From: Escherichia phage vB_EcoM_SD350
Direction: 5' to 3' (one strand)
Length of the DNA stretch: 52,757 nt
Sequence record: OR911937.1
In this document: positions 1 to 52,757 of the stretch, piece by piece
Position numbering within the stretch: the first letter of the stretch is position 1
Layout of the letters: each line of letters opens with the position of its first letter
Notes under the pieces: model-generated
Databases searched by the model: none
The model's input: only the letters and a program-made list of their open reading frames with translations
What the model was told of the DNA's origin: nothing
Made by a program: the position numbers and the translations under genes

Positions 1-121
1 ACTTAGAGGCGTCTATATGTATGATCCGGTTTATCTCTTTATTAATATCAGAACCGGATGAAAAAAATTTACGCTGGCGGAAAAAATAAAAAAACCGGAT
101 TGATAAATAAATCTGTAGACG

Positions 122-150
122 TTTACACTATAAAAAAGATGTGTTACAAT
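122..150 (+). promoter_or_regulatory. sigma70-like promoter candidate
   Basis: TTTACA (122-127), 17-nt spacer, TACAAT (145-150), ~55 nt upstream of the ATG at 205. Confidence 0.35.
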
Positions 151-204
151 ATTTATCAATGTTGCTGGTTACCAAATCTTTGAATTATACGCGAGGCTGA
201 ATAA

Positions 205-636
205 ATGGTTAATATAAGACAGAAAGGACAGAACTTTGAGCGCAAAATGGCTAAGAAGTTCAATAGCTCGTTCGGATTAACTGTTGAGCGCAATCTTCAA
301 CAGTCTATTAATGGCGGGGATGACTTGCTGGGTGTACCATTTTTCAGTGTTGAACTGAAGAAGCACAATACCAAGTCTATCGGAACATGGTGGAGACAGT
401 GTGCGGCGTCGGCAAAGGCTCAGAACAAGATGCCAGTGCTTATATACGAACTACCAAGAAAACAGCCTACCGTGGTGATGAATAAGGCTGATGTGATTGA
501 CTGTTTTCCAAGTGGCACGACTTTTAACGAGGCATCGAATCGCCTCTTTGTGGGTCTAGTAGAATTAACATGGGAACAATTTTGCCGGGTCTACAACTAT
601 TACGTTGCGCCCGGCACTCAATATCACGTCAATTAA
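205..636 (+). CDS. hypothetical protein, possible PD-(D/E)xK-type nuclease
   Basis: 143-aa ORF; segment GGDDLLGVPFFSVELKK resembles a D...E-x-K nuclease core; motif-level only. Confidence 0.4.
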   Translation: MVNIRQKGQNFERKMAKKFNSSFGLTVERNLQQSINGGDDLLGVPFFSVELKKHNTKSIGTWWRQCAASAKAQNKMPVLIYELPRKQPTVVMNKADVIDCFPSGTTFNEASNRLFVGLVELTWEQFCRVYNYYVAPGTQYHVN

Positions 637-818
637 TCTTGTTTCAGCTCGTCGCAAATGACACGCTGATTTTTGGCAGGGATAATACCAAGATTTAGCA
701 GGGTGTATGGACTATCAGCGACACATTGTTCAACGGTAGTCCATTCAGGTTTGGATTCAACAATTTCGTAACTACAATCATGAGTAGCCACACATGTTGC
801 CAGGATTAAGCCAATCAC
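633..818 (-). CDS. hypothetical small protein
   Basis: 61-aa ORF at the tail of the leftward early block; short, weak support. Confidence 0.25.
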   Translation of the reverse strand: MIGLILATCVATHDCSYEIVESKPEWTTVEQCVADSPYTLLNLGIIPAKNQRVICDELKQD

Positions 819-993
819 AAGTAATCACCTTCAACCAGGAACTCAAACAGCTGGTTGTAAACGTTGCAACCTTTAGCGAAAGAGCTTTCAGCAGGTTTAC
901 CATCGCGGACGATCATCATATACTCACCGCCATGGATGTCCACCCAATATTGCATGCCACCTTTGACCGGATTACGTTGTAAGAATTTAAACA

Positions 994-1239
994 TTATTTG
1001 CTCCTTATTCCAAGTTTATTCAATAACCAAATTGTCATGTCAACCCAGGTTAACGGTACAGTTTTCGGGGGTTGATAATCCCAGCAGCTTGCAGTTCTTT
1101 GTATTTCTGCTTGGCGCCGCTCCGCTTCGCGTAATACCGCATCGTCAGAAGTGCCGGCAGAAAAAAGATCGGTAATACCAGATAAATCGCGTTGATTAAC
1201 ACGTCGAGCAATGTCATATAAATCATCCTTAGAAAACAT
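994..1239 (-). CDS. hypothetical early protein
   Basis: 81-aa ORF, co-oriented with the leftward early block. Confidence 0.35.
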   Translation of the reverse strand: MFSKDDLYDIARRVNQRDLSGITDLFSAGTSDDAVLREAERRQAEIQRTASCWDYQPPKTVPLTWVDMTIWLLNKLGIRSK

Positions 1240-1446
1240 AAGCCAATACCATAAGAATTATCATAAAGACCCCAACCAGCTTCCTCATCGCCCGACCTTC
1301 AGCATATGCAGGATTCACAACAGAATACTCAACAACATGTTTACAGCGGACCATAAGGGCCTCCACTTGTGGGTTAATTCAATCATGAGGACTTTTATCA
1401 AATCCTCATTGTTGAATCAATCACCAGCGTCAGGACTTTGTTGATA

Positions 1447-1650
1447 TTACTCAATCATTACCTGAACTACTATTATACACTCTTTATTGAAGCGAGTAAA
1501 CACTTTTCCACCATTAGTGCGTTTAGCCCCAGATTTTAGAGCTGACTGGCACCAGATATGCCACTCCTCAACTGTCAAGAATTTTTGCTCAGCTTTTGGT
1601 GGCAATCCATGGGCAAGGTCTACCGTAGTAAATTTGACTAGTGGCATCAC
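1447..1650 (-). CDS. hypothetical early protein
   Basis: 67-aa ORF; its start overlaps the stop of the upstream gene by 4 nt (coupling). Confidence 0.35.
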   Translation of the reverse strand: MMPLVKFTTVDLAHGLPPKAEQKFLTVEEWHIWCQSALKSGAKRTNGGKVFTRFNKECIIVVQVMIE

Positions 1651-2069
1651 TTGACCTCAAATTTTGACTCGTCGTATTCCGGATCAGTCACGTCCCGGGT
1701 TACACAATTTTTGATTGCTTCCCAGTATTTTTGGGCGTCATCACCATCGACGTAAACCGTCCAGTGGCCGTAACTACCTTCAAATCTGTCCCAGGCTTGT
1801 TCCCAGACTTTACCATCTTCCAGCTTGTACCAAGTTGGACGACTGTCAAACTCACGAATTGGATGGTACCCCATCAAGGGATTCATCAGGTCGATAATGT
1901 CTTCCCGACTAATCTCTTGGTTCTCCCACAACACCGTCATGAATTGCTCAAACTTGAAGGCGTTTGGCAGAACTTTGAGTACTTTACCGTCACAATATAC
2001 GGTATAGATACCATCTTCGCATTTTGCACTGTACATGTTTCTCTCTCCTGTTGATATAATTTCAATCAT
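1647..2069 (-). CDS. hypothetical early protein
   Basis: 140-aa ORF, compact co-oriented packing. Confidence 0.45.
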   Translation of the reverse strand: MIEIISTGERNMYSAKCEDGIYTVYCDGKVLKVLPNAFKFEQFMTVLWENQEISREDIIDLMNPLMGYHPIREFDSRPTWYKLEDGKVWEQAWDRFEGSYGHWTVYVDGDDAQKYWEAIKNCVTRDVTDPEYDESKFEVK

Positions 2070-2104
2070 GAACTATCACAACTTTGGATAGTTCATTGTT
2101 GAAA

Positions 2105-2293
2105 CTATACTAACTTTGTTGCGATCTGAATTGTCAGCCGGAAATCTTCCATCAAGTTATCAAACTCTTTGGAACCACCAACAGCATCAGATATTTGATC
2201 TTTCACAATTTGGGCATTTGATTCCAGTAATTCAATCAGGTGCGCCAATTCGTCTTCAGTCAATTTCAGATCTTTCATAATGCATCCACCCAA
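2105..2293 (-). CDS. hypothetical small protein
   Basis: 62-aa ORF; overlaps the neighbouring ORF by 19 nt. Confidence 0.3.
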   Translation of the reverse strand: MGGCIMKDLKLTEDELAHLIELLESNAQIVKDQISDAVGGSKEFDNLMEDFRLTIQIATKLV

Positions 2294-2532
2294 GCCATAA
2301 CTTTTGCCAGTCTTACAACGTCTTCATGGTCCCGCTCGCCATCAGAAAATTCGCTGGCGATGATACCCATAATTGACGCCAGATTCATGTTGATGATGTA
2401 TGCGTGTTGGCGCACTTCATCAATTCCTGAATCTATCACCAGTTCCGCAAATTCTTGTGAACCTTCATCCCATTCAGCCCAATACTGCTCAGCATAAAAG
2501 TCCAGTTCTTTTTTCATCTCAATGTCAGTCAT
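2275..2532 (-). CDS. hypothetical early protein (acidic)
   Basis: 85-aa ORF in the leftward early array. Confidence 0.4.
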   Translation of the reverse strand: MTDIEMKKELDFYAEQYWAEWDEGSQEFAELVIDSGIDEVRQHAYIINMNLASIMGIIASEFSDGERDHEDVVRLAKVMAWVDAL

Positions 2533-2537
2533 TTTGA

Positions 2538-2738
2538 TTACTCCTCAGAACCTGAAAATTTGTCGTCAATGGCTTCAACAATATAATCAAGAGTTGAAGT
2601 GTGAGAACTATCAGAAAAAGTGCCCATCTTCTCTAACTCAATCATCATATCACGCAAGGCCATCGCCTGGTCTTTGGTCAGTTTGATTTTAAGCATGTTT
2701 CTCTCCTGTTGATTGTGAATAATTTCAATTGATGGCAC
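2538..2738 (-). CDS. hypothetical small protein
   Basis: 66-aa ORF, 6-nt spacing to the next gene. Confidence 0.35.
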   Translation of the reverse strand: MPSIEIIHNQQERNMLKIKLTKDQAMALRDMMIELEKMGTFSDSSHTSTLDYIVEAIDDKFSGSEE

Positions 2739-2760
2739 TACTTGAGTGCCATCTCAAAAA

Positions 2761-3330
2761 TTACTCTTCAGTTTCTTGTGCTTCAGTTTCAGGTTTTACT
2801 TCAGTATCAGGTTTTTTGCCAGTTACTGATTTGCCATCAGTCACTTTACCAGATTTTACATCGTTCCGGTAGTATGACATATATGACTGGATAACACGTT
2901 TTGCCTTAATATCATCCGCTTCCATTCCGCAAGCTTTCATCGCATCAGCGAGCGCCAATTTGGAATCTTCCTTATCCATCAGGTTGTAATCTTTGAACAC
3001 CAGATAGCAGGTATCTTTGGTTGATGGACCAGATGACGATTTGCGAGAGCCACCAGCGGATGCTCGTGTTGTCGCAATTTTGACTTCTTCAACTTCCAGT
3101 TGGTTCAGCTCGTCAAACAAAGCCTTCACCAGCACTTCTTTGGAGTCTTTGACGCTTACAGTACTTTCATCATTAAGCGACTTAATCATCTTAATGATCT
3201 GGTTGTTGGCAAAGTACTGAAGACTATCCATCTGCACTACAATAGTGCCAAGACTTTCAGTAGTCAGACCAGATTTCACAGACTCGACAGAAAAAGCGGA
3301 AGTCAGGTAAACGTAGTTGATAGTTGTCAT
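2761..3330 (-). CDS. hypothetical early protein
   Basis: 189-aa ORF; GAGGA Shine-Dalgarno ~8 nt upstream of the ATG on the minus strand. Confidence 0.5.
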   Translation of the reverse strand: MTTINYVYLTSAFSVESVKSGLTTESLGTIVVQMDSLQYFANNQIIKMIKSLNDESTVSVKDSKEVLVKALFDELNQLEVEEVKIATTRASAGGSRKSSSGPSTKDTCYLVFKDYNLMDKEDSKLALADAMKACGMEADDIKAKRVIQSYMSYYRNDVKSGKVTDGKSVTGKKPDTEVKPETEAQETEE

Positions 3331-3426
3331 TTGATGTATCCTCGTTGATAGAATTTTTGATATGTGTCAATCCTTGACAAGTAAGTCCAATCATGACAAC
3401 TTTTATCAAGTTGTCATTGTTGGAAA

Positions 3427-3729
3427 TTACTTCGCGCTTGCGTTTTCAACGGCTTGTACAACTTTCAGCAAATGCCTGAAGTCATCATGATAAATTTCAT
3501 TAAAGCCATCTGCCGCAAAATTTTCGCCAATTAAGATCAGTCTTTCGCGGACCAAGTCAATCAATAGTTTATTGTCAGTTATTTCCGCACCTGTAACAAG
3601 TTCAACAAATAATTGCTGTACGTTATCACAACGGATGTTACTTTCAATACACACTTGGCGCATGTCTTCAACTATTGACATGATTGTGACTTGCATTTCT
3701 ACGTCAGAAGTGATATTATTTAGTTTCAT
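3427..3729 (-). CDS. hypothetical early protein (first gene of the leftward early operon)
   Basis: 100-aa ORF adjacent to the divergent control region. Confidence 0.45.
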   Translation of the reverse strand: MKLNNITSDVEMQVTIMSIVEDMRQVCIESNIRCDNVQQLFVELVTGAEITDNKLLIDLVRERLILIGENFAADGFNEIYHDDFRHLLKVVQAVENASAK

Positions 3730-4112
3730 AATAGTTACCTTTGTATTAGTTTCCAGGCGTGACTACTGATACCAATAGTCACTGGTTGAAACTATTACTA
3801 GTGTTACTATCAACAAGAAACATGTCACCAGATTGTTAAAGAGCAAAAGGTACCATTGACATCTACCAGATGTACCTGTTGACTGGTTAAGTACTACCTA
3901 CCTAATCTAAACCATACCAATATCCTTTAGACCAGTTAGACTGGTCAATCAGTCATCACATTCAATAAATATATAATAGACCAATCGCTATTGATTGTAC
4001 ATAAAAGAATTGCAAGTTTATGCAAGTTTTTAGAAATGATAATCACTTGCGATTGAGAGTGGTTCTCGTATGCAATTGATATAGTTTCACATGTAATTAT
4101 TCAACTCAAAAT

Positions 4113-4167
4113 GGTCGGCAGGGGTTATAATAACATAGGGGTGCCACTTAAAGGAGCCGGCGAAATT
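4113..4167. repeat. copy A of an imperfect ~55-bp direct repeat
   Basis: GGTCGGCAGGGGTTATAATAACATAGGGGTGCCACTTAAAGGAGCCGGCGAAATT; shares blocks GGC.GGGG / AGGGGTGC.AC / AGGAGCC.GC.AAATT with copy B. Confidence 0.5.
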
Positions 4168-4288
4168 ATTTCTAAAAATATAATTTCAATCTGAATTATA
4201 GACGCTTTGTACTATAACGGCCGAAGTAGTTCACACGGTAATTGTACCAATCATAATAGTTACCAGAGTAATCATTTCAATTGAAATA

Positions 4289-4343
4289 GGTGCGGCGGGG
4301 GGTAATTTCGCAGGGGTGCTACCTGCCAGGAGCCAGCAAAATT
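4289..4343. repeat. copy B of an imperfect ~55-bp direct repeat
   Basis: GGTGCGGCGGGGGGTAATTTCGCAGGGGTGCTACCTGCCAGGAGCCAGCAAAATT; both copies preceded by an ATTTCAAT..GAA motif. Confidence 0.5.
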
Positions 4344-4564
4344 TTTTATTTTTTCTCTATTTTCTCCTTATCAGGACCAATCATCATCAGATTGATACGA
4401 CAGGAGCTAACCTTTTGCTTAACACAATAATAAGTGAAGCCCCTCTAAAATTTTTTTATATTTTTCGGAAATTGTGTAGACACTCACTAAAAAGTGGTGT
4501 ACTTTCTCTCCTCCACGCGCTATCATTAATGTGAATCATCAAACGGCCTCACGGTCTCCTACTT

Positions 4565-5062
4565 GTGGGTAACATTATGAAAATTGTTCAATTAGAGCCA
4601 TATCCGCCTCAATTGGCTATTGTTTGTAGTGAAAAAGAGCACGAAGAGCTCCAAAAACTGATGGATTTGCCTGATTTTGGCAACTGGAATGACCGAGAAA
4701 CGCGTACTGCATCTACCTATACGTTCACTCGCGTTAACTACCCGTATCTGTTAATCGTCGTCGAGCTGTACCACCCGGACGACCTGAAGTACAACACCAT
4801 TTCCCACGAAGGCATTCACGTAATGTCAACGCTGATGAACTATGTTGGCCTTAAATACGACCCGGAAAACGATGAATGGTACGCATATCAGCATGATTTC
4901 ATCGTAAATGCCATTTGTAAGGCCCATGACGAGTACATTGAGCGCCAAAAAACGCCAAAAACTAAGCCAAAAATCGAAACAGGTAATCATCCTGCTATAC
5001 TGCCACAAGACGTAATGAACTCGCTTTTGACTGACACTACTGGGGACTTTTTAGGTGATTAA
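4565..5062 (+). CDS. hypothetical protein with HExxH motif (possible small zinc metallopeptidase-like)
   Basis: 165-aa ORF with HEGIH; start may be GTG at 4565 or ATG at 4577. Confidence 0.45.
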   Translation: MGNIMKIVQLEPYPPQLAIVCSEKEHEELQKLMDLPDFGNWNDRETRTASTYTFTRVNYPYLLIVVELYHPDDLKYNTISHEGIHVMSTLMNYVGLKYDPENDEWYAYQHDFIVNAICKAHDEYIERQKTPKTKPKIETGNHPAILPQDVMNSLLTDTTGDFLGD

Positions 5063-5729
5063 TATAATCTTTGCAATGGGCCAAAATGGGGAATTCGGGT
5101 TATCTCCGGAGTTTATGAAGCATCAGGTTGACTCGTGCAAGACCATGGAAGAGGTTCGTGCGCTTCCTAAATCGGGTCTGCCCTGGAAATGTCCGTCAGA
5201 CATGCTCTTTTTCAGGACTATGACTAATTCAATTGCGACAGAACCAGGCTATAATGCATATCAGCAGCTACGTGGACAATTCCCAAATGGCCAGTTGCGA
5301 AATATGATAGCAGATGTAACGGTAAAAATGGTCGGGCATAGTGTATTGTTAGCCGGTCGTAACACGTATATGACTATGAGTCTGCCTATGTCAGCCCACA
5401 GAATACTGCTGCCGGTATCTCGCCAGATTATGGCTTCAGAAGGCTACAATAATCTGGGTGAGATGGCCGCAGACCTTGAGTCCAGAGGTACTGACGTCTG
5501 GATTGTAGGTGGTGCCGAGTTGATACTTTCGGCCCTTGAAGAACACGCAAAAGACTTACTCCGTATCGACAACATGTTTATCAGTACAATCAAGCAATCA
5601 GGTCCAAGTGATATTTTAATGGATCGTAGCAAATTAATGATGTACATTGATAGCGACTTCACTTATAATGATGAATATGTTGATAACAAACAAGTTCTGA
5701 TACAACGGTACAGGAGTTTACACAAATGA
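5055..5729 (+). CDS. dihydrofolate reductase-like protein
   Basis: Motifs IIFAMGQNGEFG, LPW, LLAGRNTY..SLP and VWIVGGAEL in the order seen in DHFRs; GTG start overlapping the upstream stop; longer than typical DHFR (224 aa). Confidence 0.55.
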   Translation: MINIIFAMGQNGEFGLSPEFMKHQVDSCKTMEEVRALPKSGLPWKCPSDMLFFRTMTNSIATEPGYNAYQQLRGQFPNGQLRNMIADVTVKMVGHSVLLAGRNTYMTMSLPMSAHRILLPVSRQIMASEGYNNLGEMAADLESRGTDVWIVGGAELILSALEEHAKDLLRIDNMFISTIKQSGPSDILMDRSKLMMYIDSDFTYNDEYVDNKQVLIQRYRSLHK

Positions 5730-6232
5730 ACATCATAATCGAGGGGCCCGACAATGCTGGTAAATCTACACTTATTGAGTTCCTTAAATCTCGTACTGGC
5801 CGCAATGTTATTCATAATACTGTTGATAAAGACCCCGAATCGGTCATGGCTAAACAGGCCAAAGAAAACTCGTTGGAAGGCGATTGCATTTATGATCGTA
5901 GCGCTGTTATATCTGAGTATATCTATTGCCTGGTTCTTCAACGTACGCCTGTCATCAATATTAATGTATCACATGTAGCAGATATGTGTGACAACGCTAT
6001 CGTTATCTTTTGTATGCCGCCTGTTGAAAAGGTACTGGCAACTACAAAAGACGAAATGCCTGGTGTTGTGGAAAATCTTGAGGCGTTATACAATCAGTAT
6101 GACAACCTCATTGACGAGCTGGTTATGATGAGTAAGCAGTTCTTCATTTACGACTGGACTGTTGAAGAAGACGGTCCTGAAGCAGCTCTCGAATATATCA
6201 ATGAACGTATTAATAAGGAGTGGAACAAATGA
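5726..6232 (+). CDS. thymidylate-kinase-like P-loop nucleotide kinase
   Basis: IIIEGPDNAGKST P-loop and a DRS segment resembling the Tmk DR(Y/H) motif; 168 aa. Confidence 0.5.
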   Translation: MNIIIEGPDNAGKSTLIEFLKSRTGRNVIHNTVDKDPESVMAKQAKENSLEGDCIYDRSAVISEYIYCLVLQRTPVININVSHVADMCDNAIVIFCMPPVEKVLATTKDEMPGVVENLEALYNQYDNLIDELVMMSKQFFIYDWTVEEDGPEAALEYINERINKEWNK

Positions 6233-6921
6233 GCCCAGTATACAATACCTCAATCACACTGTCAGCAACCGTAGGGGACGTCAACAAGACCGTTACTGTG
6301 GGTTCAACTAACCCGAACCTGTCAGGCGAAGACCTGCTGCGCCTGGCCAAACGTGCTCTTGAAGATAACGAAGTGACTGGTACTGAAGGCGTCAGCATCG
6401 AAATTAACGTCGAAGGATGTCCACACAGCATCAGTATTGCGACCTCTGACAATGAAACTGAAAAGTTCAACGATGAGCTGGAATATCGTACTGGTAAGAT
6501 GTTCAGCAGTGCGTTAAACTGGTACTTGTGCAAGGCCTCGGGTTATACTGGTGCTCCTATGTCAGACCGTATGTTAGCTGATATGTCAGCTCGCGAAATT
6601 GCTAAAGGCTGGGCACATGTACAGATGCTGCAGGAGCATATCTGCAAGCTGGAAAGCTGCAATAAAGACGCGTCTGAGCTTATTACTGCCTATAAGCGAC
6701 AGATTAACGACCTGCAGCAACTGATGGGCAAACGTGCTGAAGAGTATGAGGCTGAGATTCGTAGCCTTAACGGTACAGCTGTTGCTAACAACCGTGCTTT
6801 CAGCGAAGAGCGTAAAGCGCTTATTACCCAGCGTGACGCTGAAAAACGTCGTGCAGACGACCTGGCAGATCGTCTTAACTTTATCCGTAAGCATATGGAT
6901 GCTATGGAAGGGGTAATCTGA
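6229..6921 (+). CDS. hypothetical protein (coiled-coil C-terminal half)
   Basis: ATG at 6229 with AAGGAG 8 nt upstream, overlapping the upstream stop (ATGA). Confidence 0.5.
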   Translation: MSPVYNTSITLSATVGDVNKTVTVGSTNPNLSGEDLLRLAKRALEDNEVTGTEGVSIEINVEGCPHSISIATSDNETEKFNDELEYRTGKMFSSALNWYLCKASGYTGAPMSDRMLADMSAREIAKGWAHVQMLQEHICKLESCNKDASELITAYKRQINDLQQLMGKRAEEYEAEIRSLNGTAVANNRAFSEERKALITQRDAEKRRADDLADRLNFIRKHMDAMEGVI

Positions 6922-7211
6922 TGGACCTGTTCGATATGGTCGAACATCCTGAAGTAAACGGCTTGGCTGAAGCTAAGCCGTTTAGCTGGGATGAATTCGT
7001 AGCAGGCAAACCTGCTGTAACCCACAACGGGCAGATTGCATATTACGGAGGCCATAGCGAACATCCGATGTGCACTCACCTGTACAACGCTATCACAACC
7101 ATATCCGACGAAAACGTTATTAAATACGGAAAAGAAGTAATGCCTTTTCTTGTAGATGAACGCGGTTACTTCGAAGGTAAATGGTTCCCGTTTCTGGTAG
7201 AAATGGCCTAA
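6921..7211 (+). CDS. hypothetical protein
   Basis: 96-aa ORF, start overlaps the previous stop. Confidence 0.45.
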   Translation: MDLFDMVEHPEVNGLAEAKPFSWDEFVAGKPAVTHNGQIAYYGGHSEHPMCTHLYNAITTISDENVIKYGKEVMPFLVDERGYFEGKWFPFLVEMA

Positions 7212-7327
7212 AAACCGGATAAATATAAAGGCGTCTAAGCTAGTTCTTCATCTATATAAGCTACTTATTCGCCTTTCTACTGTAGACTTTCTCATCATCT
7301 CTCTAGACACTCCATTTTTATATTCTG

Positions 7328-7356
7328 TTTACTTACTTCGCGTAACTCGTTATAAT
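7328..7356 (+). promoter_or_regulatory. late-block promoter candidate (TTTACT-N17-TATAAT)
   Basis: TTTACT 7328-7333, TATAAT 7351-7356; same architecture recurs at 10701, 12617, 18075, 20941, 49575. Confidence 0.4.
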
Positions 7357-7388
7357 CCCGACTATCCGGATTAACGAGGACGATACCC

Positions 7389-7679
7389 ATGGCAAAACCG
7401 AAAAAAACCCGTGAGGCAACAGAAGAGCTGTTGGCCACGATGCGACGTATCCAACTGGACCCGTTGGAAGTTATGCAACGGGCTATCATACTTGCTGAAC
7501 GTGAAGACGACTACAAAGCGATGATGGATGGTGCACTGGGCGTTATGCCGTACATGTATCCTAAACTGAAAGAATCCGTTGTCAAAGCAGACATCGACCA
7601 GAACCTGTCTGGTAATGGTGTCAACCTGAACATTACAATAGGCGACCAGAAAGTGGTAGATACTACTGGGGAAGAGTAA
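7389..7679 (+). CDS. terminase small subunit candidate
   Basis: 96-aa ORF immediately upstream of the large terminase, GAGGA ribosome-binding site; positional call. Confidence 0.45.
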   Translation: MAKPKKTREATEELLATMRRIQLDPLEVMQRAIILAEREDDYKAMMDGALGVMPYMYPKLKESVVKADIDQNLSGNGVNLNITIGDQKVVDTTGEE

Positions 7680-7682
7680 TAA

Positions 7683-9131
7683 ATGAATCTTGACTTTCAC
7701 CTGCATGACAGACAAGGTGCCGCTCTGCAGTCTCAGGCAACTGAGATTCTGTACGGTGGCGCCGCTGGTGGTGGTAAGTCTCACCTTATGCGTGTAATGT
7801 CAATTATCATGTGCTGCATGATACCTGACTTGCAGATTTACCTTTTCCGCCGAAACTATAACGACCTTACGGCTAACCACATGGTTGGTCCCACAAGTTA
7901 TCCTGCCTTGCTGGACGGTATGTGCAAAGCTGGCAAGTGCAAGATTAACTACTCGAGCAACACGATTAAATTCTGGAACGGTGCGAACATCAAGCTCTGC
8001 CACCTCCAGTACGAAAAAGATATTTATACATACCAGGGTGCGGAGATTCACGTTCTGCTGATGGATGAGCTTACTCACTTCACAGAAACGATGTACCGCT
8101 TCTTGCGTAACCGTGTCCGACTCGGTGCTCTCAAAGTCCCTGAGAACTTTTTCCGGCCACTGCCACTCATCTTTTGTGGGTCAAACCCCGGTGGTGTTGG
8201 TCACAACTGGGTTAAGCGCACTTTCGTAACTGCTGCTCCTCCGATGAAAATCGTTAAGCAGGAAAAACGCGAAGGCGGTATGGCGCGTCAGTACATTCCG
8301 GCTAAGATGACTGATAACCCTACGCTGATGGAAAACGACCCTGACTACGGTGACCGTCTTGAAGGTCTTGGTGACCCGGCTCTTGTTGCTGCGATGAAAG
8401 AGGGTGACTGGGATATTGTTGCAGGTGGTGCGCTTGACGACGTATGGTCAACCAAGTGTATTCTGCCGCGTATGCGTATTCCGAAAGGCTGGACTATCGA
8501 ACGTTCTCTTGACTGGGGTTCTACTCACCCGTTCTCTGTTGGTATCTGGGCTATTGCAAATGGTGCCTCGCTTACAGACGACGAAGGCAATGAGTACTTT
8601 ATTCCGCGTGGTTCAATTATACGTATAGCTGAATGGTATGGGTGCTCTGAAAAAGAAGCTAACAGGGGTATTAAATTATCTGCTGCCGAAGTCGCTCAAG
8701 GTATTATTCGTCTACAGGAAAATTTGCAGGCTGGTGGCTGGATTCAAAGCAACGTTAATCCTGGTCCGGCAGATAGTCAGATTTATGCGTGCAAGGAAAA
8801 AGACGTCGAGACTATCGCGAAGAAAATGGAAGACGAAGGCGTAACCTGGGTCAAGGCCGACAAGTCGCAAGGTTCGAGAATAAATGGCTTAGAGCTATTC
8901 CGTCAGCTTCTGAAAAATGTTAAGATGGACGAAACGGAAAAGCCGGGCATTTATTTCATGGAAAACTGTCCAGCAGCCATAAACACGTTGCCGGTTCTGC
9001 CGCGTGACAAGAACAACACGGAAGATGTCGACACGAACTCTGAGGACCACGTATACGATGATTGTCGTTACATGGTGTTGCGTGGCATCAACCGTTATAC
9101 TACCAAGCTCAAAATAAATATGGGACGGTAA
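7683..9131 (+). CDS. terminase large subunit
   Basis: 482 aa; Walker A GGAAGGGKSH near the N-terminus and acidic nuclease-like C-terminal half; followed by portal. Confidence 0.7.
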   Translation: MNLDFHLHDRQGAALQSQATEILYGGAAGGGKSHLMRVMSIIMCCMIPDLQIYLFRRNYNDLTANHMVGPTSYPALLDGMCKAGKCKINYSSNTIKFWNGANIKLCHLQYEKDIYTYQGAEIHVLLMDELTHFTETMYRFLRNRVRLGALKVPENFFRPLPLIFCGSNPGGVGHNWVKRTFVTAAPPMKIVKQEKREGGMARQYIPAKMTDNPTLMENDPDYGDRLEGLGDPALVAAMKEGDWDIVAGGALDDVWSTKCILPRMRIPKGWTIERSLDWGSTHPFSVGIWAIANGASLTDDEGNEYFIPRGSIIRIAEWYGCSEKEANRGIKLSAAEVAQGIIRLQENLQAGGWIQSNVNPGPADSQIYACKEKDVETIAKKMEDEGVTWVKADKSQGSRINGLELFRQLLKNVKMDETEKPGIYFMENCPAAINTLPVLPRDKNNTEDVDTNSEDHVYDDCRYMVLRGINRYTTKLKINMGR

Positions 9132-9132
9132 A

Positions 9133-10695
9133 ATGTCGATAACCCCAAGCAGCACGCCGAACGTCGGATACCAGCGTCCTGAGCTGACTAAGAACGCTGG
9201 TAAGTACCGAATGATTAAGGACTGCATCGAGGGTCAGGAAGCTGTTAAAGCACGCGGTGATTTTTATCTGCCTCGTCCTGACCCTACGAACTGCACAGAA
9301 GAAAACCTGATGCGGTACAATTCGTACCTGCGTCGCGCTGTGTTCTATAACGTACTACAGCGAACTCTTTCGGGTATGACTGGCCTGGTATTCCAGCAGC
9401 AGCCTGAGATGTTGATGCCTGACGATATGGAAGTGCTGAAAGTAAATATCGACGGTGCAGGCATTGGTGCTATTCAGCAAATGCGTAAGTGCTTCAAGTC
9501 TGTTCTGGCTTTTGGTCGAGCGGGTCTGTTGACTGACTTCCCTAAAGCACGTATCGGTGAGTTTGGCGAGTCCATTGGCTTTACCCGTAAAGAGCTGATG
9601 GACGGAGATGTACAGCCGACTGTAACGCTGTATATGCCATGGCAGATTATAAACTGGCGGGAAGAGTATCGCAACGGTAAAGTGATGCTCACTCAGGTTG
9701 TCATTTGCGAACAGATACCGGGGGTTACTGATGGCTTTCAGCAAGACTACACACCCGTGTGGCGTCACCTTTACCTGGATGAAGAAGGCAATTGCAACCA
9801 GTCTTTGTGGGTCAATAAGGGCGACAAGAATGCGCAGAACGTCTCCGGTGGTGCGTTGTATGTCACGCAAGAAAATGTTGTCTTACGCGACTCCAACGGC
9901 TTACCGCTGAAGTTTATTCCGTTCCAGTTTATTGGTTCTGAAACAAACAGCGCTGAGATTGACCCTCCGCCGATGTACGACTTAGCTGTGCTTAACATTG
10001 CACACTACCGTAACTCTGCTGACTACGAAGAATCATGTTTCGTAACAGGTCAACCCACAGTATGGGCATCTGGACTTACTGAGGCATGGGTTGAAGATGT
10101 TCTGAAGGGTGAACTGCGACTCGGTTCGTTTGGTGGTATTCCGCTGCCGGCTAACGCCGCTGTAGGTATTATCCAGACCAACCCTAACACCCAGCCGTTT
10201 GAAGCGATGAAGCAAAAAGAAGCACAGATGATTGCAATCGGTGCTCGTCTGATTCGTGAGAATGGTAAGGTAGAACGACGCGAAGTTGAGATTAAGAATG
10301 AAGCGGCATCTGAAGCTTCGCTTATCGTAACTGTTGCGCAGAACGTTGAAGCTGCTTATCGTAAGGCAATCGAATGGTGTGGCCTGTTCTACGGACACCC
10401 TAAAGAAGAAATTACGATTAACCTCAGCTACAACTTCATCTATAGCCAGTTGACTTATCAAGAACGTCAGCAGCTGGTTAATGAATGGATTGCCGGTGCT
10501 ATCACGTTTAGTGAAATGCGTAGCAATCTTAAACAAGCTGGCATTGCTAAGCTCACCGACGAAGAAGCCAAGAAGCTAATTGATGAAGAGCTGGCTGAAC
10601 GCGATGCGCGTGAGGTAGCAAAAGAAGCAGAAAAGAACGCTCAAGCAGCTAAGAACAGCGATGGGCAGGAAAATAATCCAGAAAAAACTGAATAA
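9133..10695 (+). CDS. portal protein
   Basis: 520-aa ORF directly after the terminase, acidic C-terminus; position and size. Confidence 0.6.
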   Translation: MSITPSSTPNVGYQRPELTKNAGKYRMIKDCIEGQEAVKARGDFYLPRPDPTNCTEENLMRYNSYLRRAVFYNVLQRTLSGMTGLVFQQQPEMLMPDDMEVLKVNIDGAGIGAIQQMRKCFKSVLAFGRAGLLTDFPKARIGEFGESIGFTRKELMDGDVQPTVTLYMPWQIINWREEYRNGKVMLTQVVICEQIPGVTDGFQQDYTPVWRHLYLDEEGNCNQSLWVNKGDKNAQNVSGGALYVTQENVVLRDSNGLPLKFIPFQFIGSETNSAEIDPPPMYDLAVLNIAHYRNSADYEESCFVTGQPTVWASGLTEAWVEDVLKGELRLGSFGGIPLPANAAVGIIQTNPNTQPFEAMKQKEAQMIAIGARLIRENGKVERREVEIKNEAASEASLIVTVAQNVEAAYRKAIEWCGLFYGHPKEEITINLSYNFIYSQLTYQERQQLVNEWIAGAITFSEMRSNLKQAGIAKLTDEEAKKLIDEELAERDAREVAKEAEKNAQAAKNSDGQENNPEKTE

Positions 10696-10700
10696 AGCTA

Positions 10701-10729
10701 TTTACTTTCGGTTTACCTGGCTATATAAT
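10701..10729 (+). promoter_or_regulatory. promoter candidate upstream of scaffold/capsid
   Basis: TTTACT 10701-10706, 17-nt spacer, TATAAT 10724-10729. Confidence 0.4.
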
Positions 10730-10872
10730 CCTTCATGTCAACCGCGCAACAGCCGGCCACGAGAGTCTGCAGGGCTCAGTGGATTTCGGATGGCTGGCTG
10801 CGCGGTTTGACCCAAACCTGTTCGGAGCCCACTTGAGTGGATTGAGCCCCTCTCATATAGGATTGTAAAATT

Positions 10873-11586
10873 ATGGCACTTAAAACAGTTGTAACTGACC
10901 TTAACGAAGTTGATGAAGGCTTCCGCGGCCTGTATATCAAAGACGACGCGTCCGGTGCGTTTCGTTTGGATGTTGAACCAGACGAAAAAACGCTGAAAGA
11001 ATTAGAAGACCTGCGCAAAGAAAAACAGCGTATGGAGCAGCACACCAAAAAACTTCTCGAAGAGAAGAAAAAAGAAGCTGAACGTGCTCGCCTCGCTGAA
11101 GAAGAACGCGCACGTCGTGAGCGTGATGTTGAATCTCTTGAGCGTTCAATCAAAGAGAAGCATCAGGCTGAACTTGAACAGTATACCAGTCGTCAGGCAC
11201 AGCTGCAAGCACAGCTGGAAGCGCAGATGGTTGATAACATCGCGTTGAACCTGGCTAACCAACTCTCTGACACCCCGGCATTAATTATGCCACACATCAA
11301 GGCCCGACTGCGCGCTCAGGAAATTGATGGTAAGTGGCGTACTATCGTCGTGGATGTTATGGGTAACCCGACTGCTACAACGCCAGATGAGCTAGTGGAG
11401 CATATGCGCGCTGATAAGCAGTTTGCACCTCTTGTGCGTGGAACCAAGGCTGGCGGTGGCGGTGCCAACGGCGGCGGAGCTAATCCTGGTGGGAACGGCG
11501 GTGGCGAACAGCACACTTTCGGGGGCGGGGATGACCGCATAGCACGTGCTCGTGCTAAAATCCAAAACACACAATGGGGCAAATAA
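10873..11586 (+). CDS. head scaffolding protein candidate
   Basis: 237 aa, charged coiled-coil-like (EEKKKEAERARLAEEERARRER), Gly-rich C-terminus, between portal and capsid. Confidence 0.5.
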   Translation: MALKTVVTDLNEVDEGFRGLYIKDDASGAFRLDVEPDEKTLKELEDLRKEKQRMEQHTKKLLEEKKKEAERARLAEEERARRERDVESLERSIKEKHQAELEQYTSRQAQLQAQLEAQMVDNIALNLANQLSDTPALIMPHIKARLRAQEIDGKWRTIVVDVMGNPTATTPDELVEHMRADKQFAPLVRGTKAGGGGANGGGANPGGNGGGEQHTFGGGDDRIARARAKIQNTQWGK

Positions 11587-11589
11587 GTT

Positions 11590-12567
11590 ATGTCACTGTA
11601 TATTTTTAACGAACAAGTACGTTCTACCGCCACCGAACTGGTCGACCAGGACGTACAGAAGTTCAACGAAGCTTCTGCAGGTACCCTTATCCTGGGTAAC
11701 CAGTACGTAATTGGTGATTACGTTGAGCAGGCAATGTGGCAGCTGGTTGACGGCATCGCTACCCGCCGTAATGCTTACGCTGGCACCAACAAAGTTGATG
11801 CGCAGACTCTGGGCCAGATTCTGGACCGCTCTGTTAAAATCGACGGCCGTGTTGGTCCTCTGAACATTACCGGTACTATGATGCGTCGCATCGGTGCAGG
11901 TGACACTGAACCAGCAGCTGTTGTTGCTGCACAGGCTTCTGCTGCAATGTTCCAGGATTACCTGAATACCACTGCTGCATGTCTGGTAGCTGCTATCGGC
12001 GCAAACGCTGATGTTGTTCTGGACGTAACTTCAGGCTCCGGTGCTGCTGCAAACATCACCATGCAGAACCTGAACAAAGTCAACGCGAAGATGGGTGACC
12101 GTTCTCAGCAGATTCGTGCGTACATCATGCACTCTACTGCGTTCCACTCCCTCATCGATCAGGCTATCAACAACACGGAACACCTGTTCCAGATTGGTGA
12201 CCTGAACGTGTACAAAGACTTCCTGGGTCGTCGTTATGTCGTTTCTGACATCCCGGCTCTGGTTGATGGCGCCGGTGCTTCCGCTAAGTACCGCACTCTG
12301 GGTCTGACCCCGTCTGCTGCAATCGTTCAGGTCGGCGGCCTGTACGACATGGTTACCTCCGAGCAAACCGGTGGTGAAAACATCCTGCGTCAGATGCAGG
12401 GTGAATACGACTTCAACGTGTCGCTGAAAGGCTACAGCTGGGTCGGTCACAAAGCTGGTCAGTCTCCGACTGATGAAGACCTGGCTGCTCAGGCTTCCTG
12501 GTCTAAAGTTGCGACTTCCAACAAAGACACCGCTGGTGTTATGTTGCTGGCTAAGTCTGCAATCTAA
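11590..12567 (+). CDS. major capsid protein candidate
   Basis: 325 aa, biased codon usage, followed directly by a strong intrinsic terminator; position after scaffold. Confidence 0.6.
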   Translation: MSLYIFNEQVRSTATELVDQDVQKFNEASAGTLILGNQYVIGDYVEQAMWQLVDGIATRRNAYAGTNKVDAQTLGQILDRSVKIDGRVGPLNITGTMMRRIGAGDTEPAAVVAAQASAAMFQDYLNTTAACLVAAIGANADVVLDVTSGSGAAANITMQNLNKVNAKMGDRSQQIRAYIMHSTAFHSLIDQAINNTEHLFQIGDLNVYKDFLGRRYVVSDIPALVDGAGASAKYRTLGLTPSAAIVQVGGLYDMVTSEQTGGENILRQMQGEYDFNVSLKGYSWVGHKAGQSPTDEDLAAQASWSKVATSNKDTAGVMLLAKSAI

Positions 12568-12585
12568 CCCACAAACGGGACTAAC

Positions 12586-12618
12586 AAAAGGCGAGCTGAC
12601 GAGCTCGCCTTTTTTATT
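12586..12618 (+). terminator. rho-independent terminator after the capsid gene
   Basis: GGCGAGC-loop-GCTCGCC stem followed by TTTTTTATTT. Confidence 0.7.
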
Positions 12619-12645
12619 TACACGTATAAAGTTCTGGTATATAAT
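12617..12645 (+). promoter_or_regulatory. promoter candidate (TTTACA-N17-TATAAT)
   Basis: TTTACA 12617-12622, TATAAT 12640-12645, just after the terminator. Confidence 0.4.
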
Positions 12646-12671
12646 CGGACTAAACTTGCTGGAGGCTTTCT

Positions 12672-13172
12672 ATGGCATACACACTTGTTGTGGAAGACGG
12701 TTCAATTGTTCCGGGTGCTAACTCGTATGTTAGCGCAGCAGAAGTTGATGAATTTATCACTAACGAAGGTATTCTCATTCAACCAGGAACTGACCCGTAC
12801 TACCAGGCTGCCAAAGCAGCTATCCGACTTGATAACCAGTTTAACTGGCTAGGTCGTAAGGTCAGCAAAACACAGAGCATGGCTTGGCCCCGTACTGGTC
12901 TCGGTGCATGCAATGTTGACATCGCGGAGTCTGTAATTCCGCGAGAAGTTAAGCTGGCACAGCTTTATATGATGGCCAGTGTATTGAGCTACGACGGTGA
13001 AGAAGGTGTGCGTAGCGACCAGGCTTTGCGCCGTAAGAAAGTTGGTAACCTGGAGATTGAATACTTCGACTCCAAATCAGGCGTTACCGGTGCAACTGAC
13101 CTTTGGACGTCAGACGTCAAGGTCATGCTCAAGCACCTTGTGGGTGCATCACTGAGAACGCGGAGAGTATAA
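12672..13172 (+). CDS. head-tail connector/adaptor protein candidate
   Basis: 166-aa ORF immediately after the capsid gene; positional. Confidence 0.45.
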   Translation: MAYTLVVEDGSIVPGANSYVSAAEVDEFITNEGILIQPGTDPYYQAAKAAIRLDNQFNWLGRKVSKTQSMAWPRTGLGACNVDIAESVIPREVKLAQLYMMASVLSYDGEEGVRSDQALRRKKVGNLEIEYFDSKSGVTGATDLWTSDVKVMLKHLVGASLRTRRV

Positions 13173-13660
13173 TGATTCGTATACGCCTTGAACGTCGCGA
13201 CAAACAAAAGTTCGAGTTCACCTACCGTGCCTTTAAGTCGTTTGAAGGTCAAGGCGTATCAGTAGGTGTTCATCCAGAGCACAACAGACGTATAAATCCC
13301 AGGGACCGTATAACAAACGCCGAGCTAGCAATGGTGCATGAGTACGGTCTTAACGGTCTGCCAGAACGAAGCTTTCTTCGTAGTGCTGTTGGTGGCAAGG
13401 GTAAAGGCCGACAGGCAATAAACAAAGCTTTCCGCGATAATGTACCTGCTGTTCTCAGAGGAAGCATGACTGCGCATGAGCTTAACGACAAAATAGGTCG
13501 TATGCTTGTTGACGCTGTTCACGACAGAATGGACAGTGACGTGCCACCTCCTAACACCGAGCTGACAGAAGAACGCAAACGCGGGCCAGGTACACTTAGA
13601 GAATCTATGCAGTTGTATGATTCGATAAGTTACAAAGTTGGCAGAAACTGGAGGCTATAA
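13172..13660 (+). CDS. head completion protein candidate
   Basis: ATG at 13172 overlaps the upstream stop, GGAGAG ribosome-binding site; track ORF 13103 trimmed to this start. Confidence 0.45.
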   Translation: MIRIRLERRDKQKFEFTYRAFKSFEGQGVSVGVHPEHNRRINPRDRITNAELAMVHEYGLNGLPERSFLRSAVGGKGKGRQAINKAFRDNVPAVLRGSMTAHELNDKIGRMLVDAVHDRMDSDVPPPNTELTEERKRGPGTLRESMQLYDSISYKVGRNWRL

Positions 13661-14037
13661 TGCTCAAGATAACTTCGCTAATGAAGGATAAAACCTTTGT
13701 AGCATTAACAGATGTTCTTCTCCGAAATGATTCACGCTTACCAAACGGCGACTTCGAAGACGAATATACAGCTGCAAAGTATCTGTGTAACATTCAACCT
13801 GGTGCAGCTACTAACCAGCCTAACCTGTTGACTAAAGACGATGGCGAGCATGAGTTCCCACGTATTGCGATATACTGTGGACAAGAGCTGAAGCTCGGAG
13901 ACTTCGTTATCTACGAAGACCAGCCATACCGTGTATTCCGTATCGACCCATGGAGTCGTCATGGCCACTACTACGTTACAGCAATTCTCCATAAAGGACC
14001 TCAGGGAGCTCGTTCAGAAGCTTTTAACATTACCTGA
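13660..14037 (+). CDS. hypothetical virion protein
   Basis: 125-aa ORF, start overlaps the previous stop, GGAGG ribosome-binding site. Confidence 0.45.
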   Translation: MLKITSLMKDKTFVALTDVLLRNDSRLPNGDFEDEYTAAKYLCNIQPGAATNQPNLLTKDDGEHEFPRIAIYCGQELKLGDFVIYEDQPYRVFRIDPWSRHGHYYVTAILHKGPQGARSEAFNIT

Positions 14038-14488
14038 TGGTTCATGCATTATTGGTGAAGAGTCTGGTACAGTTGATGGTACACCGTATGTTTATCTGCG
14101 TCCTGGTGATGCTTATGACTTCGGACCACCTAGAACCAGACAAGGCTCTGACGGCTTTGAGTACGTCAGCAAGCCAATGATGACGGCTGTACGTATTACA
14201 GCTGTCGGTAAGAATGCTGCTGAGCTAATGCGTAAGCTACACATAGCGCTGGGTAGCTCACCAGCTAAGCAGTTTAACCGTTTACGACATTATGCAATAA
14301 CCAAAATATCGAAGATTGATAATGTCGGTGGTGCTATTGGTGCAGGCTATGCGCAGAAGTCAATGATGACTGTTGACATTAGCTATGTGCATAAAGTTAA
14401 AATTGAGCAACCGTACATCTACAAGGTTGACATCACTTGTATGGATGACAACGGTAACAAAGCGACTGGTACAGTAGAGGAACCGTAA
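13961..14488 (+). CDS. hypothetical virion protein (start uncertain)
   Basis: ORF 13931-14488 overlaps the upstream gene by ~80-100 nt; internal ATG at 13961 is an alternative start. Confidence 0.35.
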   Translation: MATTTLQQFSIKDLRELVQKLLTLPDGSCIIGEESGTVDGTPYVYLRPGDAYDFGPPRTRQGSDGFEYVSKPMMTAVRITAVGKNAAELMRKLHIALGSSPAKQFNRLRHYAITKISKIDNVGGAIGAGYAQKSMMTVDISYVHKVKIEQPYIYKVDITCMDDNGNKATGTVEEP

Positions 14489-15111
14489 TGGCAACTGGAG
14501 TAGACCCGGAACTGCAAGCGCAGCTGGATAAGCTAACAACTGCTGTCCAGCTCATTCATGACTTCGGTATGTCAGACAACCCAAACATCCCTAACCCGGA
14601 AGGCGGTGTCATACGCACACTCGAAGGCATTAACGCTGCAATCAACGAAGCTATACCAAACTTTGAAAACGCTAACGAAGCTGCTATCCAGGCGCGTGCT
14701 GCTCGTGACGCGGCTATTGCAGCCAAAGAAGCTGCAGAAACGGCAGCTGAACAGGCCACAGTAGCTTCGACGTCAGCAATCTATGAGTACGGCAACGTTG
14801 CAAGTGCAGCTACAGTGACTATACCAGCTGCATCTAAAACAATTGTCAGCCTTACACTTAACCAGCCAAACACCGTAATTAATATCGGTGGTGTATCTGA
14901 CCCGTCTACTGTTGCGCGTCAGATTACTATTGCTATTAAGCAAGGCACTGGTTCTAACAAAGTGACTGCTTGGGATCCAAGAATAAAATGGGCCAACAAC
15001 AGGAAGCCCGTTCTGTCATTCCTTGTGGGTTACACAGATGTTGTTACGTTGCTGACCTTTGACTCAGGCGCAACTTGGATGGGTTTCTTTAACGGTGGAT
15101 GGATTAAATAA
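14488..15111 (+). CDS. hypothetical virion protein
   Basis: 207 aa, Ala-rich, start overlaps the previous stop. Confidence 0.45.
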   Translation: MATGVDPELQAQLDKLTTAVQLIHDFGMSDNPNIPNPEGGVIRTLEGINAAINEAIPNFENANEAAIQARAARDAAIAAKEAAETAAEQATVASTSAIYEYGNVASAATVTIPAASKTIVSLTLNQPNTVINIGGVSDPSTVARQITIAIKQGTGSNKVTAWDPRIKWANNRKPVLSFLVGYTDVVTLLTFDSGATWMGFFNGGWIK

Positions 15112-18068
15112 TGCACACGATGTTGCTTAAAGACGGATCAGACCATCGAGCTAATGTCGAAAGCCTTATCGAAGGTCACCACCATTTTCTAGAGCGTAAT
15201 ACTGGCAGAACTGACGATGCTACGCGTCAGCACTATATCTTCAACCCAGAAGGAGTAGTGTCGAACAACCGCCATTTTATTGCACACACCATGATGGAGT
15301 ATCAGCCTAACGGTGATGCTCCGTCTGAAAGTCAGTCGCTGCTAATACTCGGCGAAATTCACGCGTACCTTGCTACTAAGGAACAGCGGTACCTTGACAA
15401 AGCAATTGAGTACTTCAATGCTTACGTCAAGTACTATTACGAGGGGGACCCAATCCCTGATACTCCTCGTCGCTGGATCGCTAACTGGCTTTGTAATGGC
15501 AAAGAGCCTGTGTTAGCCAGCTTCCCAATCAACCCTGATTCACCAACACAAGGCGGCTATAAAAATGTGCCAGTTAAGTTTGTTAACGGCAAAGCACAAA
15601 TCCCTCATGGTTCTCCTTTCTGGGGCGAGTACCTGGATGTTGCTACTTGGGCCCACAGGGGACACATGGCTTGGCCTGCTATTAATGGCGGTGTCCGTGT
15701 TATTAAAAATAAAGTTGACTGGGACGATATTTACAACAATTATCGCATCACTACCATGCCAGCTGACCCGTGGAATCAGTTAGCCTGGATTGACTGGCCG
15801 AGGTATCTGGGCGAACCAAGCTACACTGTGGACTGGTCAGCTGCTGAACCTCCTGTACATCTCATCGAGTATATTGTTGCATGGACCAATAACAAGATTG
15901 GTGTTCTGCCTGGCAAAAACGATGAGCTATGGGGAGGCGAGATTCTTGAGACTGGACTGCCTAACTCTCGCAGAGGTGAGATTCAACTCCGTGACCACAC
16001 TGTTAACGGTGTGTATCTGCTTAACTATGCCGTTAAGCTTCCTGTTGAACACGGTGGTTATTTGCTTAAGCGAAATGAGGTATGGCACAACAGACCGGTA
16101 AACGTTCCACTGTACGGCGAGCTTCAACGCGGTAATGCTGCTGATGCTGAGTTGTGGTTCTGTGACTGCTGCTATATGCTGTGGCGAATTACTAAAGAGC
16201 AAAAGTATTACAACGCTTGGCAAGCTGTCCTGTTTACGCTGGAGGAGTATATTGATATTGATAAACAAGACCAGTTCTTCCGTCAAGACTCTCACGCGTC
16301 ATCTCCGTTTACTGATGGCATCTCTTATGATTGGTCTTATCCTGAACTGGCACAAGCTATATATTCACGTGATGAAAATGGTTATATAGTTCTACGCCAG
16401 AACCAAAAAGCTCAATCATCTCTGGAGCAACAGGCTGTATGGTTTAAGTGTAAGCCAACAGCTAAGATACGTACAGAGGTTGGTGGCAAAGATGATGCTG
16501 GTCAGAATATCAGTGTCAAGGTGGAAATGTACATGAACCGTGAAAAGGTTGACGTTGAGCAAAACATCTATCGTTTTGTCACACAGCTACCTGCTCTTGG
16601 TGCTTCACCTGCTAACTACGACATTCCGTTAAGCGATTTTGTCGCAGGTACTAAGCCAGATGGTTCTGAGTATATCTTAGCTGATATTCGTTCGTCCACT
16701 GATTACGGCAATGCCACTATTGCAGTGTCTTACCGTACTGACATACTTGACAACAGACGTGGCAACACTGTTCGTATGACAATACCGGATAGTTCGTCAG
16801 GTGCCATTATAGGCTTTTGGCTACTGGAATCTTCCCAGGCGCCTTTAAACTCGCTGACGTATACTTCTACAGGTCCGTTGTGCATCAAAGTAACTGACGC
16901 GCAAGGCTGGAGTTGGGTACGTGATTTACCTGCCGCACCAGGATGGGTAACTCAGCAGATTCGCACCTGGGAGTTCAGGCTGGCGTCATACCAGGAAAAC
17001 ACAGGTACACCACCAGCTAGCCCACAATTCGGCGAGATTAAGCAGTTCTCGTTTGTACTGCCTGATGGTGTTAATACGTCGACAAGTATTAGCTGGTACT
17101 GTGTGAATGATGTTCCGCCTCGCTATAACTGGCCAATCGGCTATACGATTAAGTATCGTCTTACTTTCTCGGCTGATAACCCGTACACAGCTAGACTTGG
17201 CGACTGTACTGTGCTGGACTATGAGAATGATAACCTTGCTTACACGCCAGGTGTTATTCCGTTCTCCAACATTTATAACCCTGATTCTAAGCAGTTCGAT
17301 GGTTGGCACGGTATACCTTACCCTGGCTATCAGTATCCGTTTGTCTTTACGCATGACGATACTGCAGCAGGTACAATCAGGCTGAACAACATGGTTAACT
17401 TTTTGTACGATTCTCAGCAATGGTACTATAAGAAGTTTGGTCAGCTAGGTCCTGGTGCATCTGCTTTTATCTGGAACCGTTGGGATAACTTTAAATACGG
17501 TGTACCTGATACGTTTACCATGTATCACTGGGGTAATGGTAGTGCATGGTCAGGTTACCAGCCTCGTGCTTATTTCTCCGCAGCACGTGGATGGTATGAG
17601 CTAGTAAACCGTGGTAAGCCAGTTCCGAGTAAGCTTATTGCTTATGTGGATAACTGGTCAAAATGGTTGCTTGACTTCATGGAAAGGTCAGGAGGTGTGT
17701 CGCCTTCTAACTTCCCACAAGAAGGTGTTGCTCTGCCAGTCCCTACAGACTTCACAGGTCACATGTGCGGACTATGGCTTGCTGGTGCAGCTATGTCAGC
17801 CCTTTGTGGGTCAACGGTATCAGGACTTGATAAGCTGATGGACATGCTTGTCAATGAGCTGGAAGACCACTATGACATAACTGGTATTCCAGGGCATGTA
17901 ATGGATGGTGGTTGGTCGCCAGCGTTACGTCTTGAAACTGGTACAGGACCTGAAAGCAACGCCATGTACTATGGTTTTTACTCTGGCGAAATATTACGAG
18001 GGTTGGGCTTATACCTGCTGTACAAAAACAAAGGGGCTAAAGCAGATATTTATGATTTAGGCCCGTAA
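15111..18068 (+). CDS. large virion-module protein of unknown function (985 aa)
   Basis: Single uninterrupted ORF, Trp/Tyr-rich, no motif I can assign; lies between connector genes and Ig-like proteins. Confidence 0.6.
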   Translation: MHTMLLKDGSDHRANVESLIEGHHHFLERNTGRTDDATRQHYIFNPEGVVSNNRHFIAHTMMEYQPNGDAPSESQSLLILGEIHAYLATKEQRYLDKAIEYFNAYVKYYYEGDPIPDTPRRWIANWLCNGKEPVLASFPINPDSPTQGGYKNVPVKFVNGKAQIPHGSPFWGEYLDVATWAHRGHMAWPAINGGVRVIKNKVDWDDIYNNYRITTMPADPWNQLAWIDWPRYLGEPSYTVDWSAAEPPVHLIEYIVAWTNNKIGVLPGKNDELWGGEILETGLPNSRRGEIQLRDHTVNGVYLLNYAVKLPVEHGGYLLKRNEVWHNRPVNVPLYGELQRGNAADAELWFCDCCYMLWRITKEQKYYNAWQAVLFTLEEYIDIDKQDQFFRQDSHASSPFTDGISYDWSYPELAQAIYSRDENGYIVLRQNQKAQSSLEQQAVWFKCKPTAKIRTEVGGKDDAGQNISVKVEMYMNREKVDVEQNIYRFVTQLPALGASPANYDIPLSDFVAGTKPDGSEYILADIRSSTDYGNATIAVSYRTDILDNRRGNTVRMTIPDSSSGAIIGFWLLESSQAPLNSLTYTSTGPLCIKVTDAQGWSWVRDLPAAPGWVTQQIRTWEFRLASYQENTGTPPASPQFGEIKQFSFVLPDGVNTSTSISWYCVNDVPPRYNWPIGYTIKYRLTFSADNPYTARLGDCTVLDYENDNLAYTPGVIPFSNIYNPDSKQFDGWHGIPYPGYQYPFVFTHDDTAAGTIRLNNMVNFLYDSQQWYYKKFGQLGPGASAFIWNRWDNFKYGVPDTFTMYHWGNGSAWSGYQPRAYFSAARGWYELVNRGKPVPSKLIAYVDNWSKWLLDFMERSGGVSPSNFPQEGVALPVPTDFTGHMCGLWLAGAAMSALCGSTVSGLDKLMDMLVNELEDHYDITGIPGHVMDGGWSPALRLETGTGPESNAMYYGFYSGEILRGLGLYLLYKNKGAKADIYDLGP

Positions 18069-18074
18069 CCACTA

Positions 18075-18113
18075 TTTACTTAACCGAGGCGCCAGCCTAT
18101 AATAAGCTGGCGC
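18075..18113 (+). promoter_or_regulatory. promoter candidate with the -10 hexamer inside a hairpin loop
   Basis: TTTACT 18075-18080, TATAAT 18098-18103; GCGCCAGC (18089-18096) pairs with GCTGGCGC (18106-18113). Confidence 0.4.
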
Positions 18114-18135
18114 ACCCAATAAGAGGATTCTCCAG

Positions 18136-18774
18136 ATGGCAAATCGTACTACAGCCAACCGTCCTGTTAAAGACGCAGACCTGCGTCAAGAGTCGGTTAC
18201 TCAGTTCCCGTTATCCAAGCCAACCAAGCTTGACGAGAACGGAAAATTCATTCCAACCCCAGTTACCGGTGTAACTGCTACGCCTAAGACTAAGTCGATT
18301 GCTGTTGGTGAGTTTACAACTCTGTCAGCAGCAGTAGCACCGGCAGACGCAGATGACGTCACCGTGTTGTGGGAAAGCAATGCGCCTGACAAAGCCACTG
18401 TTGATGGTTCAGGTCGTGTTCAGGGTATCAAAGTTGGTTCAGCAACTATTACTGCTAAATCCAAGCTTGACCCTTCCAAAACAGATACTGTAGCAATTAC
18501 GGTAACTGCTCCGCCGGTAGCCGTTACTGGTGTTACGTTAGCGCCTAAGTCGCCAAGCGTTGTAGTAGGCTCCACTGTACAGCTGACTGCAACTATACTG
18601 CCCGCTGGTGCTACTAACAAAGCTGTTACCTACGAATCAAACGATCAGGCTAAAGCTACCGTTAGTGCAACTGGTCTGGTGACCGGTAAAGCAGCTGGTG
18701 TCGTCACCATCACTGTCAAAACAGCTGATGGCAGCTTCACTGACACCGCGTCAGTAACTGTTACTGCTGAGTAA
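18136..18774 (+). CDS. Ig-like (BIG2-type) repeat protein
   Basis: 212 aa with repeated ~80-aa units (e.g. VTGVT...TxTVxA and A..D..V.W.S...A.V..GL..G); GGATTC ribosome-binding site. Confidence 0.5.
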   Translation: MANRTTANRPVKDADLRQESVTQFPLSKPTKLDENGKFIPTPVTGVTATPKTKSIAVGEFTTLSAAVAPADADDVTVLWESNAPDKATVDGSGRVQGIKVGSATITAKSKLDPSKTDTVAITVTAPPVAVTGVTLAPKSPSVVVGSTVQLTATILPAGATNKAVTYESNDQAKATVSATGLVTGKAAGVVTITVKTADGSFTDTASVTVTAE

Positions 18775-18782
18775 GGAGCTGA

Positions 18783-20915
18783 TTGATGTCGCTTCCGCTT
18801 AATGAGGTTGTCGACGTCCAGTTCAGTAAGAGCAACGGGGGTAAAGGTTTTACCCCCAATGTTCCGCTGGAAGGTATAATGCTTTCCAACTACGAGTACT
18901 CAATCGTCGCGGGTGATGACCCTGTTCAGCTAGTTGTGCGTTACATTCCAACCAACGCTACTGAGCGTGGTATGGCGTGGAAATCTAGCGACTCGGACAT
19001 TATCACTGTTGATGAGCTCGGATTTGTGAAGCCACTGGCGGAAGGTGTTGCATACGTGACTGGTACGTCTGTTGACGGCGGTTATACAGTACGAGCAAAG
19101 TTTAACATTGCTCGGGCACCTATACTTGTTGAATCTGTTACAGTGTCTCCCACAAGTGTGACGCTTGAAGAGGGCAAGACTCAACGCCTGACATACACCT
19201 ATTTACCTGCTAATGCAGACAAACCTGATTTCTACTGGATTTCAGACGATGAGTCTGTTGCTGTTGTTAACGACAGCGGGCTTGTCACTGCTATTGGAGA
19301 TGGTGAAACAACTGTAAACGTACAGTACGGTGTTGACAGCTCTATATTCGATAGCTGTACCGTAACTGTTATTCCGCCTGTTGTACACGTTACAGGAGTT
19401 GAGTTTCTTACTCAGTCACCTCTTAACGTTAATATCGGAAGCACAGCTGGTACCAGTATTCGTATATCGCCAGAAGATGCCACTGACAAAACAGTGACAT
19501 ACGAAAGCAGTGCGCCTGATGTAGCAACTGTGGATACTGACGGAAATGTTACTGGTATTATAGCTGGTAATGCAACTGTTACTGTTAAGACGAATGATGG
19601 TGATAAAACTGACACTCTTGACATTATAGTCAGGGTGCCTGCTGTAAATGTTACCGGTGTAAGTATTGACGAAGGCGATACAGCTTCCATGGAAGTTGGA
19701 GACACTCTCCAGCTGCATGCTACTGTGACTCCTGAAAATGCTACTGACCCGTCTGTTGTATGGAGTGCTCCTGTATCAGAAGTTGCGTCTGTGACTGAAG
19801 CTGGTTTGGTAACCGCTAACGCTGCAGGCTTAATCGATGTTACTGTTATCACTAACGACGGGAACTTTACTGACAGAATCGAGGTTAAAGTTACAGACCC
19901 CAGCATCGCAGTTACGGATGTTGCATGGGCTCCTGACTCTCCGACTAAAGTAAGCGCTGGCCATCAGGTGCAGACTAAAATTGTTATAACACCTGACAAC
20001 GCAACTAACAAAAAAGTTAGCTACAATAGTTCAAACCCAGACGCTGTTACTGTTGACACTAACGGAGTTATATACGGTCAATCTCCTGGAACTTCGACTA
20101 TTACAGTTACAACAGAAGACGGTGGACTTGAGGCTTCATTTGTAGCGACTTGCACGGAGGTTGCTGTTATTACACCAGATGGTCTTGGTGGTATTCCAAT
20201 TGGCGGCACTCAGCAGTTCACTTACACTGTTAACCAGCCTGATGCTGATCTGACTAACATTCGTTATGAATCTGCTAACCCAGATATTGCAACTGTTGAT
20301 TCGTCTGGTGTTGTAACTGGTGTTGCTAGTGGCGGATGTAACATCTGGATTTATGCAACTAGTAATGGCGCTGACATTAGCGCAGCTACTTGGGCACAAA
20401 TTTCTGAGAAGGTACAGGTATACCCTCAGTATGCCGAATGGCTTGTGGGTAACACCAAACAGCTTGATGTTGAGATTTATCCGTCGGACTCTAAGAGCGT
20501 TACCGTTACTTATGAATCGTCAAATGACGCTATCATTAGTATAGATGCAAATGGCTTGATGACTGCTAAGTCTGAAGGTTCAGCAACTATTACTGCTAAC
20601 GTTGTGATGAACGGTGTTGCTGCTTCTGGTACAACATCTCCTTACGTGTCTGAGCTTTCTGTTACTACTGACTCGTTGCCTGCACTTACTGTTGGTAACA
20701 CGCAACAGCTTGTTGTAACTGTTAGACCTGAATACGCTAAGACCGACCCAGGCTATAACGTTCAGTATACAACTACAGACGATACTGTCGCTACTGTAAG
20801 TAATACTGGTGTTATTACCGGCGTTGGTAGCGGTGGATGTCGTATTGGTGCCACAGTAACTGTGAGAAATGCTACAGCGTCGGACAGCTCTTATCAGTCC
20901 GTCGATGCAGCATAA
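18783..20915 (+). CDS. Ig-like multi-repeat protein (710 aa)
   Basis: Many tandem repeats of the same ~80-aa type (..VTGV.., A.D..V.W.S.., G..TVTV..DG); candidate decoration or fibre protein. Confidence 0.5.
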   Translation: MMSLPLNEVVDVQFSKSNGGKGFTPNVPLEGIMLSNYEYSIVAGDDPVQLVVRYIPTNATERGMAWKSSDSDIITVDELGFVKPLAEGVAYVTGTSVDGGYTVRAKFNIARAPILVESVTVSPTSVTLEEGKTQRLTYTYLPANADKPDFYWISDDESVAVVNDSGLVTAIGDGETTVNVQYGVDSSIFDSCTVTVIPPVVHVTGVEFLTQSPLNVNIGSTAGTSIRISPEDATDKTVTYESSAPDVATVDTDGNVTGIIAGNATVTVKTNDGDKTDTLDIIVRVPAVNVTGVSIDEGDTASMEVGDTLQLHATVTPENATDPSVVWSAPVSEVASVTEAGLVTANAAGLIDVTVITNDGNFTDRIEVKVTDPSIAVTDVAWAPDSPTKVSAGHQVQTKIVITPDNATNKKVSYNSSNPDAVTVDTNGVIYGQSPGTSTITVTTEDGGLEASFVATCTEVAVITPDGLGGIPIGGTQQFTYTVNQPDADLTNIRYESANPDIATVDSSGVVTGVASGGCNIWIYATSNGADISAATWAQISEKVQVYPQYAEWLVGNTKQLDVEIYPSDSKSVTVTYESSNDAIISIDANGLMTAKSEGSATITANVVMNGVAASGTTSPYVSELSVTTDSLPALTVGNTQQLVVTVRPEYAKTDPGYNVQYTTTDDTVATVSNTGVITGVGSGGCRIGATVTVRNATASDSSYQSVDAA

Positions 20916-20940
20916 AAATTAATTAACTTTGCACTGGCCA

Positions 20941-20969
20941 TTTACTTGGTTAAACTTACTGAGTATAAT
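20941..20969 (+). promoter_or_regulatory. promoter candidate upstream of the tail module
   Basis: TTTACT 20941-20946, 17-nt spacer, TATAAT 20964-20969. Confidence 0.4.
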
Positions 20970-21001
20970 GGCCGGAAAGTCCACCCAAGAGGTAAACAAA
21001 A

Positions 21002-22141
21002 ATGCCGTTGAATGTAAACCAGATTGTAAACGTTCAACTGAACAACACTCCAACTGGTATCAGCAAAGGTGACTTCGGTAAGCTGGCTCTTTTAACTCAG
21101 GACCCTGGCACTGCTTTTCCTGACAGCGACAACGGACACTATGTTGAAATCGGCAGCTACTCTGAAGCCGAGTCTTATTGGGGTACTGGTTCAGTTGTAC
21201 TTGGCGCGCTGAAGATTTTCTTTGCACAATCTCCGCGTCCTCGTTCAGTAGTTATCGCCTCATGGAGCAACACCTCTACTCTGGATGCGGCTATTAAAGC
21301 ATTCAACGATGTGTATCCTGACTGGTATGTTCTGCGTCCGCTTCCGCCTACTGGCGAGCTGTCTGACGATGACATCAGTTTGCTGGCGTCAACTGTTGCT
21401 GCTTACGATAAAAAACGTTGCAGCTACACTACCACTAAAGCAACTCATATTGAAAACAGCGACTCCAACCCGATTAAAGTTCTGGCTGGTAAAGGCTACA
21501 ACAATATGTGGCTTCAGTACGATAAGAACAACCAACACTATGCAGACATTTCTGCTATGGCGCGTGCTCTGTCTGTTAACTTCTCTGGTAACCGCACTAC
21601 GATTACCATGAAGTTCAAACAAGAGCCTGGTATTACACCGAACAACACTTTAACGCTCACTGAAGCTAACAAGTGTAAAGCGCTGGGTATTAACTGGTAC
21701 ACCTACTACAGCACCTTTGCTATGCTTGCAGAAGGTACTGTCCTCGGTACGTCCAAGCCGCCGCGCTTCTGGGATGAAGTACATGGTCTCGACTGGTTCT
21801 GTAATGCTGTCCAGACTTACGTCTTCAACTCAATCGCTACGTCACCCACGAAGGTGCCGCAGACGAACAAAGGTCACGAGCGCCTTACCGGTGCTGCAGC
21901 TGTTGCTTGTCAGCAGGCTGTCGACAACGGCTTGGTTGCGCCTGGTATCTGGTACGGTGATGAGTTTGGTACACTGTCTTATGGTGACCGACTCGAAACA
22001 GGTTTCTACATCTACATCCCTGACGTAGATGACCAGCCTCTGGATGAGCGTGAAGCTCGTCAGGCCGTTGTAATGCAAATCGCGATTAAGCTGGCTGGTG
22101 CAATCCACTCCAGCGACATCCTGATTAACTTCACTCGCTAA
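21002..22141 (+). CDS. tail sheath candidate (major tail protein)
   Basis: 379 aa, biased codon usage, first gene of the tail module; sheath versus other major tail protein not resolved. Confidence 0.4.
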   Translation: MPLNVNQIVNVQLNNTPTGISKGDFGKLALLTQDPGTAFPDSDNGHYVEIGSYSEAESYWGTGSVVLGALKIFFAQSPRPRSVVIASWSNTSTLDAAIKAFNDVYPDWYVLRPLPPTGELSDDDISLLASTVAAYDKKRCSYTTTKATHIENSDSNPIKVLAGKGYNNMWLQYDKNNQHYADISAMARALSVNFSGNRTTITMKFKQEPGITPNNTLTLTEANKCKALGINWYTYYSTFAMLAEGTVLGTSKPPRFWDEVHGLDWFCNAVQTYVFNSIATSPTKVPQTNKGHERLTGAAAVACQQAVDNGLVAPGIWYGDEFGTLSYGDRLETGFYIYIPDVDDQPLDEREARQAVVMQIAIKLAGAIHSSDILINFTR

Positions 22142-22152
22142 GGAGCAGATCA

Positions 22153-22584
22153 ATGATCATCGATTCTTCTGAATGCGTGTTGAGCCTGAATGGTGTTCAG
22201 CTGTCCGACTGGGCAGACGGTGCCGATGTCATTGACGTGCAATGGGTGGACCCAGCTTCCACCTATCTTGCAGGTGCAGATGGCAATGGCATTCAGATTA
22301 TGAACCCGTCCAAAGCCATTAAGCTAACTATCAAGGTTAAGCAAAATGGTCCGGATGCCAAATGGCTTAACGACCAGTACAACCTGCAGCGTAACAACAT
22401 TCGTGGATTTGTCCCGTTTGTGCTGCAAGCCAAAGACCTGCTAAACCAGGATTTGGCATGGGGTAAAAAAGGTTACTTTACCGATGGTTCCCCGTGGACT
22501 CGCGGTAACGGCCATAACCCGACTACCTTCGCTATTGTGTTCCACCAAGGTGGTATGCAGTTGACTGAAGGCTTTGACCAGTAA
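22153..22584 (+). CDS. tail tube candidate
   Basis: 143-aa ORF directly after the sheath candidate; positional. Confidence 0.4.
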   Translation: MIIDSSECVLSLNGVQLSDWADGADVIDVQWVDPASTYLAGADGNGIQIMNPSKAIKLTIKVKQNGPDAKWLNDQYNLQRNNIRGFVPFVLQAKDLLNQDLAWGKKGYFTDGSPWTRGNGHNPTTFAIVFHQGGMQLTEGFDQ

Positions 22585-22602
22585 CAATAGAGGAAAGCAC
22601 AA

Positions 22603-23031
22603 ATGACTGAGCCCAAATCATTTGACATCGACGACGTAACGTACAACATGACACTCGCAAACGCGCTGCAAGCCTGGACGGTCCTGAAAAAAGCAGGTAA
22701 GCTGTTCAAAGGCATTGGTAACGCTGACATTGTGGGTAAAGACGGCAAAGTGGACGGTAAGAAAGCAATGCTGGTCCTGTTGGACGCTGTTCTGGAGAAC
22801 GCAGGTTCTGACGAGATGACAGCTATTGAGGAGCTAATCTTCCGCAATACTGTTGTTGTAGTTGATGGCAAACCGCGTAAGCTGTCTGACTGTAAAGACC
22901 AACACTTCAACGCACATCGTAGCCATATCTTCGGTGTGCTCAAGGAGGGATTGGTATATCAGTTCGCGGATTTTTTCAAAGGGAATGGCCTGTCAGGTCT
23001 AGCGGGTCTAGCCACGCCCTTGACGAAATAA
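22603..23031 (+). CDS. tail assembly chaperone
   Basis: 142-aa ORF immediately upstream of tape measure; contains slippery heptamer T_TTT_TTC at 22971-22977. Confidence 0.55.
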   Translation: MTEPKSFDIDDVTYNMTLANALQAWTVLKKAGKLFKGIGNADIVGKDGKVDGKKAMLVLLDAVLENAGSDEMTAIEELIFRNTVVVVDGKPRKLSDCKDQHFNAHRSHIFGVLKEGLVYQFADFFKGNGLSGLAGLATPLTK

Positions 23032-23213
23032 AACGCAAGCAACAGTCAGGGACGCAAGAAACTGACTGGTTCGTTTGGCTTCCTATTCTCAAGGGTCATG
23101 TGACCCTTGCAGAATTAAAGACGTCCTACAGCTTGTGTGATTTGTGCGACCTGCATATTGCTATTCTGGACTATGCCGAGTTAGAGGAAATCCATGGCGA
23201 CCATAATCGATAG
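22603..23213 (+). CDS. tail assembly chaperone, extended isoform by programmed -1 frameshift
   Basis: -1 frame downstream of the slippery site is open for 79 codons (22977-23213) and stops just inside the tape-measure start; it has no ATG of its own. Confidence 0.5.
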
Positions 23214-24876
23214 CTTTCTGGTAACGCTTGAGAGTAAAGCCGATAGTTCTGGCTTTGACCTCTTCGACCAGCTGTCCCGCCGTTTTGTGATTACCCTCGG
23301 CGATGTGATCAATCTTGCTGAGCGTGCCGCTGGTGCGCTTGGTAAGATGTTTGCGCCTGCGTTAGAGGCTGACGTACTCGCCGCCAAGATTAAAGGCTTC
23401 GGCTACGACGTTGAGTCGACGTGGAAAACGCTGATGGATATGTCTCTGCAAATGGGTACACCATTCCAGGAGGCACTAGACGGCTTTACTAAACTTAAAT
23501 CGTATGGCGTTGACCCGTTAAACGGTTCGCTACAAATGCTCAAAACAATCACTGCTGCAACAGGCGGTGATTTGGCACGTACCATTGTTGCGTATGGCCA
23601 GGCGTCTGCGATGGGTTCATTGCAGGGCCAGGAAAAGAACCAGTTCATTAACGCCGGTGTTGACATCTGGGGCGCATTGTCCCGCTACACTGGTAAGAAG
23701 CTTGGCGAGCTTCAGGATATGATGCGGCAGAAGCAAATCACTGCCGACATACTGACTAGCGCGCTCAAACAAGAAGCCGAACGTTTAAAACCAATTGCCC
23801 ACGAAGTGTCTCAGACACTCAAAGCGCAGTTAACTAACCTGAGCACAATTTGGTATGCTGCTCGTTCTAAGATTGCCCAGACCAGAGTATGGGATGAGGT
23901 AACTAAAGGCGCGATAAGTATGGTTAAGTCACTCACAGCAGTGCTTAACGATACCACACTTACTGCGGCGTTTAAAAAGTTCGACGAAGTTGTATTCAAT
24001 ACAATTGAAAACGTAAAACGACTTATCTACGTTATCGGGGATAACTTCCCGTTAATGGTTGCGATAACCTCATACGCACTGCTGTCACTTATTCCCGTGC
24101 TGGCGGCACTTATTCCCTGGCTAGCTAAGGTCGGCAACGCCTTTGTGGGTTTAGCTACCAAAATGCTTATGAACCCGCTCACGTGGTATGCACTGGCTAT
24201 CGGCACAGTTGTTGCTGTACTCACTGACCTCGATGACGCTCTGGCAGGACGTGAGACAGTTGTTAAGTGGTCAAAAGATGTTGTAGCCGCATGGGGAATT
24301 GTCAAGCAGTATATCGTAGTTATTGCAGACTTTATTCTGTCAATATTTGACGGTCGTTTATGGAACAAACTCGGTAACTGGTGGCAAGGTTTCCTTGTTG
24401 AAGTTAAGCAAGGCATAGAGCAGATAAAGCTTTGGTTGTCTGAAGCTCTTTACCAGCTACCTGGCGGTAAGTTCCTGATGGCGTTGTTTGGTAAGCTCGA
24501 TTCTACGCTTGGCTTTGCGGGCAATAAACTAGTGGCTGGTGCTGAAGCTACTGCTAACGCTGTGTCGCCTACCACTGAGCAGGGTGGAAGCTTCTGGAGT
24601 AGGGCACTCAACTGGTCTATGCGTAACTTCAACCCTATCACAGGGGAGATGACAGCTGGCGGTCAGGCTATGCAGTCAGCCATAAATACTGCTAAGCAAA
24701 ACCAACAGCAGAACGCAACTGTTATTCACCAGGATAATAGCGTTAAAGTTGATGCTACTATTACCGGTGTACAGAACCCACAAGAAGTAGGCCGTGAAGT
24801 CAACGACCAGGTCAAACAGGCGCAGAAAGAGAATGCTACTGTAAGGGCTAACAACAAAACGGCGGTAACACAATGA
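23194..24876 (+). CDS. tail tape measure protein
   Basis: 560 aa, helix-rich with hydrophobic segments (LLSLIPVLAALIPWLAKV...), directly after the chaperone pair. Confidence 0.6.
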   Translation: MATIIDSFLVTLESKADSSGFDLFDQLSRRFVITLGDVINLAERAAGALGKMFAPALEADVLAAKIKGFGYDVESTWKTLMDMSLQMGTPFQEALDGFTKLKSYGVDPLNGSLQMLKTITAATGGDLARTIVAYGQASAMGSLQGQEKNQFINAGVDIWGALSRYTGKKLGELQDMMRQKQITADILTSALKQEAERLKPIAHEVSQTLKAQLTNLSTIWYAARSKIAQTRVWDEVTKGAISMVKSLTAVLNDTTLTAAFKKFDEVVFNTIENVKRLIYVIGDNFPLMVAITSYALLSLIPVLAALIPWLAKVGNAFVGLATKMLMNPLTWYALAIGTVVAVLTDLDDALAGRETVVKWSKDVVAAWGIVKQYIVVIADFILSIFDGRLWNKLGNWWQGFLVEVKQGIEQIKLWLSEALYQLPGGKFLMALFGKLDSTLGFAGNKLVAGAEATANAVSPTTEQGGSFWSRALNWSMRNFNPITGEMTAGGQAMQSAINTAKQNQQQNATVIHQDNSVKVDATITGVQNPQEVGREVNDQVKQAQKENATVRANNKTAVTQ

Positions 24877-25769
24877 GTGACATCTTTGCTGGAATTACTG
24901 ATGCTGCCAATAACTTGTACCAGGACGCCCGTGACAGGCTCATGGGCGACGGTACAACCACCTTACGCTTCCGCAACTGCGGAGGTATTAAGATGGATGC
25001 TGTCACAAATGAAGAGCATCAGTCTGACCTTGACATCGCTGACAACGAACTTGAGTCCGGGGCTAAGGCTTCGGACCATGCTGCAGTACAACCAAAAGTT
25101 ATTACTGTAACTGGTGTGGTAGTTGGCTATATTGACGAGTCGATTCAAGAGTCAACAGTTAACGACGTAACCGGCTTACGGTCTATGGATTTCTTGGATG
25201 ATATTCAGCTTCCACAGGTAGTGTCTACTGTCCTCGAAGGAACAAGGGACTTTGCTGTTAACAAGCTAGTCTCATTCATAGACTGGGGCGGTTTAGACGC
25301 TACCATTTCACGCTCTTTAGTTCCATGGCTTCCTGACTTTAGTATAGCTGAACAACTTAAGTCTTCGGACAACATGAGGATTGAACAGGTATACCGTACA
25401 CTGCTGGATTTACAGAAAAACGTTATTTACTGTGACGTTGATACTGGTATCTTCAAGTATACGAATATGCTTTTGAAGTCCGTTCGTGTTGTACAGGAGA
25501 AAGATGGTTCAGCTACGTTTACCCTTACGTTCCGTGAAGTCATTGAAGTACCGATTGTAGTTACAAACGCTGTAGCCGCTAAGTCGACAGGTCGCCCTGC
25601 TAATAACGGCACCAAGAAAAGCGGACGAGCTCAAGGCCAGGGTGACGCCACCAGTAAGAAGGATATAAACACAACTACACCGATTAGCGAGAAGCGTGTA
25701 AACGATAACCGCGGTTTTGGTGTAACACTCGGTGACATGTTTGGCTTTAACTTACGAGGCATATTCTGA
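24873..25769 (+). CDS. tail/baseplate protein
   Basis: 298-aa ORF, start overlaps the tape-measure stop; positional. Confidence 0.4.
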   Translation: MSDIFAGITDAANNLYQDARDRLMGDGTTTLRFRNCGGIKMDAVTNEEHQSDLDIADNELESGAKASDHAAVQPKVITVTGVVVGYIDESIQESTVNDVTGLRSMDFLDDIQLPQVVSTVLEGTRDFAVNKLVSFIDWGGLDATISRSLVPWLPDFSIAEQLKSSDNMRIEQVYRTLLDLQKNVIYCDVDTGIFKYTNMLLKSVRVVQEKDGSATFTLTFREVIEVPIVVTNAVAAKSTGRPANNGTKKSGRAQGQGDATSKKDINTTTPISEKRVNDNRGFGVTLGDMFGFNLRGIF

Positions 25770-26161
25770 TGATATTTACCACAACTGCTTTCCTTGACAT
25801 TATAGGTAATGATGGTTCTGGTATTTACGACTTAGAACCTACCTCCGAAGGTAAGCAATCAATATCAATTTCTATCGCTGGATATACGTATAACATTGAG
25901 TTGTACTATAACACGGTAGGTCAGCTCTGGCAGGCTACAGTGACTGACATATCAAGTAATGCTGTACTTTGTTCCAGTTATGCTTTACAATATGGGCGTA
26001 TTGCTTTTGGTAACTGGGACACGCGTATAGCGTTGCTGGTAAGTGACAAATCCTCCAGCCGCATCGGTCCTATGACTACAGATGACATGGGAGGACGTTG
26101 CAGTGTCTACATCGTCGACAAAACAGCCTACCCGTCAGTTTGGCCGCGCGTTAAAGCTTGA
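25769..26161 (+). CDS. tail/baseplate protein (small)
   Basis: 130-aa ORF, overlapping start/stop with neighbours. Confidence 0.4.
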   Translation: MIFTTTAFLDIIGNDGSGIYDLEPTSEGKQSISISIAGYTYNIELYYNTVGQLWQATVTDISSNAVLCSSYALQYGRIAFGNWDTRIALLVSDKSSSRIGPMTTDDMGGRCSVYIVDKTAYPSVWPRVKA

Positions 26162-27062
26162 GGTCAGCAACGGTAAAGATGAAGGCATAATCATCTCAAA
26201 TCTTCGTGTTACCTTTGACATTCAAAAGGGTAACACGAAGCATCCGAATAAAGCGACAATCACAGTGTTTAACTTGACTGAATCCAACCGTTATAAGTTG
26301 GCGTCAGGTACCTGGGATTACGTCCGTCTCTCTGTGGGCTACGGTCTTGATAACATAGTTTATCGTTTGATATTCGAAGGCGATATTACTCGAGCTAACG
26401 ACCAACGAAACGGTCTTGACATACAGACTGTCCTCGAATGTGGCGATGCCCGTAAGTCTTACAACGATGGCTTTGTTAATACGACACTAGCTGCTGGTTC
26501 TACCTACGACAGTGTTGTTGATGTTTGCCTGGCCAGTATGCCAAAAGTTGAAGAAGGGTACGTCTGCCTTGACAGCAATAAACCAGCTTTCCTGCGAGCA
26601 CGTACTCTGTTCGGACAAACACACAACATACTCGACCAGGTTGCTGCTGCCAACAAGGCTACCTGGTCTATACAAGACAATAAACTCAATATCATTCCTA
26701 ACGACTCTGTTACTGACTACGACGTTGTTGTGCTGTCAGAATCGTCTGGTATGATTGGTGCTCCTCGCGGCACAGACAAAGGTCTTGAGGTTACTTGCAA
26801 CCTGAATCCTTCTCTGGCCATCGGTGGTCTTGTACAAGTAAATTCTATGTTTACACAGTACAACGGACAGTATAAAATCGACACTATAAGATTTCGGGGT
26901 GACAATAAACCGAAAGGACCGTGGCGTGCTGATTTGACGGTTCTCGGTGGACAGTTTGCGAAGAAAGTTCGTCGACTCAAGAAGCCACGCAAACTGTCGA
27001 AGATTGAGTACGACTATGTTACTGAACCCGGTGTTGACCATACAGTAGGCGGAGGTAGCTGA
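26082..27062 (+). CDS. baseplate hub-like protein (start uncertain)
   Basis: 326-aa ORF; ATG at 26082 overlaps the upstream gene by 80 nt; alternative GTG at 26103 has GGAGG 9 nt upstream. Confidence 0.4.
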   Translation: MTWEDVAVSTSSTKQPTRQFGRALKLEVSNGKDEGIIISNLRVTFDIQKGNTKHPNKATITVFNLTESNRYKLASGTWDYVRLSVGYGLDNIVYRLIFEGDITRANDQRNGLDIQTVLECGDARKSYNDGFVNTTLAAGSTYDSVVDVCLASMPKVEEGYVCLDSNKPAFLRARTLFGQTHNILDQVAAANKATWSIQDNKLNIIPNDSVTDYDVVVLSESSGMIGAPRGTDKGLEVTCNLNPSLAIGGLVQVNSMFTQYNGQYKIDTIRFRGDNKPKGPWRADLTVLGGQFAKKVRRLKKPRKLSKIEYDYVTEPGVDHTVGGGS

Positions 27063-27709
27063 TGTCAGCTATTGACTATAATACAGCAACACTTGATGAG
27101 GCCATTGAGGCTGCACTGTTTGCTGCAATGATTGGTAAGCGCCACTGTTTACCTGGCCGCATAGTATCGTTTAACAGCAACCTACAGACTGTTGTTGTTG
27201 AACCTATGGTTAGTGCCGAAAACGAAGATGGTTCAATGAGACCGCTACCACCAGCAGCTGATGTTCCTTTGTTCCAGCTAGGCGGTGGTGATTTTGTTAT
27301 AACGCTTGAACCAAAGAAAGGCGACCCGTGCTTACTTCTTGTTGCCGACAGGTGTATTGATGTATGGTACGAGCTGGCTGAAAACGCTATACCAGGTGAC
27401 TTCCGACAGAATGACCTGTCAGACTGCTTCTGTCTTGTGGGCTTCAGACCTAAGCCTCTGAAGATAACAAACTGGATGGAAGGCGTAACTATACGTAAGG
27501 TTGACGGAAGTCACTATATCAATATTAATAATGCTGGCAAGGTATCGATAAAGGCCACAGCAGTAGACTTGCTTGATACGCCAACACTTAATGCACCAAA
27601 CACAGAAGCCAAGTTTAAAGAAGTTGACATTGGCGGCGTTAAGATGTCCAAACACAGACACCAAGAAAATGGTGACGGTGGCGGTATTACTAATGGCCCG
27701 CAAAACTAG
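27062..27709 (+). CDS. baseplate spike-like protein (V-like)
   Basis: 215 aa, Gly-rich C-terminal tip (GDGGGITNG); position before the W/J-like genes. Confidence 0.4.
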   Translation: MSAIDYNTATLDEAIEAALFAAMIGKRHCLPGRIVSFNSNLQTVVVEPMVSAENEDGSMRPLPPAADVPLFQLGGGDFVITLEPKKGDPCLLLVADRCIDVWYELAENAIPGDFRQNDLSDCFCLVGFRPKPLKITNWMEGVTIRKVDGSHYININNAGKVSIKATAVDLLDTPTLNAPNTEAKFKEVDIGGVKMSKHRHQENGDGGGITNGPQN

Positions 27710-27719
27710 GTAACCCACA

Positions 27720-28091
27720 ATGCGAACAAGACGACTCGATTCAAACTGGGACTGGAATTTTGGGCGTGGCCGACTTGACTACGCCGATACGTCTGAGTCC
27801 ATTGAACAACGCATCGTGCAGATACTCCGCTGCTATACTATGGACTGGGTACATGACCTGGACTATGGCATTGACTGGTTCGGACTAATGGAGAAGCCTG
27901 TTCGATGGGCTGACCTTGAGGCTGCAATCAAGACAGCAATACTTGCGGAGTATGGAGTTAGTTCTATCGAGAGCTTTACCCTAAGCTTCGACCCTGACTC
28001 ACGTCACGCTGTTTATTCGGTTGAGGTTAATGATATTTACCACAACACAACCTCTATTAACAGAAGTATTAATTTAACCGGAGAAAACTGA
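27720..28091 (+). CDS. baseplate wedge protein (W/gp25-like)
   Basis: 123-aa ORF preceding the J-like gene; size and position. Confidence 0.4.
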   Translation: MRTRRLDSNWDWNFGRGRLDYADTSESIEQRIVQILRCYTMDWVHDLDYGIDWFGLMEKPVRWADLEAAIKTAILAEYGVSSIESFTLSFDPDSRHAVYSVEVNDIYHNTTSINRSINLTGEN

Positions 28092-29263
28092 TGGGCTCTG
28101 TAACTAGCACAGGCTATGTTCCCGTCAAGCTCGACGACTGGATCAGCAGATTCGAAACGCTCTTCCGTCGTGTGTACGGCGCGGATATTGATTTGTCAGC
28201 TAAGTCTGCTGACGGACAAATGGTTGGTATTCTGGCGCAGATGTTTGCAGACCAGGACGAGCAAGTTGCAATTCTGTTTTCTATGCTTGACCCTAACCAG
28301 GCATCTGGTGTATACGTAGACCAGTTCCTTGCCTACGTAGCGCTTCAGCGTAAAGGCGAGATGTCAACGCTGTTGACCAGGGTTAAGATCGAAGGTGACC
28401 GTAACACTATTATACGTACTCCTTACTATGTAACTGACAGCTCGAATAACGTGTACCAGCTTAACTCCACTGTTGCGCTGGACGATAACGGTGTAGTCGA
28501 AACAAGCTTCAGCTCTGTTAAGACTGGCCGCTTTGTCGTACTTGCAAACGATGAGCTTAAACCACAGACCATCGTTTCTGGTGTGCGTAAAGTTACCAAC
28601 ATGCAAGTGTCGTCTGGCGGTGCGTCCACTGAGCTCGACTCTGAGGCGATAGACCGTGCGTATAACTCTTACGGCAAACCTGGCACGAACAGCTTAGACG
28701 GTATTGTTGCTGAGATTCGTCAGATGACTGATGTTATCGCGTGTAACGGTTACGAGAACGAAGAAGATACTCGGGACCCATTAACTGGCTTACCTCCTCA
28801 CAGTATGCAGATTGTTGTGGATGGTGGTTCGCCTGCTGCTATTGCTGACTGTATCTTCCGCCGTAAGACTAATGGCTGTAAGCAGATTGGCACTGTGTCT
28901 TATCAGATTACGGATAAGTCAGGTACACAGCGCACAATGAAATGGAGTCAGCCTACTTATGTTGAGGCTTATGCTTCACTTGTTGTAGCCCGTAAGGAAC
29001 TGTTTACCGACGTTTCCGAGGAACTTATTAAGAATGCTATTCTGTCCAAGGTATACAATATCGGTGAAGAGGTATCAACCTACGAACTGGGTCAGCTGAT
29101 TCAAGAAGCGAATGGCGTAAGCCCTAACTTCTACATCAAGACTTTCTTTGTGGGTAAATCAGCTAATCCGTCGACAGATACGATTCTGCGTATCACTGCT
29201 CTTGAGCGTGCAATATTCGCTGCAGACCGTATCACTATTGCAGTGGTGAATGCTGATGGCTGA
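28091..29263 (+). CDS. baseplate J-like protein
   Basis: 390-aa ORF in the conserved V-W-J-I order. Confidence 0.45.
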   Translation: MGSVTSTGYVPVKLDDWISRFETLFRRVYGADIDLSAKSADGQMVGILAQMFADQDEQVAILFSMLDPNQASGVYVDQFLAYVALQRKGEMSTLLTRVKIEGDRNTIIRTPYYVTDSSNNVYQLNSTVALDDNGVVETSFSSVKTGRFVVLANDELKPQTIVSGVRKVTNMQVSSGGASTELDSEAIDRAYNSYGKPGTNSLDGIVAEIRQMTDVIACNGYENEEDTRDPLTGLPPHSMQIVVDGGSPAAIADCIFRRKTNGCKQIGTVSYQITDKSGTQRTMKWSQPTYVEAYASLVVARKELFTDVSEELIKNAILSKVYNIGEEVSTYELGQLIQEANGVSPNFYIKTFFVGKSANPSTDTILRITALERAIFAADRITIAVVNADG

Positions 29264-29909
29264 ATATCATAAACTACTTATTCAACAGTACGCTGATAAA
29301 CCAAAAGCTGTTGCAACTATTAAGGGCTTCGATGATGCAATTCAAGGTATCTGGGACGGCGCCCAACAAGTTGTTGATAGCCTTAATATCGATAAAGCTT
29401 TTGGTAAAGGTCTTGATAATGTTGCAGCCCGCGTCGGCGCATCTCGTGTTCTCAAGAAAGGCGTAGACCGTAAGTTCTTCGGCTTTACTAACAAAGTACC
29501 AGACGTGCTTGGCTTCGGTGGTTCGTCTGGTAATAAAGGTGGCCCGTTCTATCGCTACGGCGCATCAGTATGGGACCCGGTAATTCTTGACGACATTGAC
29601 CTGCGTACTTACATCAAGATGAAAATCTGGAAGAACATGCAAGATGGTACTATGCCGTATCTAATTGACTTCCTGATTGAATTCTTCGGAATGAATAACT
29701 TCGTTATAACTGACAACGAAGATATGACAATGACTCTGGAGATATACAGTACTCTGACACCACTTAAGCAAGTGCTGATTCAGAACTACGATATACTTCC
29801 GCGCCCCACAGGGGTGAAGATTGAACTTAACACGAGCGTTGACGTCACGGATAGTCTGTACCGTTACGCTACTGTAAACTTACCAGCACAGGTGAATGTA
29901 TATGGCTGA
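29256..29909 (+). CDS. baseplate/tail protein (I-like)
   Basis: ATG at 29256 overlaps the upstream stop within ATGGCTGA; track start 29250 also possible. Confidence 0.4.
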   Translation: MAEYHKLLIQQYADKPKAVATIKGFDDAIQGIWDGAQQVVDSLNIDKAFGKGLDNVAARVGASRVLKKGVDRKFFGFTNKVPDVLGFGGSSGNKGGPFYRYGASVWDPVILDDIDLRTYIKMKIWKNMQDGTMPYLIDFLIEFFGMNNFVITDNEDMTMTLEIYSTLTPLKQVLIQNYDILPRPTGVKIELNTSVDVTDSLYRYATVNLPAQVNVYG

Positions 29910-31236
29910 TGTACAAACAAGACCCGATAACGACATCTTCGCCAGCTCTGCGGGTACTGGTGAACTGCTGCCGTTCGGTGACCTTGCTCGAGGCTGGGGT
30001 GCAACCCTTGGCTACTCGGAAGGTATTCCTCCGATGGAGTGGTTTAACTTTATCGGTAACCGTACTGACAAAGGTATCCACTACATCCTTCAGCAGGGTG
30101 TTGATACATGGGTAGAAACTGAGACCTACCCGGTTGGTGCACTGGTTAAAGTTAACGCCGACAATATGCTGTACCGTTGTCTGGTGCAGAACATTAATAT
30201 GCCACCGTCTGCTAACCCTACACAGTGGCGCCCTGTACTTGACCTGACTGCTGCAACTGCTGCAGCACGACAGGTTGGTAAGGCCTCTGGTAACGTAATC
30301 CAGGTCGGTGCATTTGGCTTAGGTGGCAACGCTGAGGTAGTTACTAATGCTAACAGCATTGTAAACGACGGTATCTACCAGCTTCCAGCGTCAGGTACGG
30401 GCGGACCTACTAACGGTGTTGAGACTGAGATTCTGCATATCAACTGGGATGAGAAAAACGCTTCACAGTGGGGACGCACCAAGGGTAAGCGCGTAATAGC
30501 CATGCGCGAGAAGGTTAATAATACCTGGGGCGAATGGTCGTACTCTTACGGGCCTGATAATAAACCTACAGCAGCTGAGCTGGGTATTAACCAGGACTTC
30601 ATCCCTATGGATGGTTCTGACTCAATCCGCGGTAACTTAGGTACTGTTGGCTGGCTGCATATTGCACGTACTACTTCCGACTTGCTACGTGCTGCTAACT
30701 CCGCCGGCGTAGGTACTGTTGAGTACTCTGGCAACATCGCAGGTGGTACTGCTGTTCAGGAGTTGCTTACTTCAGTTTCTGTCGCGGCCAACAGTAACGT
30801 TGTCACTGCGGCTCGCTGGGGGTCTGTACCTATGTCGCACATCCAGCACATCCTTGTGGCTGGCGGTGCTACGCAGATTAACATGGCGGTATGTCGTCCT
30901 GGTGGTATTGCCGACCGCCGTACAGTAGCTTTACAGGTGGATGGTCTTAACAGCCGAGTAACTACCACAAATAGCTTTATTTTATGTGAGAATGGTGTTA
31001 GAGTATATTCACCTAACAACCCGCAGCCTATCGATACTTCAGCCGGTAACGTTCGGGGTATTCGACTCGGCGCTCGTATTGCAGCTGGTGTATCTGAGTC
31101 AACGTTCTACCCAGGCCATGTAATGACTGGCTGGCGCTTCGGCAATAAGAAAGAGCTGCGCGGTGGTACATACTGGTCAGCGCCGTTACAGTATTATATC
31201 AACGGCACTTGGATTAACGTAAGCAACGTATCGTAA
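29902..31236 (+). CDS. tail fibre protein
   Basis: ~445 aa, Gly/Ala/Thr-rich; ATG at 29902 overlaps the upstream stop in the same ATGGCTGA context; followed by two fibre-assembly-like genes. Confidence 0.5.
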   Translation: MADVQTRPDNDIFASSAGTGELLPFGDLARGWGATLGYSEGIPPMEWFNFIGNRTDKGIHYILQQGVDTWVETETYPVGALVKVNADNMLYRCLVQNINMPPSANPTQWRPVLDLTAATAAARQVGKASGNVIQVGAFGLGGNAEVVTNANSIVNDGIYQLPASGTGGPTNGVETEILHINWDEKNASQWGRTKGKRVIAMREKVNNTWGEWSYSYGPDNKPTAAELGINQDFIPMDGSDSIRGNLGTVGWLHIARTTSDLLRAANSAGVGTVEYSGNIAGGTAVQELLTSVSVAANSNVVTAARWGSVPMSHIQHILVAGGATQINMAVCRPGGIADRRTVALQVDGLNSRVTTTNSFILCENGVRVYSPNNPQPIDTSAGNVRGIRLGARIAAGVSESTFYPGHVMTGWRFGNKKELRGGTYWSAPLQYYINGTWINVSNVS

Positions 31237-31244
31237 AGGTTACT

Positions 31245-31787
31245 ATGACTAAGCATAAAGTGTTCCGTAATTTTACCATGTACCATCCTGAGGTAACAGA
31301 AGAGAACGAGAACATTGTAAATGCTGGTGCAATCTTCCTCAAGGATGAGGAAGGTCGCGACTGGTATAATCTCGCAAAAGAATTCGCTATCAAATACGAA
31401 GGCGCAACGTTCTTGCAGGTAGATAAGAACGGAGTTGTAATTGCGGCACATACCGACCCGACTATGTTCCATCCTGTGGGTTGCGATATGGTTGTGACAT
31501 ACGACCCGCCTTTCAACATCTTCGAGACTGTTGGCGAATGGCTGTTCGATGGTAAAGAGTTTACGCTTAACGCACCAATGATGAAGGAGATCGCTCGTGA
31601 GCGTAAAGAACAAGCTCTGTCCATCGCTTCGACCAAGGTCAGTGTTTTACGTGACACAGTTGATAGTGGCAATGCTACCGATGAAGAAAAAGAGCTATTT
31701 GCTAAATGGCGTGATTACAGGATTGCTGTCAATCGTCTTGACATTAACCTTGGTTCCGCTATGGTTGTTCCACCTATGCCGGAGTAA
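31245..31787 (+). CDS. tail fibre assembly chaperone-like protein (paralogue 1)
   Basis: 180 aa; shares N-terminal pattern F.NFT.Y.P....E.....G..F.KD..G.DW..LAKE with the next ORF. Confidence 0.5.
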   Translation: MTKHKVFRNFTMYHPEVTEENENIVNAGAIFLKDEEGRDWYNLAKEFAIKYEGATFLQVDKNGVVIAAHTDPTMFHPVGCDMVVTYDPPFNIFETVGEWLFDGKEFTLNAPMMKEIARERKEQALSIASTKVSVLRDTVDSGNATDEEKELFAKWRDYRIAVNRLDINLGSAMVVPPMPE

Positions 31788-31790
31788 ACC

Positions 31791-32294
31791 ATGCAACTGT
31801 CATTTTTCAACTTTACAGAATACAACCCACAAAGGACGGCGGAGACGCTTCCGCTGATTAAGCAAGGCGTTGTATTCATCAAGGATAACAATGGTAATGA
31901 CTGGCGCAAGCTGGCTAAAGAGCTGGCTAAGAATAAAGAGCTGGTTCATTACATTGTTGTGGACAAGTACAATGCTGTTGCCGCGTATGCTAACGATCCT
32001 ACGCTACTGTTTCCTGTTAATTGCGATTTGCATATTGTTGAGTCTGTCCCTGTTGCTAAGTTTGCGGATTGCTATTACGAATGGTCGTACGTTAATGGCA
32101 AGTTTGTTAAGCACTCTGAACTGCAGAAGGTGATTGCAGAAGAACGCCTGCAGGAAGAACAGGCTTGGGTTGAAGGACAACTCGACACTGAAGAAGATGA
32201 GGAACGTATTATCGCTCTCCATAAATTCCGTGCCGATTTGTTGCTGCTTGTTATGTCAGATGCGCCGCATATCGACTGGCCTGTACGACCGTAA
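31791..32294 (+). CDS. tail fibre assembly chaperone-like protein (paralogue 2)
   Basis: 167 aa, paralogous to 31245-31787. Confidence 0.5.
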   Translation: MQLSFFNFTEYNPQRTAETLPLIKQGVVFIKDNNGNDWRKLAKELAKNKELVHYIVVDKYNAVAAYANDPTLLFPVNCDLHIVESVPVAKFADCYYEWSYVNGKFVKHSELQKVIAEERLQEEQAWVEGQLDTEEDEERIIALHKFRADLLLLVMSDAPHIDWPVRP

Positions 32295-32301
32295 CTAATT
32301 G

Positions 32302-32341
32302 CTACCAGCAAGCTTGTGCAGTTGCTGGTAGTGTTTCTTTT
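32302..32341 (+). terminator. rho-independent terminator after the tail module
   Basis: CTACCAGCAA (32302-32311) pairs with TTGCTGGTAG (32322-32331), then TGTTTCTTTT. Confidence 0.6.
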
Positions 32342-32396
32342 ACGCTTGAGTCGTGCTATAATCCACTCTGGGTATACAATAAACCGGAGATATGGG

Positions 32397-32657
32397 ATGT
32401 TTGACTACAACGACAAGTCTTCCCTTATTGGCCAGTTTGTGGCTTGGGTAACAATAACAGTAAGTACTTTATCACTAAGTGATTGGGGTACTCTTATCGG
32501 TATACTCAGTTCCTTGGTGATGCTGATTGTTGTTACGTATAACCAAACACGGCGAACCAAAATTATGTCGGATTATTACAATCGTAAGAAGCCGATAGAG
32601 GATGAAGTCGCATCGAAAGAAGAGGTGTTGCGTGAGTCTGAAATCAGCAGCGACTAA
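32397..32657 (+). CDS. holin candidate
   Basis: Start moved to ATG 32397 (GGAGA upstream); two hydrophobic helices (LIGQFVAWVTITVSTLSL, WGTLIGILSSLVMLIVV), charged C-terminus. Confidence 0.5.
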   Translation: MFDYNDKSSLIGQFVAWVTITVSTLSLSDWGTLIGILSSLVMLIVVTYNQTRRTKIMSDYYNRKKPIEDEVASKEEVLRESEISSD

Positions 32658-33177
32658 AGGAGGTTGTAGCGTGCTCGCTATCATCGGGCTTGTATTGTCG
32701 ATGACAAGTACGCATGTACGTACTAATAAAGAAGGTCTTGAAATAATCGGTAATGCAGAAGGTTGTATGCGCAACCCGTATGTATGCCCTACTGGTTATT
32801 TAACAGTTGGCATTGGTAGCCGCATCTACAGCGATGAGCCCGCTGTACGGCGCGAAGGCCTGACAGACCAGGAGATTGCTGACCGCTGGGTCAAGAATAT
32901 TCAAGAGGCCGAAAAATGTGTTAATGACTGGTTCCACGGTAAAGATATGAACACGAACCAGTTCAGCGCCATGACCTCTATGGTATTTAACCATGGTTGC
33001 ACTAGACTCCGTAAGAACAAGGATGGTTCACCTACCAAAATATATACTGCTGCTCGTAAACAAAACTGGACTGAAATGTGTAACAGCATAACTGACTGGG
33101 ATATGGGTGGTAAGTACAGGGGCTTGACAATACGTAAGCAAAAGGAAAAAGCGCTATGTCTAAAACCGGTGCAATAA
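32602..33177 (+). CDS. endolysin, T4-lysozyme-like with N-terminal SAR-like hydrophobic segment
   Basis: GLEIIGNAEGC...TGYLTVGIG lysozyme core; N-terminal KGGCSVLAIIGLVLSM hydrophobic stretch; overlaps the holin 3' end. Confidence 0.6.
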   Translation: MKSHRKKRCCVSLKSAATKGGCSVLAIIGLVLSMTSTHVRTNKEGLEIIGNAEGCMRNPYVCPTGYLTVGIGSRIYSDEPAVRREGLTDQEIADRWVKNIQEAEKCVNDWFHGKDMNTNQFSAMTSMVFNHGCTRLRKNKDGSPTKIYTAARKQNWTEMCNSITDWDMGGKYRGLTIRKQKEKALCLKPVQ

Positions 33178-33485
33178 TTGCAGTTATTCTCGGCCTCGCC
33201 ATTGTGTTCCTGTCTTTGTGGGTACGTGAGCTGAAAGGTGATATTACCGACCGCGACGGTATAATCAAACAGCTTAACAAGACTAATGGCGAGTTGTCTG
33301 CTGCTAATCAAACGCTGATTAATTCTGTAAAGGATGAACGTGAGGCTTCAGCCAAACGCGCCAGTAAGATAGCTGAACTTGAACAACAACTGCGTGATAA
33401 GAAGGGTAAATATGACGAAGCAACAAAAGATGATTCGTGCGCTAATACCGTTGCTCCTTCTGCCGTTCTTGAACTCATGCGCTGA
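33156..33485 (+). CDS. inner-membrane spanin (Rz-like)
   Basis: 109 aa: N-terminal transmembrane helix (AIIAVILGLAIVFLSLW) then coiled-coil region. Confidence 0.55.
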   Translation: MSKTGAIIAVILGLAIVFLSLWVRELKGDITDRDGIIKQLNKTNGELSAANQTLINSVKDEREASAKRASKIAELEQQLRDKKGKYDEATKDDSCANTVAPSAVLELMR

Positions 33486-33687
33486 TAAGCCTGAAGTTGT
33501 TTATGTTGACAGGGTAGTCAAGGTTTATCCGCCTGGTGCATACCTGGTTAAATGCCATAAGCCTGAATTAACAGGTAACACCTGGAAGGCAATAGGTCAG
33601 TTAGCTATTGAACGTGGAACAGCTCTTGATGATTGTGCAGACAAGATGGACAGCATAATTAACTGGAGTAACAAAGGGGCCGAGTGA
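33412..33687 (+). CDS. outer-membrane lipoprotein spanin (Rz1-like)
   Basis: Starts inside the Rz-like gene in another frame; signal peptide with lipobox LLLLPFLNSC. Confidence 0.5.
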   Translation: MTKQQKMIRALIPLLLLPFLNSCADKPEVVYVDRVVKVYPPGAYLVKCHKPELTGNTWKAIGQLAIERGTALDDCADKMDSIINWSNKGAE

Positions 33688-33701
33688 TGGCCCCTTTATT
33701 T
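33676..33701. terminator. bidirectional intrinsic terminator between convergent blocks
   Basis: GGGGCC-gagtgat-GGCCCC followed by TTTATTT; separates the rightward lysis genes from the leftward replication block. Confidence 0.65.
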
Positions 33702-33703
33702 GA

Positions 33704-33982
33704 TTAAGCCTGCAGGAAGCCTGGGAACATATCAGCGCGTAAAGCAGCGCCCTTCAGTAACCAGATTTGGTCTTTAGCCTGTGCAAGCGCATTGTCCTGA
33801 GCTACTTGTTTGCCGATGTCTGCATTGAACTCTGCAGGGTCAACACAACCAGAAGTACCTACACCTAACTGGAAGCCATCCAGCGTTGCCACACATACAG
33901 TTACAGTTGTATTCGGTACCTGCCAGAAATGATACTCCAGTTTATCAACAAGAGCATTAACTTCTTTAAAATCTACTTTCAT
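33704..33982 (-). CDS. small phage protein, Gp49-like family (function unknown)
   Basis: 92 aa; TVTVCVATLDGFQLGVGTSGCVDPAEFNADIGKQVAQDNALAQAKDQIW resembles a conserved small phage protein family I recall as N4 gp49/Sf6 gp66-like. Confidence 0.45.
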   Translation of the reverse strand: MKVDFKEVNALVDKLEYHFWQVPNTTVTVCVATLDGFQLGVGTSGCVDPAEFNADIGKQVAQDNALAQAKDQIWLLKGAALRADMFPGFLQA

Positions 33983-34206
33983 TATCGCTTTCCTTTCAGC
34001 TCATTATACTGCGCACATGCAGCACACAGCACTGTACCGGGTAAAAGCTGACGTCGTTTTTCTTCAATGTCTTCCCCACACTGGTAGCACGTCAGCGGGC
34101 TTACTCCGGTGTATCTTACTCGGTTCGATAGTGCTGCGTCCCGGGCAACTTGTTCAGCTTCAGAAGCCATATCAGTAATGTCCGATGTGCGCATAGTCTC
34201 AATCAT
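33982..34206 (-). CDS. DksA/TraR-type C4 zinc-finger protein
   Basis: 74 aa with CYQCGEDI...CAAC four-Cys arrangement. Confidence 0.5.
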   Translation of the reverse strand: MIETMRTSDITDMASEAEQVARDAALSNRVRYTGVSPLTCYQCGEDIEEKRRQLLPGTVLCAACAQYNELKGKR

Positions 34207-34481
34207 TATTTTCCCTCTTCTTCACAATACAGGGTTTCTAATTCGTCGCATAGCTGTTGCGTCCAGCAATCATCCTCACCACGTATCTGGAAGCACAGCA
34301 CAGGAATATCCTGTCGTAAAATATCGCTCTTGTAAATCTTTTTGGCAACAGCTTCTGGTTCTTCCTGGAATATCTTCATAAACCAGTCCAGGCCTGACGT
34401 GCAGCCTGAGGCGTCTAGTATCTCCTTCGCCCTTAACTTAAGCGTTTCATCTGCCTCATACTCTAAACCTATCTTAGACAT
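34206..34481 (-). CDS. hypothetical protein
   Basis: 91-aa ORF with AAAGG ribosome-binding site, upstream of the Zn-finger gene. Confidence 0.45.
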   Translation of the reverse strand: MSKIGLEYEADETLKLRAKEILDASGCTSGLDWFMKIFQEEPEAVAKKIYKSDILRQDIPVLCFQIRGEDDCWTQQLCDELETLYCEEEGK

Positions 34482-34496
34482 ATTATAGACCTTTAA

Positions 34497-36464
34497 TTAG
34501 TGTGCCTCTGCCCAGTTACTTTCTATCTTAGCATCAGTAAGAACAGGCACACGAAGCGGTAGTACAGTTTCCATGACCCGTACGAAATCATAGAATCCAT
34601 CTTCTGCTTGCTTACCGGTTGGTAGAGAGAAGTTAAGCTCATCGTGTACCGTCAGGCGAGGTACGCCAATCACGTCAAAGTAACCGTCTTCATACCCTTT
34701 CAGCATTGCAGACTTCATCTGGTCTGCTGACGACCCTTGCAGCACTCGGTTGATTGCTTTGTGGGTGTCTGCCAGTTTAATGTTTGGACCATACTCCTGA
34801 CGTGCTTCTTCAAATGGCAAAGGCATCTTCCCGAATCCACCACGTTTTGGGACCCATTTGTTGAACCACGTCTTCCGGCCCATAAAGGTTTCTACATACC
34901 CCTGGCTATAGCATAAATCTTCATAATGCTTCATGGTAGCACCAATGAATGGTGCACCCTGATGGTACGCCTTCAGAACAGGTTCTGCTTCTTCAGGCGT
35001 CATTGCTAACTTACGGGCAAGAGCATTAAGCATCATGCCGTACAACAAACCAAAGTTAATGGTCTTAGCCGGTTTACGCTCTATAACGTGACCTGAGGCT
35101 TCCTTGATAATATCGACCATAACATTGTGGTAATCTGCTTCCGGGTTAGCCGCGAAAATTGCTCGTAACTCATCAGCGCCCGGGCCGACTGCAAAATGCG
35201 CCATGAATCGATATTCAATTTGGGCGTAGTCTGCTGATCCCCATCTGTGTCCGACATCCGGTACGAAACAAGCACGAAGGAGTGGTCCCAGTATTTTGTG
35301 TCGAGACGGTATATTCTGCAGATTAGGGTCAGATGAGCTAAACCGACCACTAACGGTTCCGCCGTCATCACCGCGCATTTGATGGAATTGACCGTGAAGG
35401 AAGCCATTTGTATTCATCCCCAAGATATAGCCACGAATAAACGTGGACTGTATTTTCTCATAAGACTTAATCTCAGACACCAGTTCCGCAAACGGATGGT
35501 GTAAGCCTGCTAAGAAGTCTGCCGTAAACGACGGATTGCCCGCCGCTGTTCTGAAGTACTCCAGACCTAAATGGTCAAATGCAAGAGCTAAGTCCGGACC
35601 TGAGTTAACGTTAATGTTAAAGCCAATCTGGTCTTTAATCTGCTGGTGCATTTTCCTTATTTCAGCGCTAAGCGTATCATCCGCCTCTTTGGCCTTGTCA
35701 AGGTCAACACGCACACCTGCAAAACGCATCTTAAGCATTAATGGAATGAGCTTGCACTCCATATAGAATACGTCTGTTAAACACCAGCGACTTAACAATG
35801 GCCACTGGGCTTTGATAATGTGTATTGGTAAGTCGGCATCAGATTCAGCATAGTAACCCACAAGACGAGGAGGCGTTTTGTAGATGTACTTTCTGGCTTC
35901 ACCTGTTGGCTTACAGCCATAAGCATCTGAAATCCATTGGTACATCTCGGCTGAGTCTTTACCTTCGCCTACATATTTTCGTCCAAGTCCTTCAAGTGCA
36001 ACACGCGCGCCTGGGTCAAGTAATGCTTCCGCGAATTGTACATCCATGCACAATCCTTTAACTTCCACGCCTTCTGCTGCAAGCCAGCCCAAGTCATATG
36101 TGATGTTAGCACCGACTTTAACTTGGTTAGGTCGCGAGAGTTCGAGCCGAAGCCAACCAAGTACTTCCTCAGCTGGAAGGTTATCCTCTTCGCCGAGCTC
36201 GTGTCTGATTGGGTAGTAAGCTTTGAAGCCGTTGTCCGTAGCGATACTAACTCCAACGATATGACCCTCCCTCCTGGCCCAACCACTACCATTTGTATCC
36301 ATCCCTGGGTCGTATGTTTCACAGTCAAGACCGATAATCTTTGCAGAAGACAGGTCTGGGTAATGCGCGCGCGGCCGCCATCCAGTATCCCTGACGTATG
36401 GGATAGGACGGTTGATAGGTTTAACATTCTTTGCACCTTCGAAGCTATCGAATAAAAAGCTCAT
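34497..36464 (-). CDS. DNA polymerase, family A, with 3'-5' exonuclease domain
   Basis: 655 aa; exo motif LDCETY; polymerase motifs DYAQIEYR (A), KPAKTINFGLLYGM (B), VHDEL (C); no 5'-3' exonuclease domain. Confidence 0.8.
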   Translation of the reverse strand: MSFLFDSFEGAKNVKPINRPIPYVRDTGWRPRAHYPDLSSAKIIGLDCETYDPGMDTNGSGWARREGHIVGVSIATDNGFKAYYPIRHELGEEDNLPAEEVLGWLRLELSRPNQVKVGANITYDLGWLAAEGVEVKGLCMDVQFAEALLDPGARVALEGLGRKYVGEGKDSAEMYQWISDAYGCKPTGEARKYIYKTPPRLVGYYAESDADLPIHIIKAQWPLLSRWCLTDVFYMECKLIPLMLKMRFAGVRVDLDKAKEADDTLSAEIRKMHQQIKDQIGFNINVNSGPDLALAFDHLGLEYFRTAAGNPSFTADFLAGLHHPFAELVSEIKSYEKIQSTFIRGYILGMNTNGFLHGQFHQMRGDDGGTVSGRFSSSDPNLQNIPSRHKILGPLLRACFVPDVGHRWGSADYAQIEYRFMAHFAVGPGADELRAIFAANPEADYHNVMVDIIKEASGHVIERKPAKTINFGLLYGMMLNALARKLAMTPEEAEPVLKAYHQGAPFIGATMKHYEDLCYSQGYVETFMGRKTWFNKWVPKRGGFGKMPLPFEEARQEYGPNIKLADTHKAINRVLQGSSADQMKSAMLKGYEDGYFDVIGVPRLTVHDELNFSLPTGKQAEDGFYDFVRVMETVLPLRVPVLTDAKIESNWAEAH

Positions 36465-37459
36465 CAGTCCCCTCTCACATACGCAATTACAACTGTACGA
36501 GTTGAGTTTTCCATTTTGAGCGCCTGACTACCAAGTCCTATTCTTTCCATGCCTTTAGCCAGTTTACTCATCTGACTAATAACACAGTTGAACGGTTTAC
36601 TAAACTTAGTCGACTGGAACTTAATGTCGACGGACATCTTTGGAATAATCTTATCTGGTAAGTCTGCCTTTGCAGTTGACTCGCCTGTTATCTCCAGAAT
36701 AGCCTGACCTTCGTCGTACCCAGTAAGCTGGTCCATGACTTCCAGGAACTCAGGAGTGATGGCCTGCATATCCATTTCCATATTGAAGAACTTAGATACG
36801 TCTGGCCATTTGGCCGCAAGTACCGGAGCATCCATCTGTACACCATCCGCAAAGCCGAAGAACATCTGGCCGCGGGCGTATCCTACACTTGTGGGTTCCA
36901 TCTTCAGCTTAACCAGAGCCTCAAGCATTGGTTTGGCTATGGCACATTCAAATTCAAAATCTACGTTCAACTTCTCACGTATCATATACTTACCGTTAGT
37001 TGCGTAAGCATAACCATCGCGCAGAAGTAAAGATGTCGCCCATACCTGCGGTGCTTCGTTAGGTACCCACTTGGCTAAGGCAGTTAATACCGGGAGTAAT
37101 TCGCCATGCGCTGAATACCAGTTGTTAACTGTAGCAAGTGGCGGTATTGGTTCATTAAGCGCTTGCATTCTTGTTTTAAGTACACCTGCTGTGACTGTGA
37201 GGTTTCCAGCGGCTGTAATGTTAAAAGTAATCTGTTCAGTTCTTGCCGCATTAACGGCCTTACGAAATGATTCAGCATCCACTTGCAGGTCTGGAAATCC
37301 TTTACATGGCGCTCGTAGTAATACGTTCTTGTAGTATGAATGGATTGTTCCGTCTGCAATCCATATTTTGCCCATAAGACCACTATCAGTATACTTGATG
37401 GGACGAGCTTGTTGAACGGCAGTCTGTATTTGTTTGGTGTCATAGTTAAACTTGCTCAT
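36464..37459 (-). CDS. hypothetical protein between the TS-family gene and polymerase
   Basis: 331 aa, no motif assigned; stop overlaps the polymerase start (ATGA). Confidence 0.5.
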   Translation of the reverse strand: MSKFNYDTKQIQTAVQQARPIKYTDSGLMGKIWIADGTIHSYYKNVLLRAPCKGFPDLQVDAESFRKAVNAARTEQITFNITAAGNLTVTAGVLKTRMQALNEPIPPLATVNNWYSAHGELLPVLTALAKWVPNEAPQVWATSLLLRDGYAYATNGKYMIREKLNVDFEFECAIAKPMLEALVKLKMEPTSVGYARGQMFFGFADGVQMDAPVLAAKWPDVSKFFNMEMDMQAITPEFLEVMDQLTGYDEGQAILEITGESTAKADLPDKIIPKMSVDIKFQSTKFSKPFNCVISQMSKLAKGMERIGLGSQALKMENSTRTVVIAYVRGD

Positions 37460-37467
37460 AGTATAAC

Positions 37468-37481
37468 GGGGCCGAAGCCCC
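37468..37481 (-). other. intercistronic GC hairpin with UUCG tetraloop on the transcript
   Basis: GGGGC-cgaa-GCCCC on the plus strand (UUCG loop on the minus-strand RNA); identical core at 43912-43925. Confidence 0.45.
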
Positions 37482-37489
37482 GCTCCATC

Positions 37490-38374
37490 TTATACGGCCA
37501 TTTGGAGTTTGATGTTTGGCATTGGTTTGTACTTCTCAACCATTGGCGTAACATCGGCAGGAGTGAAGTCAAACACTGACACGTCATAAATTGCATTAAT
37601 GTCAGGACGACCTTCAAAGTTAGTGTCCAGTGTAGTATCAGAATTGCTTACGATACGTTGCAGGAAAATCTTTGCCGCATCGATATGATTCTGATAGATG
37701 TGATAATCACCCAGCGTAACAGTCATATCACCTACCCCAGTACCCAGCTCAGCAGCAATGGTAATCTGCAACATCTGATGCAGCAGAATATCGTGAGGCA
37801 GGCCAAGAATAACATCCGCGCTACGCATGTGGAACATCAGCTCTAACTCATTACGGTTATTAATGAACAGCTGAAAGCCATGGTAACAAGGCGGAAGGGC
37901 CATGGCGTCCATCTCTTGTGGGTTCCATGCCGTAATGTATGCCCGGCGGTCAGTAGGCTTAACCTTCAGCGTTTCAATAACATCTTTAAGCTGGTTAGTA
38001 AGAACACCATTCTTATAGAATGGCTTAATCCATTGCACGCCGTACACAGGACCTAAGTCACGGTTGTCTGGCGTACCCCAACGTTTGTTTGCGTCCTGCA
38101 GGTTACCTTCCCACCAGTTGCAGCCAAAGCCTTTTAGCGTGTCGACGTTTGAAATACCGTTGATAAAGCAGTAAAGCTCAGCAGCAACAGCTTTGATGTT
38201 AACAGGCTTAAACACCGGCACCATCAGTTTGTTGTCGTTGAAAGCCAGCTTAAATGCTGTACCAAAACAACGGCGGGTACCAACACCTGTACGGTCTACA
38301 ACATCCTCACCTTTACGCAGGATAAAAGAAATGATGTCGCTGTAAAGAGAATCGACAGTGCTGTATGTTTTCAT
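37490..38374 (-). CDS. thymidylate-synthase-family pyrimidine C5-modifying enzyme, predicted dCMP-specific
   Basis: DRTGVGT, LGPVYGVQW, DRRAYITAWN, ALPPC (catalytic Cys), GDYHIY align to ThyA motifs; LGLPHD has Asp where ThyA has Asn177 (LGLPFN); Tyr follows the catalytic Cys instead of His. Confidence 0.75.
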   Translation of the reverse strand: MKTYSTVDSLYSDIISFILRKGEDVVDRTGVGTRRCFGTAFKLAFNDNKLMVPVFKPVNIKAVAAELYCFINGISNVDTLKGFGCNWWEGNLQDANKRWGTPDNRDLGPVYGVQWIKPFYKNGVLTNQLKDVIETLKVKPTDRRAYITAWNPQEMDAMALPPCYHGFQLFINNRNELELMFHMRSADVILGLPHDILLHQMLQITIAAELGTGVGDMTVTLGDYHIYQNHIDAAKIFLQRIVSNSDTTLDTNFEGRPDINAIYDVSVFDFTPADVTPMVEKYKPMPNIKLQMAV

Positions 38375-38967
38375 TAAAACAGTTCCTTTTGAGCCGGGTT
38401 AACGTGTGCGTCGATGATGGACTGGATGTCAGGTGCTTTCCACCCTTCAGGCTTAACAATATCCTGACCAGACTTATGCTTGCTGTTGCTTGCATCAGGC
38501 TTAGCGCGTTCTTTCGCCATGTTAGCAGCCTGTACCGCATCCCATGCTGCGTCAAGTGGCCAGTTATTGTTTGCACACCAGGTAATCAGGTGGATAATTA
38601 ACTGGGCCAGACGGTCGCAATGAGTGTCTTCAGTATCCTTAACATATACAATAAGGCCATCAGCATCGAAACGGTCCATAAATCCGCATGGCGTAGTTAA
38701 CAGAATCGGATACTCAAATTCGTTGGTGAACCATGCAGTCTGGTCATACAAGTATAACGTACCTGCGGCAATGTAAATTAAATCTACAATACCATCTAAG
38801 AAGCCAGCTTTGTCGCCGTCCTTCTTAGCTTGTTTAATTTCTTCCATCTCCTCAATAAGACGGTCGTAACGAAGCTTGAACTCAGGTTTACCGCCTTGAC
38901 TAACAGGCTTGAGGTCAAACTTCTCATGAAAAGCGGTAACGCCTGCAGCAATTTTACTGAATCGCAT
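38374..38967 (-). CDS. MazG-like all-alpha NTP pyrophosphohydrolase
   Basis: 197 aa; acidic helix RLIEEMEEIKQA...DGIVDLIYIA typical of MazG-like pyrophosphatases; adjoins the TS-family gene. Confidence 0.5.
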   Translation of the reverse strand: MRFSKIAAGVTAFHEKFDLKPVSQGGKPEFKLRYDRLIEEMEEIKQAKKDGDKAGFLDGIVDLIYIAAGTLYLYDQTAWFTNEFEYPILLTTPCGFMDRFDADGLIVYVKDTEDTHCDRLAQLIIHLITWCANNNWPLDAAWDAVQAANMAKERAKPDASNSKHKSGQDIVKPEGWKAPDIQSIIDAHVNPAQKELF

Positions 38968-39352
38968 TTCGTAACTCCTTACAAACAGTTTCGATAAACT
39001 TACGCTTAATTTCTGTAGACCAGATAATATGACGAGCCTGTTCTAAAGTGTCCCAACGTTCTTTACCCACAGGAAAGGGAACAATGAAAAGGCCGGTACG
39101 GGATATGCGCTTGATAAACGGGAATTTACAGCGCATGGTTGTTTCAAACTTGATAAAGTTTGTTTGCACATCGCGTGTAAACTTGACCTTATCAAATTCA
39201 TGTTCAAGAGTTTGAGCAATGTTGCATACTTCCTGGAAAGAAGATGCAGGCAAGTAATCTTCGCGGCCGACGGTGTTCACGTAGTCGATTTGGCCTTCTA
39301 GTCGAAGTATCCAAATCCTGTAATAAGCTTCAGCAACACGTTGTAGATTCAT
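38954..39352 (-). CDS. hypothetical protein, coupled to the MazG-like gene
   Basis: 132-aa ORF whose stop overlaps the MazG-like start by 14 nt; first gene after the 39377-39407 promoter. Confidence 0.5.
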   Translation of the reverse strand: MNLQRVAEAYYRIWILRLEGQIDYVNTVGREDYLPASSFQEVCNIAQTLEHEFDKVKFTRDVQTNFIKFETTMRCKFPFIKRISRTGLFIVPFPVGKERWDTLEQARHIIWSTEIKRKFIETVCKELRNAIQ

Positions 39353-39376
39353 TGTATCTCTCCTCTAAAAGATAAC

Positions 39377-39407
39377 TTATTATACCACATCACTCTCTAG
39401 TGGTAAA
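39377..39407 (-). promoter_or_regulatory. leftward promoter with CCAC/GTGG inverted repeat and extended -10
   Basis: Minus strand reads TTTACCAC-N-GTGGTATAAT (TTTACC-N17-TATAAT); related copies at 42505-42533, 45745-45770, 48865-48897. Confidence 0.45.
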
Positions 39408-39432
39408 GCACTTTTTACGCTTCTGGTAAAAA

Positions 39433-39462
39433 TAAAAAGGACCAGCGTTAACTGGTCCTTTT
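39433..39462. terminator. bidirectional intrinsic terminator
   Basis: AAAAGGACCAG-cgttaa-CTGGTCCTTTT: perfect 7-bp GC-rich stem flanked by A and T runs. Confidence 0.65.
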
Positions 39463-40029
39463 GGCAGGGTGGCGTAAGGAGATACAAGGCATCGTAACTA
39501 TGCAACCAGGCAGCGCATATGAGATTGGCCAAAAGACTTACCATTTTAATCCCCGCGACGAGACGAAAGGAGGTGTTATCGAGTAGCCAATCACATATGC
39601 GTTACTTGCTGTGTGCTCTCACCGCGGAAAGTATAGAGCGTTGCACTTATCACACCGATGGAGTGGCAAAAGCACACAGCAAGTACAACCTTAGTTGTGG
39701 TGTCTTAGCACCTGAGTTATTGTGGATAACCTGCACCCGACGGGTGTCAAAAAAGATACGCCAAAACACCACAACTAAAATTGTGACCGCCGTCTACACC
39801 AGGCGCCTGGGGTCAAGGTAGCGAGCCAATACCCTTTTCAGCGTCGGAGGAATCGAACCTCACACATCACGGCTTTTACCAAATCTCGGTCAGCGAGCAG
39901 AATTGAACTGCATTCACTGGACACCCTCACTGTTTCAACACACCAGGCTTAATTGATTGTTGATAAGAAGAGAGATGTAAGGATGTCCATTGAATGCACC
40001 TCCGTAGAGGTGCGTTCAGATCAGCGCTA
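39463..40029. other. noncoding island inside the replication operon; candidate structured RNA or origin
   Basis: ~570 bp without a credible ORF; perfect 15-bp inverted repeat (39602-39616 / 39670-39684, 53-nt spacer); 12-bp palindrome CCAGGCGCCTGG (39800-39811); two T-arm-like stem-loops (~39846-39862, ~39896-39912). Confidence 0.4.
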
Positions 40030-40497
40030 TTATTCAGCAACTTCTTCGTTGTCGCCTTCGATCGCGCCAGCCAGTTTAGCAGCTTCAGCTTTAGCAGCTT
40101 CTGCTTTCTGGCGAGCTTTTTCAGCTTTCTCTTCAGCTTTGCGAATCTGCTCAGCAGCTTTCGCTTCGGCTTTTTCAGCTTTGATGCGAGCACGCTCTTC
40201 AGCTTTACGCTGTTTTTCAGCGGCTTTAGCAGCATCGCGTTCTGCTTTAGCGGTATCAACACGCTTAGCCAGAACTTTACCAGTGGCTTTACGCCAGTAG
40301 GTCAGCTGGGAAGAAACAGTACCACGGGACATTTCGGTAGTGGCAACAACTTCGTCCATAACGTCAGAGCTGGACTTGCCTTCTTCATGGGCTTTATCAG
40401 CCAGGTCCCATACATAACGTGCACCAGTACCAGCTGCCGGATACAGTACGCCGTTAACTTCTTCTTTACCAGTTACAAAAGTCAGTTTCTCGCTCAT
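40030..40497 (-). CDS. protein with Lys/Ala/Glu-rich low-complexity C-terminal tail
   Basis: Start set at MSEKL (GAGGA upstream); C-terminal ~70 aa is AKAERDAAKAAEKQRKAEERARIKAEKAEAKAAEQIRKAEEKAEKARQKAEAAKAEAAK. Confidence 0.5.
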   Translation of the reverse strand: MSEKLTFVTGKEEVNGVLYPAAGTGARYVWDLADKAHEEGKSSSDVMDEVVATTEMSRGTVSSQLTYWRKATGKVLAKRVDTAKAERDAAKAAEKQRKAEERARIKAEKAEAKAAEQIRKAEEKAEKARQKAEAAKAEAAKLAGAIEGDNEEVAE

Positions 40498-40603
40498 AAT
40501 TTTTTCCTCGTCTACAGGGCTTAATGTTTGTTCGTTACGTGAGTTAATATACGTCATTTAAAAGAGTGTGTAAACACCTTTTTTAAACTTTTTTCATTAG
40601 TGT

Positions 40604-40825
40604 CTAGAAAGGCACATCATAGTCAAAAAGTTTACATCCGGAAGACAGGACTGCCGGCGGTGGTGTTTTGCCTCCGGATAACAGGCAACCTCCTGCCTGA
40701 AAACTACGGCAGTTCGCACAGCTCATATCCTGCAAGTATATAATAAGCTGTCGGCGAACATGCCGGGGTAAAGCTTTAGCCTGGGTTGCTACCCGTTCAA
40801 ATAGTTCTCTGTCATCGAGCGCCAT
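40604..40825 (-). CDS. small Cys-containing hypothetical protein
   Basis: 73-aa ORF with CANC...C...C; overlaps the helicase 3' end by 14 nt. Confidence 0.4.
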   Translation of the reverse strand: MALDDRELFERVATQAKALPRHVRRQLIIYLQDMSCANCRSFQAGGCLLSGGKTPPPAVLSSGCKLFDYDVPF

Positions 40826-42482
40826 AACCGTTTCCCCAGTCGTAGTTCATGATTTGTGGGTAGGGTCGTTTAATCCATACCTTGATGCGCTTAGGAATAG
40901 CCAGCTCACCCTTACGGCGAATAAACTCATCGCATGTTTCAGGCGGTTCTGTTCCTGCAGCATTGCGCCACCAGGCATCTGCCATTTGCTTAGCATTGCC
41001 ATGGGCCTCTATATTTACCCATGTTGTATACACTTCCAGGTTTGAGTAGTACACAACCTTTATACTGTCTGGCCGTCCCTGCTTCTGGAATAAAGAATAG
41101 TTTACCAGCGTAACATCTTTATCCACAACACGAAGCTGACCGTTAGTCATTACCTCTTCTTCTGATGAAGTGAAGGCAATGGCAGGTCCGTTAACTGTAA
41201 ACTCAAATTCATGTCCGCACATCGGATATACACCATTCTCGTCTGGCGTACTTCCTTTAGCCGGATGCTTACACGTACGTGCGGCATAGCCACTTACCTG
41301 GTGACAGATAGGGCACTCTTTACCGCCAGGTGTTTTCTCTGACCGTTTCTTTTTCTTCTTACCAAGACGTGGCGGAACAGCCGGGTCGTCAATAGGCCCA
41401 AGGTCAATGGTGTTAGATGTGAAGTCCATAACAAGACAGTCATGCTTACCAGGCGCTGTACGTAATCCTCGACCGAGTATCTGCACCCACAAAGCAACAG
41501 ACGTGGACGGGCGCAAGATGCCGAGCATATCAATCTCAGGATAGTCAAATCCTGTCGTCAATACGTTTACGTTTACACAGACTCGTGCTCGTCCGCTTGT
41601 AAACTCTTCCAGTGTGGCTTCACGTTCTTTCTTCGTAAGACCGCCATGCACAACTACAGTCTGCCACCCTCGCAGATTAAATTCGTCTGCTATGTTGTGG
41701 GCGTGCTCAACACTTGTGGCAAATACAAGAACGTGGTTCCTGTCTTTACCGTAGTGCATCATCTCACGAATAGCCGCGACTGTTATACTATGCTGGTTGG
41801 CTACCTTCTCAAGCTCTGACGGGATGTAGTCACCCATCCTTTCGCCAACATTACTAGTGTCAATCTTGGTTAACACTTTCTTGTTGACCAGGCGTGACAG
41901 GAAGCCTTCATTTACCAGTCGGGTAAATGCGTCAGGTGTTGTAAGGTCATAACAGATGTCGGTAAATATACCACAGTCCAGCAAGTGACCACCTGCCAGG
42001 CGATACGGAGTTGCCGTAAGTCCTGTTACCTTTACCTTAGGATTAAGCTCTTTGAAGTGAGCAATAACCTTACGGTATGTTGTTTCAGACTTCTCAGGAA
42101 CAAGATGGGCTTCGTCAATGAATATAAGATTGAACTTGCCAGCTTCTTCCAGGTTCTTAATAATTGACTGTACCGACGCTACAACGATACGACCTGAAAA
42201 GTCTTTGTGTCCTGCTCCTGAAGAGTAGATAGATACTGGGGCTTGTGGCCAGTGGCGTACAATCGCTTTGGCGTCTTGTTCTACCAGCTCCTTGACGTGT
42301 GTCAATATAAGAATGCGCTGACGGGGATAGCTGGTAAGAATATCCTTCATCAGCATACCAAGCACAGGTGATTTACCTGAACCTGTCGGCATGACAATAA
42401 GTGGATTACCACTATAAGAATTGAAGTACGACCACCAGGCTGTGACCGCTTCAGTTTGGTACCAGCGAGCTTCAAAAGCCAT
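40812..42482 (-). CDS. SF2 (DEAH-type) DNA helicase with C-terminal zinc ribbon
   Basis: 556 aa; Walker A MPTGSGKS, Walker B FIDEAH, C-terminal CPICH...CKHP...MCGHE. Confidence 0.7.
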   Translation of the reverse strand: MAFEARWYQTEAVTAWWSYFNSYSGNPLIVMPTGSGKSPVLGMLMKDILTSYPRQRILILTHVKELVEQDAKAIVRHWPQAPVSIYSSGAGHKDFSGRIVVASVQSIIKNLEEAGKFNLIFIDEAHLVPEKSETTYRKVIAHFKELNPKVKVTGLTATPYRLAGGHLLDCGIFTDICYDLTTPDAFTRLVNEGFLSRLVNKKVLTKIDTSNVGERMGDYIPSELEKVANQHSITVAAIREMMHYGKDRNHVLVFATSVEHAHNIADEFNLRGWQTVVVHGGLTKKEREATLEEFTSGRARVCVNVNVLTTGFDYPEIDMLGILRPSTSVALWVQILGRGLRTAPGKHDCLVMDFTSNTIDLGPIDDPAVPPRLGKKKKKRSEKTPGGKECPICHQVSGYAARTCKHPAKGSTPDENGVYPMCGHEFEFTVNGPAIAFTSSEEEVMTNGQLRVVDKDVTLVNYSLFQKQGRPDSIKVVYYSNLEVYTTWVNIEAHGNAKQMADAWWRNAAGTEPPETCDEFIRRKGELAIPKRIKVWIKRPYPQIMNYDWGNGYGAR

Positions 42483-42504
42483 TTATCATCTCCTCATTAA
42501 CTTT

Positions 42505-42533
42505 ATATATTATACCACTTCCTTGTGGTAAAG
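42505..42533 (-). promoter_or_regulatory. leftward promoter candidate (CCAC-N6-GTGGTATAAT on the minus strand)
   Basis: Plus strand ATTATACCACTTCCTTGTGGTAAAG; minus strand reads TTTACCACaaggaaGTGGTATAAT. Confidence 0.45.
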
Positions 42534-42540
42534 TATACTT

Positions 42541-43419
42541 TTATTTTAAGGAAAGTTTAACGGGCTTCTCATCCTGCGGGAAGACATCAGCAGGGCGATA
42601 ATCATCACAAGCTGCTAATTGCTCTTCGAGTGTTTCGAGTTCTTTCTGGTGCTTGTTGCAATACCACACTTTGCCCTGAAGCGGTTTACTGTAATGGCAG
42701 GTTCTGCAGTTCCTGTCTGGCATTGCTCCTTTGTGGCACAGGTGATGGTATTCGCACATCCCTGGTTTGCACTCCCACCAAATAGGCGATTCAGAAATCT
42801 TCGGCATATCCAAACCAGATTCCGCATATACAACAGCCTCCGCTTTACTCAGTTGTATGTCGCTTTCCAGTAAGTCAATCTCGACCACCTCAAAATACAT
42901 CTCGTCGGTGTTCTTATTGATTGCGATGTACACAGCTTGATTCAGCTTAAGCTTCCGCATGTATACCTGCATCTGGGCATAGTGTACCGGCTTACTTGCT
43001 TTAACAGACTTGAGCTTGACTAACTCTTTAAACGACTTATCGCCATGCGTCTTGAATTCAGCAAGTGCCCATACGCCTTTGTATTTAATTACACAGTCAC
43101 AAGACCCAGAGAAGATGCCATTGAATTCGTGTATGCGCCACTGCTTACCAGTCTTGGGATTGACGTCCAGCACTTCGTCACATACGGAACGAAGCCACTT
43201 TACAATTCTGCTTTCTTCAAGGTTACCACGTTCAAACAGACGAAGTTGCTTAGCTGTAAACTTCTCCTTGAACGACCAGTGCAGAACGTGCCAAAGATAG
43301 CGATAGCAGTTGTGTCCTATCTGTGATGCTCCAAGATGCCCGCGTCGTTCTTCTCTTTCGTGGGCTTCAACTATCTTGATGTCAATACGTTTCTGCAGGT
43401 CGTCAAACGGACTTGGCAT
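42541..43419 (-). CDS. PD-(D/E)xK exonuclease, RecB/Cas4-like with Cys cluster
   Basis: EFK and QMQVY nuclease motifs plus C-terminal Cys cluster (CKPGMC, C, C..C); start set at MPSPFDD (GAGGAG upstream), not the track start 43536. Confidence 0.55.
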   Translation of the reverse strand: MPSPFDDLQKRIDIKIVEAHEREERRGHLGASQIGHNCYRYLWHVLHWSFKEKFTAKQLRLFERGNLEESRIVKWLRSVCDEVLDVNPKTGKQWRIHEFNGIFSGSCDCVIKYKGVWALAEFKTHGDKSFKELVKLKSVKASKPVHYAQMQVYMRKLKLNQAVYIAINKNTDEMYFEVVEIDLLESDIQLSKAEAVVYAESGLDMPKISESPIWWECKPGMCEYHHLCHKGAMPDRNCRTCHYSKPLQGKVWYCNKHQKELETLEEQLAACDDYRPADVFPQDEKPVKLSLK

Positions 43420-43888
43420 TGTTAAACTCCTCAACGCTGAATTCATCGTACACAATATTATGAGCCCACAAGTGAGCGACGGCATTTGCCATGCTGTCCT
43501 TCCATTTGGATTGAGAAGCGGTATGTGCCAATGCAACTACACGTACCAGGTTAAGGTTGGCTATCAGCATGTCAGCACAATGTTCGCACGGCGGGTAGGT
43601 TATGTAGATGGTAACCGGGCCTAAAGAAGGAGTGTCTAACTCACTCCTTATGTTAGCTAAGGTGTTTATCTCGCTATGAATAGTTAGAGCGTTCTTAAGG
43701 CTATTAGGCACTATTCTTATAGAGTCTAGCTGCGTAGGTAGACCGTTATATCCAGTGGAAATGATACGCTTGTTCTGGTCCACAAGAACGCTACCGACTT
43801 GACGTTTAGGGTCCTTCGACCAGCTCGCAACTTCACAAGCTATGCGCATAAACCGCCTATCCCACTTGTCCATCTTCTTCTTTTGCAT
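43403..43888 (-). CDS. dCMP deaminase-family zinc deaminase
   Basis: 161 aa; HSE and PCEHC zinc-binding motifs of the cytidine/dCMP deaminase fold. Confidence 0.65.
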   Translation of the reverse strand: MQKKKMDKWDRRFMRIACEVASWSKDPKRQVGSVLVDQNKRIISTGYNGLPTQLDSIRIVPNSLKNALTIHSEINTLANIRSELDTPSLGPVTIYITYPPCEHCADMLIANLNLVRVVALAHTASQSKWKDSMANAVAHLWAHNIVYDEFSVEEFNNAKSV

Positions 43889-43910
43889 GGTAGTCTCCGT
43901 ATACGAAAAT

Positions 43911-43926
43911 AGGGGCCGAAGCCCCT
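43911..43926 (-). other. intercistronic GC hairpin with UUCG tetraloop, second copy
   Basis: AGGGGC-cgaa-GCCCCT; on the transcript followed by AUUUUCG and a GGAGAC ribosome-binding site before the deaminase ATG. Confidence 0.45.
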
Positions 43927-43949
43927 ATTGAATATCTACTCGGCAGGGA

Positions 43950-44495
43950 TTATTCTTCCCAAGGAGCTGCTGCACCGTCGTCAGCACCAGGTGCCGTTGC
44001 AGTAGCACTCGCCTTCGTTGAAGTACCCGCACCTGCACCTACTTTCTTCGTCGTCGATGCAGTTGCTTGAGAATGACCACCTACTGCAGTAGTTGCTTCA
44101 GTTGACGCTTTGTATTCGCGAATATCGTTCTGCGGATCGTATTCACCGGTCTTGTCGATACGAACACCAACTTTACCAGCTACAATACGGTTTTCCAGTA
44201 AGTCGGTAGAAGTCAGCTCAACAATACCCAGCGCACGACACAACGCAGACAGTTTGCGATGACCGATTTCAACAGCTTGCGCATTAGGGTTGGAGTAGGT
44301 AATCATGTCAAATACAACACGGTTAGCGAACTCACCTTCCTGCACTTTCAGACGCAGGGACAGGTAAGAACCAGTGCCTGCTTTAGTCGGCTTCAGCTCA
44401 ACCTCTTCAATCATGAAGTTGTACCAGCCTTTCGGGATCGGGTCAAAAGACTGTTGCGGTTCGACGGTAGAGCTGTTGAAGTTTAATTCAGCCAT
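43950..44495 (-). CDS. hypothetical protein, possible ssDNA-binding partner of the ATPase
   Basis: 181 aa, beta-rich N-terminal domain plus Ala/Thr/Gly-rich acidic tail ending PWEE; family guess (DUF669-like) from memory. Confidence 0.4.
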   Translation of the reverse strand: MAELNFNSSTVEPQQSFDPIPKGWYNFMIEEVELKPTKAGTGSYLSLRLKVQEGEFANRVVFDMITYSNPNAQAVEIGHRKLSALCRALGIVELTSTDLLENRIVAGKVGVRIDKTGEYDPQNDIREYKASTEATTAVGGHSQATASTTKKVGAGAGTSTKASATATAPGADDGAAAPWEE

Positions 44496-44602
44496 TGTTT
44501 GGTATCCTGTTTAAGTTTAGTTTAATTTCGTTTAACGCTTTACCGGCAGCGTTCGGCCGTGATGCTTATTATACGCCACTTTTTATCATGGCGTAAACAC
44601 TT

Positions 44603-45487
44603 TTATTCGCTGGTTCCTTTCTCAGCTTGAGCGGCTTTCTTCGCCATCCAGGCTTGGTGCTTATCTTTCGATTCGTCCGAACCGATTTTAGTGAGTTGCA
44701 CGTTCGGGTCGTCGTTCTGCATCTGTTCTGCAGCTCGACCTGTCAGAAGCAGGTAGCTGTCTGACTCCGGATGGTAGTACCACAGCTGGTAAGGATGATA
44801 ACCTTGCAGCTTGTCATAAATCCAGCCCAGGTCTGCAGGTTCACGTGCATCCAGTTCACGGCCTGGTGCGTTACGGCACTTAGCTTCCCATTGGTAGTCT
44901 GGTTGTGTCTGGATGTAGCGCTCGCTATTACCATTGGCGTCAGGCGCAGTCATACGTAAAGCAAGTACAGCATCCATAAGATACGGCAGTTGTTTAGGTA
45001 GCTGCTGGCCAGGCATGAGAGGTGAATACAACATTGCACCAGTAACCTCGTCCTTGTTCTTCTCAAGCTTGCAAAGGTATGCAACGCTGAAAGGCAAGTC
45101 ACGGAACTGACGCATGATATACATCATCTTGTCGTTGGTATTACCATAAGCCTGTCGTTTGTCGTTGACCTGCGACTTCTCATAGTCCAGACAAACTTCA
45201 GCAACGTCCGATAGTGAGTCGAAAATAAGATGCTCGTACTTCTGCGCATCCTTACTTTCGGTAAGCCATTTGTATAGCGCCAGAATGTCGTTGAACGTAT
45301 TGATTGGCGTAGAGTCGATGTCAGCATCTGCAATCGACATCAAACCGCCTTCAGCGTTAATGACAAGAACCTTATCGTGAGGCAAGGTCTTAGCCAGGCT
45401 GGTTTTACCAACACCTGATGCGCCGTAAATAGCGACCTTAGGTCGCTTATTTTCTACGGCTTGTTTAGTAGATACAATCTGAACCAT
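44603..45487 (-). CDS. Sak4-like RecA-fold ATPase (recombination)
   Basis: 294 aa; Walker A VAIYGASGVGKTS near the N-terminus, Walker B-like LIFDSLSD. Confidence 0.55.
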   Translation of the reverse strand: MVQIVSTKQAVENKRPKVAIYGASGVGKTSLAKTLPHDKVLVINAEGGLMSIADADIDSTPINTFNDILALYKWLTESKDAQKYEHLIFDSLSDVAEVCLDYEKSQVNDKRQAYGNTNDKMMYIMRQFRDLPFSVAYLCKLEKNKDEVTGAMLYSPLMPGQQLPKQLPYLMDAVLALRMTAPDANGNSERYIQTQPDYQWEAKCRNAPGRELDAREPADLGWIYDKLQGYHPYQLWYYHPESDSYLLLTGRAAEQMQNDDPNVQLTKIGSDESKDKHQAWMAKKAAQAEKGTSE

Positions 45488-45717
45488 TAATGATAGTCCT
45501 CGTAAAGTGATTCTTCATCGCAGTACATACGATAAAGAGCTTCTTCGGCTTCTGCCAGGGTGTCAAACTCCTCGCCACAGACGGAGTATTTTGTGGGTTC
45601 ATCGAATGACTCGACGATGTGCCAGTCATGATGAATACCATATGTCCACAAGTCGCAGTCATCTTTTGCAACAAGCTTACGTGTGGAACGAAATTGTGCT
45701 AGAGTATTGATGCTCAT
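45487..45717 (-). CDS. hypothetical small protein
   Basis: Start set at MSINT (AGGAGAGAG upstream) rather than track start 45756; promoter-like motif at 45745-45770. Confidence 0.4.
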   Translation of the reverse strand: MSINTLAQFRSTRKLVAKDDCDLWTYGIHHDWHIVESFDEPTKYSVCGEEFDTLAEAEEALYRMYCDEESLYEDYH

Positions 45718-45777
45718 ATTCTCTCTCCTCATGTGTATAGAGGTATTATACACCACTTACATGGGGTAAGTACACTA

Positions 45778-46224
45778 CTATTTTACACTAACAGCTTGAC
45801 ACGATAGCCGTGACAAACCGAGGTTGGCTATGACACCATCGAGCAATACTCCTGCATGTTCTTCGTTGTATGCTTCTACCCACAAAGGGATGGTGACGCC
45901 CTTCAGATGGTCGCTGTACACGTTGAACCTATATACCTGTTTGTGTGCTTTGTCAACACGTACAACAGTAAGGTTACCATCTTCGTAAGGAGGAAGCTCA
46001 ACGCCTTTCTTGCTCCAGAAGTTACGGAACTCAGCACTATTAACAATGCCGTGCACAACACGTTCTGTAAGTTCTGTTTTGAGGTCTGCACGTGCCTTTG
46101 TACTGATAAAGAAACGACAAGAGAAGAAAGCATTGACGTTTATCACATCAACCGCATACACAACGTTATGCTCTTCAGTAGTTGGTGCTTTATAAACAAT
46201 GTATTTAGTTTTGAACAGGTCCAT
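45778..46224 (-). CDS. hypothetical protein
   Basis: Start set at MDLFK (GGAGAG upstream); 148 aa. Confidence 0.45.
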   Translation of the reverse strand: MDLFKTKYIVYKAPTTEEHNVVYAVDVINVNAFFSCRFFISTKARADLKTELTERVVHGIVNSAEFRNFWSKKGVELPPYEDGNLTVVRVDKAHKQVYRFNVYSDHLKGVTIPLWVEAYNEEHAGVLLDGVIANLGLSRLSCQAVSVK

Positions 46225-46272
46225 AGTACTCTCCAGGGAGGAAGACTGGCGGGCTTGCACCCGCCTAAGTTA

Positions 46273-47178
46273 TTACAGCAGTTCTGCTTTCAGCGCAGCG
46301 ATACCATCGAGCAATGCTTTGATGTCCGGGTTAGATGCCGCCAGGTCAGCAACAACTGTCTGACGACGACGTTCCAGTTCTTTCTCAACTTCCAGGTCGA
46401 GGCGTGCTGACGCTTCACGCAGTAAGTCTTCAACCTGCTGACGACGCTGATACTTGTTAAAGTCAGGCACATCAACCAGCCATTTGAGAGTTGCAGTGTT
46501 GTAGCCAGAAGTGTTTGCTGCACTTACAGACACAACATCAACGAGCTTGGTACCGTTCAGCTCCGGATAGTTAACATTGCGAACGTCAACAACCGCTTTG
46601 TCACCTACACTTACTTTGCCGATGTACTTGTAAGTGTACACACGACCATTCGGTTCAAACTTAACACCAACAAACTTCAGTTTGTCGTCTGCAATAACCT
46701 CTTCCTCAACTTTGAAGTTGATTGCAGTGTTCTTGACAGGTGCAGCCGCTTTGAGCTTAGCGACCATGTACTGTTCTGAATGAGACGGACGGCACAGACG
46801 GAAGACGTCCTCATTGTAGGTCAGCCAGTTACCGGTCTCATCCACGCATGCAATCTGATTAGTGCCATCCAGTGAACGAACACCCGGGCGATTCTTCTCA
46901 ACACGATACAGCTTACCTTCTTTCAGGTTAGCGTAAGAACGGCGGGCGATACCCCAGTTGTGTTTTTCAGATTCGTACTTAGCGAAACGATCAACGCTGA
47001 AGTTCTGCTTCAGACCACGGTCGTCGATTACCCATAAGTTATCGTAAGCCCCGCCGAAAGAACCTAGGTTGGCATACACTTTGCCCTGCGTCAACAGGGA
47101 AGTGTTTCCCTCGTCAACACAGATAACAAAACCCAGAGCTTCGTGTGCTTTACCGCTGCGGTCAAATACTGTAGTCAT
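46273..47178 (-). CDS. hypothetical protein (301 aa)
   Basis: Long ORF, beta-rich internal repeats, coiled-coil C-terminus; no motif assigned. Confidence 0.55.
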   Translation of the reverse strand: MTTVFDRSGKAHEALGFVICVDEGNTSLLTQGKVYANLGSFGGAYDNLWVIDDRGLKQNFSVDRFAKYESEKHNWGIARRSYANLKEGKLYRVEKNRPGVRSLDGTNQIACVDETGNWLTYNEDVFRLCRPSHSEQYMVAKLKAAAPVKNTAINFKVEEEVIADDKLKFVGVKFEPNGRVYTYKYIGKVSVGDKAVVDVRNVNYPELNGTKLVDVVSVSAANTSGYNTATLKWLVDVPDFNKYQRRQQVEDLLREASARLDLEVEKELERRRQTVVADLAASNPDIKALLDGIAALKAELL

Positions 47179-47292
47179 TTCTTGTTTCCTTGTATACCAG
47201 TTTAATTGTATGCCAGAGTTATTCCCTGCGCATGTGCTTTATTGCTTAACCGTTAAAGACATTATATCATTAGTGAGTGATGACGTACACAT

Positions 47293-47583
47293 TTATTTTA
47301 AGGCAGAAGTGCAAATAGCATCACACAAACAATAATGAGCACGGTCGTAGTCTTCAAACAAGAACACTTCGCCATTGGCGACAACTTCATTACTGTTGAC
47401 CTGCAGGCTAATACCTGAATGCAGAAGCACATCCATAGCCTGGTCCTTGTTCTTGTACGGGTCCCAAATAAGCTGGAAGCCTGACCCGCAAAGGAGACAT
47501 CCCTTGAGCTCCGGAAGAGTTGACTCCTTCACAGTCACATTACAAATCTTAGCCAGTTTAGCACGAGAATCGAGAGTACTCAT
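47293..47583 (-). CDS. hypothetical Cys-rich small protein
   Basis: 96 aa with CLLC...C.C..C; stop overlaps the next gene's start. Confidence 0.4.
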   Translation of the reverse strand: MSTLDSRAKLAKICNVTVKESTLPELKGCLLCGSGFQLIWDPYKNKDQAMDVLLHSGISLQVNSNEVVANGEVFLFEDYDRAHYCLCDAICTSALK

Positions 47584-47870
47584 TTACGTTTACCTTTACG
47601 TTTGTGTAGCGGAGTATATGTTTTCTTTGGTACGCCAAACATGGCCGCATATGTACCGACTTCTTTCTTTGTTGGCTTATCCACAATCTCGTCAATCACG
47701 ATTAAGTCATGGTTGATATTGCGAAAGACTTCAGCCGCTCTTTTCTCAACAGGAGTAAAGTCAATAACCAGCTCTTTGCCTATCAGGCTTTCTTTGAACT
47801 TGTCAAACAGCCATTTGTCACGCGGACCAGGATTGCCCATAAACATAACACGCATCTGCTTATTGTCCAT
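47580..47870 (-). CDS. hypothetical small basic protein
   Basis: 96 aa, basic C-terminus (KRKGKRK). Confidence 0.4.
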   Translation of the reverse strand: MDNKQMRVMFMGNPGPRDKWLFDKFKESLIGKELVIDFTPVEKRAAEVFRNINHDLIVIDEIVDKPTKKEVGTYAAMFGVPKKTYTPLHKRKGKRK

Positions 47871-47938
47871 GGATGATATACCCCGTTATTTGTGTTGCCA
47901 GGTACAAACCGTATACCACACACCCAACAAGTATGGCA

Positions 47939-48280
47939 TCAAGAATCAGATGAGCTATCTTCACGTTTGACCTCCGGAAGTAATGAGTTATCAACCTTGA
48001 TCAGTACGTTACGGCTGTTAACCACTTCCAGGCTGGTGCCATCCTTTTTGTGGGTTACACGAATAAATGCAACACCCTCAGCCTGTGCCTGCTCAATAGC
48101 TTTATTCAGCACAACATTATCCTGTACCATATGACGTACGCGAGGAAGGATATTGCAAAGAGGTTCCATCTCGTCCATTCCTGCAGTACGCATGACGGAC
48201 TTGAGAATGCCAAGATGATGCTTGTAACGGTCTTCAAGATTATACTTCTTGCTGTTATCTGATGCCATGTAAGTCTCCAA
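47939..48280 (-). CDS. hypothetical protein
   Basis: 113 aa; preceded on the transcript by a GC hairpin (48287-48305) and GGAGAC ribosome-binding site. Confidence 0.45.
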   Translation of the reverse strand: METYMASDNSKKYNLEDRYKHHLGILKSVMRTAGMDEMEPLCNILPRVRHMVQDNVVLNKAIEQAQAEGVAFIRVTHKKDGTSLEVVNSRNVLIKVDNSLLPEVKREDSSSDS

Positions 48281-48312
48281 AAGTTAAGGGGCTTGTGCTA
48301 AGCCCCGTTTAA

Positions 48313-48762
48313 TTACTCGGCTTCTTCCGTAGCTGCCGGGGTGAATGTTACAGTCGGAATACCAGGCGAGGTCTTCACAACAGGGTCGACGATAGCCAGT
48401 TGTTCTGGTGTCAGGTTACGGTATGCAGTAACTGACATTTCATACTTGGTTTTAAACAGCTTGGCAACAACAGTCTTCGGTAACTTCTTCATTACGTCAG
48501 GCACAAGCTTCTGGTCTAGTGAGCGGTTAACCTTCTGCTCAACCTTGAGTTTACCAGGTACGCCATGCATGCTGAACTCAACCGTTTGTGTACCTTCTTT
48601 ACCACGATTGATAATCATGTCACGTTCAAGACGTGCTTTAATGGTCCGGCGCAACGTCTCCTGGTCAGCTTTCGCTTGTGCCATCCAGCGGTTCAGATTC
48701 GCCAGCTTGTCGTACAGCTGTTCCGTATCCATCGATTCCAGTTCTTGTGGGTTCAATGCCAT
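48313..48762 (-). CDS. hypothetical protein
   Basis: Start set at MALNP (GAGGAA upstream); promoter-like motif 48865-48897 lies upstream. Confidence 0.45.
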   Translation of the reverse strand: MALNPQELESMDTEQLYDKLANLNRWMAQAKADQETLRRTIKARLERDMIINRGKEGTQTVEFSMHGVPGKLKVEQKVNRSLDQKLVPDVMKKLPKTVVAKLFKTKYEMSVTAYRNLTPEQLAIVDPVVKTSPGIPTVTFTPAATEEAE

Positions 48763-49033
48763 CAGTTGTTTCCTCAGGTTGCATGTGCATAGTTGCACCT
48801 ATTAGTAGACAATAGTTATTGAACATTGTACGTAGTGCCTGGCCCGCAACAATATCCGTTATGTCTATTATACCACTTTTAGTGGTGACGCGTAAAGCTT
48901 TTTCTTTCTTTGTTTTCTCCACAAATGCAATGCTGATGATTTCTTCCGCATGAATTACGTGGATGGTACCTGCAAACTCACCAGTCTTAGCTGGTGCCTG
49001 GTACACTAACGACATAGACGGTTGGTTACTCAC
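48665..49033 (-). CDS. alternative overlapping ORF (uncertain)
   Basis: 122-aa ORF with GTG start and GGAG 7 nt upstream, but overlaps 48313-48762 by ~100 nt and contains the promoter-like motif. Confidence 0.3.
   Translation of the reverse strand: MSNQPSMSLVYQAPAKTGEFAGTIHVIHAEEIISIAFVEKTKKEKALRVTTKSGIIDITDIVAGQALRTMFNNYCLLIGATMHMQPEETTDGIEPTRTGIDGYGTAVRQAGESEPLDGTSES
48865..48897 (-). promoter_or_regulatory. leftward promoter candidate (TTTACG-N18-TATAAT with CCAC/GTGG inverted repeat)
   Basis: Minus strand reads GCTTTACGCGTCACCACTAAAAGTGGTATAAT. Confidence 0.4.
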
Positions 49034-49043
49034 TTAATTACTC

Positions 49044-49481
49044 CTATTTATATAAGTCCATCCAGTTACGATACTCGTCATAAAACCGGTCAAACTCGTT
49101 TTTGGTGAGTGCAATAGCAACACCATTTACCAGATGCATGGTTCGTGTTTTGATGTTGACATACATGACGTTGCTGTACGGGAACAAGCTACCGTCATTG
49201 TCAGTGAAGTAAGTCGGTGTGATATGAAGCGCATCACGCAATGCAACCAGTGATTCAACAGCTTCAGCGTGCCATTCACGTCTGAAGGTCATGCAAGGCG
49301 GTACACCGTCTTCGTCCTGGGTACCGCGCAAAGTAAGATATACAATTTCGGCAGTATCATTGTGTACAATTACGCTAATGTCAACGATGTCGCTGGTACG
49401 AAAGGTAACAAAGTGCTCTTCAATTACTTGTTCGTCGGTATTAGGACTGACGCCCTGAAAGGTCTTGAGTGTGTGAAACAT
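49044..49481 (-). CDS. hypothetical protein
   Basis: Start set at MFHTLK (AAGGAG 9 nt upstream); the track's N-terminal 28 aa read like translated AT-rich promoter DNA. Confidence 0.45.
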   Translation of the reverse strand: MFHTLKTFQGVSPNTDEQVIEEHFVTFRTSDIVDISVIVHNDTAEIVYLTLRGTQDEDGVPPCMTFRREWHAEAVESLVALRDALHITPTYFTDNDGSLFPYSNVMYVNIKTRTMHLVNGVAIALTKNEFDRFYDEYRNWMDLYK

Positions 49482-49574
49482 TGGTTGTATCTCCTTAACA
49501 GAATGTAAGTCTATTATGTATATAAAGGAGGGGAAAGTAAATAGATATAAATGTATAAAATACATAAAAGTCTA

Positions 49575-49604
49575 TTTACTCTGGTTTAATAACGTGTATA
49601 TAAT
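49575..49604 (+). promoter_or_regulatory. promoter candidate for the right-end rightward genes
   Basis: TTTACT 49575-49580, ~18-nt spacer, TATAAT 49599-49604; AGGAGAG ribosome-binding site before ATG 49635. Confidence 0.4.
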
Positions 49605-49634
49605 GAGAGCCTCACAAACAAGAGGAGAGACTCA

Positions 49635-49967
49635 ATGATAAAGCCAAAACTGTTGCGGCATATTCGCAACGGTATTAAGCTACTCGCCGAAGGCAATGAA
49701 TATGCCTGCAAGCAACGCGGTATTACAAAAGTCGGCCTGTTCAATAAAGAGTTACCGACTCGCTACTTTACCAAATCACCATTAACACTCGTACCTGCAG
49801 CGGAGTATTATAAAGACCCCGAAGCAGCCCGGGCTAAAATCAAGGAAGGTCTTGACCGACTTGTAGAGGAAGGCTATTTGACAGTACGTCAACACACTGA
49901 ATCATCTTATTACTACAAGCCAACTTCTAAGGTAACCAGCAATGACAATGACGAGTCAGCCGAGTGA
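49635..49967 (+). CDS. hypothetical protein
   Basis: 110-aa ORF coupled to the downstream primase-like gene. Confidence 0.45.
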   Translation: MIKPKLLRHIRNGIKLLAEGNEYACKQRGITKVGLFNKELPTRYFTKSPLTLVPAAEYYKDPEAARAKIKEGLDRLVEEGYLTVRQHTESSYYYKPTSKVTSNDNDESAE

Positions 49968-52476
49968 TATTCTCGGTCTGAAATACTTTAAGCCAGAAGG
50001 GATTCCCCAAGTCTTCAAAGATATGAAGCGCTGGGCTATCTTTGAGCTAACGTACGAAGACGAGACTCTTGAAGTTCAATCCAAACCGAAAAAACCTGCA
50101 AGAGCGCCATCAGGCCGTTCCTTCAGCACAACTGTGCCTGAAGAGTGGATGACTTTCGACGACGCCCTGACACGTTGTATTCGCAATCGTGAAATGAAGA
50201 TTAAAGCTGTACAGGGTAACATCACCTTTGTGCCGGCTTTGATTGTTCCTCGCCAGTGGTACTTTGTTGACCTGGACAACCATGATGATAATCCAGACAT
50301 TGAAGCAACCCACAAAGCGATAATTGAGGGGACCCGTGGTGCTTATGCCGAGACGTCAATCTCTGGCAAAGGGCAACACATTGCAATCCCTTTACCCTGG
50401 ACTGCAGCAACGTCTAAAGAGAAAGACGAACAGCTGGACATCAAAATCCAGAAGGCTGAGATGTTCCTGGTAATGACAGGCAATGTATTGAGTGAGTTCA
50501 ATGCTAATCCTGTTTCAGCCCGTGAGTGGCATGCGGCAATTGAGAAGTTCTTTCTTGAAGCAAGCGCGCCTGATATTGATGTTGAGTTTGAACAAGACGA
50601 AGACCGTGGCGAAGAGTATGACAAAGAGCTGTACGAACAGTTAGCCGACAATACTCGCTGGGCTTTAGAGCACTATCTGAATGAGCATGCACCAGACGGT
50701 GTTGGTGTGAGTAATGACGGTTCAGAACGGTTAAGCCGCATACTCAAAGACTTGCTTCGTGTAACCCGTAACTATGAAGTTACACAACGCATCTTCATGG
50801 CCAGCAAAGCTGCAGCATACGAAGGTCGCAGACCAAGTCGACACAACTTGTCTGTTGATAAGTATCACCAGTGGTTCAGTCGTGTCGGTAAGACTGTGCT
50901 GAAAGAAATGCAACGTGACGGCTTATTCGTTAAAACCAAGTTTGCTCTTGACATCAACAAAGAGTTAGCCAAGAATTCAGGTGTCTCCCTGGCTGAGAAT
51001 GTTGAGTTCAAAGTCAACGACGATATTCTGCCTTCTGATGTATTCGTCAGAACGGCCCCGTCCGGGTTTAAACGGCTTATTGCTGAGATACAGGATAACA
51101 TATCTCCTGCTAACAGGGTTAACGACTATGCCATCGGCACAGCTCTTAACATCCTGAGCAACTGCGCTGGTCGCAAGTATGTTTGTCCAGTAGGCGGTCA
51201 TGCTAACTTCCTGGTAACCAACATCATTCTTGTGGGTGGTTCATCAATCGGTAAATCGTTGTATACTGAGATGTTCCCACAAATCCAGGCAAGCTTACCT
51301 GATACATCGCCTATCAGCCTTAACCGTATCCCAAGGGAACAGACTTTTGCAACCAGGACGTTTGCTGAACTGATGTCCAACCCGTCATACCATTCAGTCC
51401 AGTTGTTCTACCCTGAATTTGGTCTGGCTTTAGGTTCTGGCTTACGCATGAATCCTAATAACCCGGACAACTTTCAGAAAGCTCTGATGGACGCTTCAAC
51501 CAAGCGTAAGGTTGGCGGTATTCTGACAGGTATCAAACGTGCTAATGCTGACAATGATGTTAAGACAGTAAGCGAACCGTGTTACTCTATCCTGGGTGAC
51601 TCCACTCAAGAACTTATCCTTGACAACACCCGGAAGCAAGACTTCTCAAGTGGCTTTTTGCCCCGCTTCCTGTTCATCCCTAACTATGAACGAGCGGAGT
51701 TTGCCAAACCTGAGAAGGTAGGACGCCGACAGCAGATTCGCCGTACTCAATTCTCCAAAGAGCTGATTGAGAAGCTGGAAGCAATCGCTTATGTGAATGC
51801 TATCCCGCCTAACGGTAAACTAAGGCACGACCCGATTCCTATTTACGACGAATCGGACGACGATGACTTCCTGTATGAGTACCAGTGCAATATTAATGAC
51901 ATGCGCAAGTATTACAGGGACAACGAAGTAGCATCCGCCTTTGTGGGCCGAATGGGTGAGTATGTATTCAATATAGCAGCACTGATTGGATTACTCGACA
52001 ACTGGGATGCTCCTGTAATGACCAGGGACAACATTGAATGGGCTTACAAATATGTTCTTCGTTGTATAACCGCCTGGGTCAATAACACAAGCAGGATAGT
52101 CGCACCACCAACTACCAACGCCGAAGTAGTGGACGGCTTCCTCAAAGTCTACAGGGACATTTTGGCCCTTTACACCAAACGAGGATGGTCTGGCATTGTC
52201 AAGCATTATCCCGAAGGTGTTGTAAGAAGTATCCGGGAGGAGCACCTCCAGATGAATGGTTTAAGCATATATGCTATTCGTCAGTCTTTGAGCTGGTTTA
52301 AATCGAATTACGGTTTTAATATTACAGCTAATAACAAAGTCATTGACGGTATGTTACAGGATATGATTGACCAGGACTATTTAGCAGTACAAGTATATAA
52401 GCCCACAAGAGGCCGATCTGCTAACATTTACTGCCTGACAGAGCGAGGATATGACACTGCTAAGAAGTTAAAATAA
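49942..52476 (+). CDS. DNA primase (primase-polymerase-like N-terminal domain) fused to a P-loop NTPase domain
   Basis: 844 aa; N-terminal acidic YFVDLDNHDD (DxD-like) and GKGQHIAIP segments; central P-loop GGSSIGKS. Confidence 0.5.
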   Translation: MTMTSQPSDILGLKYFKPEGIPQVFKDMKRWAIFELTYEDETLEVQSKPKKPARAPSGRSFSTTVPEEWMTFDDALTRCIRNREMKIKAVQGNITFVPALIVPRQWYFVDLDNHDDNPDIEATHKAIIEGTRGAYAETSISGKGQHIAIPLPWTAATSKEKDEQLDIKIQKAEMFLVMTGNVLSEFNANPVSAREWHAAIEKFFLEASAPDIDVEFEQDEDRGEEYDKELYEQLADNTRWALEHYLNEHAPDGVGVSNDGSERLSRILKDLLRVTRNYEVTQRIFMASKAAAYEGRRPSRHNLSVDKYHQWFSRVGKTVLKEMQRDGLFVKTKFALDINKELAKNSGVSLAENVEFKVNDDILPSDVFVRTAPSGFKRLIAEIQDNISPANRVNDYAIGTALNILSNCAGRKYVCPVGGHANFLVTNIILVGGSSIGKSLYTEMFPQIQASLPDTSPISLNRIPREQTFATRTFAELMSNPSYHSVQLFYPEFGLALGSGLRMNPNNPDNFQKALMDASTKRKVGGILTGIKRANADNDVKTVSEPCYSILGDSTQELILDNTRKQDFSSGFLPRFLFIPNYERAEFAKPEKVGRRQQIRRTQFSKELIEKLEAIAYVNAIPPNGKLRHDPIPIYDESDDDDFLYEYQCNINDMRKYYRDNEVASAFVGRMGEYVFNIAALIGLLDNWDAPVMTRDNIEWAYKYVLRCITAWVNNTSRIVAPPTTNAEVVDGFLKVYRDILALYTKRGWSGIVKHYPEGVVRSIREEHLQMNGLSIYAIRQSLSWFKSNYGFNITANNKVIDGMLQDMIDQDYLAVQVYKPTRGRSANIYCLTERGYDTAKKLK

Positions 52477-52487
52477 GTAGGTAAATC

Positions 52488-52530
52488 AAGGGCTTGGGTA
52501 ATTGTAAAAATCCTAAGCCCTTATTTTTTA
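52488..52530 (+). terminator. rho-independent terminator after the primase gene
   Basis: AAGGGCTT (52488-52495) pairs with AAGCCCTT (52515-52522), then ATTTTTTAAG. Confidence 0.55.
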
Positions 52531-52629
52531 AGCTTATTTTACAAACTGATTAATATTTAAACTATAATTAAATATATGGACCCTAAGAGTATGATTTTAT
52601 TACTTTTTTACTAATCATAATATATGGCC

Positions 52630-52745
52630 TCGATAAATAAAAATAAAGGGGGTAATAAAGGGGATACAAGTACCGGATAAAGGGGGGTATATATTTATTT
52701 TATTATTATTATTATTATTATATATTATTAATTATATTAGAAGTA
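52630..52745. repeat. AT-rich right-end region with ATAAAGGGG iterons and (ATT)n microsatellite
   Basis: ATAAAGGGG(G) at 52643, 52655, 52677 (12- and 22-nt spacing); TTATTATTATTATTATTATT at ~52701-52720; CCGGAT at 52673 echoes CCGGAT at 54-59 and 99-104. Confidence 0.5.
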
Positions 52746-52757
52746 ATAAAAACAGCT

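Follow-up and report, generated by a model that had tools for sequence, protein, structure and literature searches.

The 331-aa protein encoded at 36464..37459 on the minus strand of Escherichia phage vB_EcoM_SD350 is a bacterial-type beta sliding clamp with the DnaN fold, in a phage version that has diverged very far. We consider it likely that this protein acts as a DnaN-type ring clamp, serving the family-A DNA polymerase of the same phage, which would dock on it by a terminal tail, and that the ring would be loaded by the host and give processive replication. The DNA analysed, here called the window, is a stretch of 52,757 nt from a Rosemountvirus genome resembling that of Salmonella phage BP63.

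Identity of the clamp gene

The open reading frame, with an ATG start and its stop codon at 36464-36466, was recovered exactly as the original prediction had placed it, and Pfam matches of both neighbours bear out its position between a thymidylate synthase (TS) family gene upstream (Pfam thymidylate synthase, E=2e-62) and a DNA polymerase gene. Judged by its homologues, the ORF is not a chance one, because full-length relatives with 43-99% identity occur in other contigs, tblastn finds the clamp in 171 phage records, and an exhaustive profile search returned 3437 cluster representatives at E<=1e-3. Single-sequence phmmer against the PDB gave no match and neither did Pfam or NCBIfam at E<=1, so that only profiles and structure exposed the clamp family. 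The protein matches PHROG 947, "DNA polymerase processivity factor" (E=1.9e-47); the family profile retrieves D. radiodurans DnaN from the PDB (4trt_A, hmmsearch, E=1.3e-5); and hhalign pairs the protein with E. coli DnaN (91.5%, E=8.7e-7, 288 columns), at an identity to DnaN of only 9-14%. Since no curated model matches, we assign it to a divergent phage subfamily (PHROG 947) rather than to the canonical DnaN orthologues.

All structural neighbours of the predicted structure are clamps. One chain comprises three topologically identical clamp domains, each with two helices and two beta-sheets: domain I at about residues 1-112 (37124..37459; helices 8-18 and 62-70), domain II at about residues 113-226 (36782..37123; helices 121-129 and 176-185) and domain III at about residues 227-331 (36467..36781; helices 236-246 and 294-301), all on the minus strand, with approximate boundaries and helices taken from DSSP of the model. 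A PCNA- or gp45-type clamp, in which two-domain subunits form a trimer, was considered and rejected. The original prediction had named a polymerase accessory or processivity factor and a base-modification enzyme as its two hypotheses, and had proposed structure prediction with a fold search as a check; that search gave clamp folds throughout. The processivity-factor reading has thus held up, on the fold, the DnaN homology, the PHROG 947 match and the polymerase linkage described below, whereas the fold result, with no enzymatic fold or catalytic motif, refutes the enzyme reading.

The gene itself is ordinary, in that identical proteins in public phage records are already labelled "DNA polymerase beta subunit." The labelling is inconsistent, many identical copies still being named hypothetical. 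The structural and profile evidence confirms the name under which databases list it, whether "DNA polymerase beta subunit" or "processivity factor," and for the clamp gene itself little changes.

Conservation of the putative client-binding cleft

Two motifs of domain II, ATNGKYM (residues 153-159, nt 36983-37003, minus strand) and KWPD (residues 217-220, nt 36800-36811, minus strand), are paired by hhalign with ATDGHRL and RFPD of E. coli. Together with W140, they correspond to Y154, A171-L177 and R240-D243 of E. coli DnaN (P242 being P219), cleft residues known from beta-peptide crystal structures. Among 164 family members, P219 is conserved in 99%, W140 in 96%, W218 in 94%, and A153 and T154 in 91%, all five within the top seven conserved positions. 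The residues matching E. coli Y154, A171, T172, G174, F241 and P242 are conserved, the C-terminal cleft strand lying outside the alignment. As equivalents of these positions, W140, ATNGKYM and KWPD would form part of a putative client-binding cleft.

Linkage to a family-A polymerase and its N-terminal tail

Directly downstream of the clamp gene lies the gene for a 655-aa family-A DNA polymerase with 3'-5' exonuclease and polymerase domains (34497..36464, minus strand; Pfam DNA_pol_A, E=4.6e-63, and DNA_pol_A_exo1). The minus-strand junction reads ...GGGGAC TGA TGA GC, with the clamp stop TGA at 36466-36464 and the polymerase ATG at 36464-36462. The stop/start overlap noted in the original prediction is therefore real, but the two codons share a single base (TGATG) instead of forming the classic 4-base ATGA that had been described. 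A Shine-Dalgarno-like run, GAGAGGGG (36469-36476, minus strand), lies inside the 3' end of the clamp gene. The arrangement is the same in close relatives (L083-L091), and in 76 of 79 distant IMG/VR loci the clamp is immediately followed by a polymerase of 600 aa or more; in 37 of these 76 the polymerase gene shares 1 or 4 nt with the end of the clamp gene. The pairing involves two families of polymerase, PolA/phrog_17 and phrog_1252. The clamp gene thus shows the genetic linkage with a viral DNA polymerase that marks a processivity factor, and we infer that the family-A polymerase is its client.

On the polymerase side, the interaction is probably made by an N-terminal Leu-Phe peptide, as the following sequence features suggest. 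Residues 1-16 of the polymerase (MSFLFDSFEGAKNVKP; 36417..36464, minus strand) contain a putative clamp-binding short linear motif with the core L4-F5; although conserved, they are predicted to be disordered (AF2 pLDDT<50, where the model as a whole averages 89). The extreme N-terminus keeps [LM]-F-[DEW] or G-x-F-W in 113 of 120 polymerase homologues. At the 79 distant loci, an N-terminal ...G-[LMFI]-[FW]-W-[ED]-D motif is present in every one of the 76 clamp-following polymerases and in none of about 1266 other ORFs, and a motif of the G-[LMFI]-[FW]-W type occurs in both polymerase families. The N-termini form a gradient, MSFLFD to MLFED to MSLFWD to MGLFWD to MRFDSIGMFWED, within which SFLFD of the SD350 polymerase represents a shorter version of G-L-F-W and differs from the canonical QL[SD]LF. 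As a control, PolA of Salmonella phage PMBT28 has no such tail, and the PMBT28 genome has no clamp anywhere. Candidate clamp-binding peptides are MSFLFDSFEGAK and the C-terminal NPAQKELF of a MazG-like protein discussed below.

A hairpin upstream of the clamp gene

The UUCG-tetraloop hairpin that had been noted between the TS gene and the clamp gene is real (GCGGGGC-UUCG-GCCCCGU, 37466..37483, minus strand). It lies between a Shine-Dalgarno sequence, GGAG (37483-37486), and the clamp ATG (37457-37459), with the TS stop codon at 37490-37492 on its other flank. The spacing from the Shine-Dalgarno sequence to the ATG is 23 nt in linear form and about 7 nt with the stem formed. Compared with shuffles, the 71-nt region has no extra stability (z=-1.1). 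Four diverged relatives (L085, L086, L087 and L089) nevertheless retain the stem, with compensatory double changes in 3 of 7 pairs, and the same four share the layout of Shine-Dalgarno sequence, covarying stem, 7 to 9 nt and ATG. An intrinsic terminator was considered and rejected: there is no U-tract in SD350, and a simple terminator scan gave no call. Since the relatives show T4-5 after the stem, the hairpin may act by attenuation.

Discussion

We propose the following scheme for replication of the 52-kb genome. Through the stop/start overlap, the clamp and the family-A polymerase would be made together. By analogy with DnaN and its three-domain architecture, the clamp chains would then associate head-to-tail as a homodimeric ring round duplex DNA, which the host gamma/tau complex would open and load. 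The flexible polymerase tail (MSFLFDSF..., core Leu-Phe) would fit into the hydrophobic cleft at the boundary of domains II and III, where conservation across the clamp family is highest, and the polymerase, tethered to its template by the clamp, could replicate processively.

A search of the window with PHROGs and Pfam, covering its replication and early modules, and of the annotation of BP63 found no clamp loader, the sole ATPases being a Sak4-like AAA_24 protein, helicases and a primase; without a loader of the phage's own, opening and loading of the ring would probably fall to the host gamma/tau complex. The family is acidic, with a median pI of 5.7, as in loader-dependent cellular clamps, and Dinoroseobacter phage R5C encodes, next to PolA, a DNA_pol3_delta2 AAA+ subunit (E=9e-24) in addition to a clamp of the same family (E=3e-35). 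The missing loader would also suit a loader-independent subunit, which would keep the clamp fold but, in the manner of herpesvirus UL42/UL44, contact DNA directly by a basic face and so hold the polymerase, as a monomer or open C-shaped dimer and never as a closed ring. The SD350 clamp is near neutral as a whole (pI 7.6, against 5.25 for E. coli DnaN and a family median of 5.66), with a basic domain I (pI 9.6) and an acidic domain III (pI 5.0); by the criterion of Kazlauskas and Venclovas, who reported a tendency to higher positive charge among viral clamp homologues that lack a loader (PMC3201878), the values for the whole protein and for domain I lean towards direct, loader-free DNA binding. 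A further point against the ring scheme is that the helices expected to line its channel are poor in basic residues, helix 236-246 being acidic. We regard such a subunit as unlikely. Far less credible, in our estimate, is a protein outside replication altogether, either a base-modification enzyme, as its position beside the TS gene might suggest, or a decoy that uses the conserved cleft to titrate host clamp-binding proteins or the host loader: its structural neighbours are all clamps, no enzymatic fold or catalytic motif is present, and the polymerase linkage with its stop/start overlap is conserved across about 80 loci. With a DHFR-like gene present, the TS context looks like routine dTMP synthesis, and a base-modification reading of the clamp gene is ruled out by the fold. 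For the TS gene, the presence of DHFR-like, dNMP kinase and dCMP deaminase genes makes such a reading less likely.

Tethering the polymerase could also be one job among several. The MazG-like nucleotide pyrophosphohydrolase encoded at 38374-38967 ends in QKELF-COOH (38377..38391, minus strand), tentatively a possible second clamp-binding motif, and its relatives end in QLELL, QMELL or QLELPL. DpdA proteins are DNA-guanine transglycosylases that install 7-deazaguanines; in distant loci, DpdA genes adjoining clamps, which often overlap the clamp start, also end in Q-x-[EG]-L-F-COOH. Of the 77 proteins in the DpdA position beside distant clamps, 74 terminate in x-L-[FYW] and 61 match Q-x(1,2)-L-[FYW], as against only 2 of 2271 other ORFs. 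These QxELF-type C-termini, on the MazG-like neighbour and on the relatives' DpdA, suggest a possibly new role of the clamp as a hub. A clamp that also recruits to the fork the MazG-like protein (in SD350), DpdA (in relatives) or transcription factors (as T4 gp45 does) seems to us quite improbable: the support is at the level of motifs, these motifs match the host beta-clamp consensus so that the host clamp could be their target, the SD350 window has no DpdA, and a precedent, the binding of T4 alpha-glucosyltransferase to gp45, failed to reproduce (2025 preprint, 10.64898/2025.12.06.692756). Such recruitment would widen the ring-clamp scheme and does not oppose it. For the widespread short phage beta-clamps in general (3437 cluster representatives), we hold as a doubtful but worthwhile idea that they are a docking hub for terminal Leu-Phe peptides of several phage enzymes, namely the N-termini of the two polymerase families, the C-termini of DpdA and the C-terminus of the MazG-like protein (QKELF). 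If this were true, hypermodification and dNTP sanitation would be physically coupled to the moving fork by a host-loaded, phage-specific ring in phages of 50-60 kb. It would offer a simple, testable mechanism by which 7-deazaguanine insertion keeps pace with replication, and a phage-specific protein-peptide interface as a target for host defences or inhibitors. No experimental work on these phage clamps, or on a connection between DpdA and the clamp, emerged from our literature search.

Comparison with known systems

Compared with DnaN (E. coli 2POL, E. rectale 3T0P), the phage-encoded clamp is about 35 residues shorter, shares 9-14% identity and scores under threshold in Pfam and NCBIfam. Its partner is a family-A polymerase and not Pol III alpha or PolC, the presumed client motif, which differs from QL[SD]LF, stands at the N-terminus of the polymerase, and no cognate loader was found in the phage genome. 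The gp45-gp43 pair of T4 and RB69 likewise combines a phage clamp with the phage's own polymerase, a short, flexible, aromatic-rich terminal peptide and adjacent genes; there, the gp43 polymerase docks on gp45 via its C-terminal tail, ...SLFDMFDF, and T4 gp45 also recruits transcription factors. Other routes to viral polymerase processivity are represented by T7 gp5-thioredoxin and by herpesvirus UL42 and UL44, in which a dedicated accessory protein gives processivity with no loader.

Precedents for single elements of our scheme exist in E. coli. Hda carries its clamp-binding motif, QLSLPL, at the extreme N-terminus, a precedent for the tail position (PMC5397184), and Pol I, a family-A polymerase, uses the beta clamp and is stimulated by it (PMC3201878). 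Both are host proteins acting on the host clamp, with a motif sequence that differs from the SD350 tail. The combination of PolA and a beta-clamp homologue is shared with phages Ma-LMM01 and RSL1, for which Kazlauskas and Venclovas (2011; PMC3201878) predicted a replicase and its processivity factor. Those genomes exceed 150 kb and include a loader subunit, and Dinoroseobacter phage R5C has the same trio of PolA, clamp and gamma/tau-like subunit, whereas SD350 has 52 kb and no loader was found. The same survey described PolA phages of 40-140 kb as typically without clamp homologues; in contrast, SD350 indicates that mid-sized PolA phages can own a DnaN-type clamp without a loader.

Results

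The open reading frame at 36464-37459 (minus strand) has an ATG start and encodes 331 aa, exactly as placed in the original prediction, which had proposed for it either a clamp-like processivity factor or a further enzyme of the base-modification pathway. Single-sequence searches of the protein against Pfam, NCBIfam and, with phmmer, the PDB gave no match. In PHROGs it falls into phrog_947, "DNA polymerase processivity factor" (E=1.9e-47), a label that we checked independently by profile search, hhalign, AlphaFold2 and Foldseek. A profile from 16 sequences matched Deinococcus DnaN (4trt, E=1.3e-5), and hhalign aligned E. coli DnaN, the beta sliding clamp, over 288 columns (91.5% probability, E=8.7e-7). 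The AlphaFold2 model is confident (pLDDT 90.7, pTM 0.83) and repeats a two-helix, multi-strand domain three times; in the fold search that had been suggested as a check, all of the top 50 Foldseek matches were bacterial beta clamps (E~1e-18, TM 0.74-0.81). Therefore, the protein is a DnaN-type clamp with three domains; it lacks about 35 residues relative to cellular DnaN clamps and shares 9-14% identity with them. The processivity-factor proposal was right, and the base-modification enzyme, given the clamp fold, was wrong. The window belongs to Rosemountvirus and shares 98-99% identity with phages PEA2-3, swi3 and BP63. The clamp family is large, with 3437 representatives at E<=1e-3 and members in 171 records of isolate phages, among them Seuratvirus and phages of Pseudomonas, Vibrio and Stenotrophomonas. 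Their labels vary among "DNA polymerase beta subunit," "putative replicative clamp," "processivity factor" and "hypothetical." Since public annotation already identifies the gene, the finding of a divergent DnaN-type clamp is itself ordinary.

In the hhalign alignment, the client-binding cleft of E. coli DnaN corresponds to clamp residues W140 (Y154 in DnaN), A153-T-N-G-K-Y-M159 (A171-T-D-G-H-R-L177) and K217-W-P-D220 (R240-F-P-D243). Among the seven most conserved positions of a 164-member alignment are P219 (99%), W140 (96%), W218 (94%), and A153 and T154 (91%), which suggests that the cleft is under the strongest constraint on the clamp.

Both predicted neighbors were confirmed: on the same strand, a thymidylate synthase gene (TS; 37490-38374, Pfam E=2e-62) precedes the clamp gene, and that of a 655-aa family-A polymerase (PolA) with a 3'-5' exonuclease domain follows it. 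The predicted overlap with the polymerase exists, not in the 4-base ATGA form: the clamp stop codon (36466-36464, minus) and the polymerase ATG (36464-36462, minus) read GAC TGA TGA GC on the coding strand, so a single base is shared (TGATG). A GAGAGGGG run lies 4-6 nt 5' of this ATG. The UUCG hairpin expected between the TS gene and the clamp was found at 37466-37483; four diverged relatives keep it, and 3 of its 7 stem pairs show compensatory changes with both sides altered. The only Shine-Dalgarno sequence of the clamp gene, GGAG, is 5' of this hairpin and 23 nt from the ATG (whole element 37466-37486, minus), and stem folding would cut the distance to about 7 nt. The order Shine-Dalgarno, hairpin, 7-9 nt and ATG, with covarying stems, is kept in the four relatives, a layout that recalls the T4 gene 38/25 start sites. 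Because T4-5 directly follows the stem in the relatives, a weak terminator or attenuator is a further possible role.

A base-modification context for the TS neighbor was also considered, but other genes of the phage weaken it. The window also encodes a DHFR-like protein (5055-5729, plus; Pfam DHFR_1 E=4e-7), a dNMP/thymidylate kinase-like protein (5726-6232, plus), a dCMP deaminase (43403-43888, minus) and a MazG-like pyrophosphohydrolase; such a gene set resembles ordinary dTMP supply more than hypermodification. The first three and the TS make a complete set for dTMP supply, an argument for a true thymidylate synthase and against a hydroxymethylase for base hypermodification.

We then examined 80 distant loci from IMG/VR, with clamps that share 20-30% identity with that of the window. 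Of 79 such loci, 76 have an ORF of 600 aa or more within 1.3 kb after the clamp, and in 37 of the 76 this ORF overlaps the clamp stop by 1 or 4 nt. The 76 ORFs encode DNA polymerases, either of the PolA/phrog_17 or of the phrog_1252 kind, and all start with M-x-R-x-D-x-x-G-[LMFI]-[FW]-W-[ED]-D; none of about 1266 other ORFs (150 aa or longer) in the same loci has this motif. The phrog_1252 "DNA polymerase" (660-750 aa, E~1e-200) follows the clamp in about 50 loci (for example L011:5784-7823, L014:7951-10122, L063:7020-9272 and L060:8207-10288) and has zero Pfam matches; it shares the PolA-type N-terminal G-[LMF]-F-W-D-D, followed by a Pro/Lys-rich linker, TPPPKPPKxEK. Across 120 homologues of the window polymerase, N-termini grade through MSFLFDSFEG, MLFEDF, MSLFWD, MGLFWDE, MSNLFWLPE and MRFDSIGMFWED; 113 retain the Leu/Met-Phe core, and most of the other 7 are N-terminally truncated. 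In the AlphaFold2 model of the window polymerase (pLDDT 89.4), residues 1-16 are the sole long stretch below pLDDT 50. Essentially all 120 homologues carry a second motif after this tail, [RK]-P-[IMLV]-P-x-[IV]-P-D-T-G-W (36400-36416, minus; residues ~17-30), predicted to be ordered (pLDDT ~88).

Two further enzymes have conspicuous C-termini. The MazG-like enzyme, two genes upstream of the clamp (38374-38967), terminates in NPAQKELF-COOH (QKELF at 38377-38391, minus), and its counterparts in relatives end in QLELL (L085), QMELL (L087) and QLELPLDDARI (L089). In the distant loci (L002-L081), a DpdA-like transglycosylase of ~300 aa (phrog_887; for example L011:3902-4825 and L060:6074-7000) lies immediately upstream of the clamp, frequently overlapping its start, with FolE before it; together these form a 7-deazaguanine DNA-modification module. 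Its consensus ending is [D/R]-Q-x-[E/G]-L-F-COOH: x-L-[FYW] in 74 of 77 and Q-x(1,2)-L-[FYW] in 61 of 77, the latter occurring in only 2 of 2271 other ORFs, one of them another DpdA.

Discussion

Because the polymerase tail is strongly conserved yet predicted to be disordered, it looks like a short linear docking motif, a candidate for clamp binding. The N-terminal peptide would probably dock in the clamp cleft and thereby confer processivity. E. coli Hda provides an example of a beta-clamp motif at the N-terminus (PMC5397184), and beta stimulates E. coli Pol I according to work cited in PMC3201878. As a control, the PolA of Salmonella phage PMBT28 (27% identical) is without the tail, and the whole PMBT28 genome has no clamp-family match. 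The PolA of Pseudomonas phage YuA (gp21, L093:3447-5441; 31% identical) starts with MSYLQPPLF, a canonical host-type QxxLF clamp-binding motif, as expected if it borrows the host beta clamp, which it may do; a clamp-family gene was not detected in the whole YuA genome (L093, L097, L098; best HMM E=1.7).

Loading can be read in two ways. No clamp-loader gene was found in the window or BP63, and the clamp family is acidic (median pI 5.7), resembling loader-dependent clamps. Dinoroseobacter phage vB_DshS-R5C has a more complete phage replicase around the same clamp family: a 324-aa "hypothetical protein" near PolA (L094:1160-2134, E=3e-35), a 306-aa DNA_pol3_delta2 AAA+ clamp-loader-type subunit (L094:6080-7000, E=9e-24) and an epsilon-like exonuclease. 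Together, these observations lead us to infer a true, dimeric ring, which the host gamma/tau complex would load in the window phage. The window clamp itself has a pI close to neutral (7.6; domain I 9.6), and by the criterion of PMC3201878 this keeps alive a UL42-like, loader-free mode of action as a less likely rival. A 52-kb phage combining PolA with a loaderless DnaN-type clamp differs from the 2011 generalization that such genomes are without clamps (PMC3201878), and the combination is widespread in today's data.

The terminal motifs are the sole part possibly of specialist interest. Since QKELF is similar to the beta-clamp-binding motif of bacteria (QL[SD]LF / QLxLxL), the phage clamp or the host clamp may have a second client in the MazG-like enzyme, and the DpdA-like ending has the form of the classical beta-clamp pentapeptide. 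Such endings suggest, as an idea that we consider rather unlikely, that this clamp family, or else the host clamp, might also tether DNA-modifying and nucleotide-sanitizing enzymes; if so, 7-deazaguanine insertion would be tethered to a sliding clamp. We found no literature on clamp-tethered DpdA or MazG-like enzymes; the nearest precedent, a contested one, is the binding of T4 alpha-glucosyltransferase to gp45 (10.64898/2025.12.06.692756).

Follow-up and report, generated by a model that had tools for sequence, protein, structure and literature searches.

Stem–loops between the cistrons of the Rhodobacter puf and E. coli malEFG operons are stabilisers that set expression ratios through segmental mRNA decay, those of the mal operon being REP elements. 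RNase III sites of the T7 intercistronic type comprise an RNA duplex of roughly 20 bp or longer, in most cases interrupted by an internal loop. Phage intercistronic regions also carry extra-stable C(UUCG)G hairpins, a class described by Tuerk et al. 1988, as cited in PMC8948821. In phage T4, structure cuts the spacing between the Shine–Dalgarno (SD) motif and the AUG of gene 38 from 22 nt to 5 nt, and mutations that destabilise the split ribosome-binding sites of genes 38 and 25 reduce translation initiation (PMC3014915).

The window analysed here, 52,757 nucleotides of Escherichia phage vB_EcoM_SD350 (OR911937.1), is a Rosemountvirus phage genome with 97–98% identity to BP63 and LPSEYT. Its leftward replication operon spans 15.9 kb and has nine strong sense-strand hairpins, seven of which fall within the 9% of its length that is intergenic (binomial P = 1.5e-6). 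Three of these hairpins were listed in a first-pass annotation and each lies, as stated there, between co-directional minus-strand genes: HP1 between thymidylate synthase and the DNA polymerase clamp/processivity factor, HP2 between SSB and dCMP deaminase, and HP3 between gp72 and gp71 (Table 1). Our search of the literature on Rosemountvirus and Loughboroughvirus returned no transcript or translation data. In our main reading, to which we assign a probability of about 0.6, the hairpins fall into two functional types, with HP2 and HP3 on one side and HP1 on the other.

Table 1 Hairpins, terminators and expression signals of the leftward replication operon, in window coordinates.
Feature	Position	Strand	Sequence or structure	Context
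Bidirectional terminator	33670-33700	.	stem GGGGCC/GGCCCC	annotated in BP63; placed where the leftward replication operon and the rightward lysis genes converge
A/U-rich spacer, HP1 stem to clamp ATG	37460-37464	−		5-8 nt in all clades; clamp ATG 37459-37457
HP1	37465-37484	−	AGCGGGGC-UUCG-GCCCCGUU, core 37481-37468	in MFE and centroid folds; thymidylate synthase stop 37492-37490 upstream
Sole SD-like motif of the clamp gene	37483-37486	−	GGAG	abuts the 5′ side of HP1; 23 nt to AUG
Canonical intrinsic terminator, internal reference	39435-39462	−	12-bp stem, then UUUUUAUUUUU	z = −4.8
40013 hairpin	39996-40013	−	GCACCUC-UACG-GAGGUGC	same class; directly past gp59
HP2 tail	43899-43907	−	UUCGUAUAC	followed by dCMP deaminase SD GGAG 43898-43895 and ATG 43888-43886
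HP2	43908-43929	−	AAUAGGGGC-UUCG-GCCCCUAUU, core 43925-43912	starts 20 nt past SSB stop 43952-43950
Sigma-70-type promoter upstream of SSB	44568-44597	−	TTTACG-18-TATAAT	annotated as promoter in BP63
46265 hairpin	46248-46265	−	GGCGGGU-GCAA-GCCCGCC, GNRA loop	same class; between gp68 and gp67
HP3 tail			UUAACUUUU	followed by SD GGAG 48278-48275 and gp71 ATG 48268-48266
HP3	48288-48306	−	GGGGCUU-AGCAC-AAGCCCC	starts 6 nt past gp72 stop 48315-48313; flagged terminator-like

Conserved hairpins of the replication operon

The 14-mer GGGGCCGAAGCCCC occurs exactly twice in the window, on the plus strand at 37468-37481 and 43912-43925, in agreement with the first-pass annotation, and it turned up in none of 100 dinucleotide-preserving shuffles, even with one mismatch tolerated. 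The minus-strand transcript of both copies reads GGGGC-UUCG-GCCCC. Sharing between the two stops at this 14-nt core, and the flanks are unrelated. No fewer than 120 unrelated viral contigs contain the same 14-mer. Across 118 such contexts the downstream sequence is T-rich in a strand-specific manner, and an SD and a start codon follow within the next 30 nt in 59 of them. The exact identity had been put forward as a sign of function, an argument undercut both by these unrelated contigs and by the restriction of the identity to Rosemountvirus. On the sequences compared, the 14-nt identity between the copies is lineage-specific convergence.

HP1, HP2 and HP3 fold in their own local sequence context, with stems of 8, 9 and 7 bp (6, 5 and 5 G–C pairs, respectively), and start 5–20 nt past the preceding stop codon, in line with the intrinsic-terminator form of a GC-rich stem of at least 5 bp and a 3–8-nt loop beyond a stop. 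A C(UUCG)G tetraloop with a C–G closing pair in the RNA sense caps HP1 and HP2, and is absent from HP3, whose loop is AGCAC. All three hairpins listed in the first pass are real. The third had been placed one nucleotide off its position (48306-48288), and the list had overlooked two more members of this class, at 46265-46248 and 40013-39996. The 46265 hairpin has a GNRA loop in the window and Loughboroughvirus, replaced by UUCG or UUAG in KE25, L015 and Erwinia; the 40013 hairpin has a UUCG loop in most relatives, and its stem covaries in metagenome L015. The set probably amounts to five sense-strand hairpins of the extra-stable-tetraloop class plus two canonical terminators, which together would punctuate the replication operon of Rosemountvirus-like phages, transcribed by the host RNA polymerase.

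We compared these junctions across Rosemountvirus, Loughboroughvirus, the KE25 clade, metagenome L015 and Erwinia phage SOI901. The four other clades carry hairpins at equivalent junctions with differing stem sequences, and in Loughboroughvirus, the KE25 clade and the Erwinia phage the HP1 and HP2 junctions bear unlike stems. At HP2, 97.5% of cells are paired and six of the ten pairs show changes on both sides; the observed score was reached by 0 of 500 shuffles, and slid controls were 30–65% paired. HP1 is paired in 95.8% of cells, with both-side changes in four of its eight pairs. The compensatory changes, together with G·U pairs in the stems of these clades, show selection on transcript structure, and the G·U pairs and a UUCG loop always in the transcript sense identify the coding-strand RNA as the selected object. 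Loughboroughvirus keeps HP3; the KE25 and Erwinia clades, which have a different gene content there, lack it. Between the two clades with HP3 the stem does not vary and shows no compensatory change, so the case for HP3 is confined to position and conservation. The conservation in relatives whose absence the first-pass annotation had named as counting against its reading is seen in hairpins kept at equivalent junctions, and extends neither to HP3 in the KE25 and Erwinia clades nor to the stem sequences themselves. Within the genus, where 43–53 Rosemountvirus records matched each junction query and a few variant sequences were read per junction, 13 intergenic sites vary at the three junctions, none of them in the stems or in the GGAG of HP1. 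The hairpins are real and conserved RNA structures, and covariation and purifying selection on the stems support a function.

Candidate terminators and the clamp ribosome-binding site

HP2 and HP3 share the layout stop–hairpin–U-rich tail–SD–AUG. The location just upstream of a GGAGAC-type ribosome-binding site that the first pass had ascribed to every hairpin is correct for these two and fails for HP1, where GGAG lies 5′ of the hairpin and no SD follows. Counted from the last G–C pair, the HP2 tail is UAUUUUCG, with an interrupted five U in 8 nt, and the HP3 tail also has 5/8 U; the corresponding counts in the two reference terminators of the operon are 7 and 5. A simple terminator scan of the window did not flag HP2. 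In relatives, the HP2 orthologues have UUUUU straight after the stem and an upstream A-tract. HP2 and the promoter upstream of SSB bracket SSB as a unit, and the stretch between HP2 and dcd is too short to house a promoter.

From conserved position, U-rich tails, the promoter–SSB–hairpin layout, the terminator calls in phage S144 and, for HP2 only, covariation, we infer that HP2 and HP3 are most likely leaky intrinsic terminators. The upstream cistron would then yield more product than the genes that need read-through; at HP2, SSB has its own promoter, and the read-through-dependent genes would be those for dCMP deaminase and a Cas4-like exonuclease. Once a 3′ end has been made, either hairpin would also block 3′ exonucleases. 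The earlier idea of partial terminators or stabilisers that set expression ratios is therefore consistent with the evidence at HP2 and HP3, and misses HP1, which sits inside a ribosome-binding site. The U-tracts in the SD350 genome are short or interrupted, a point that speaks against termination.

At HP1, the order is stop–GGAG–C–GGGGC-UUCG-GCCCC–G–UUAUACU–AUG. We found no SD in the stretch from HP1 to the clamp ATG, the 8 nt before AUG being GUUAUACU. Most of the 48 genes scanned show an SD-like motif ending 1–10 nt before the start, and the clamp gene alone among them has its sole SD cut off from the start by a stable hairpin. The clamp start codon is set by N-terminal conservation (MSKFNYD or MGKFNYD) in all clades. 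The order stop–GGAG–hairpin–5–8 nt–AUG is kept in all five clades, and the GGAG is invariant in all of them though adjacent bases vary, as well as in 44 Rosemountvirus records. With the 16-nt hairpin looped out, the effective SD–AUG spacing would be about 7 nt, compared with 6–10 nt in the other clades. HP1 combines an SD 23 nt from AUG, beyond the limit of about 15 nt for direct function, a hairpin that would shorten this spacing and a conserved arrangement with compensatory change, three features of a split translation-initiation region.

Because the hairpin lies between SD and AUG, a role in translation initiation is indicated for HP1, one that the first pass had not considered. By analogy, we think it rather likely that HP1 forms part of a split ribosome-binding site of the T4 gene 38 type, within the translation-initiation region of the polymerase clamp. 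The hairpin (16–20 nt) would loop out to bring the clamp SD to about 7 nt from AUG, and would enhance translation of the clamp gene.

The isolated HP1 stem–loop has an evaluated free energy of −14.6 kcal/mol, and such a hairpin inside a ribosome-binding site could hinder initiation instead. Weak basal stem pairs take in the 3′ part of the SD in several clades, as they do in T4 gene 38; this, too, is a point against a split site. As a terminator, HP1 is probably weak in SD350. Its tail, UUAUACUA, has four U in the 8 nt after the last G–C pair, and a consensus terminator scan left HP1 unflagged in the window and flagged the ZCSE2 orthologues of HP1 and HP3. Any termination at HP1 would be minor, since expression of the clamp and polymerase genes beyond it is essential and no evident promoter intervenes.

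Alternative readings

The hairpins could instead be purely post-transcriptional stabilisers or processing landmarks, with no termination by RNA polymerase, an account we find unlikely. They would act as 3′-exonuclease barriers, or as protective 5′ stem–loops following endonucleolytic cleavage, and expression ratios would be set by segmental mRNA decay. The weak or interrupted tails in SD350 fit this picture, as does the proposed stabilisation of T4 gene 32 mRNA by a 5′ CUUCGG hairpin (PMC8948821). The interchange of UUCG and GNRA loops suggests that thermodynamic stability is under selection, and the 46265 and 40013 hairpins are conserved with covariation despite non-U tails (3/8 U), which suggests that stability alone was selected at some junctions. 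A pure exonuclease barrier, however, would not need the U-rich tails of HP2 and HP3, and the HP2 orthologues have the textbook terminator form of A-tract, GC stem and U5; the presence of the clamp SD upstream of HP1 in every clade would also be left unexplained. At HP1 itself, the hairpin may be a negative element that occludes the clamp ribosome-binding site, so that clamp translation is low or coupled to that of thymidylate synthase. Ribosomes ending thymidylate synthase would melt the hairpin, and SD and AUG would not be brought together. In every clade only 3–11 nt separate the thymidylate synthase stop from the stem, so that a ribosome terminating there would open the 5′ arm, and a stable hairpin with the SD partly within its basal pairs is in keeping with occlusion. 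Yet a repressor hairpin would usually sequester the SD core or the AUG, both of which are outside the GC stem of HP1, the stem-to-AUG distance is kept within 5–8 nt, and the like arrangement at T4 gene 38 reportedly enhances initiation (PMC3014915). We regard both occlusion and this coupling by melting as improbable, and favour the split ribosome-binding site.

A perfect GC-rich inverted repeat that occurs twice with an identical 14-nt core, and whose 14-mer recurs in many viral contigs, might suggest DNA-level palindromes (protein-binding sites, cruciforms or replication signals) or REP/MITE-like mobile copies. This is very improbable: the unrelated flanks of the 14-mer, and relatives whose junctions keep hairpins of unlike sequence, argue against shared ancestry or concerted evolution of copies. 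Read from the other strand, the G·U pairs would turn into A·C mismatches, and in DNA they would be G·T mismatches; both the sense of the UUCG loop and the downstream T-richness are strand-specific. A REP/MITE-like element was rejected as a candidate, given that only the 14-nt core is shared, positions are fixed in relatives and sequences differ by junction. We see next to no prospect that the hairpins are promoters. This label comes from the GenBank record of S144, which marks the orthologous hairpin-plus-tail stretches as regulatory 'promoter', but the supplement of the S144 authors enters these orthologues, at the same coordinates, as terminators (PMC7432712), so the label in the record is an error. 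The S144 features span stem start to T-tail end, our scan of the window found no −35/−10 match with 16–18-nt spacing at the three hairpin sites, and a TTGGGA-18-TATAAT motif ending just before the HP2 orthologue is confined to the Loughboroughvirus clade and not conserved. RNase III processing sites were likewise considered and are unlikely, the stems being 5–9 bp with no longer helix in context.

Comparison with known systems

The T4 gene 37–38 junction reads UAAGGAGA-GGGGC-UUCG-GCCCUUC-UAAAU-AUG, and its fold matches that of HP1. Its order, UAA–GGAG–A–GGGGC-UUCG-GCCC–UUC–UAAAU–AUG, gives a spacing of 22 nt, compared with 23 nt at HP1. The SD–AUG gap is occupied in each case by a GC hairpin with a C(UUCG)G cap, the last SD bases lie in weak basal pairs, and the stop of the upstream gene stands directly before the SD. 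The genes and lineages are unrelated, one a clamp gene of a 52-kb Rosemountvirus and the other a T-even tail-fibre assembly gene, and the resemblance is convergent. Unlike T4 gene 38, relatives of HP1 have a U-rich spacer (UUUUAACU, UUUUAUUAU), suggesting that this element may also terminate weakly.

Within the C(UUCG)G class, HP1 and HP2 match the form (X)nC-UUCG-G(Y)n exactly and are intergenic within a phage operon, and half of the 14-mer contexts go on to a ribosome-binding site. HP3, with its 5-nt loop AGCAC, and the 46265 hairpin, with its GNRA loop in the SD350 genome, differ from it. The class is defined by stability and not by a single function. Like the intrinsic terminators of enterobacteria and their phages, the hairpins follow a stop codon on the transcribed strand and consist of a GC-rich stem of 5–11 bp, a 4–5-nt loop and a U-rich tail; in contrast to them, the U-tracts in SD350 are short or interrupted, and the downstream genes lack promoters, so that any termination would have to be partial. 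As in puf and malEFG, a stable hairpin directly follows the cistron whose product is needed in excess in a polycistronic unit, whereas the SD350 elements are single-copy, site-specific and terminator-shaped. The element is of a known kind, to which one new member is added.

Hairpins at the gene junctions of the replication operon

The 9 kb around the hairpins is 97-98.5% identical to Rosemountvirus phages of Salmonella and Escherichia, such as LPSEYT and BP63, and our gene calls are the BP63 annotation transferred by mapping. Phages of this Rosemountvirus-like group are often isolated for biocontrol of Salmonella and E. coli. Two further records, KY608966 (phage CF2) and PP583539 ('Listeria phage 220426122051'), are each ~97% identical to the window across the 9-kb query; the assignment of CF2 to Tequatrovirus and the host name of PP583539 are probably labelling errors. 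The leftward (minus-strand) operon runs through ~24 genes from about 49565 to 33704, encoding SSB, a Sak4-like annealing protein, dCMP deaminase, a Cas4-like exonuclease, a helicase, thymidylate synthase (TS), the polymerase clamp/processivity factor, DNA polymerase and a DksA-like protein, and ends at a bidirectional terminator. In the relative S144, no phage RNA polymerase gene was found, and its authors inferred that the host enzyme does the transcribing, from sigma-70-type promoters (PMC7432712). For the genes on either side of the hairpins, PHROGs returned only unknown function and gave no clue to expression logic.

The first-pass annotation had reported an identical 14-mer at two junctions, and GGGGCCGAAGCCCC is indeed present at exactly 37468-37481 and 43912-43925, with no occurrence in 100 shuffles. 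The hairpins built on it (HP1 and HP2) and a third (HP3) are all retained on folding of their local context, and the intergenic 9% of the operon holds seven of its nine strong sense-strand hairpins, the two canonical terminators included (P = 1.5e-6). Two of these structures, the gp68 and gp59 hairpins, had been missed. The further claim that a GGAGAC-type ribosome-binding site (RBS) follows each hairpin is correct for HP2 and HP3, where GGAGAC precedes an ATG, and wrong for HP1. Rfam gave no relevant match over the whole window at the gathering threshold, or over 39300-40100 at an E-value threshold.

Features of the leftward operon and mislabelled features of the S144 record
Feature	Coordinates	Strand	Sequence	Location
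HP1	37484-37465	-	AGCGGGGC-UUCG-GCCCCGUU	TS/clamp junction
HP2	43929-43908	-	AAUAGGGGC-UUCG-GCCCCUAUU	SSB/dCMP deaminase junction
HP3	48306-48288	-	GGGGCUU-AGCAC-AAGCCCC	gp72/gp71 junction
gp68 hairpin	46265-46248	-	GGCGGGU-GCAA-GCCCGCC (loop GCAA)	gp68/gp67 junction
gp59 hairpin	40013-39996	-	GCACCUC-UACG-GAGGUGC (loop UACG)	3' of gp59
Canonical terminators of the operon	39462-39435, 33700-33670
SSB's own promoter	44597-44568
Other intergenic regions, promoter-type	47871-47938, 45718-45777, 44496-44602, 42483-42540, 40498-40603, 39353-39420	-
S144 features labelled 'promoter'	4171-4195, 6300-6321, 8610-8634, 12999-13028, 14975-14996			S144 record

Conservation and covariation of the stems

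All operon junctions were extracted from 13 further genomes, covering Rosemountvirus, Loughboroughvirus (ZCSE2, S144, AEV23, SE4), KE25/fHy-Eco03, the metagenome contig L015 and Erwinia phage SOI901. Searches of viral and metagenome collections with SSB and helicase alignments added only two genomes (L007/L019 and L015), so that about five lineages underlie the covariation. Loop-anchored tables replaced MAFFT alignments, in which L015 was shifted in HP1 and the gp68 junction was gapped.

The same junctions bear hairpins across the clades, with differing stem sequences. HP1 reads GGGCGGC-UUAG-GUCGCCC in ZCSE2, AGGCGGC-UUCG-GCCGCCU in SE4, GGGGCC-UUCG-GGUCCC in KE25 and Erwinia, and GGGACCU-UCAC-GGGUCCC in L015; 95.8% of cells are paired, with both-side changes in four of eight pairs. 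HP2 becomes CAGGAGC-UUCG-GCUCCUG, GGGUAGGC-UUCG-GCCUGCCC or GGCUUGC-UUCG-GCAGGCC among relatives and GGGCUGGC-CUAAUAA-GCCGGCCC in Erwinia, with 97.5% of cells paired and both-side changes in six of ten pairs, a score reached by no shuffle; slid controls were 30-65% paired. HP3 shows no compensatory change and is missing in the KE25 and Erwinia clades, where gene content differs. Given the G·U pairs, and a loop that always reads UUCG in the transcript sense, the conserved object is the coding-strand RNA. At the gp68 hairpin the loop swaps between GNRA and UUCG from clade to clade, which argues for selection on stability rather than on a recognised sequence.

Within Rosemountvirus, 43-53 records matched each junction query, and a few variant sequences were read per junction. 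The variants read at the three junctions held 13 variable intergenic sites, in loops, tails and spacers, and none of the 13 fell in a stem or in the GGAG before HP1; stems account for 48 of the 135 intergenic nt, and by our own arithmetic the chance of 0/13 in stems is ~0.003. The hairpins are functional RNA structures under selection, and a chance origin is rejected. The types to which they belong have been recognised since the 1980s and 1990s, and for one relative the orthologues were already annotated as terminators.

In all other clades the two 14-mer junctions bear stems unlike each other. The identity of HP1 and HP2 is therefore lineage-specific and uninformative by itself, and the earlier argument from exact conservation to function falls away. 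Unrelated IMG/VR contigs that carry the exact 14-mer number at least 120; among the matches listed, the sequence 3' of it, read in the UUCG sense, is T-rich, and a Shine-Dalgarno (SD) motif and start codon follow within 30 nt in 59 of 118 contexts. The 14-mer, a 5-bp GC stem with a C(UUCG)G cap, is a generic solution arrived at by convergence. It is long established that (X)nCUUCGG(Y)n hairpins are common in phage intergenic regions, above all in T4, according to the passage of PMC8948821 that cites Tuerk et al. 1988.

Terminator-like hairpins and neighbouring junctions

HP2 and HP3 share the layout stop codon, hairpin, U-rich tail, SD, AUG. Orthologues of HP2 have the textbook intrinsic-terminator form of A-tract, GC stem and UUUUU, and in this genome the U-tract is interrupted (UAUUUUCG). 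SSB is served by a promoter of its own, and the next stands only before the helicase gene; expression of the dCMP deaminase and exonuclease therefore needs read-through. A consensus terminator scan was passed by HP3 and by the ZCSE2 orthologues of HP1 and HP3, and the S144 supplementary table lists orthologues of HP1, HP2, HP3 and the gp68 hairpin as terminators (PMC7432712). We judged strength by plain U counts and hairpin energies; a d'Aubenton-Carafa score was dropped, since by our own arithmetic its full discriminant fell below zero even for the canonical terminator at 39462. We infer that HP2 and HP3 would act as leaky intrinsic terminators that also shield the 3' end they make. Literature searches found no transcriptome or terminator studies of Rosemountvirus and Loughboroughvirus, and nothing useful linking UUCG with intrinsic terminators or gene 38 with UUCG.

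Several other readings of the hairpins were rejected. The S144 record (L012, MT663719) labels hairpin-plus-T-tail features as regulatory 'promoter', and a promoter reading is rejected, as the hairpins are without hexamers and the authors' own supplementary table calls the same coordinates 'terminator'. Stems are too short for RNase III sites, and mobile palindromes or DNA-level signals are contradicted by unrelated flanks, G·U pairs and a strand-specific loop and tail. The S144 clamp RBS as annotated (AGGT, 14984-14987) falls within the HP1-orthologue hairpin, and the hairpins correct two public-record errors: terminators called promoters, and an RBS set inside the HP1 hairpin. For annotation, the hairpins delimit internal transcription units of the replication operon. 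Separately, a good sigma-70 match in ZCSE2 (L002, 14032-14003; TTGGGA-18-TATAAT) ends right before the HP2 orthologue, and its transcripts would carry the hairpin at their 5' end; as a conserved feature it was rejected, being confined to Loughboroughvirus, with the -10 not kept in the window or the KE25 clade.

The promoter-type regions share a TGTACA/TTTAC-like -35 followed by a short spacer inverted repeat reaching into the -10 box (TACGCCAT-GATAAAAA-GTGGCGTA-TAAT; TACCAC-AAGGAA-GTGGTA-TAAT). The repeat is present in all clades with differing sequences and could represent an operator, or else a promoter feature specific to the phage. Downstream of the gp68 hairpin, a pyrimidine run (CUUCCUCCC, within 46228-46265, minus strand; kept in Loughboroughvirus as UCUUCCUCCAAGGAGAG) is able to pair with the gp67 SD GGAGAG 5 nt further on, and may be an anti-SD damping gp67 translation.

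The arms of the gp59 hairpin also resemble an anti-SD and SD. Its sequence is near-invariant in three clades, with a loop that is mostly UUCG, and covaries in L015 (GUCCCU/AGGGGC). It begins a ~530-nt gene-free stretch; a small ORF right after it (AUGGACAUCC...) was rejected, its AUG not being conserved in L015 or Erwinia. The stretch (39463-39995) aligns with a tRNA-Pro(UGG) and tRNA-Gln(UUG) site in SOI901 (L010) and L015, and the window keeps only fragments, such as GAGGUUCGAUUCCUC, and a T-arm-like motif at 39847-39861. ARAGORN and Rfam found no match in 39463-39995, which folds no better than shuffles (z = 0.09); the stretch looks like decayed tRNA genes. The 54-aa ORF gp58 (BP63 hypothetical, 39380-39544, minus strand) spans the terminator at 39462-39435, overlaps an annotated promoter (39407-39379) and is probably not a gene.

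HP1 as a candidate split ribosome-binding site

Across 48 genes, an SD-like motif mostly lies 1-10 nt before the start codon, and the clamp gene is the outlier: its sole GGAG (37486-37483) stands 23 nt from the AUG, with HP1 filling the gap. All five clades maintain one succession of stop codon, GGAG, hairpin, 5-8 A/U-rich nt and AUG while neighbouring bases vary, and the HP1 stem and GGAG are unchanged in 44 Rosemountvirus records. Read directly, the T4 gene 37-38 junction is UAAGGAGA-GGGGC-UUCG-GCCCUUC-UAAAU-AUG and has the same fold as HP1. The SD position, the conserved order and this likeness together give HP1 the architecture that defines a split RBS. We put at roughly 0.5 the probability that HP1 is a working split RBS of the clamp gene, conserved in at least five clades and convergent with the GGAG plus GGGGC-UUCG-GCCC module of T4 gene 38.

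HP1 may instead limit clamp initiation, or couple it to TS translation. Termination at HP1 is probably weak in this genome; its tail has U at four of eight positions, and the genes downstream of it include the essential clamp and polymerase. The split-RBS arrangement is rare, with one case among the 118 unrelated 14-mer contexts in the matches listed: an unrelated viral contig, L079 (IMGVR_UViG_3300006071_000024), carries AAGGAG-GGGGCUUCGGCCCC-UAAAACU-AUG, a further candidate split RBS on the 14-mer.

If the split-RBS reading is true, HP1 would be among very few natural examples outside T-even phages, and one structural module would serve as terminator at one junction and translational bridge at another in the same operon. 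Such a layout defeats the standard RBS-spacing rules of gene finders and expression design. To our knowledge, SD bridging has so far been documented mainly for T4 genes 38 and 25, and HP1 would add an independent SD-bridging hairpin with phylogenetic support. What is new is its proposed place, by convergence, in the gene 38 type. In T4, intervening structure cuts the SD-AUG spacing of gene 38 from 22 to 5 nt and that of gene 25 from 27 to 11 nt, and destabilising mutations in such structures lower initiation (PMC3014915).

Follow-up and report, generated by a model that had tools for sequence, protein, structure and literature searches.

Whether a phage gene that looks like a thymidylate synthase (TS) makes thymidylate, or has instead been turned to cytosine, is the question raised by positions 37490-38967 (minus strand) of the window, the whole 52,757-nucleotide stretch of Escherichia phage vB_EcoM_SD350 (OR911937.1) analysed here. 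The source genome is that of a Rosemountvirus (97-99% identity with Salmonella phage BP63 and E. coli phage swi3), and the GenBank label of the gene is 'thymidylate synthase' in every one of about 60 related records. A preliminary description had instead proposed a ThyA homologue switched to dCMP, assisted by a MazG-like pyrophosphatase and by DHFR-like, kinase-like and deaminase-like genes elsewhere, all of which we located as follows.

5055-5729, plus strand: dihydrofolate-reductase (DHFR)-like protein, 224 aa (Pfam DHFR_1 4.3e-7 over residues 94-188; phrog_316 2e-26)
5726-6232, plus strand: P-loop nucleoside-monophosphate-kinase-like protein, 168 aa (phrog_761 'thymidylate kinase', 5.7e-26)
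34497-36464, minus strand: family-A DNA polymerase, downstream of the TS homologue in the same operon
36464-37459, minus strand: processivity factor (clamp), likewise downstream of the TS homologue in the same operon (phrog_947, 1.9e-47, cited for the clamp/polymerase stretch 34497-37459)
37490-38374, minus strand: TS homologue, predicted dCMP C5-methyltransferase, 294 aa (PF00303 2.3e-62, residue table, AF2)
38374-38967, minus strand: all-alpha NTP pyrophosphohydrolase of the MazG/HisE/dimeric-dUTPase superfamily, 197 aa, predicted dCTP (possibly also dUTP) pyrophosphatase
38954-39352, minus strand: conserved 132-aa protein, first operon gene (phrog_36727, PHROG function label "unknown")
39379-39462, minus strand: terminator-like hairpin (39462-39435) followed by a promoter-like site (39407-39379), from a consensus scan
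43403-43888, minus strand: dCMP/cytidine-deaminase-family protein, 161 aa (Pfam dCMP_cyt_deam_1 3.3e-21, MafB19-deam 6.8e-12)

The interval 37490-38967 is filled by its two open reading frames, with the MazG-like gene coupled to the TS homologue through a TAATG stop/start overlap and itself overlapped at its start, by 14 nt, by the 132-aa gene. Below the hairpin and the promoter-like site (TTTACC, a 17-nt spacer, TG and TATAAT), the operon runs through the 132-aa gene, the MazG-like gene, the TS homologue, the clamp and the DNA polymerase; the BP63 record carries an annotated promoter between gp58 and gp57, homologues of the window genes at the promoter-like site. A Pfam profile search returned no match for the 132-aa protein, whose counterpart in phage S144 (ORF45) has an identical position. 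The gene order from the deaminase to the MazG-like gene, TS homologue, clamp and polymerase is kept even at ~53% identity among members of the clade described below, and the kinase-like gene is start/stop-coupled to the DHFR gene. Only one TS-family gene (37490-38374) is present in the genome.

The 294-aa protein matches Pfam Thymidylat_synt (PF00303) at 2.3e-62 over profile positions 3-266 of 266, in line with the motif-by-motif homology to ThyA read earlier from DRTGVGT, LGPVYGVQW, DRRAYITAWN, ALPPCY, LGLPHD and GDYHIY, each of which occurs in the translation. Its AF2 model reached a pLDDT of 94.3 and, used as a Foldseek query, retrieved canonical TS structures only among the best 50 PDB matches (TM 0.8-0.86). 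Equivalences to the E. coli enzyme agreed in three alignments (HMMER against M. tuberculosis ThyA; a MAFFT set of the window protein with E. coli ThyA, Xp12 and T4 gp42; and a 125-sequence set): Cys163 corresponds to the catalytic C146, Tyr164 to H147, Leu160 to L143, Asp187 to D169, His194 to F176 and Asp195 to N177. In E. coli numbering, the window protein and its clade keep Cys146, Glu58, the phosphate-binding arginines of TS (R21, R126, R127 and R166), Tyr94, His207 and Tyr209. Furthermore, the C-terminus (...NIKLQMAV) is ThyA-like, resembling the E. coli tail (...IKAPVAI) that closes over the folate, and its MAV ending is kept across the clade.

Within this framework, the residues that distinguish the protein from ThyA lie in three columns. 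Asp195 takes the place of Asn177, as had been read from LGLPHD, and the alignments that might have displaced it are concordant; the Tyr noted after the catalytic Cys163 is Tyr164, in the His147 column, and His194 replaces Phe176. All 89 ThyA-like hits carry Asn177 and, likewise, His147 and Phe176. The Y147/H176/D177 triad occurs in 31 of 33 clade members (50-100% identity) and in none of the 89 cellular ThyA-like hits of the 125-sequence alignment, so the signature is not due to chance. Asp177 itself is shared by the window protein, its S144 counterpart and 29 of the 31 database clade members, two clade members having Asn177. An exhaustive search separated the clade from non-clade sequences by a large score gap (392 bits versus 208 bits or less); Asp177 was present in 8 of the 12 best non-clade representatives and 35 of 149 overall, all of which also have Leu143 and Asp169. 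Outside the clade, none of the Asp177 homologues examined paired Tyr147 with His176. BLAST scores of the TS homologue were 136-167 bits to ThyA, 92 bits to Xp12 (28% identity) and 35 bits to gp42. The higher score to ThyA than to Xp12 had suggested a separate Asn-to-Asp switch out of ThyA, an idea left unsupported by the eight of twelve nearest non-clade sequences that already have Asp177; judged by sequence comparison, the clade is a single branch within a larger Asp177/Leu143 radiation.

Position 177 had been named as the determinant of dUMP versus dCMP use, and this holds in the literature: E. coli N177D and L. casei N229D TS mutants become dCMP methylases, according to the work quoted in PMC8670742 and PMC13326640, and in MetaGPA (PMC8670742) no positions tell viral contigs with modified cytosine from unmodified ones better than 177 and 147. 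Our alignments place Asp in this column in T4 dCMP hydroxymethylase gp42, as had been stated, and also in the Xp12 enzyme. The window protein thus looks, from its residues, like a natural version of the N177D mutant, sharing with the quoted laboratory enzymes an otherwise intact ThyA with Asp at the specificity position; unlike them, it also carries H147Y, F176H and a loop insertion.

The adjacent 197-aa protein was also correctly recognized as MazG-like. The PRA-PH profile of Pfam (PF01503, MazG/HisE-type) recognises it at 1.9e-7, better than the curated cut-off. The protein has an all-alpha predicted fold and retains conserved acidic metal-binding residues in the first two core helices (E39, E40, E43, D58 and D62, invariant in 31 family members). 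The suggested analogy to T4 dCTPase is borne out in that the predicted fold comes closest to the dimeric dUTPases, a Pfam family that includes T4 dCTPase gp56, and in that PF01503 co-occurs with such TS homologues on modified contigs (PMC8670742; bioRxiv 10.1101/2024.12.05.627091). From this genomic coupling and fold family, the protein is predicted to be a dCTP (possibly also dUTP) pyrophosphatase. In the one Asn177 clade variant with a known upstream gene, that gene lacks the pyrophosphohydrolase catalytic residues, a loss that lends weak support to the best explanation given below.

The remaining genes suggest how a cytosine nucleotide might be carried into DNA. Based on the role described in bioRxiv 10.1101/2024.12.05.627091, the deaminase (34% identity to the Xp12 deaminase, E 2e-18) is predicted to convert 5-methyl-dC nucleotides to thymidine nucleotides. 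The DHFR-like gene, which has a weak tblastn match to the Xp12 DHFR region (E 0.007), is predicted to encode a protein that recycles the dihydrofolate released by reductive methyl transfer. Pfam support for the kinase-like protein consists of sub-threshold N-terminal matches to dNK and Thymidylate_kin, and a sequence search of PDB gave no informative match; phosphorylation of 5-methyl-dCMP is its predicted role, with the substrate assigned from context. The family-A polymerase would have to accept modified dCTP, and on contigs with modified cytosine DNA_pol_A ranks in the top five domains found next to deaminases (bioRxiv 10.1101/2024.12.05.627091).

Taken together, the best explanation is that this phage builds 5-methylcytosine (5mC) DNA at the nucleotide level in the fashion of Xp12, a reading to which we assign a probability of roughly 0.7. 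Replacement of cytosine by 5mC is probable because a TS look-alike apparently set for dCMP is accompanied by the same helper genes as in Xp12. Briefly, the MazG-like enzyme would hydrolyse dCTP, and possibly dUTP as well, to the monophosphate, keeping canonical cytosine out of DNA and supplying dCMP, which the TS homologue would take because Asp195 replaces the uracil-selecting Asn. Normal TS chemistry would follow, with Cys163 adding to C6, transfer of one carbon from methylene-tetrahydrofolate and then hydride transfer, to yield 5-methyl-dCMP and dihydrofolate (the sequence features are observed, the activity predicted). The phage DHFR would return dihydrofolate to tetrahydrofolate, and the phage kinase with host NDP kinase would raise 5-methyl-dCMP to the triphosphate for use by the family-A polymerase. 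By deaminating some of the 5-methyl-dC nucleotides, the deaminase would supply thymidine nucleotides and make a separate dUMP-specific thymidylate synthase unnecessary, and the resulting 5mC DNA would be expected to resist most type II restriction enzymes.

Such resistance has been published for a relative. Phage S144, whose TS homologue is 73.5% identical to that of the window within the same gene pair and synteny, has DNA that was cut by SspI and PacI only, none of seven enzymes with G/C-containing sites being effective; its authors found no gene to account for the resistance and proposed a classical dTTP pathway. Xp12 5mC DNA likewise blocks XhoI, SfoI/KasI/NarI, PspOMI/ApaI, SacII and NotI (isoschizomers of six of the seven S144 enzymes), and T4gt DNA resists XhoI, KasI, SacII and PspOMI; the S144 panel therefore cannot separate 5mC from 5-hydroxymethylcytosine (5hmC), since both reference DNAs resist those enzymes. 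The digests fit cytosine and guanine modification alike, and we set guanine modification aside because the annotations of SPLA9, BP63 and the S144 region include neither DpdA nor genes for 7-deazaguanine synthesis; they show no DNA methyltransferase gene either. The S144 resistance, which comes from a relative, is the only wet-lab support for modified cytosine here: the searched literature gave no report of modified DNA, nucleoside composition or enzyme assay for any Rosemountvirus. Weighing against the 5mC reading, these genera have been described as lacking an extensive set of nucleotide-modifying enzymes (PMC11946847). Overall palindrome avoidance was uninformative alone as a test of modification, palindromes with G/C being no more depleted than A/T-only ones (observed/expected 0.88 versus 0.93). 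Only GATC, with 33 sites, and GATATC were strongly depleted; C5 modification leaves these sites unprotected (DpnII and MboI cut Xp12 DNA, and EcoRV cuts 5hmC DNA), and their depletion weakly supports C5-modified DNA.

If dCMP is the substrate, the product could still be something other than 5-methyl-dCMP. A dCMP hydroxymethylase like T4 gp42, giving virion 5hmC that might be decorated by uncharacterised phage proteins, would share Asp177 with gp42, would fit the S144 pattern equally well given the T4gt resistances, and would have in the dCTPase-like partner the T4 arrangement; many open reading frames, moreover, have no assigned function. We nevertheless consider it unlikely. According to PMC13326640, an acidic residue (Asp or Glu) at position 143 admits water and marks T4-type hydroxymethylases and MilA, and Asn at 169 (D169N) marks 5-hydroxy-dCMP synthases of the RB69 gp48/DLP3 gp80 type. 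The window protein has Leu160 at 143 (Asp in T4 gp42) and Asp187 at 169, which argues against a hydroxymethylase or a 5-hydroxylase; together with Asp177, as in the same Xp12 column, these diagnostic residues point to a dCMP methyltransferase. The full ThyA tail is missing in gp42, which is also more distant than ThyA (35 versus 136-167 bits; top 50 folds all canonical TS). A DHFR is encoded with no other TS gene, although a hydroxymethylase yields no dihydrofolate, and the accessory genes (PF01503 pyrophosphohydrolase, PF00383 deaminase and DHFR) resemble the Xp12 set rather than that of T4. The possibility of further decoration, raised earlier, received no encouragement: the larger open reading frames of no assigned function gave no match to a glycosyltransferase, a TET/JBP-type enzyme or a carbamoyltransferase, related annotations contain none, and no other transferase gene turned up. 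As guides to the product, the residue rules are correlative: Xp12 makes 5mC even though its position 143 is either non-hydrophobic or a gap and the final C-terminal residues are missing. A different C5 product, whether 5-hydroxy-dCMP (RB69, DLP3) or an undescribed one linked to Tyr147/His176, gains some plausibility from the clade-specific pairing of those residues, from the recent demonstration of 5-hydroxylation by TS homologues (PMC13326640), and from a published assay in which five of seven metagenomic homologues predicted as 5mdCMP synthases made 5mdCMP and two gave no 5mdC (bioRxiv 10.1101/2024.12.05.627091); with Asp187 kept in place of D169N, the folate-site residues and C-terminus retained, and sugar-nucleotide and glycosyltransferase genes absent, we regard it as highly improbable. 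The earlier view that the modification could not be decided from sequence was, in our assessment, too cautious, as Leu143, Asp169, the intact ThyA C-terminus, the DHFR and the Xp12-like accessory genes favour 5mC over 5-hydroxymethyl- or 5-hydroxycytosine.

The enzyme might, alternatively, be the ordinary thymidylate synthase of its GenBank label, converting dUMP to dTMP with Asp tolerated, dUMP supplied by the deaminase and the S144 resistance arising from another cause. All other catalytic and folate-binding features of ThyA are intact in a canonical TS fold, two clade members do have Asn177, and dCMP deaminase, TS, DHFR and thymidylate kinase together form the classical dTTP pathway, as proposed for S144. 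Against this, Asn177 is invariant in the 89 ThyA-like hits while Asp is fixed in a clade diverged to 50% identity, tested enzymes lose their preference for dUMP on N177D substitution (as quoted in PMC13326640 and PMC8670742), and Asp177 is statistically tied to modified-cytosine contigs (PMC8670742). The coupled pyrophosphohydrolase, with its catalytic residues intact, would have no role in plain dTMP synthesis, and the G/C-site resistance of S144 DNA has no annotated DNA methyltransferase or 7-deazaguanine gene to explain it, making an ordinary TS very unlikely.

Comparison with known systems places the predicted Xp12-like pathway in context. The Xp12 TS homologue produces 5mdCMP in vivo (bioRxiv 10.1101/2024.12.05.627091), and Xp12 (MT664984), like the window, has Asp177, a replaced His147, a family-A polymerase, a single TS-family gene and a PRA-PH pyrophosphohydrolase gene directly upstream of it; the PRA-PH protein, deaminase and DHFR are each homologous to their window counterparts. 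Unlike the Xp12 enzyme, that of the window has Leu143 and the full ThyA C-terminus and is nearer to cellular ThyA, and its pyrophosphohydrolase has a ~65-residue insertion and lacks the ~120-residue C-terminal extension of Xp12. The four genes form one cluster in Xp12 and lie at three loci in the window, whose phage is an enterobacterial myovirus, whereas Xp12 is a Mesyanzhinovviridae siphovirus; 5mC is proven in Xp12 and predicted here. T4 gp42 and gp56 likewise pair an Asp177 TS-fold enzyme with an all-alpha dCTP-destroying pyrophosphohydrolase so that dCMP is modified before polymerisation, but gp42 (21% identity) has Asp143 and no TS C-terminus, T4 has a true TS in addition, along with glucosyltransferases and a dNMP kinase of another kind, and the product is hydroxymethyl in T4 and predicted to be methyl here. 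Metagenomic Asp177 homologues share the signature at 177 and 147 and the co-occurring PF01503, PF00383, MafB19-deam and DNA_pol_A (PMC8670742; bioRxiv 10.1101/2024.12.05.627091); they come from uncultured contigs, while the window clade consists of cultured phages much used against Salmonella and E. coli. The residue signature and gene set have already been published as predictors, and there is no new principle here.

A more far-reaching reading is that Rosemountvirus and Loughboroughvirus phages and their metagenomic relatives replace cytosine completely with an undescribed derivative rather than plain 5mC, and also carry some means of escaping McrA, McrBC and Mrr. The recorded hosts of relatives CF2 and BEC1-17 are E. 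coli K-12. This strain carries the 5mC-dependent McrA, McrBC and Mrr, which also weighs against the 5mC reading, since such DNA would call for a countermeasure or would have to be poorly recognised. The derivative would then be made by the altered active site or by a conserved protein such as that of the 132-aa first operon gene, and the enzyme, defined by Tyr147/His176/Asp177, would be the most ThyA-like natural dCMP-modifying enzyme known; we consider this proposal distinctly doubtful.

Rosemountvirus and Loughboroughvirus phages have been isolated repeatedly (>60 genomes deposited) and are promoted for Salmonella and E. coli biocontrol. As a predicted natural dCMP methylase that is nearly ThyA-like, the enzyme may be of use in studies of TS specificity evolution and in producing 5mC DNA in E. 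coli. 5mC substitution, if real, would bear on how these phages are cloned, mapped with restriction enzymes and studied by bisulfite or nanopore methods. It would also give the resistance of S144 DNA a genetic cause and make host range with respect to restriction predictable, with type II enzymes mostly resisted and 5mC-dependent type IV enzymes potentially effective. Replacement of cytosine by 5mC, so far associated with Xp12-like siphoviruses of Xanthomonas and Pseudomonas, would then extend to enterobacterial myoviruses.

The window is an essentially complete Rosemountvirus genome that shares 97–99% identity with phages of Salmonella (BP63, LSE7621) and of E. coli (swi3, CF2, JEP7); PP583539.1 ("Listeria phage 220426122051"), 97.8% identical, is recorded with Listeria monocytogenes as host, probably through a host mislabel or a contaminant. 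Coordinates 37490-38967 (-) are filled by exactly two ORFs, the upstream one coupled to the downstream one by a one-base stop/start overlap (TAATG), within an operon-like run:

39462-39379, -, terminator-like hairpin and promoter-like site at the head of the run
38954-39352, -, conserved 132-aa protein (phrog_36727), first gene, overlapping the start of the MazG-like gene by 14 nt
38374-38967, -, 197-aa MazG-like protein, second gene
37490-38374, -, 294-aa thymidylate synthase (TS) homologue, third gene
directly after the TS homologue, a processivity factor and then a family-A DNA polymerase

The 132-aa protein has no Pfam match. A 175-aa protein (40030-40557, -; phrog_28664) carries a long Lys/Ala/Glu-rich C-terminal tail with KAAEK-type repeats and might bind nucleic acid. 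All the related records label the 294-aa gene "thymidylate synthase", and they call the 197-aa gene hypothetical, "Cof hydrolase" or nucleotide pyrophosphohydrolase.

Over its full length, the 294-aa protein matches the TS family (Pfam 2.3e-62; PDB phmmer 1e-40 to many TS), and all 50 best PDB neighbours of its predicted structure (AF2, pLDDT 94.3) are canonical TS. Three independent alignments agreed in placing Cys163 at the catalytic Cys146 of E. coli ThyA, Tyr164 at His147, His194 at Phe176 and Asp195 at Asn177, so that the Asp in the Asn177 column and the Tyr after the catalytic Cys, both claimed in the preliminary description, hold. Glu58, Arg21/126/127/166, Ser167, Asp169, Tyr94, His207, Tyr209 and Leu143 (ThyA numbering, used hereafter) are kept, as is the C-terminal ...MAV tail. 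Homologue searching set P0001-P0031 (at least 50% identical, mostly on contigs of 44–54 kb) apart as a discrete clade, with a large score gap to true ThyA. Tyr147/His176/Asp177 occurs in 31/33 clade sequences (counting the window and phage S144), whereas all 89 ThyA-like hits have His147/Phe176/Asn177; the substitutions are therefore not noise.

Such residues have been tied to cytosine modification by MetaGPA, a physical selection of viral DNA carrying modified cytosine: the TS domain showed the strongest tie to modification, its positions 177 and 147 discriminated best, modified contigs having Asp177, and PF01503 (PRA-PH), PF00383 and MafB19-type deaminases co-occurred with TS (PMC8670742). 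A 2026 paper assigns Asp177 to a dCMP substrate, Asp/Glu143 to hydroxymethylases, bulky Leu143 to keeping water out, and Asn169 to 5-hydroxy-dCMP synthases (PMC13326640). Under these rules, which are correlative, the Asp177/Leu143/Asp169 of the window enzyme is the combination predicted for a methyltransferase. The Xanthomonas phage Xp12 is itself an exception to two of them, at position 143 and in the C-terminal tail. In vivo, 5-methyl-dCMP was made by the TS homologue of Xp12 and by five metagenomic Asp177 homologues out of seven, the other two predicted enzymes failing the assay; the linked deaminase studied, mSCD-B5, converts 5-methyl-dCTP to dTTP, and TS, MafB19-deam, PRA-PH and DNA_pol_A are the commonest neighbours of such deaminases (10.1101/2024.12.05.627091). 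Outside the clade, an exhaustive HMMER search found Asp177/Leu143/Asp169 in 8 of the best 12 relatives and 35/149 overall. Because the nearest non-clade relatives mostly share the combination, we rejected a separate invention as unsupported and place the window enzyme in a wide radiation of predicted dCMP methylases known mostly from metagenomes.

The 197-aa protein proved MazG-like, as first proposed, with a PRA-PH match above the Pfam cut-off; a cluster of acidic residues (E39, E40, E43, D58, D62) is invariant across its family, which also preserves two C-terminal motifs. The proposed analogy with T4 dCTPase is structurally reasonable, since the predicted fold of the 197-aa protein comes closest to dimeric dUTPases, with which gp56 shares a Pfam family (dUTPase_2); the substrate is a prediction. 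S144 also retains the gene with its start/stop coupling to the TS gene, as do metagenomic relatives with only ~53% TS identity. Two clade members, P0013 and P0020, carry Asn177 (AAC vs GAT codon; L009 33-1462, L010 53-931) and Lys127 while retaining Tyr147 and His176, and may represent a reversion to ordinary dTMP synthesis. For P0013, the only one of the two with the upstream gene on its contig, the coupled ORF is a diverged pyrophosphohydrolase homologue that lacks the invariant acidic residues and C-terminal motifs and is no longer recognised by the family profile; this single case fits a functional coupling of Asp177 to an active pyrophosphohydrolase.

The Xp12 TS homologue likewise has Asp177 and lacks His147, and has deaminase and DHFR genes next to it. 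The ORF immediately upstream of this TS homologue is a PF01503 PRA-PH member (L003 46207-46980; 6.6e-15), homologous to the window 197-aa protein (BLASTP 2e-11) and also retrieved with that protein as seed from 5.8 billion sequences. Its label, "hydrolase (HAD superfamily)", is wrong, and "Cof hydrolase" on the homologues in Rosemountvirus looks like that same error, propagated. The deaminases match at 34% identity (2e-18) and the DHFRs weakly (E 0.007); the gene pair and two accessory genes are thus common to the window and a fully 5mC phage. The TS homologues themselves are far apart (28% identity, 92 bits), and ThyA is the closer match to the window enzyme (136–167 bits).

The predicted modified cytosine thus gains support from Asp177/Leu143/Asp169 and the Xp12 gene set, and can be refined: virion DNA probably carries 5mC made by an Xp12-type pathway (probability about 0.68). 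The residues, folds, homologies and synteny were established here; from them we infer every activity and the virion base. The pyrophosphohydrolase would remove dCTP and supply dCMP, which the TS homologue would methylate with methylene-THF, releasing dihydrofolate for recycling by DHFR (5055-5729); phosphorylation by its coupled kinase (5726-6232) and the host's NDP kinase would yield 5-methyl-dCTP for insertion by the phage polymerase, and the deaminase (43403-43888) would send some of the pool towards thymidine nucleotides. The DHFR-like protein (5055-5729, +) has 224 aa (typically ~160), with its Pfam DHFR match limited to residues 94-188 and nothing assigned to its N-terminal third. A caveat is that E. 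coli K-12, which carries 5mC-dependent restriction systems, is the listed host of some relatives.

Restriction data exist for S144 (Loughboroughvirus), whose TS homologue is 73.5% identical to that of the window with the same triad and synteny. Only SspI and PacI cut its DNA, which resisted XhoI, EheI, MauBI, Cfr42I, NotI, Bsp120I and SspDI; the authors of that work deduced a modified cytosine, could name no gene behind it and took the TS for an ordinary one (PMC7432712). According to reference tables, Xp12 5mC DNA blocks XhoI, SfoI/KasI/NarI, PspOMI/ApaI, SacII and NotI, but 5hmC DNA blocks the same enzymes, so the panel does not separate the two bases and would suit 5hmC equally; Leu143 in place of Asp/Glu nevertheless makes 5hmC unlikely. 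An ordinary TS is far less probable still, given Asp177 where all 89 ThyA-like hits have Asn, and another product is about as improbable, 5-hydroxy-dCMP being opposed by Asp169 rather than Asn.

The literature searched held no report of DNA modification in Rosemountvirus, and one paper describes these genera as lacking an extensive set of nucleotide-modifying enzymes. Most palindromes in the window occur at expectation, and CCWGG, CTGCAG, AAGCTT and GAATTC are not avoided, but GATC is ~5x depleted (33 observed vs 163.5 expected) and GATATC absent (0 vs 14.0), a depletion common to BP63, S144 and two distant relatives (L004, L005, L007, L008). Reference tables list complete cutting of Xp12 DNA by DpnII and MboI, and of 5hmC DNA by EcoRV, so C5 modification gives no protection at these sites. 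The depletion could reflect a cytosine-protected genome shunning sites left exposed; we count it as weak support, since Dam- or MutH-related avoidance explains it equally well. Together, the predicted assignments would put right an annotation error found throughout a heavily used group of phages, and would account for the published, unexplained restriction phenotype of S144.

Follow-up and report, generated by a model that had tools for sequence, protein, structure and literature searches.

The stretch of DNA analysed here (the window, 52,757 nt of Escherichia phage vB_EcoM_SD350, OR911937.1) is a Rosemountvirus. Its minus strand carries ORF132, a small gene preceded by a Shine-Dalgarno sequence, a sigma-70-type promoter and a rho-independent terminator (Table 1). 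The promoter has 10 of 12 hexamer matches plus the TG of an extended -10; alignment found GCTTTAC...TATAAT to be common to the clades and GAGGAG or GGAG ahead of ORF132 to be kept in all lineages, and in the record of Salmonella phage BP63 a promoter is annotated at the equivalent site. The terminator closes the upstream non-coding/tRNA-island region, and the order of terminator, promoter, ribosome-binding site and start is kept in eight lineages, with compensatory changes in the stem. The leftward promoter directly before ORF132 that was proposed in the first-pass annotation is therefore confirmed. ORF132 also adjoins a gene-free region of about 570 nt, which is highly structured; the structured RNA upstream lies at 39430–40030.

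An eight-gene unit is read from this promoter, consisting of ORF132, a MazG-like gene, a thymidylate synthase (TS)-like gene, a clamp-like factor, a DNA polymerase and three small ORFs, and no internal promoter or terminator above shuffle background was found in it. In four of four lineages, down to 30% identity, ORF132 lies directly upstream of the MazG-like gene with an overlap of 14 nt, as had been claimed and as direct reading verified; the same overlap recurs in the relatives L002, L003, L004, L007 and L022. The Shine-Dalgarno sequence of the MazG-like gene is located inside ORF132 codons 125–126. Since the MazG-like gene has this good Shine-Dalgarno sequence of its own, strict translational coupling to ORF132 is unnecessary. 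The view that ORF132 is co-expressed with the predicted modification enzymes holds as far as they share a promoter; that promoter, however, drives eight genes and not the MazG/TS pair alone.

Table 1 Features of the ORF132 locus and of functionally related genes in the window
Feature	Position	Strand	Details
ORF132 CDS	38954–39352	-	ATG start; 132 aa, 15.8 kDa, pI 9.1
Shine-Dalgarno sequence of ORF132	39360–39365	-	GAGGAG, 7 nt before the ATG at 39352–39350; direct sequence reading
Sigma-70-type promoter of ORF132	39379–39407	-	-35 TTTACC (39407–39402), 17-nt spacer, extended -10 TGgTATAAT (39387–39379)
Rho-independent terminator	39435–39462	-	12-bp stem, 4-nt loop, T-run; directly upstream of the ORF132 promoter
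Dual-use junction	38954–38980	-	MazG-like Shine-Dalgarno AAGGAG 38980–38975, MazG-like ATG 38967–38965, ORF132 stop TAA 38956–38954
MazG-like (DR2231-type, all-alpha) NTP pyrophosphohydrolase	38374–38967	-	197 aa, pI 5.1; Pfam PRA-PH
Thymidylate-synthase-family enzyme	37490–38374	-	294 aa; Pfam Thymidylat_synt at 2e-62
Rest of leftward unit	33704–37459	-	clamp-like processivity factor, DNA polymerase A, three small ORFs (one DksA-like)
Clamp-like processivity factor	36464–37459	-	
DNA polymerase A	34497–36464	-	
Hairpin ending the eight-gene unit	33673–33697		
DHFR-like gene	5055–5729		
dNMP-kinase-like gene	5726–6232		

At the sequence level ORF132 is under purifying selection, dN/dS being 0.061 in the comparison with a homologue of 93% identity and 0.103 with one of 77% identity. 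LC-MS/MS of purified particles of phage fHy-Eco03 detected its homologue gp57, which is 42% identical to ORF132, with three peptides, 4 PSMs and 23.6% coverage (PMC8145870 Table S6). The dN/dS values, the conserved layout, the presence in about 60 records and the peptides of the homologue make ORF132 more than a chance open reading frame. We conclude that it is a real, expressed gene, with the position, strand and length first assigned to it.

ORF132 is specific to the Rosemountvirus/Loughboroughvirus/fHy-Eco03-like phage group. It is 100% identical to BP63 gp57 (YP_009302976), and both this protein and fHy-Eco03 gp57 have its length and position and overlap the following gene in the same way. 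The PHROG 36727 profile is matched over residues 1–132 of 132 (E = 3e-93), and also by all 30 homologues. A homologue was found in all of the approximately 60 related phage records, and the roughly 30 sequence clusters come entirely from 52–57 kb phages of Salmonella and E. coli; six loci from IMG/VR and JGI metagenomes are likewise all in 52–54 kb relatives. When 1.84 billion representatives were searched by profile, three distant clade members and two spurious repeat proteins came up, with no true outsiders, and tblastn of 50,697 phage records with ORF132 and its most divergent homologue gave no match outside the clade. Between clades, identity is 37–42% and ORF132 diverges at roughly double the rate of its neighbours (dN 0.59–0.65 versus 0.25–0.33).

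Searches of Pfam, NCBIfam and PADLOC with all 30 members found no family match, the PADLOC defence and counter-defence models giving a best E of 0.017 across the 30, in single members only. Outside PHROG 36727, the PHROG search gave only a weak match to phrog_16941 (E = 0.0016), itself without assigned function, and PDB sequence profiles returned noise only (arabinofuranosidase, E = 2.1; MinE, E = 0.21). The authors of the fHy-Eco03 study obtained 'No significant hits' in their HHpred run on gp57, and the searchable literature reports no knock-out, transcriptome or biochemical test of ORF132. The predicted model (pLDDT 91.7) has five helices and a beta-hairpin at residues 80–90, and a BFVD fold search with it matched only the fHy-Eco03 homologue (TM 0.94). 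The first-pass annotation had recognised no motif in ORF132, which these searches bear out. It had also named remote homology search and structure prediction as the means of checking its reading, and clear homology to an unrelated function as the result that would count against it; as no such homology was found, that objection does not arise.

All 30 family members are basic (pI 8.8–9.8), and only M1, F66, P78, V95, G96 and R128 are invariant among them, with no catalytic motif among these residues; R5, E8, R17, K81, R85 and K116 are conserved as well. The most conserved motif, P-[YF]-[IV]-K-x-I-x-R-[ST]-G-L-F..P.VG, forms the hairpin, which in the model stands immediately after a 17-residue helix. 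As judged from its sequence, ORF132 is non-enzymatic, and its probable role is that of a small binding protein. Several particular identities were tried and rejected. ORF132 does not show the combination of profile similarity and EExxE...DxxxD metal-binding motifs expected of a degenerate MazG paralogue; nor did it split off from longer MazG-like proteins, none of the MazG-like homologues having an ORF132-like domain fused to it; and it does not belong to the HhH-GPD base-excision family, Pfam being null and hhalign giving a probability of 0.2% with the 160-aa gene of Xanthomonas phage Xp12. Nor does it fit the HEPN RNases, which are marked by a helical bundle with a conserved R-x(4-6)-H catalytic motif. 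A dNMP/thymidylate kinase is contradicted by the lack of a P-loop (GxxxxGK[ST]) in the ORF132 sequence and by the separate kinase-like gene, and an acidic DNA mimic of the Ocr, Arn or ArdA type is excluded by the basic pI.

Among solved structures, DR2231 of Deinococcus radiodurans, a MazG-like all-alpha dUTPase (PDB 2yeu, 5hva), is nearest to the neighbouring MazG-like protein, with a match at E = 7e-16 (about 1e-15). EExxE and DxxxD are invariant in the MazG-like proteins of these phages except in the degenerate clade D lineage, where they are lost; the pI is 4.8–5.3 in the three catalytically intact clades and 6.0 in clade D. The MazG-like proteins of ORF132-bearing phages have an insertion of about 60 aa (residues 72–135 in the window protein), with a DxxxDxxY-to-VQxANM spacing of 79–80 residues compared to 19 in 11 of 13 outgroup homologues, and this insertion is their fastest-diverging part (about 49% identity versus 70–73% in the cores). 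In the active-site alignment (E. coli ThyA numbering), the TS-family enzyme has Cys146, Leu143, Asp169 and an Asp in place of Asn177. Under the published residue rules for substrate class (PMC13326640), these residues, with Asp replacing Asn177, predict that it acts on dCMP. The window also has a dCMP deaminase gene, which, like the DHFR-like and kinase-like genes, is sited apart from the MazG-like/TS pair. The pair looks, from these signatures, like an Xp12-type 5-methylcytosine precursor module, and the signatures, together with published digestion patterns, point to phages of this group having 5-methylcytosine in place of cytosine, as Xp12 does. In the degenerate lineage the MazG-like gene is without EExxE, DxxxD, VQAANMAKERA and VKPEGW, and the TS homologue has Asn at 177 and reads as dUMP-type; both ORF132 and the MazG-like gene are full-length there and keep their 14-nt overlap.

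The Xp12 cassette consists of the 160-aa HhH-GPD-like gene, a MazG-like gene, a TS homologue, dCMP deaminase and DHFR. Its MazG-like protein is homologous to that of the window (E = 3e-6), a TS homologue with Asp at 177, dCMP deaminase and DHFR are present in both, and in both a small gene overlaps the MazG-like start. However, the small gene of Xp12 is of the HhH-GPD family (E = 5e-7) and unrelated to ORF132, its MazG-like protein is without the 60-aa insertion, and its nucleotide genes form one block, whereas the deaminase, DHFR and kinase genes of the window lie elsewhere. Cassettes of MazG-like, TS homologue and dCMP deaminase genes without an ORF132 homologue were found in five unrelated phage contexts, including Xp12. 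In phage T4, dCTPase (gp56), dCMP hydroxymethylase (gp42) and dNMP kinase (gp1) work in a dNTP-synthesising complex, and the logic is the same: removal of dCTP, modification of dCMP by a TS-family enzyme, re-phosphorylation, and supply coupled to the replisome. The window differs from T4 here: its TS enzyme retains Leu143 and occurs along with a DHFR gene, which indicates methyl rather than hydroxymethyl transfer. A complex of the T4 type, if these phages form one, would suit a non-catalytic adaptor; to our knowledge, T4 has no counterpart of ORF132.

We tentatively propose, with low confidence, that ORF132 is a non-catalytic, clade-specific partner of the MazG-like protein. As the first cistron of an eight-gene operon that would be transcribed by host RNA polymerase, it would be produced alongside the acidic MazG-like protein, whose cistron comes next and overlaps its own, would most likely act by protein binding, as an adaptor or regulator of the MazG-like protein, and may dock on the insertion peculiar to these proteins; it would catalyse no base-modification step itself. 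The invariant adjacency of the two genes across lineages, the opposite charges of the basic ORF132 and acidic MazG-like proteins, and the restriction of the insertion to MazG-like proteins of ORF132-bearing phages are all compatible with such a partnership. The rapid divergence of the insertion, which parallels that of ORF132, and the persistence of both genes, full-length and overlapped, where the MazG-like protein is catalytically degenerate also speak for it. In the fHy-Eco03 proteomics, Gp57 and the MazG-like Gp56 had similar low abundance (4 and 5 PSMs). Because every carrier comes from a single syntenic group of phages, the adjacency and the co-occurrence of insertion and ORF132 count as one evolutionary event and not as independent replicates. 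Against the partnership, short overlaps are common in this genome, with many more in the BP63 table and one, at the helicase/ORF73 junction (40812–40825), likewise of 14 nt; the absence of fusions to MazG-like homologues also argues against it, as do the MazG, TS and deaminase cassettes of Xp12 and the four other contexts, which work without ORF132. A more elaborate version, in which ORF132, as a regulatory or adaptor subunit with a new fold, would sit on the 60-residue insertion of a DR2231-type dCTP/dUTP pyrophosphatase and tie to the replisome the nucleotide-pool remodelling that serves a genome fully substituted with 5-methylcytosine, and the pair would have a second, non-catalytic role, is decidedly improbable. 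Such a second role would explain why the pair persists, overlapped, where the catalytic residues of the pyrophosphatase are lost and TS has Asn177.

Somewhat more doubtful than a MazG-like partner is a nucleic-acid-binding replication or transcription factor, whose conserved helix and basic hairpin 'wing' would contact phage DNA or RNA, for example the structured region upstream or the replisome. The basic pI of the family, the formation of the hairpin by its best-conserved motif right after the long helix, the place of ORF132 at the head of a polymerase/clamp operon and the adjoining structured region would all fit. However, a match to RPC62 was gone with the better model, the only Pfam helix-turn-helix or winged-helix match was SelB_WHD3 in one member (E = 0.05), the helices are longer than canonical winged-helix ones, and a search near ORF132 revealed neither iterons nor repeated binding sites. 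That ORF132 is an early protein which blocks or redirects a factor of the host, such as a modification-dependent (type IV) restriction enzyme like McrBC, to which fully 5-methylcytosine-substituted DNA would be open, or an enzyme of host nucleotide metabolism, appears rather unlikely. E. coli K-12 has McrA, McrBC and Mrr, so a 5-methylcytosine genome as predicted would need protection, and relatives were isolated on K-12 derivatives according to the host fields of their records; a host-type promoter, an orphan restricted to one lineage with a fold matched nowhere else, and the doubled between-clade dN also agree with this role. Yet ORF132 is one of the universal core genes, has a fixed place in a replication operon and is under strong purifying selection, while anti-defence genes are typically variable and accessory; it is kept where TS has Asn177, the MazG-like protein is degenerate and cytosine replacement is doubtful; and its homologue was outside the set of the fHy-Eco03 toxicity screen. 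T7 Ocr, T4 Arn and T4 IPI* are small phage-specific proteins, early or packaged, that shield unusual DNA against the nucleases of the host. ORF132 showed no similarity to them in sequence or fold; Ocr and Arn mimic DNA and are strongly acidic, a type that the basic pI of ORF132 (about 9) rules out, and IPI* is late and packaged whereas ORF132 is in the replication operon.

Co-transcription and overlap with the MazG-like/TS-like pair could also mean that making or incorporating the modified nucleotide strictly requires ORF132, as an enzyme or accessory factor of the pathway. This is very unlikely, as ORF132 has no catalytic signature, is absent from Xp12 and the four other cassettes, and persists in the lineage whose pathway genes seem to be inactive or reverted, and the known steps are covered by the pyrophosphatase, TS homologue, dCMP deaminase, DHFR-like and dNMP-kinase-like genes. 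The GenBank note on fHy-Eco03 gp57, 'putative structural protein', follows from its detection in purified particles. By that criterion 48 of 81 proteins received the label, thymidylate synthase, DNA polymerase, helicase, primase and DHFR among them; with 4 PSMs against 47–79 for true structural proteins, and with ORF132 in an early/middle replication operon on the strand opposite to the structural module, a structural or packaged virion protein is scarcely credible. The choice left by the first-pass annotation, between an accessory factor of the pathway and an unrelated early protein, is thus narrowed: a required component is disfavoured, and a clade-specific partner of the MazG-like protein is still compatible with the data.

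As things stand, ORF132 counts as an orphan of modest interest, and no evidence supports it as a required part of the adjoining DNA-modification chemistry. Rosemountvirus and Loughboroughvirus phages have repeatedly been proposed for the biocontrol of Salmonella and E. coli, and an 'unknown modification' is already known to make their DNA resistant to most restriction enzymes. Since ORF132 is a core gene of a modification-enzyme/polymerase operon, whether it belongs to the pathway is relevant to phage engineering and host-range prediction. Should it turn out to be a MazG-like partner or to inhibit modification-dependent restriction, phage nucleotide-pool or counter-defence biology would gain a new protein fold. 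More immediately useful is the result on its context, the predicted Xp12-like 5-methylcytosine replacement in this phage group.

ORF132 was confirmed at 38954-39352 (-), and both this reading frame and its 14-nt overlap with the start of the MazG-like gene, as described in the first-pass annotation, were read from the sequence. The same annotation had placed ORF132 first after a leftward promoter; this promoter was found, with a ribosome-binding site and a terminator hairpin in addition (Table). The order terminator, promoter, ribosome-binding site and start could be aligned in 8 lineages, with compensatory changes in the terminator stem (e.g. GGACCAG/CTGGTCC, GGACCTG/CAGGTCC and GGGCCTG/CGGGCCC). 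The promoter unit comprises 8 genes (ORF132, the MazG-like gene, the thymidylate synthase (TS)-like gene, a clamp-like processivity factor, DNA polymerase A and 3 small ORFs) and ends at a hairpin at 33673-33697; no internal signal within it exceeded shuffle background. Co-expression with the predicted modification enzymes is thus supported by the shared promoter unit, but the emphasis on that pair is not, since the unit has 8 genes.

Table. Coordinates of features at the ORF132 locus, of related nucleotide genes and of the divergent lineage
Feature	Position	Strand	Remarks
Terminator hairpin	39462-39435	(-)	12-bp; directly upstream of ORF132 promoter
ORF132 promoter	39407-39379	(-)	TTTACC 39407-39402, 17-nt spacer, TGgTATAAT 39387-39379; direct reading
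ORF132 RBS	39365-39360	(-)	GAGGAG; 7 nt ahead of ATG at 39352; direct sequence reading
MazG-like Shine-Dalgarno	38980-38975		AAGGAG; encoded in ORF132 codons 125-126
MazG-like ATG	38967-38965	(-)
ORF132 TAA stop	38956-38954		14 nt within MazG-like gene
dCMP deaminase			in the window; counterpart BP63 gp63
DHFR-like	5055-5729
dNMP-kinase-like	5726-6232
Divergent lineage	L004 276-821 and 818-1696; L022 954-1499; L003 1902-1961		contigs of 1.7-2.6 kb

The ORF132/MazG overlap is unremarkable for this genome, in which overlap is routine; the helicase/ORF73 junction also overlaps by 14 nt (40812-40825). Junctions in the window genome are usually short overlaps of 1, 4, 8, 14 or 17 nt, and the 73-aa ORF after the helicase belongs to PHROG 23504, to which PHROG assigns no function. 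The MazG start codon overlies ORF132 codons Asn129 and Ala130. The MazG-like gene accounts in part for how strongly the ORF132 C-terminus (KELRNA[IF]Q) is conserved, because the Shine-Dalgarno sequence and start of that gene overlie ORF132 codons.

Around ORF132, a 4.2-kb region shares 97-99% identity with ~45 genomes of Salmonella and E. coli myophages (51-57 kb), including vB_SalM_Sz, LSE7621, BP63 and swi3, and by this sequence identity the window is assigned to Rosemountvirus. The counterpart of ORF132 in BP63 is gp57, annotated as 'hypothetical protein', and a homologue was present in every record among ~60 related phage records. Word-indexed and exhaustive HMMER searches gave ~30 clusters of 131-134 aa, with a lowest identity of 30%, all confined to contigs of 52-57 kb or fragments of such; outside this phage group the searches returned only 2 spurious repeat proteins. 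Five loci came from IMG/VR and one from JGI metagenomes. The carriers separate into four lineages: Rosemountvirus, Loughboroughvirus (77% identity), the fHy-Eco03/SOI901/KE25 group (37-46%), and a divergent lineage of three loci, L003, L004 and L022 (30-33%), seen in short Logan contigs only. One matching record, PP583539.1, is titled 'Listeria phage 220426122051' with Listeria monocytogenes as its listed host; it is 98% identical to Salmonella/E. coli Rosemountviruses over the ORF132 region and its ORF132 product is identical, and its host or name assignment looks doubtful.

Compared with homologues at 93% and 77% identity, ORF132 has dN/dS values of 0.061 and 0.103, respectively, comparable to the adjoining enzymes. 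The 42%-identical homologue gp57 of fHy-Eco03 was detected by LC-MS/MS with 3 peptides, 4 spectra (PSMs) and 23.6% coverage (PMC8145870 Table S6). From the low dN/dS, the presence in ~60 related records, the gp57 peptides and the conserved order of terminator, promoter, ribosome-binding site and start, we conclude that ORF132 is a real gene. The 'virion-associated/structural' label itself is not credible: the same criterion tagged 48 of 81 fHy-Eco03 proteins, including thymidylate synthase, DNA polymerase, helicase and DHFR, and true structural proteins gave 47-79 PSMs (PMC8145870). That ORF132 is a virion protein is therefore extremely unlikely. In the GenBank record of fHy-Eco03 (MW602648.1), 'putative structural protein/virion associated' notes stand on TS, DNA polymerase, helicase, MazG-like protein and exonuclease because the LC-MS/MS criterion was permissive, and they could mislead automated annotation. 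Peptides were also reported from g53.1, an ORF nested within the polymerase gene.

The first-pass annotation recognised no motif in ORF132, and searches of Pfam, NCBIfam and PADLOC likewise gave no family match; the sole match was its own family, PHROG 36727, already catalogued as hypothetical. Structure prediction, which had been proposed as a check, was run with AlphaFold2 on a 30-sequence alignment and gave a model (pLDDT 91.7, pTM 0.87) with five helices (3-24, 36-53, 60-76, 99-111 and 113-131) and a beta-hairpin (80-90). Invariant positions are limited to M1, F66, P78, V95, G96 and R128; the near-invariant set consists of hydrophobic core positions and the charged residues R5, E8, R17, D32, E50, E52, K81, R85, K116 and E126, and the conserved positions form no nucleophile, metal-binding or P-loop pattern. 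All family members are basic (pI 8.8-9.8). Taken together, family searches, model, conservation and charge predict that ORF132 is a small, soluble, non-enzymatic binding protein with an undescribed fold. Membership tests for MazG, HhH-GPD, HEPN, kinase and DNA-mimic proteins failed. ORF132 was unrelated to the MazG family and to the gene upstream of the MazG-like gene in Xanthomonas phage Xp12, and it did not resemble a piece split off from longer MazG-like proteins, having no relationship to their N- or C-terminal extensions.

A gene-free stretch of ~570 nt at 39430-40030 (-) separates ORF175 (40030-40557) from the ORF132 promoter; it has 4 long imperfect hairpins, whose arms measure 15-25 nt, and the terminator at its end. 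Folded as RNA it reaches -237 kcal/mol (z = -9.5 versus shuffles); no Rfam family or tRNA was found in it. It contains the T-arm-like motifs GCAGTTCAATTCTGC and GAGGTTCGATTCCTC, and a block TGAATGCAGTTC..TCTGCTCGCTGACCGAGATT.GGTAAA is kept across several clades. The equivalent interval in loci L003, L018 and L022 holds genuine tRNA genes (Gln and Asn, Pro and Gln). This stretch may be a structured ncRNA or a tRNA-island remnant. RefSeq places a 54-aa CDS, BP63 gp58, at window 39380-39544 (-), across the terminator hairpin and overlapping the promoter; its sole family match, DUF5318, is non-significant (E = 0.074, 13.3 bits versus a 31-bit cutoff), and the annotated CDS, which falls within the non-coding region, is probably spurious.

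The MazG-like protein of the window is of the DR2231 type (PDB match, E ~1e-15), and its EExxE and DxxxD motifs are invariant. It is homologous to a gene of Xp12, the classical example of a phage whose cytosine is completely replaced by 5-methylcytosine; the Xp12 block reads HhH-GPD-like, MazG-like, TS homologue, dCMP deaminase and DHFR. The window TS homologue (37490-38374) keeps Cys146, Leu143 and Asp169 and has Asp in place of Asn177 (E. coli ThyA numbering). By the rules for this family, Asp177 indicates that dCMP is the substrate, Leu143 tends to accompany a methyl rather than a hydroxymethyl product, and Asp169 counts against a 5-hydroxycytosine synthase (PMC13326640). The rule for Leu143 has an exception, since Xp12 has Asn there in our alignment. 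Published digests showed that S144 DNA was cut only by SspI and PacI, two enzymes with AT-only sites (PMC7432712), and fHy-Eco03 DNA by one of ten enzymes, ScaI (PMC8145870). In the NEB survey, Xp12 (5mC) DNA was partly cut by ScaI and resisted NcoI, NotI, SphI, AflII, Sau3AI, SmaI and XhoI, T4gt (5hmC) DNA resisted ScaI, and SP8 (hmU) DNA was cut by most enzymes (PMC7653180). The S144 and fHy-Eco03 digests fit the Xp12 pattern and neither the T4gt nor the SP8 pattern. Given the TS residues, the MazG-like homology, the deaminase, DHFR and kinase genes and these digests, we infer that the phage group is best read as having an Xp12-like replacement of dC by 5-methyl-dC, with complete substitution predicted. 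No report of such replacement in these phages was found in the literature searched, where their DNA is said to carry an 'unknown modification'. In its logic the operon varies the strategy of T4 and Xp12: dCTP hydrolysis, dCMP modification by a TS-family enzyme and re-phosphorylation.

At least five phage contexts unrelated to one another (Xp12/L008, L010, L011, L019 and L020) hold cassettes of MazG-like protein, TS homologue and dCMP deaminase. The gene upstream of the MazG-like gene there is HhH-GPD-like, a C5 DNA methylase, a 182-aa ORF, or none; ORF132 is in none of the five. The ORF132 homologue of L004/L022 retains the family-conserved residues, the layout of terminator and promoter, and the overlap of 14 nt, beside a full-length, collinear 181-aa MazG-like gene in which EExxE has become NNALV and DxxxD HQMCV, and which also lacks VQAANMAKERA and VKPEGW; the TS homologue of this lineage has the canonical Asn177. 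The 20 visible N-terminal residues of the L003 MazG-like protein suggest the same degenerate state. Retention of ORF132 beside such genes indicates that its upkeep does not require an active pyrophosphatase or dCMP-type TS, with the caveat that the case is made from two overlapping contigs of related samples, which match at 100% across the 1,073 nt they share, and one further fragment. This lineage may have lost, or never acquired, cytosine replacement. The first-pass annotation had offered an accessory factor of the pathway or an unrelated early protein. The five cassettes and the degenerate enzymes speak against a required component, and an obligatory role is very unlikely; an accessory factor is compatible with a clade-specific partner of the MazG-like protein, considering the invariant adjacency of the two genes, an insertion in the MazG-like protein and the opposite charges of the two products.

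In MazG-like proteins of all ORF132-bearing clades, the spacer from DxxxDxxY to VQxANM is 79-80 residues, versus 19 in 11 of 13 outgroup homologues and 31 in the Xp12 type. The extra ~60 residues (72-135 of the product of 38374-38967) are retained even in the degenerate lineage and are the fastest-diverging part (~49% identity versus 70-73% in the cores). ORF132 diverges comparably (37-42% between lineages), and its neighbours are slower (MazG, TS and clamp 58-67%, helicase ~80%). At pH 7 the two proteins differ in the sign of their charge: ORF132 has +3.7 and the MazG-like protein -8. We tentatively propose, at low confidence, that ORF132 is a putative non-catalytic, clade-specific partner of the MazG-like protein; adjacency and the co-occurrence with the insertion count as a single event, because all carriers form one syntenic clade. 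Made from one message with the MazG-like protein, ORF132 would act as its adaptor or regulator, perhaps docking on the insertion, and would stand outside the modification chemistry rather than be one of its steps.

A putative nucleic-acid-binding replication or transcription factor would agree with the basic charge, the conserved basic hairpin following a long helix, the gene's place as the first of the polymerase operon, and the structured non-coding region beside it. The winged-helix matches all disappeared with the better model. This reading, also of low confidence, ranks just below that of a MazG-like partner. A host-directed inhibitor, e.g. of type IV restriction, is unlikely: the orphan fold and the rapid divergence between clades speak for it, but ORF132 is a basic protein and a fixed, strongly constrained core gene, kept where modification appears lost. 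ORF132 is thus a real and unexplained gene, with no surprising activity indicated so far, and we rate its operon as a known nucleotide-remodelling and replication type to which a conserved, subunit-like orphan is added.
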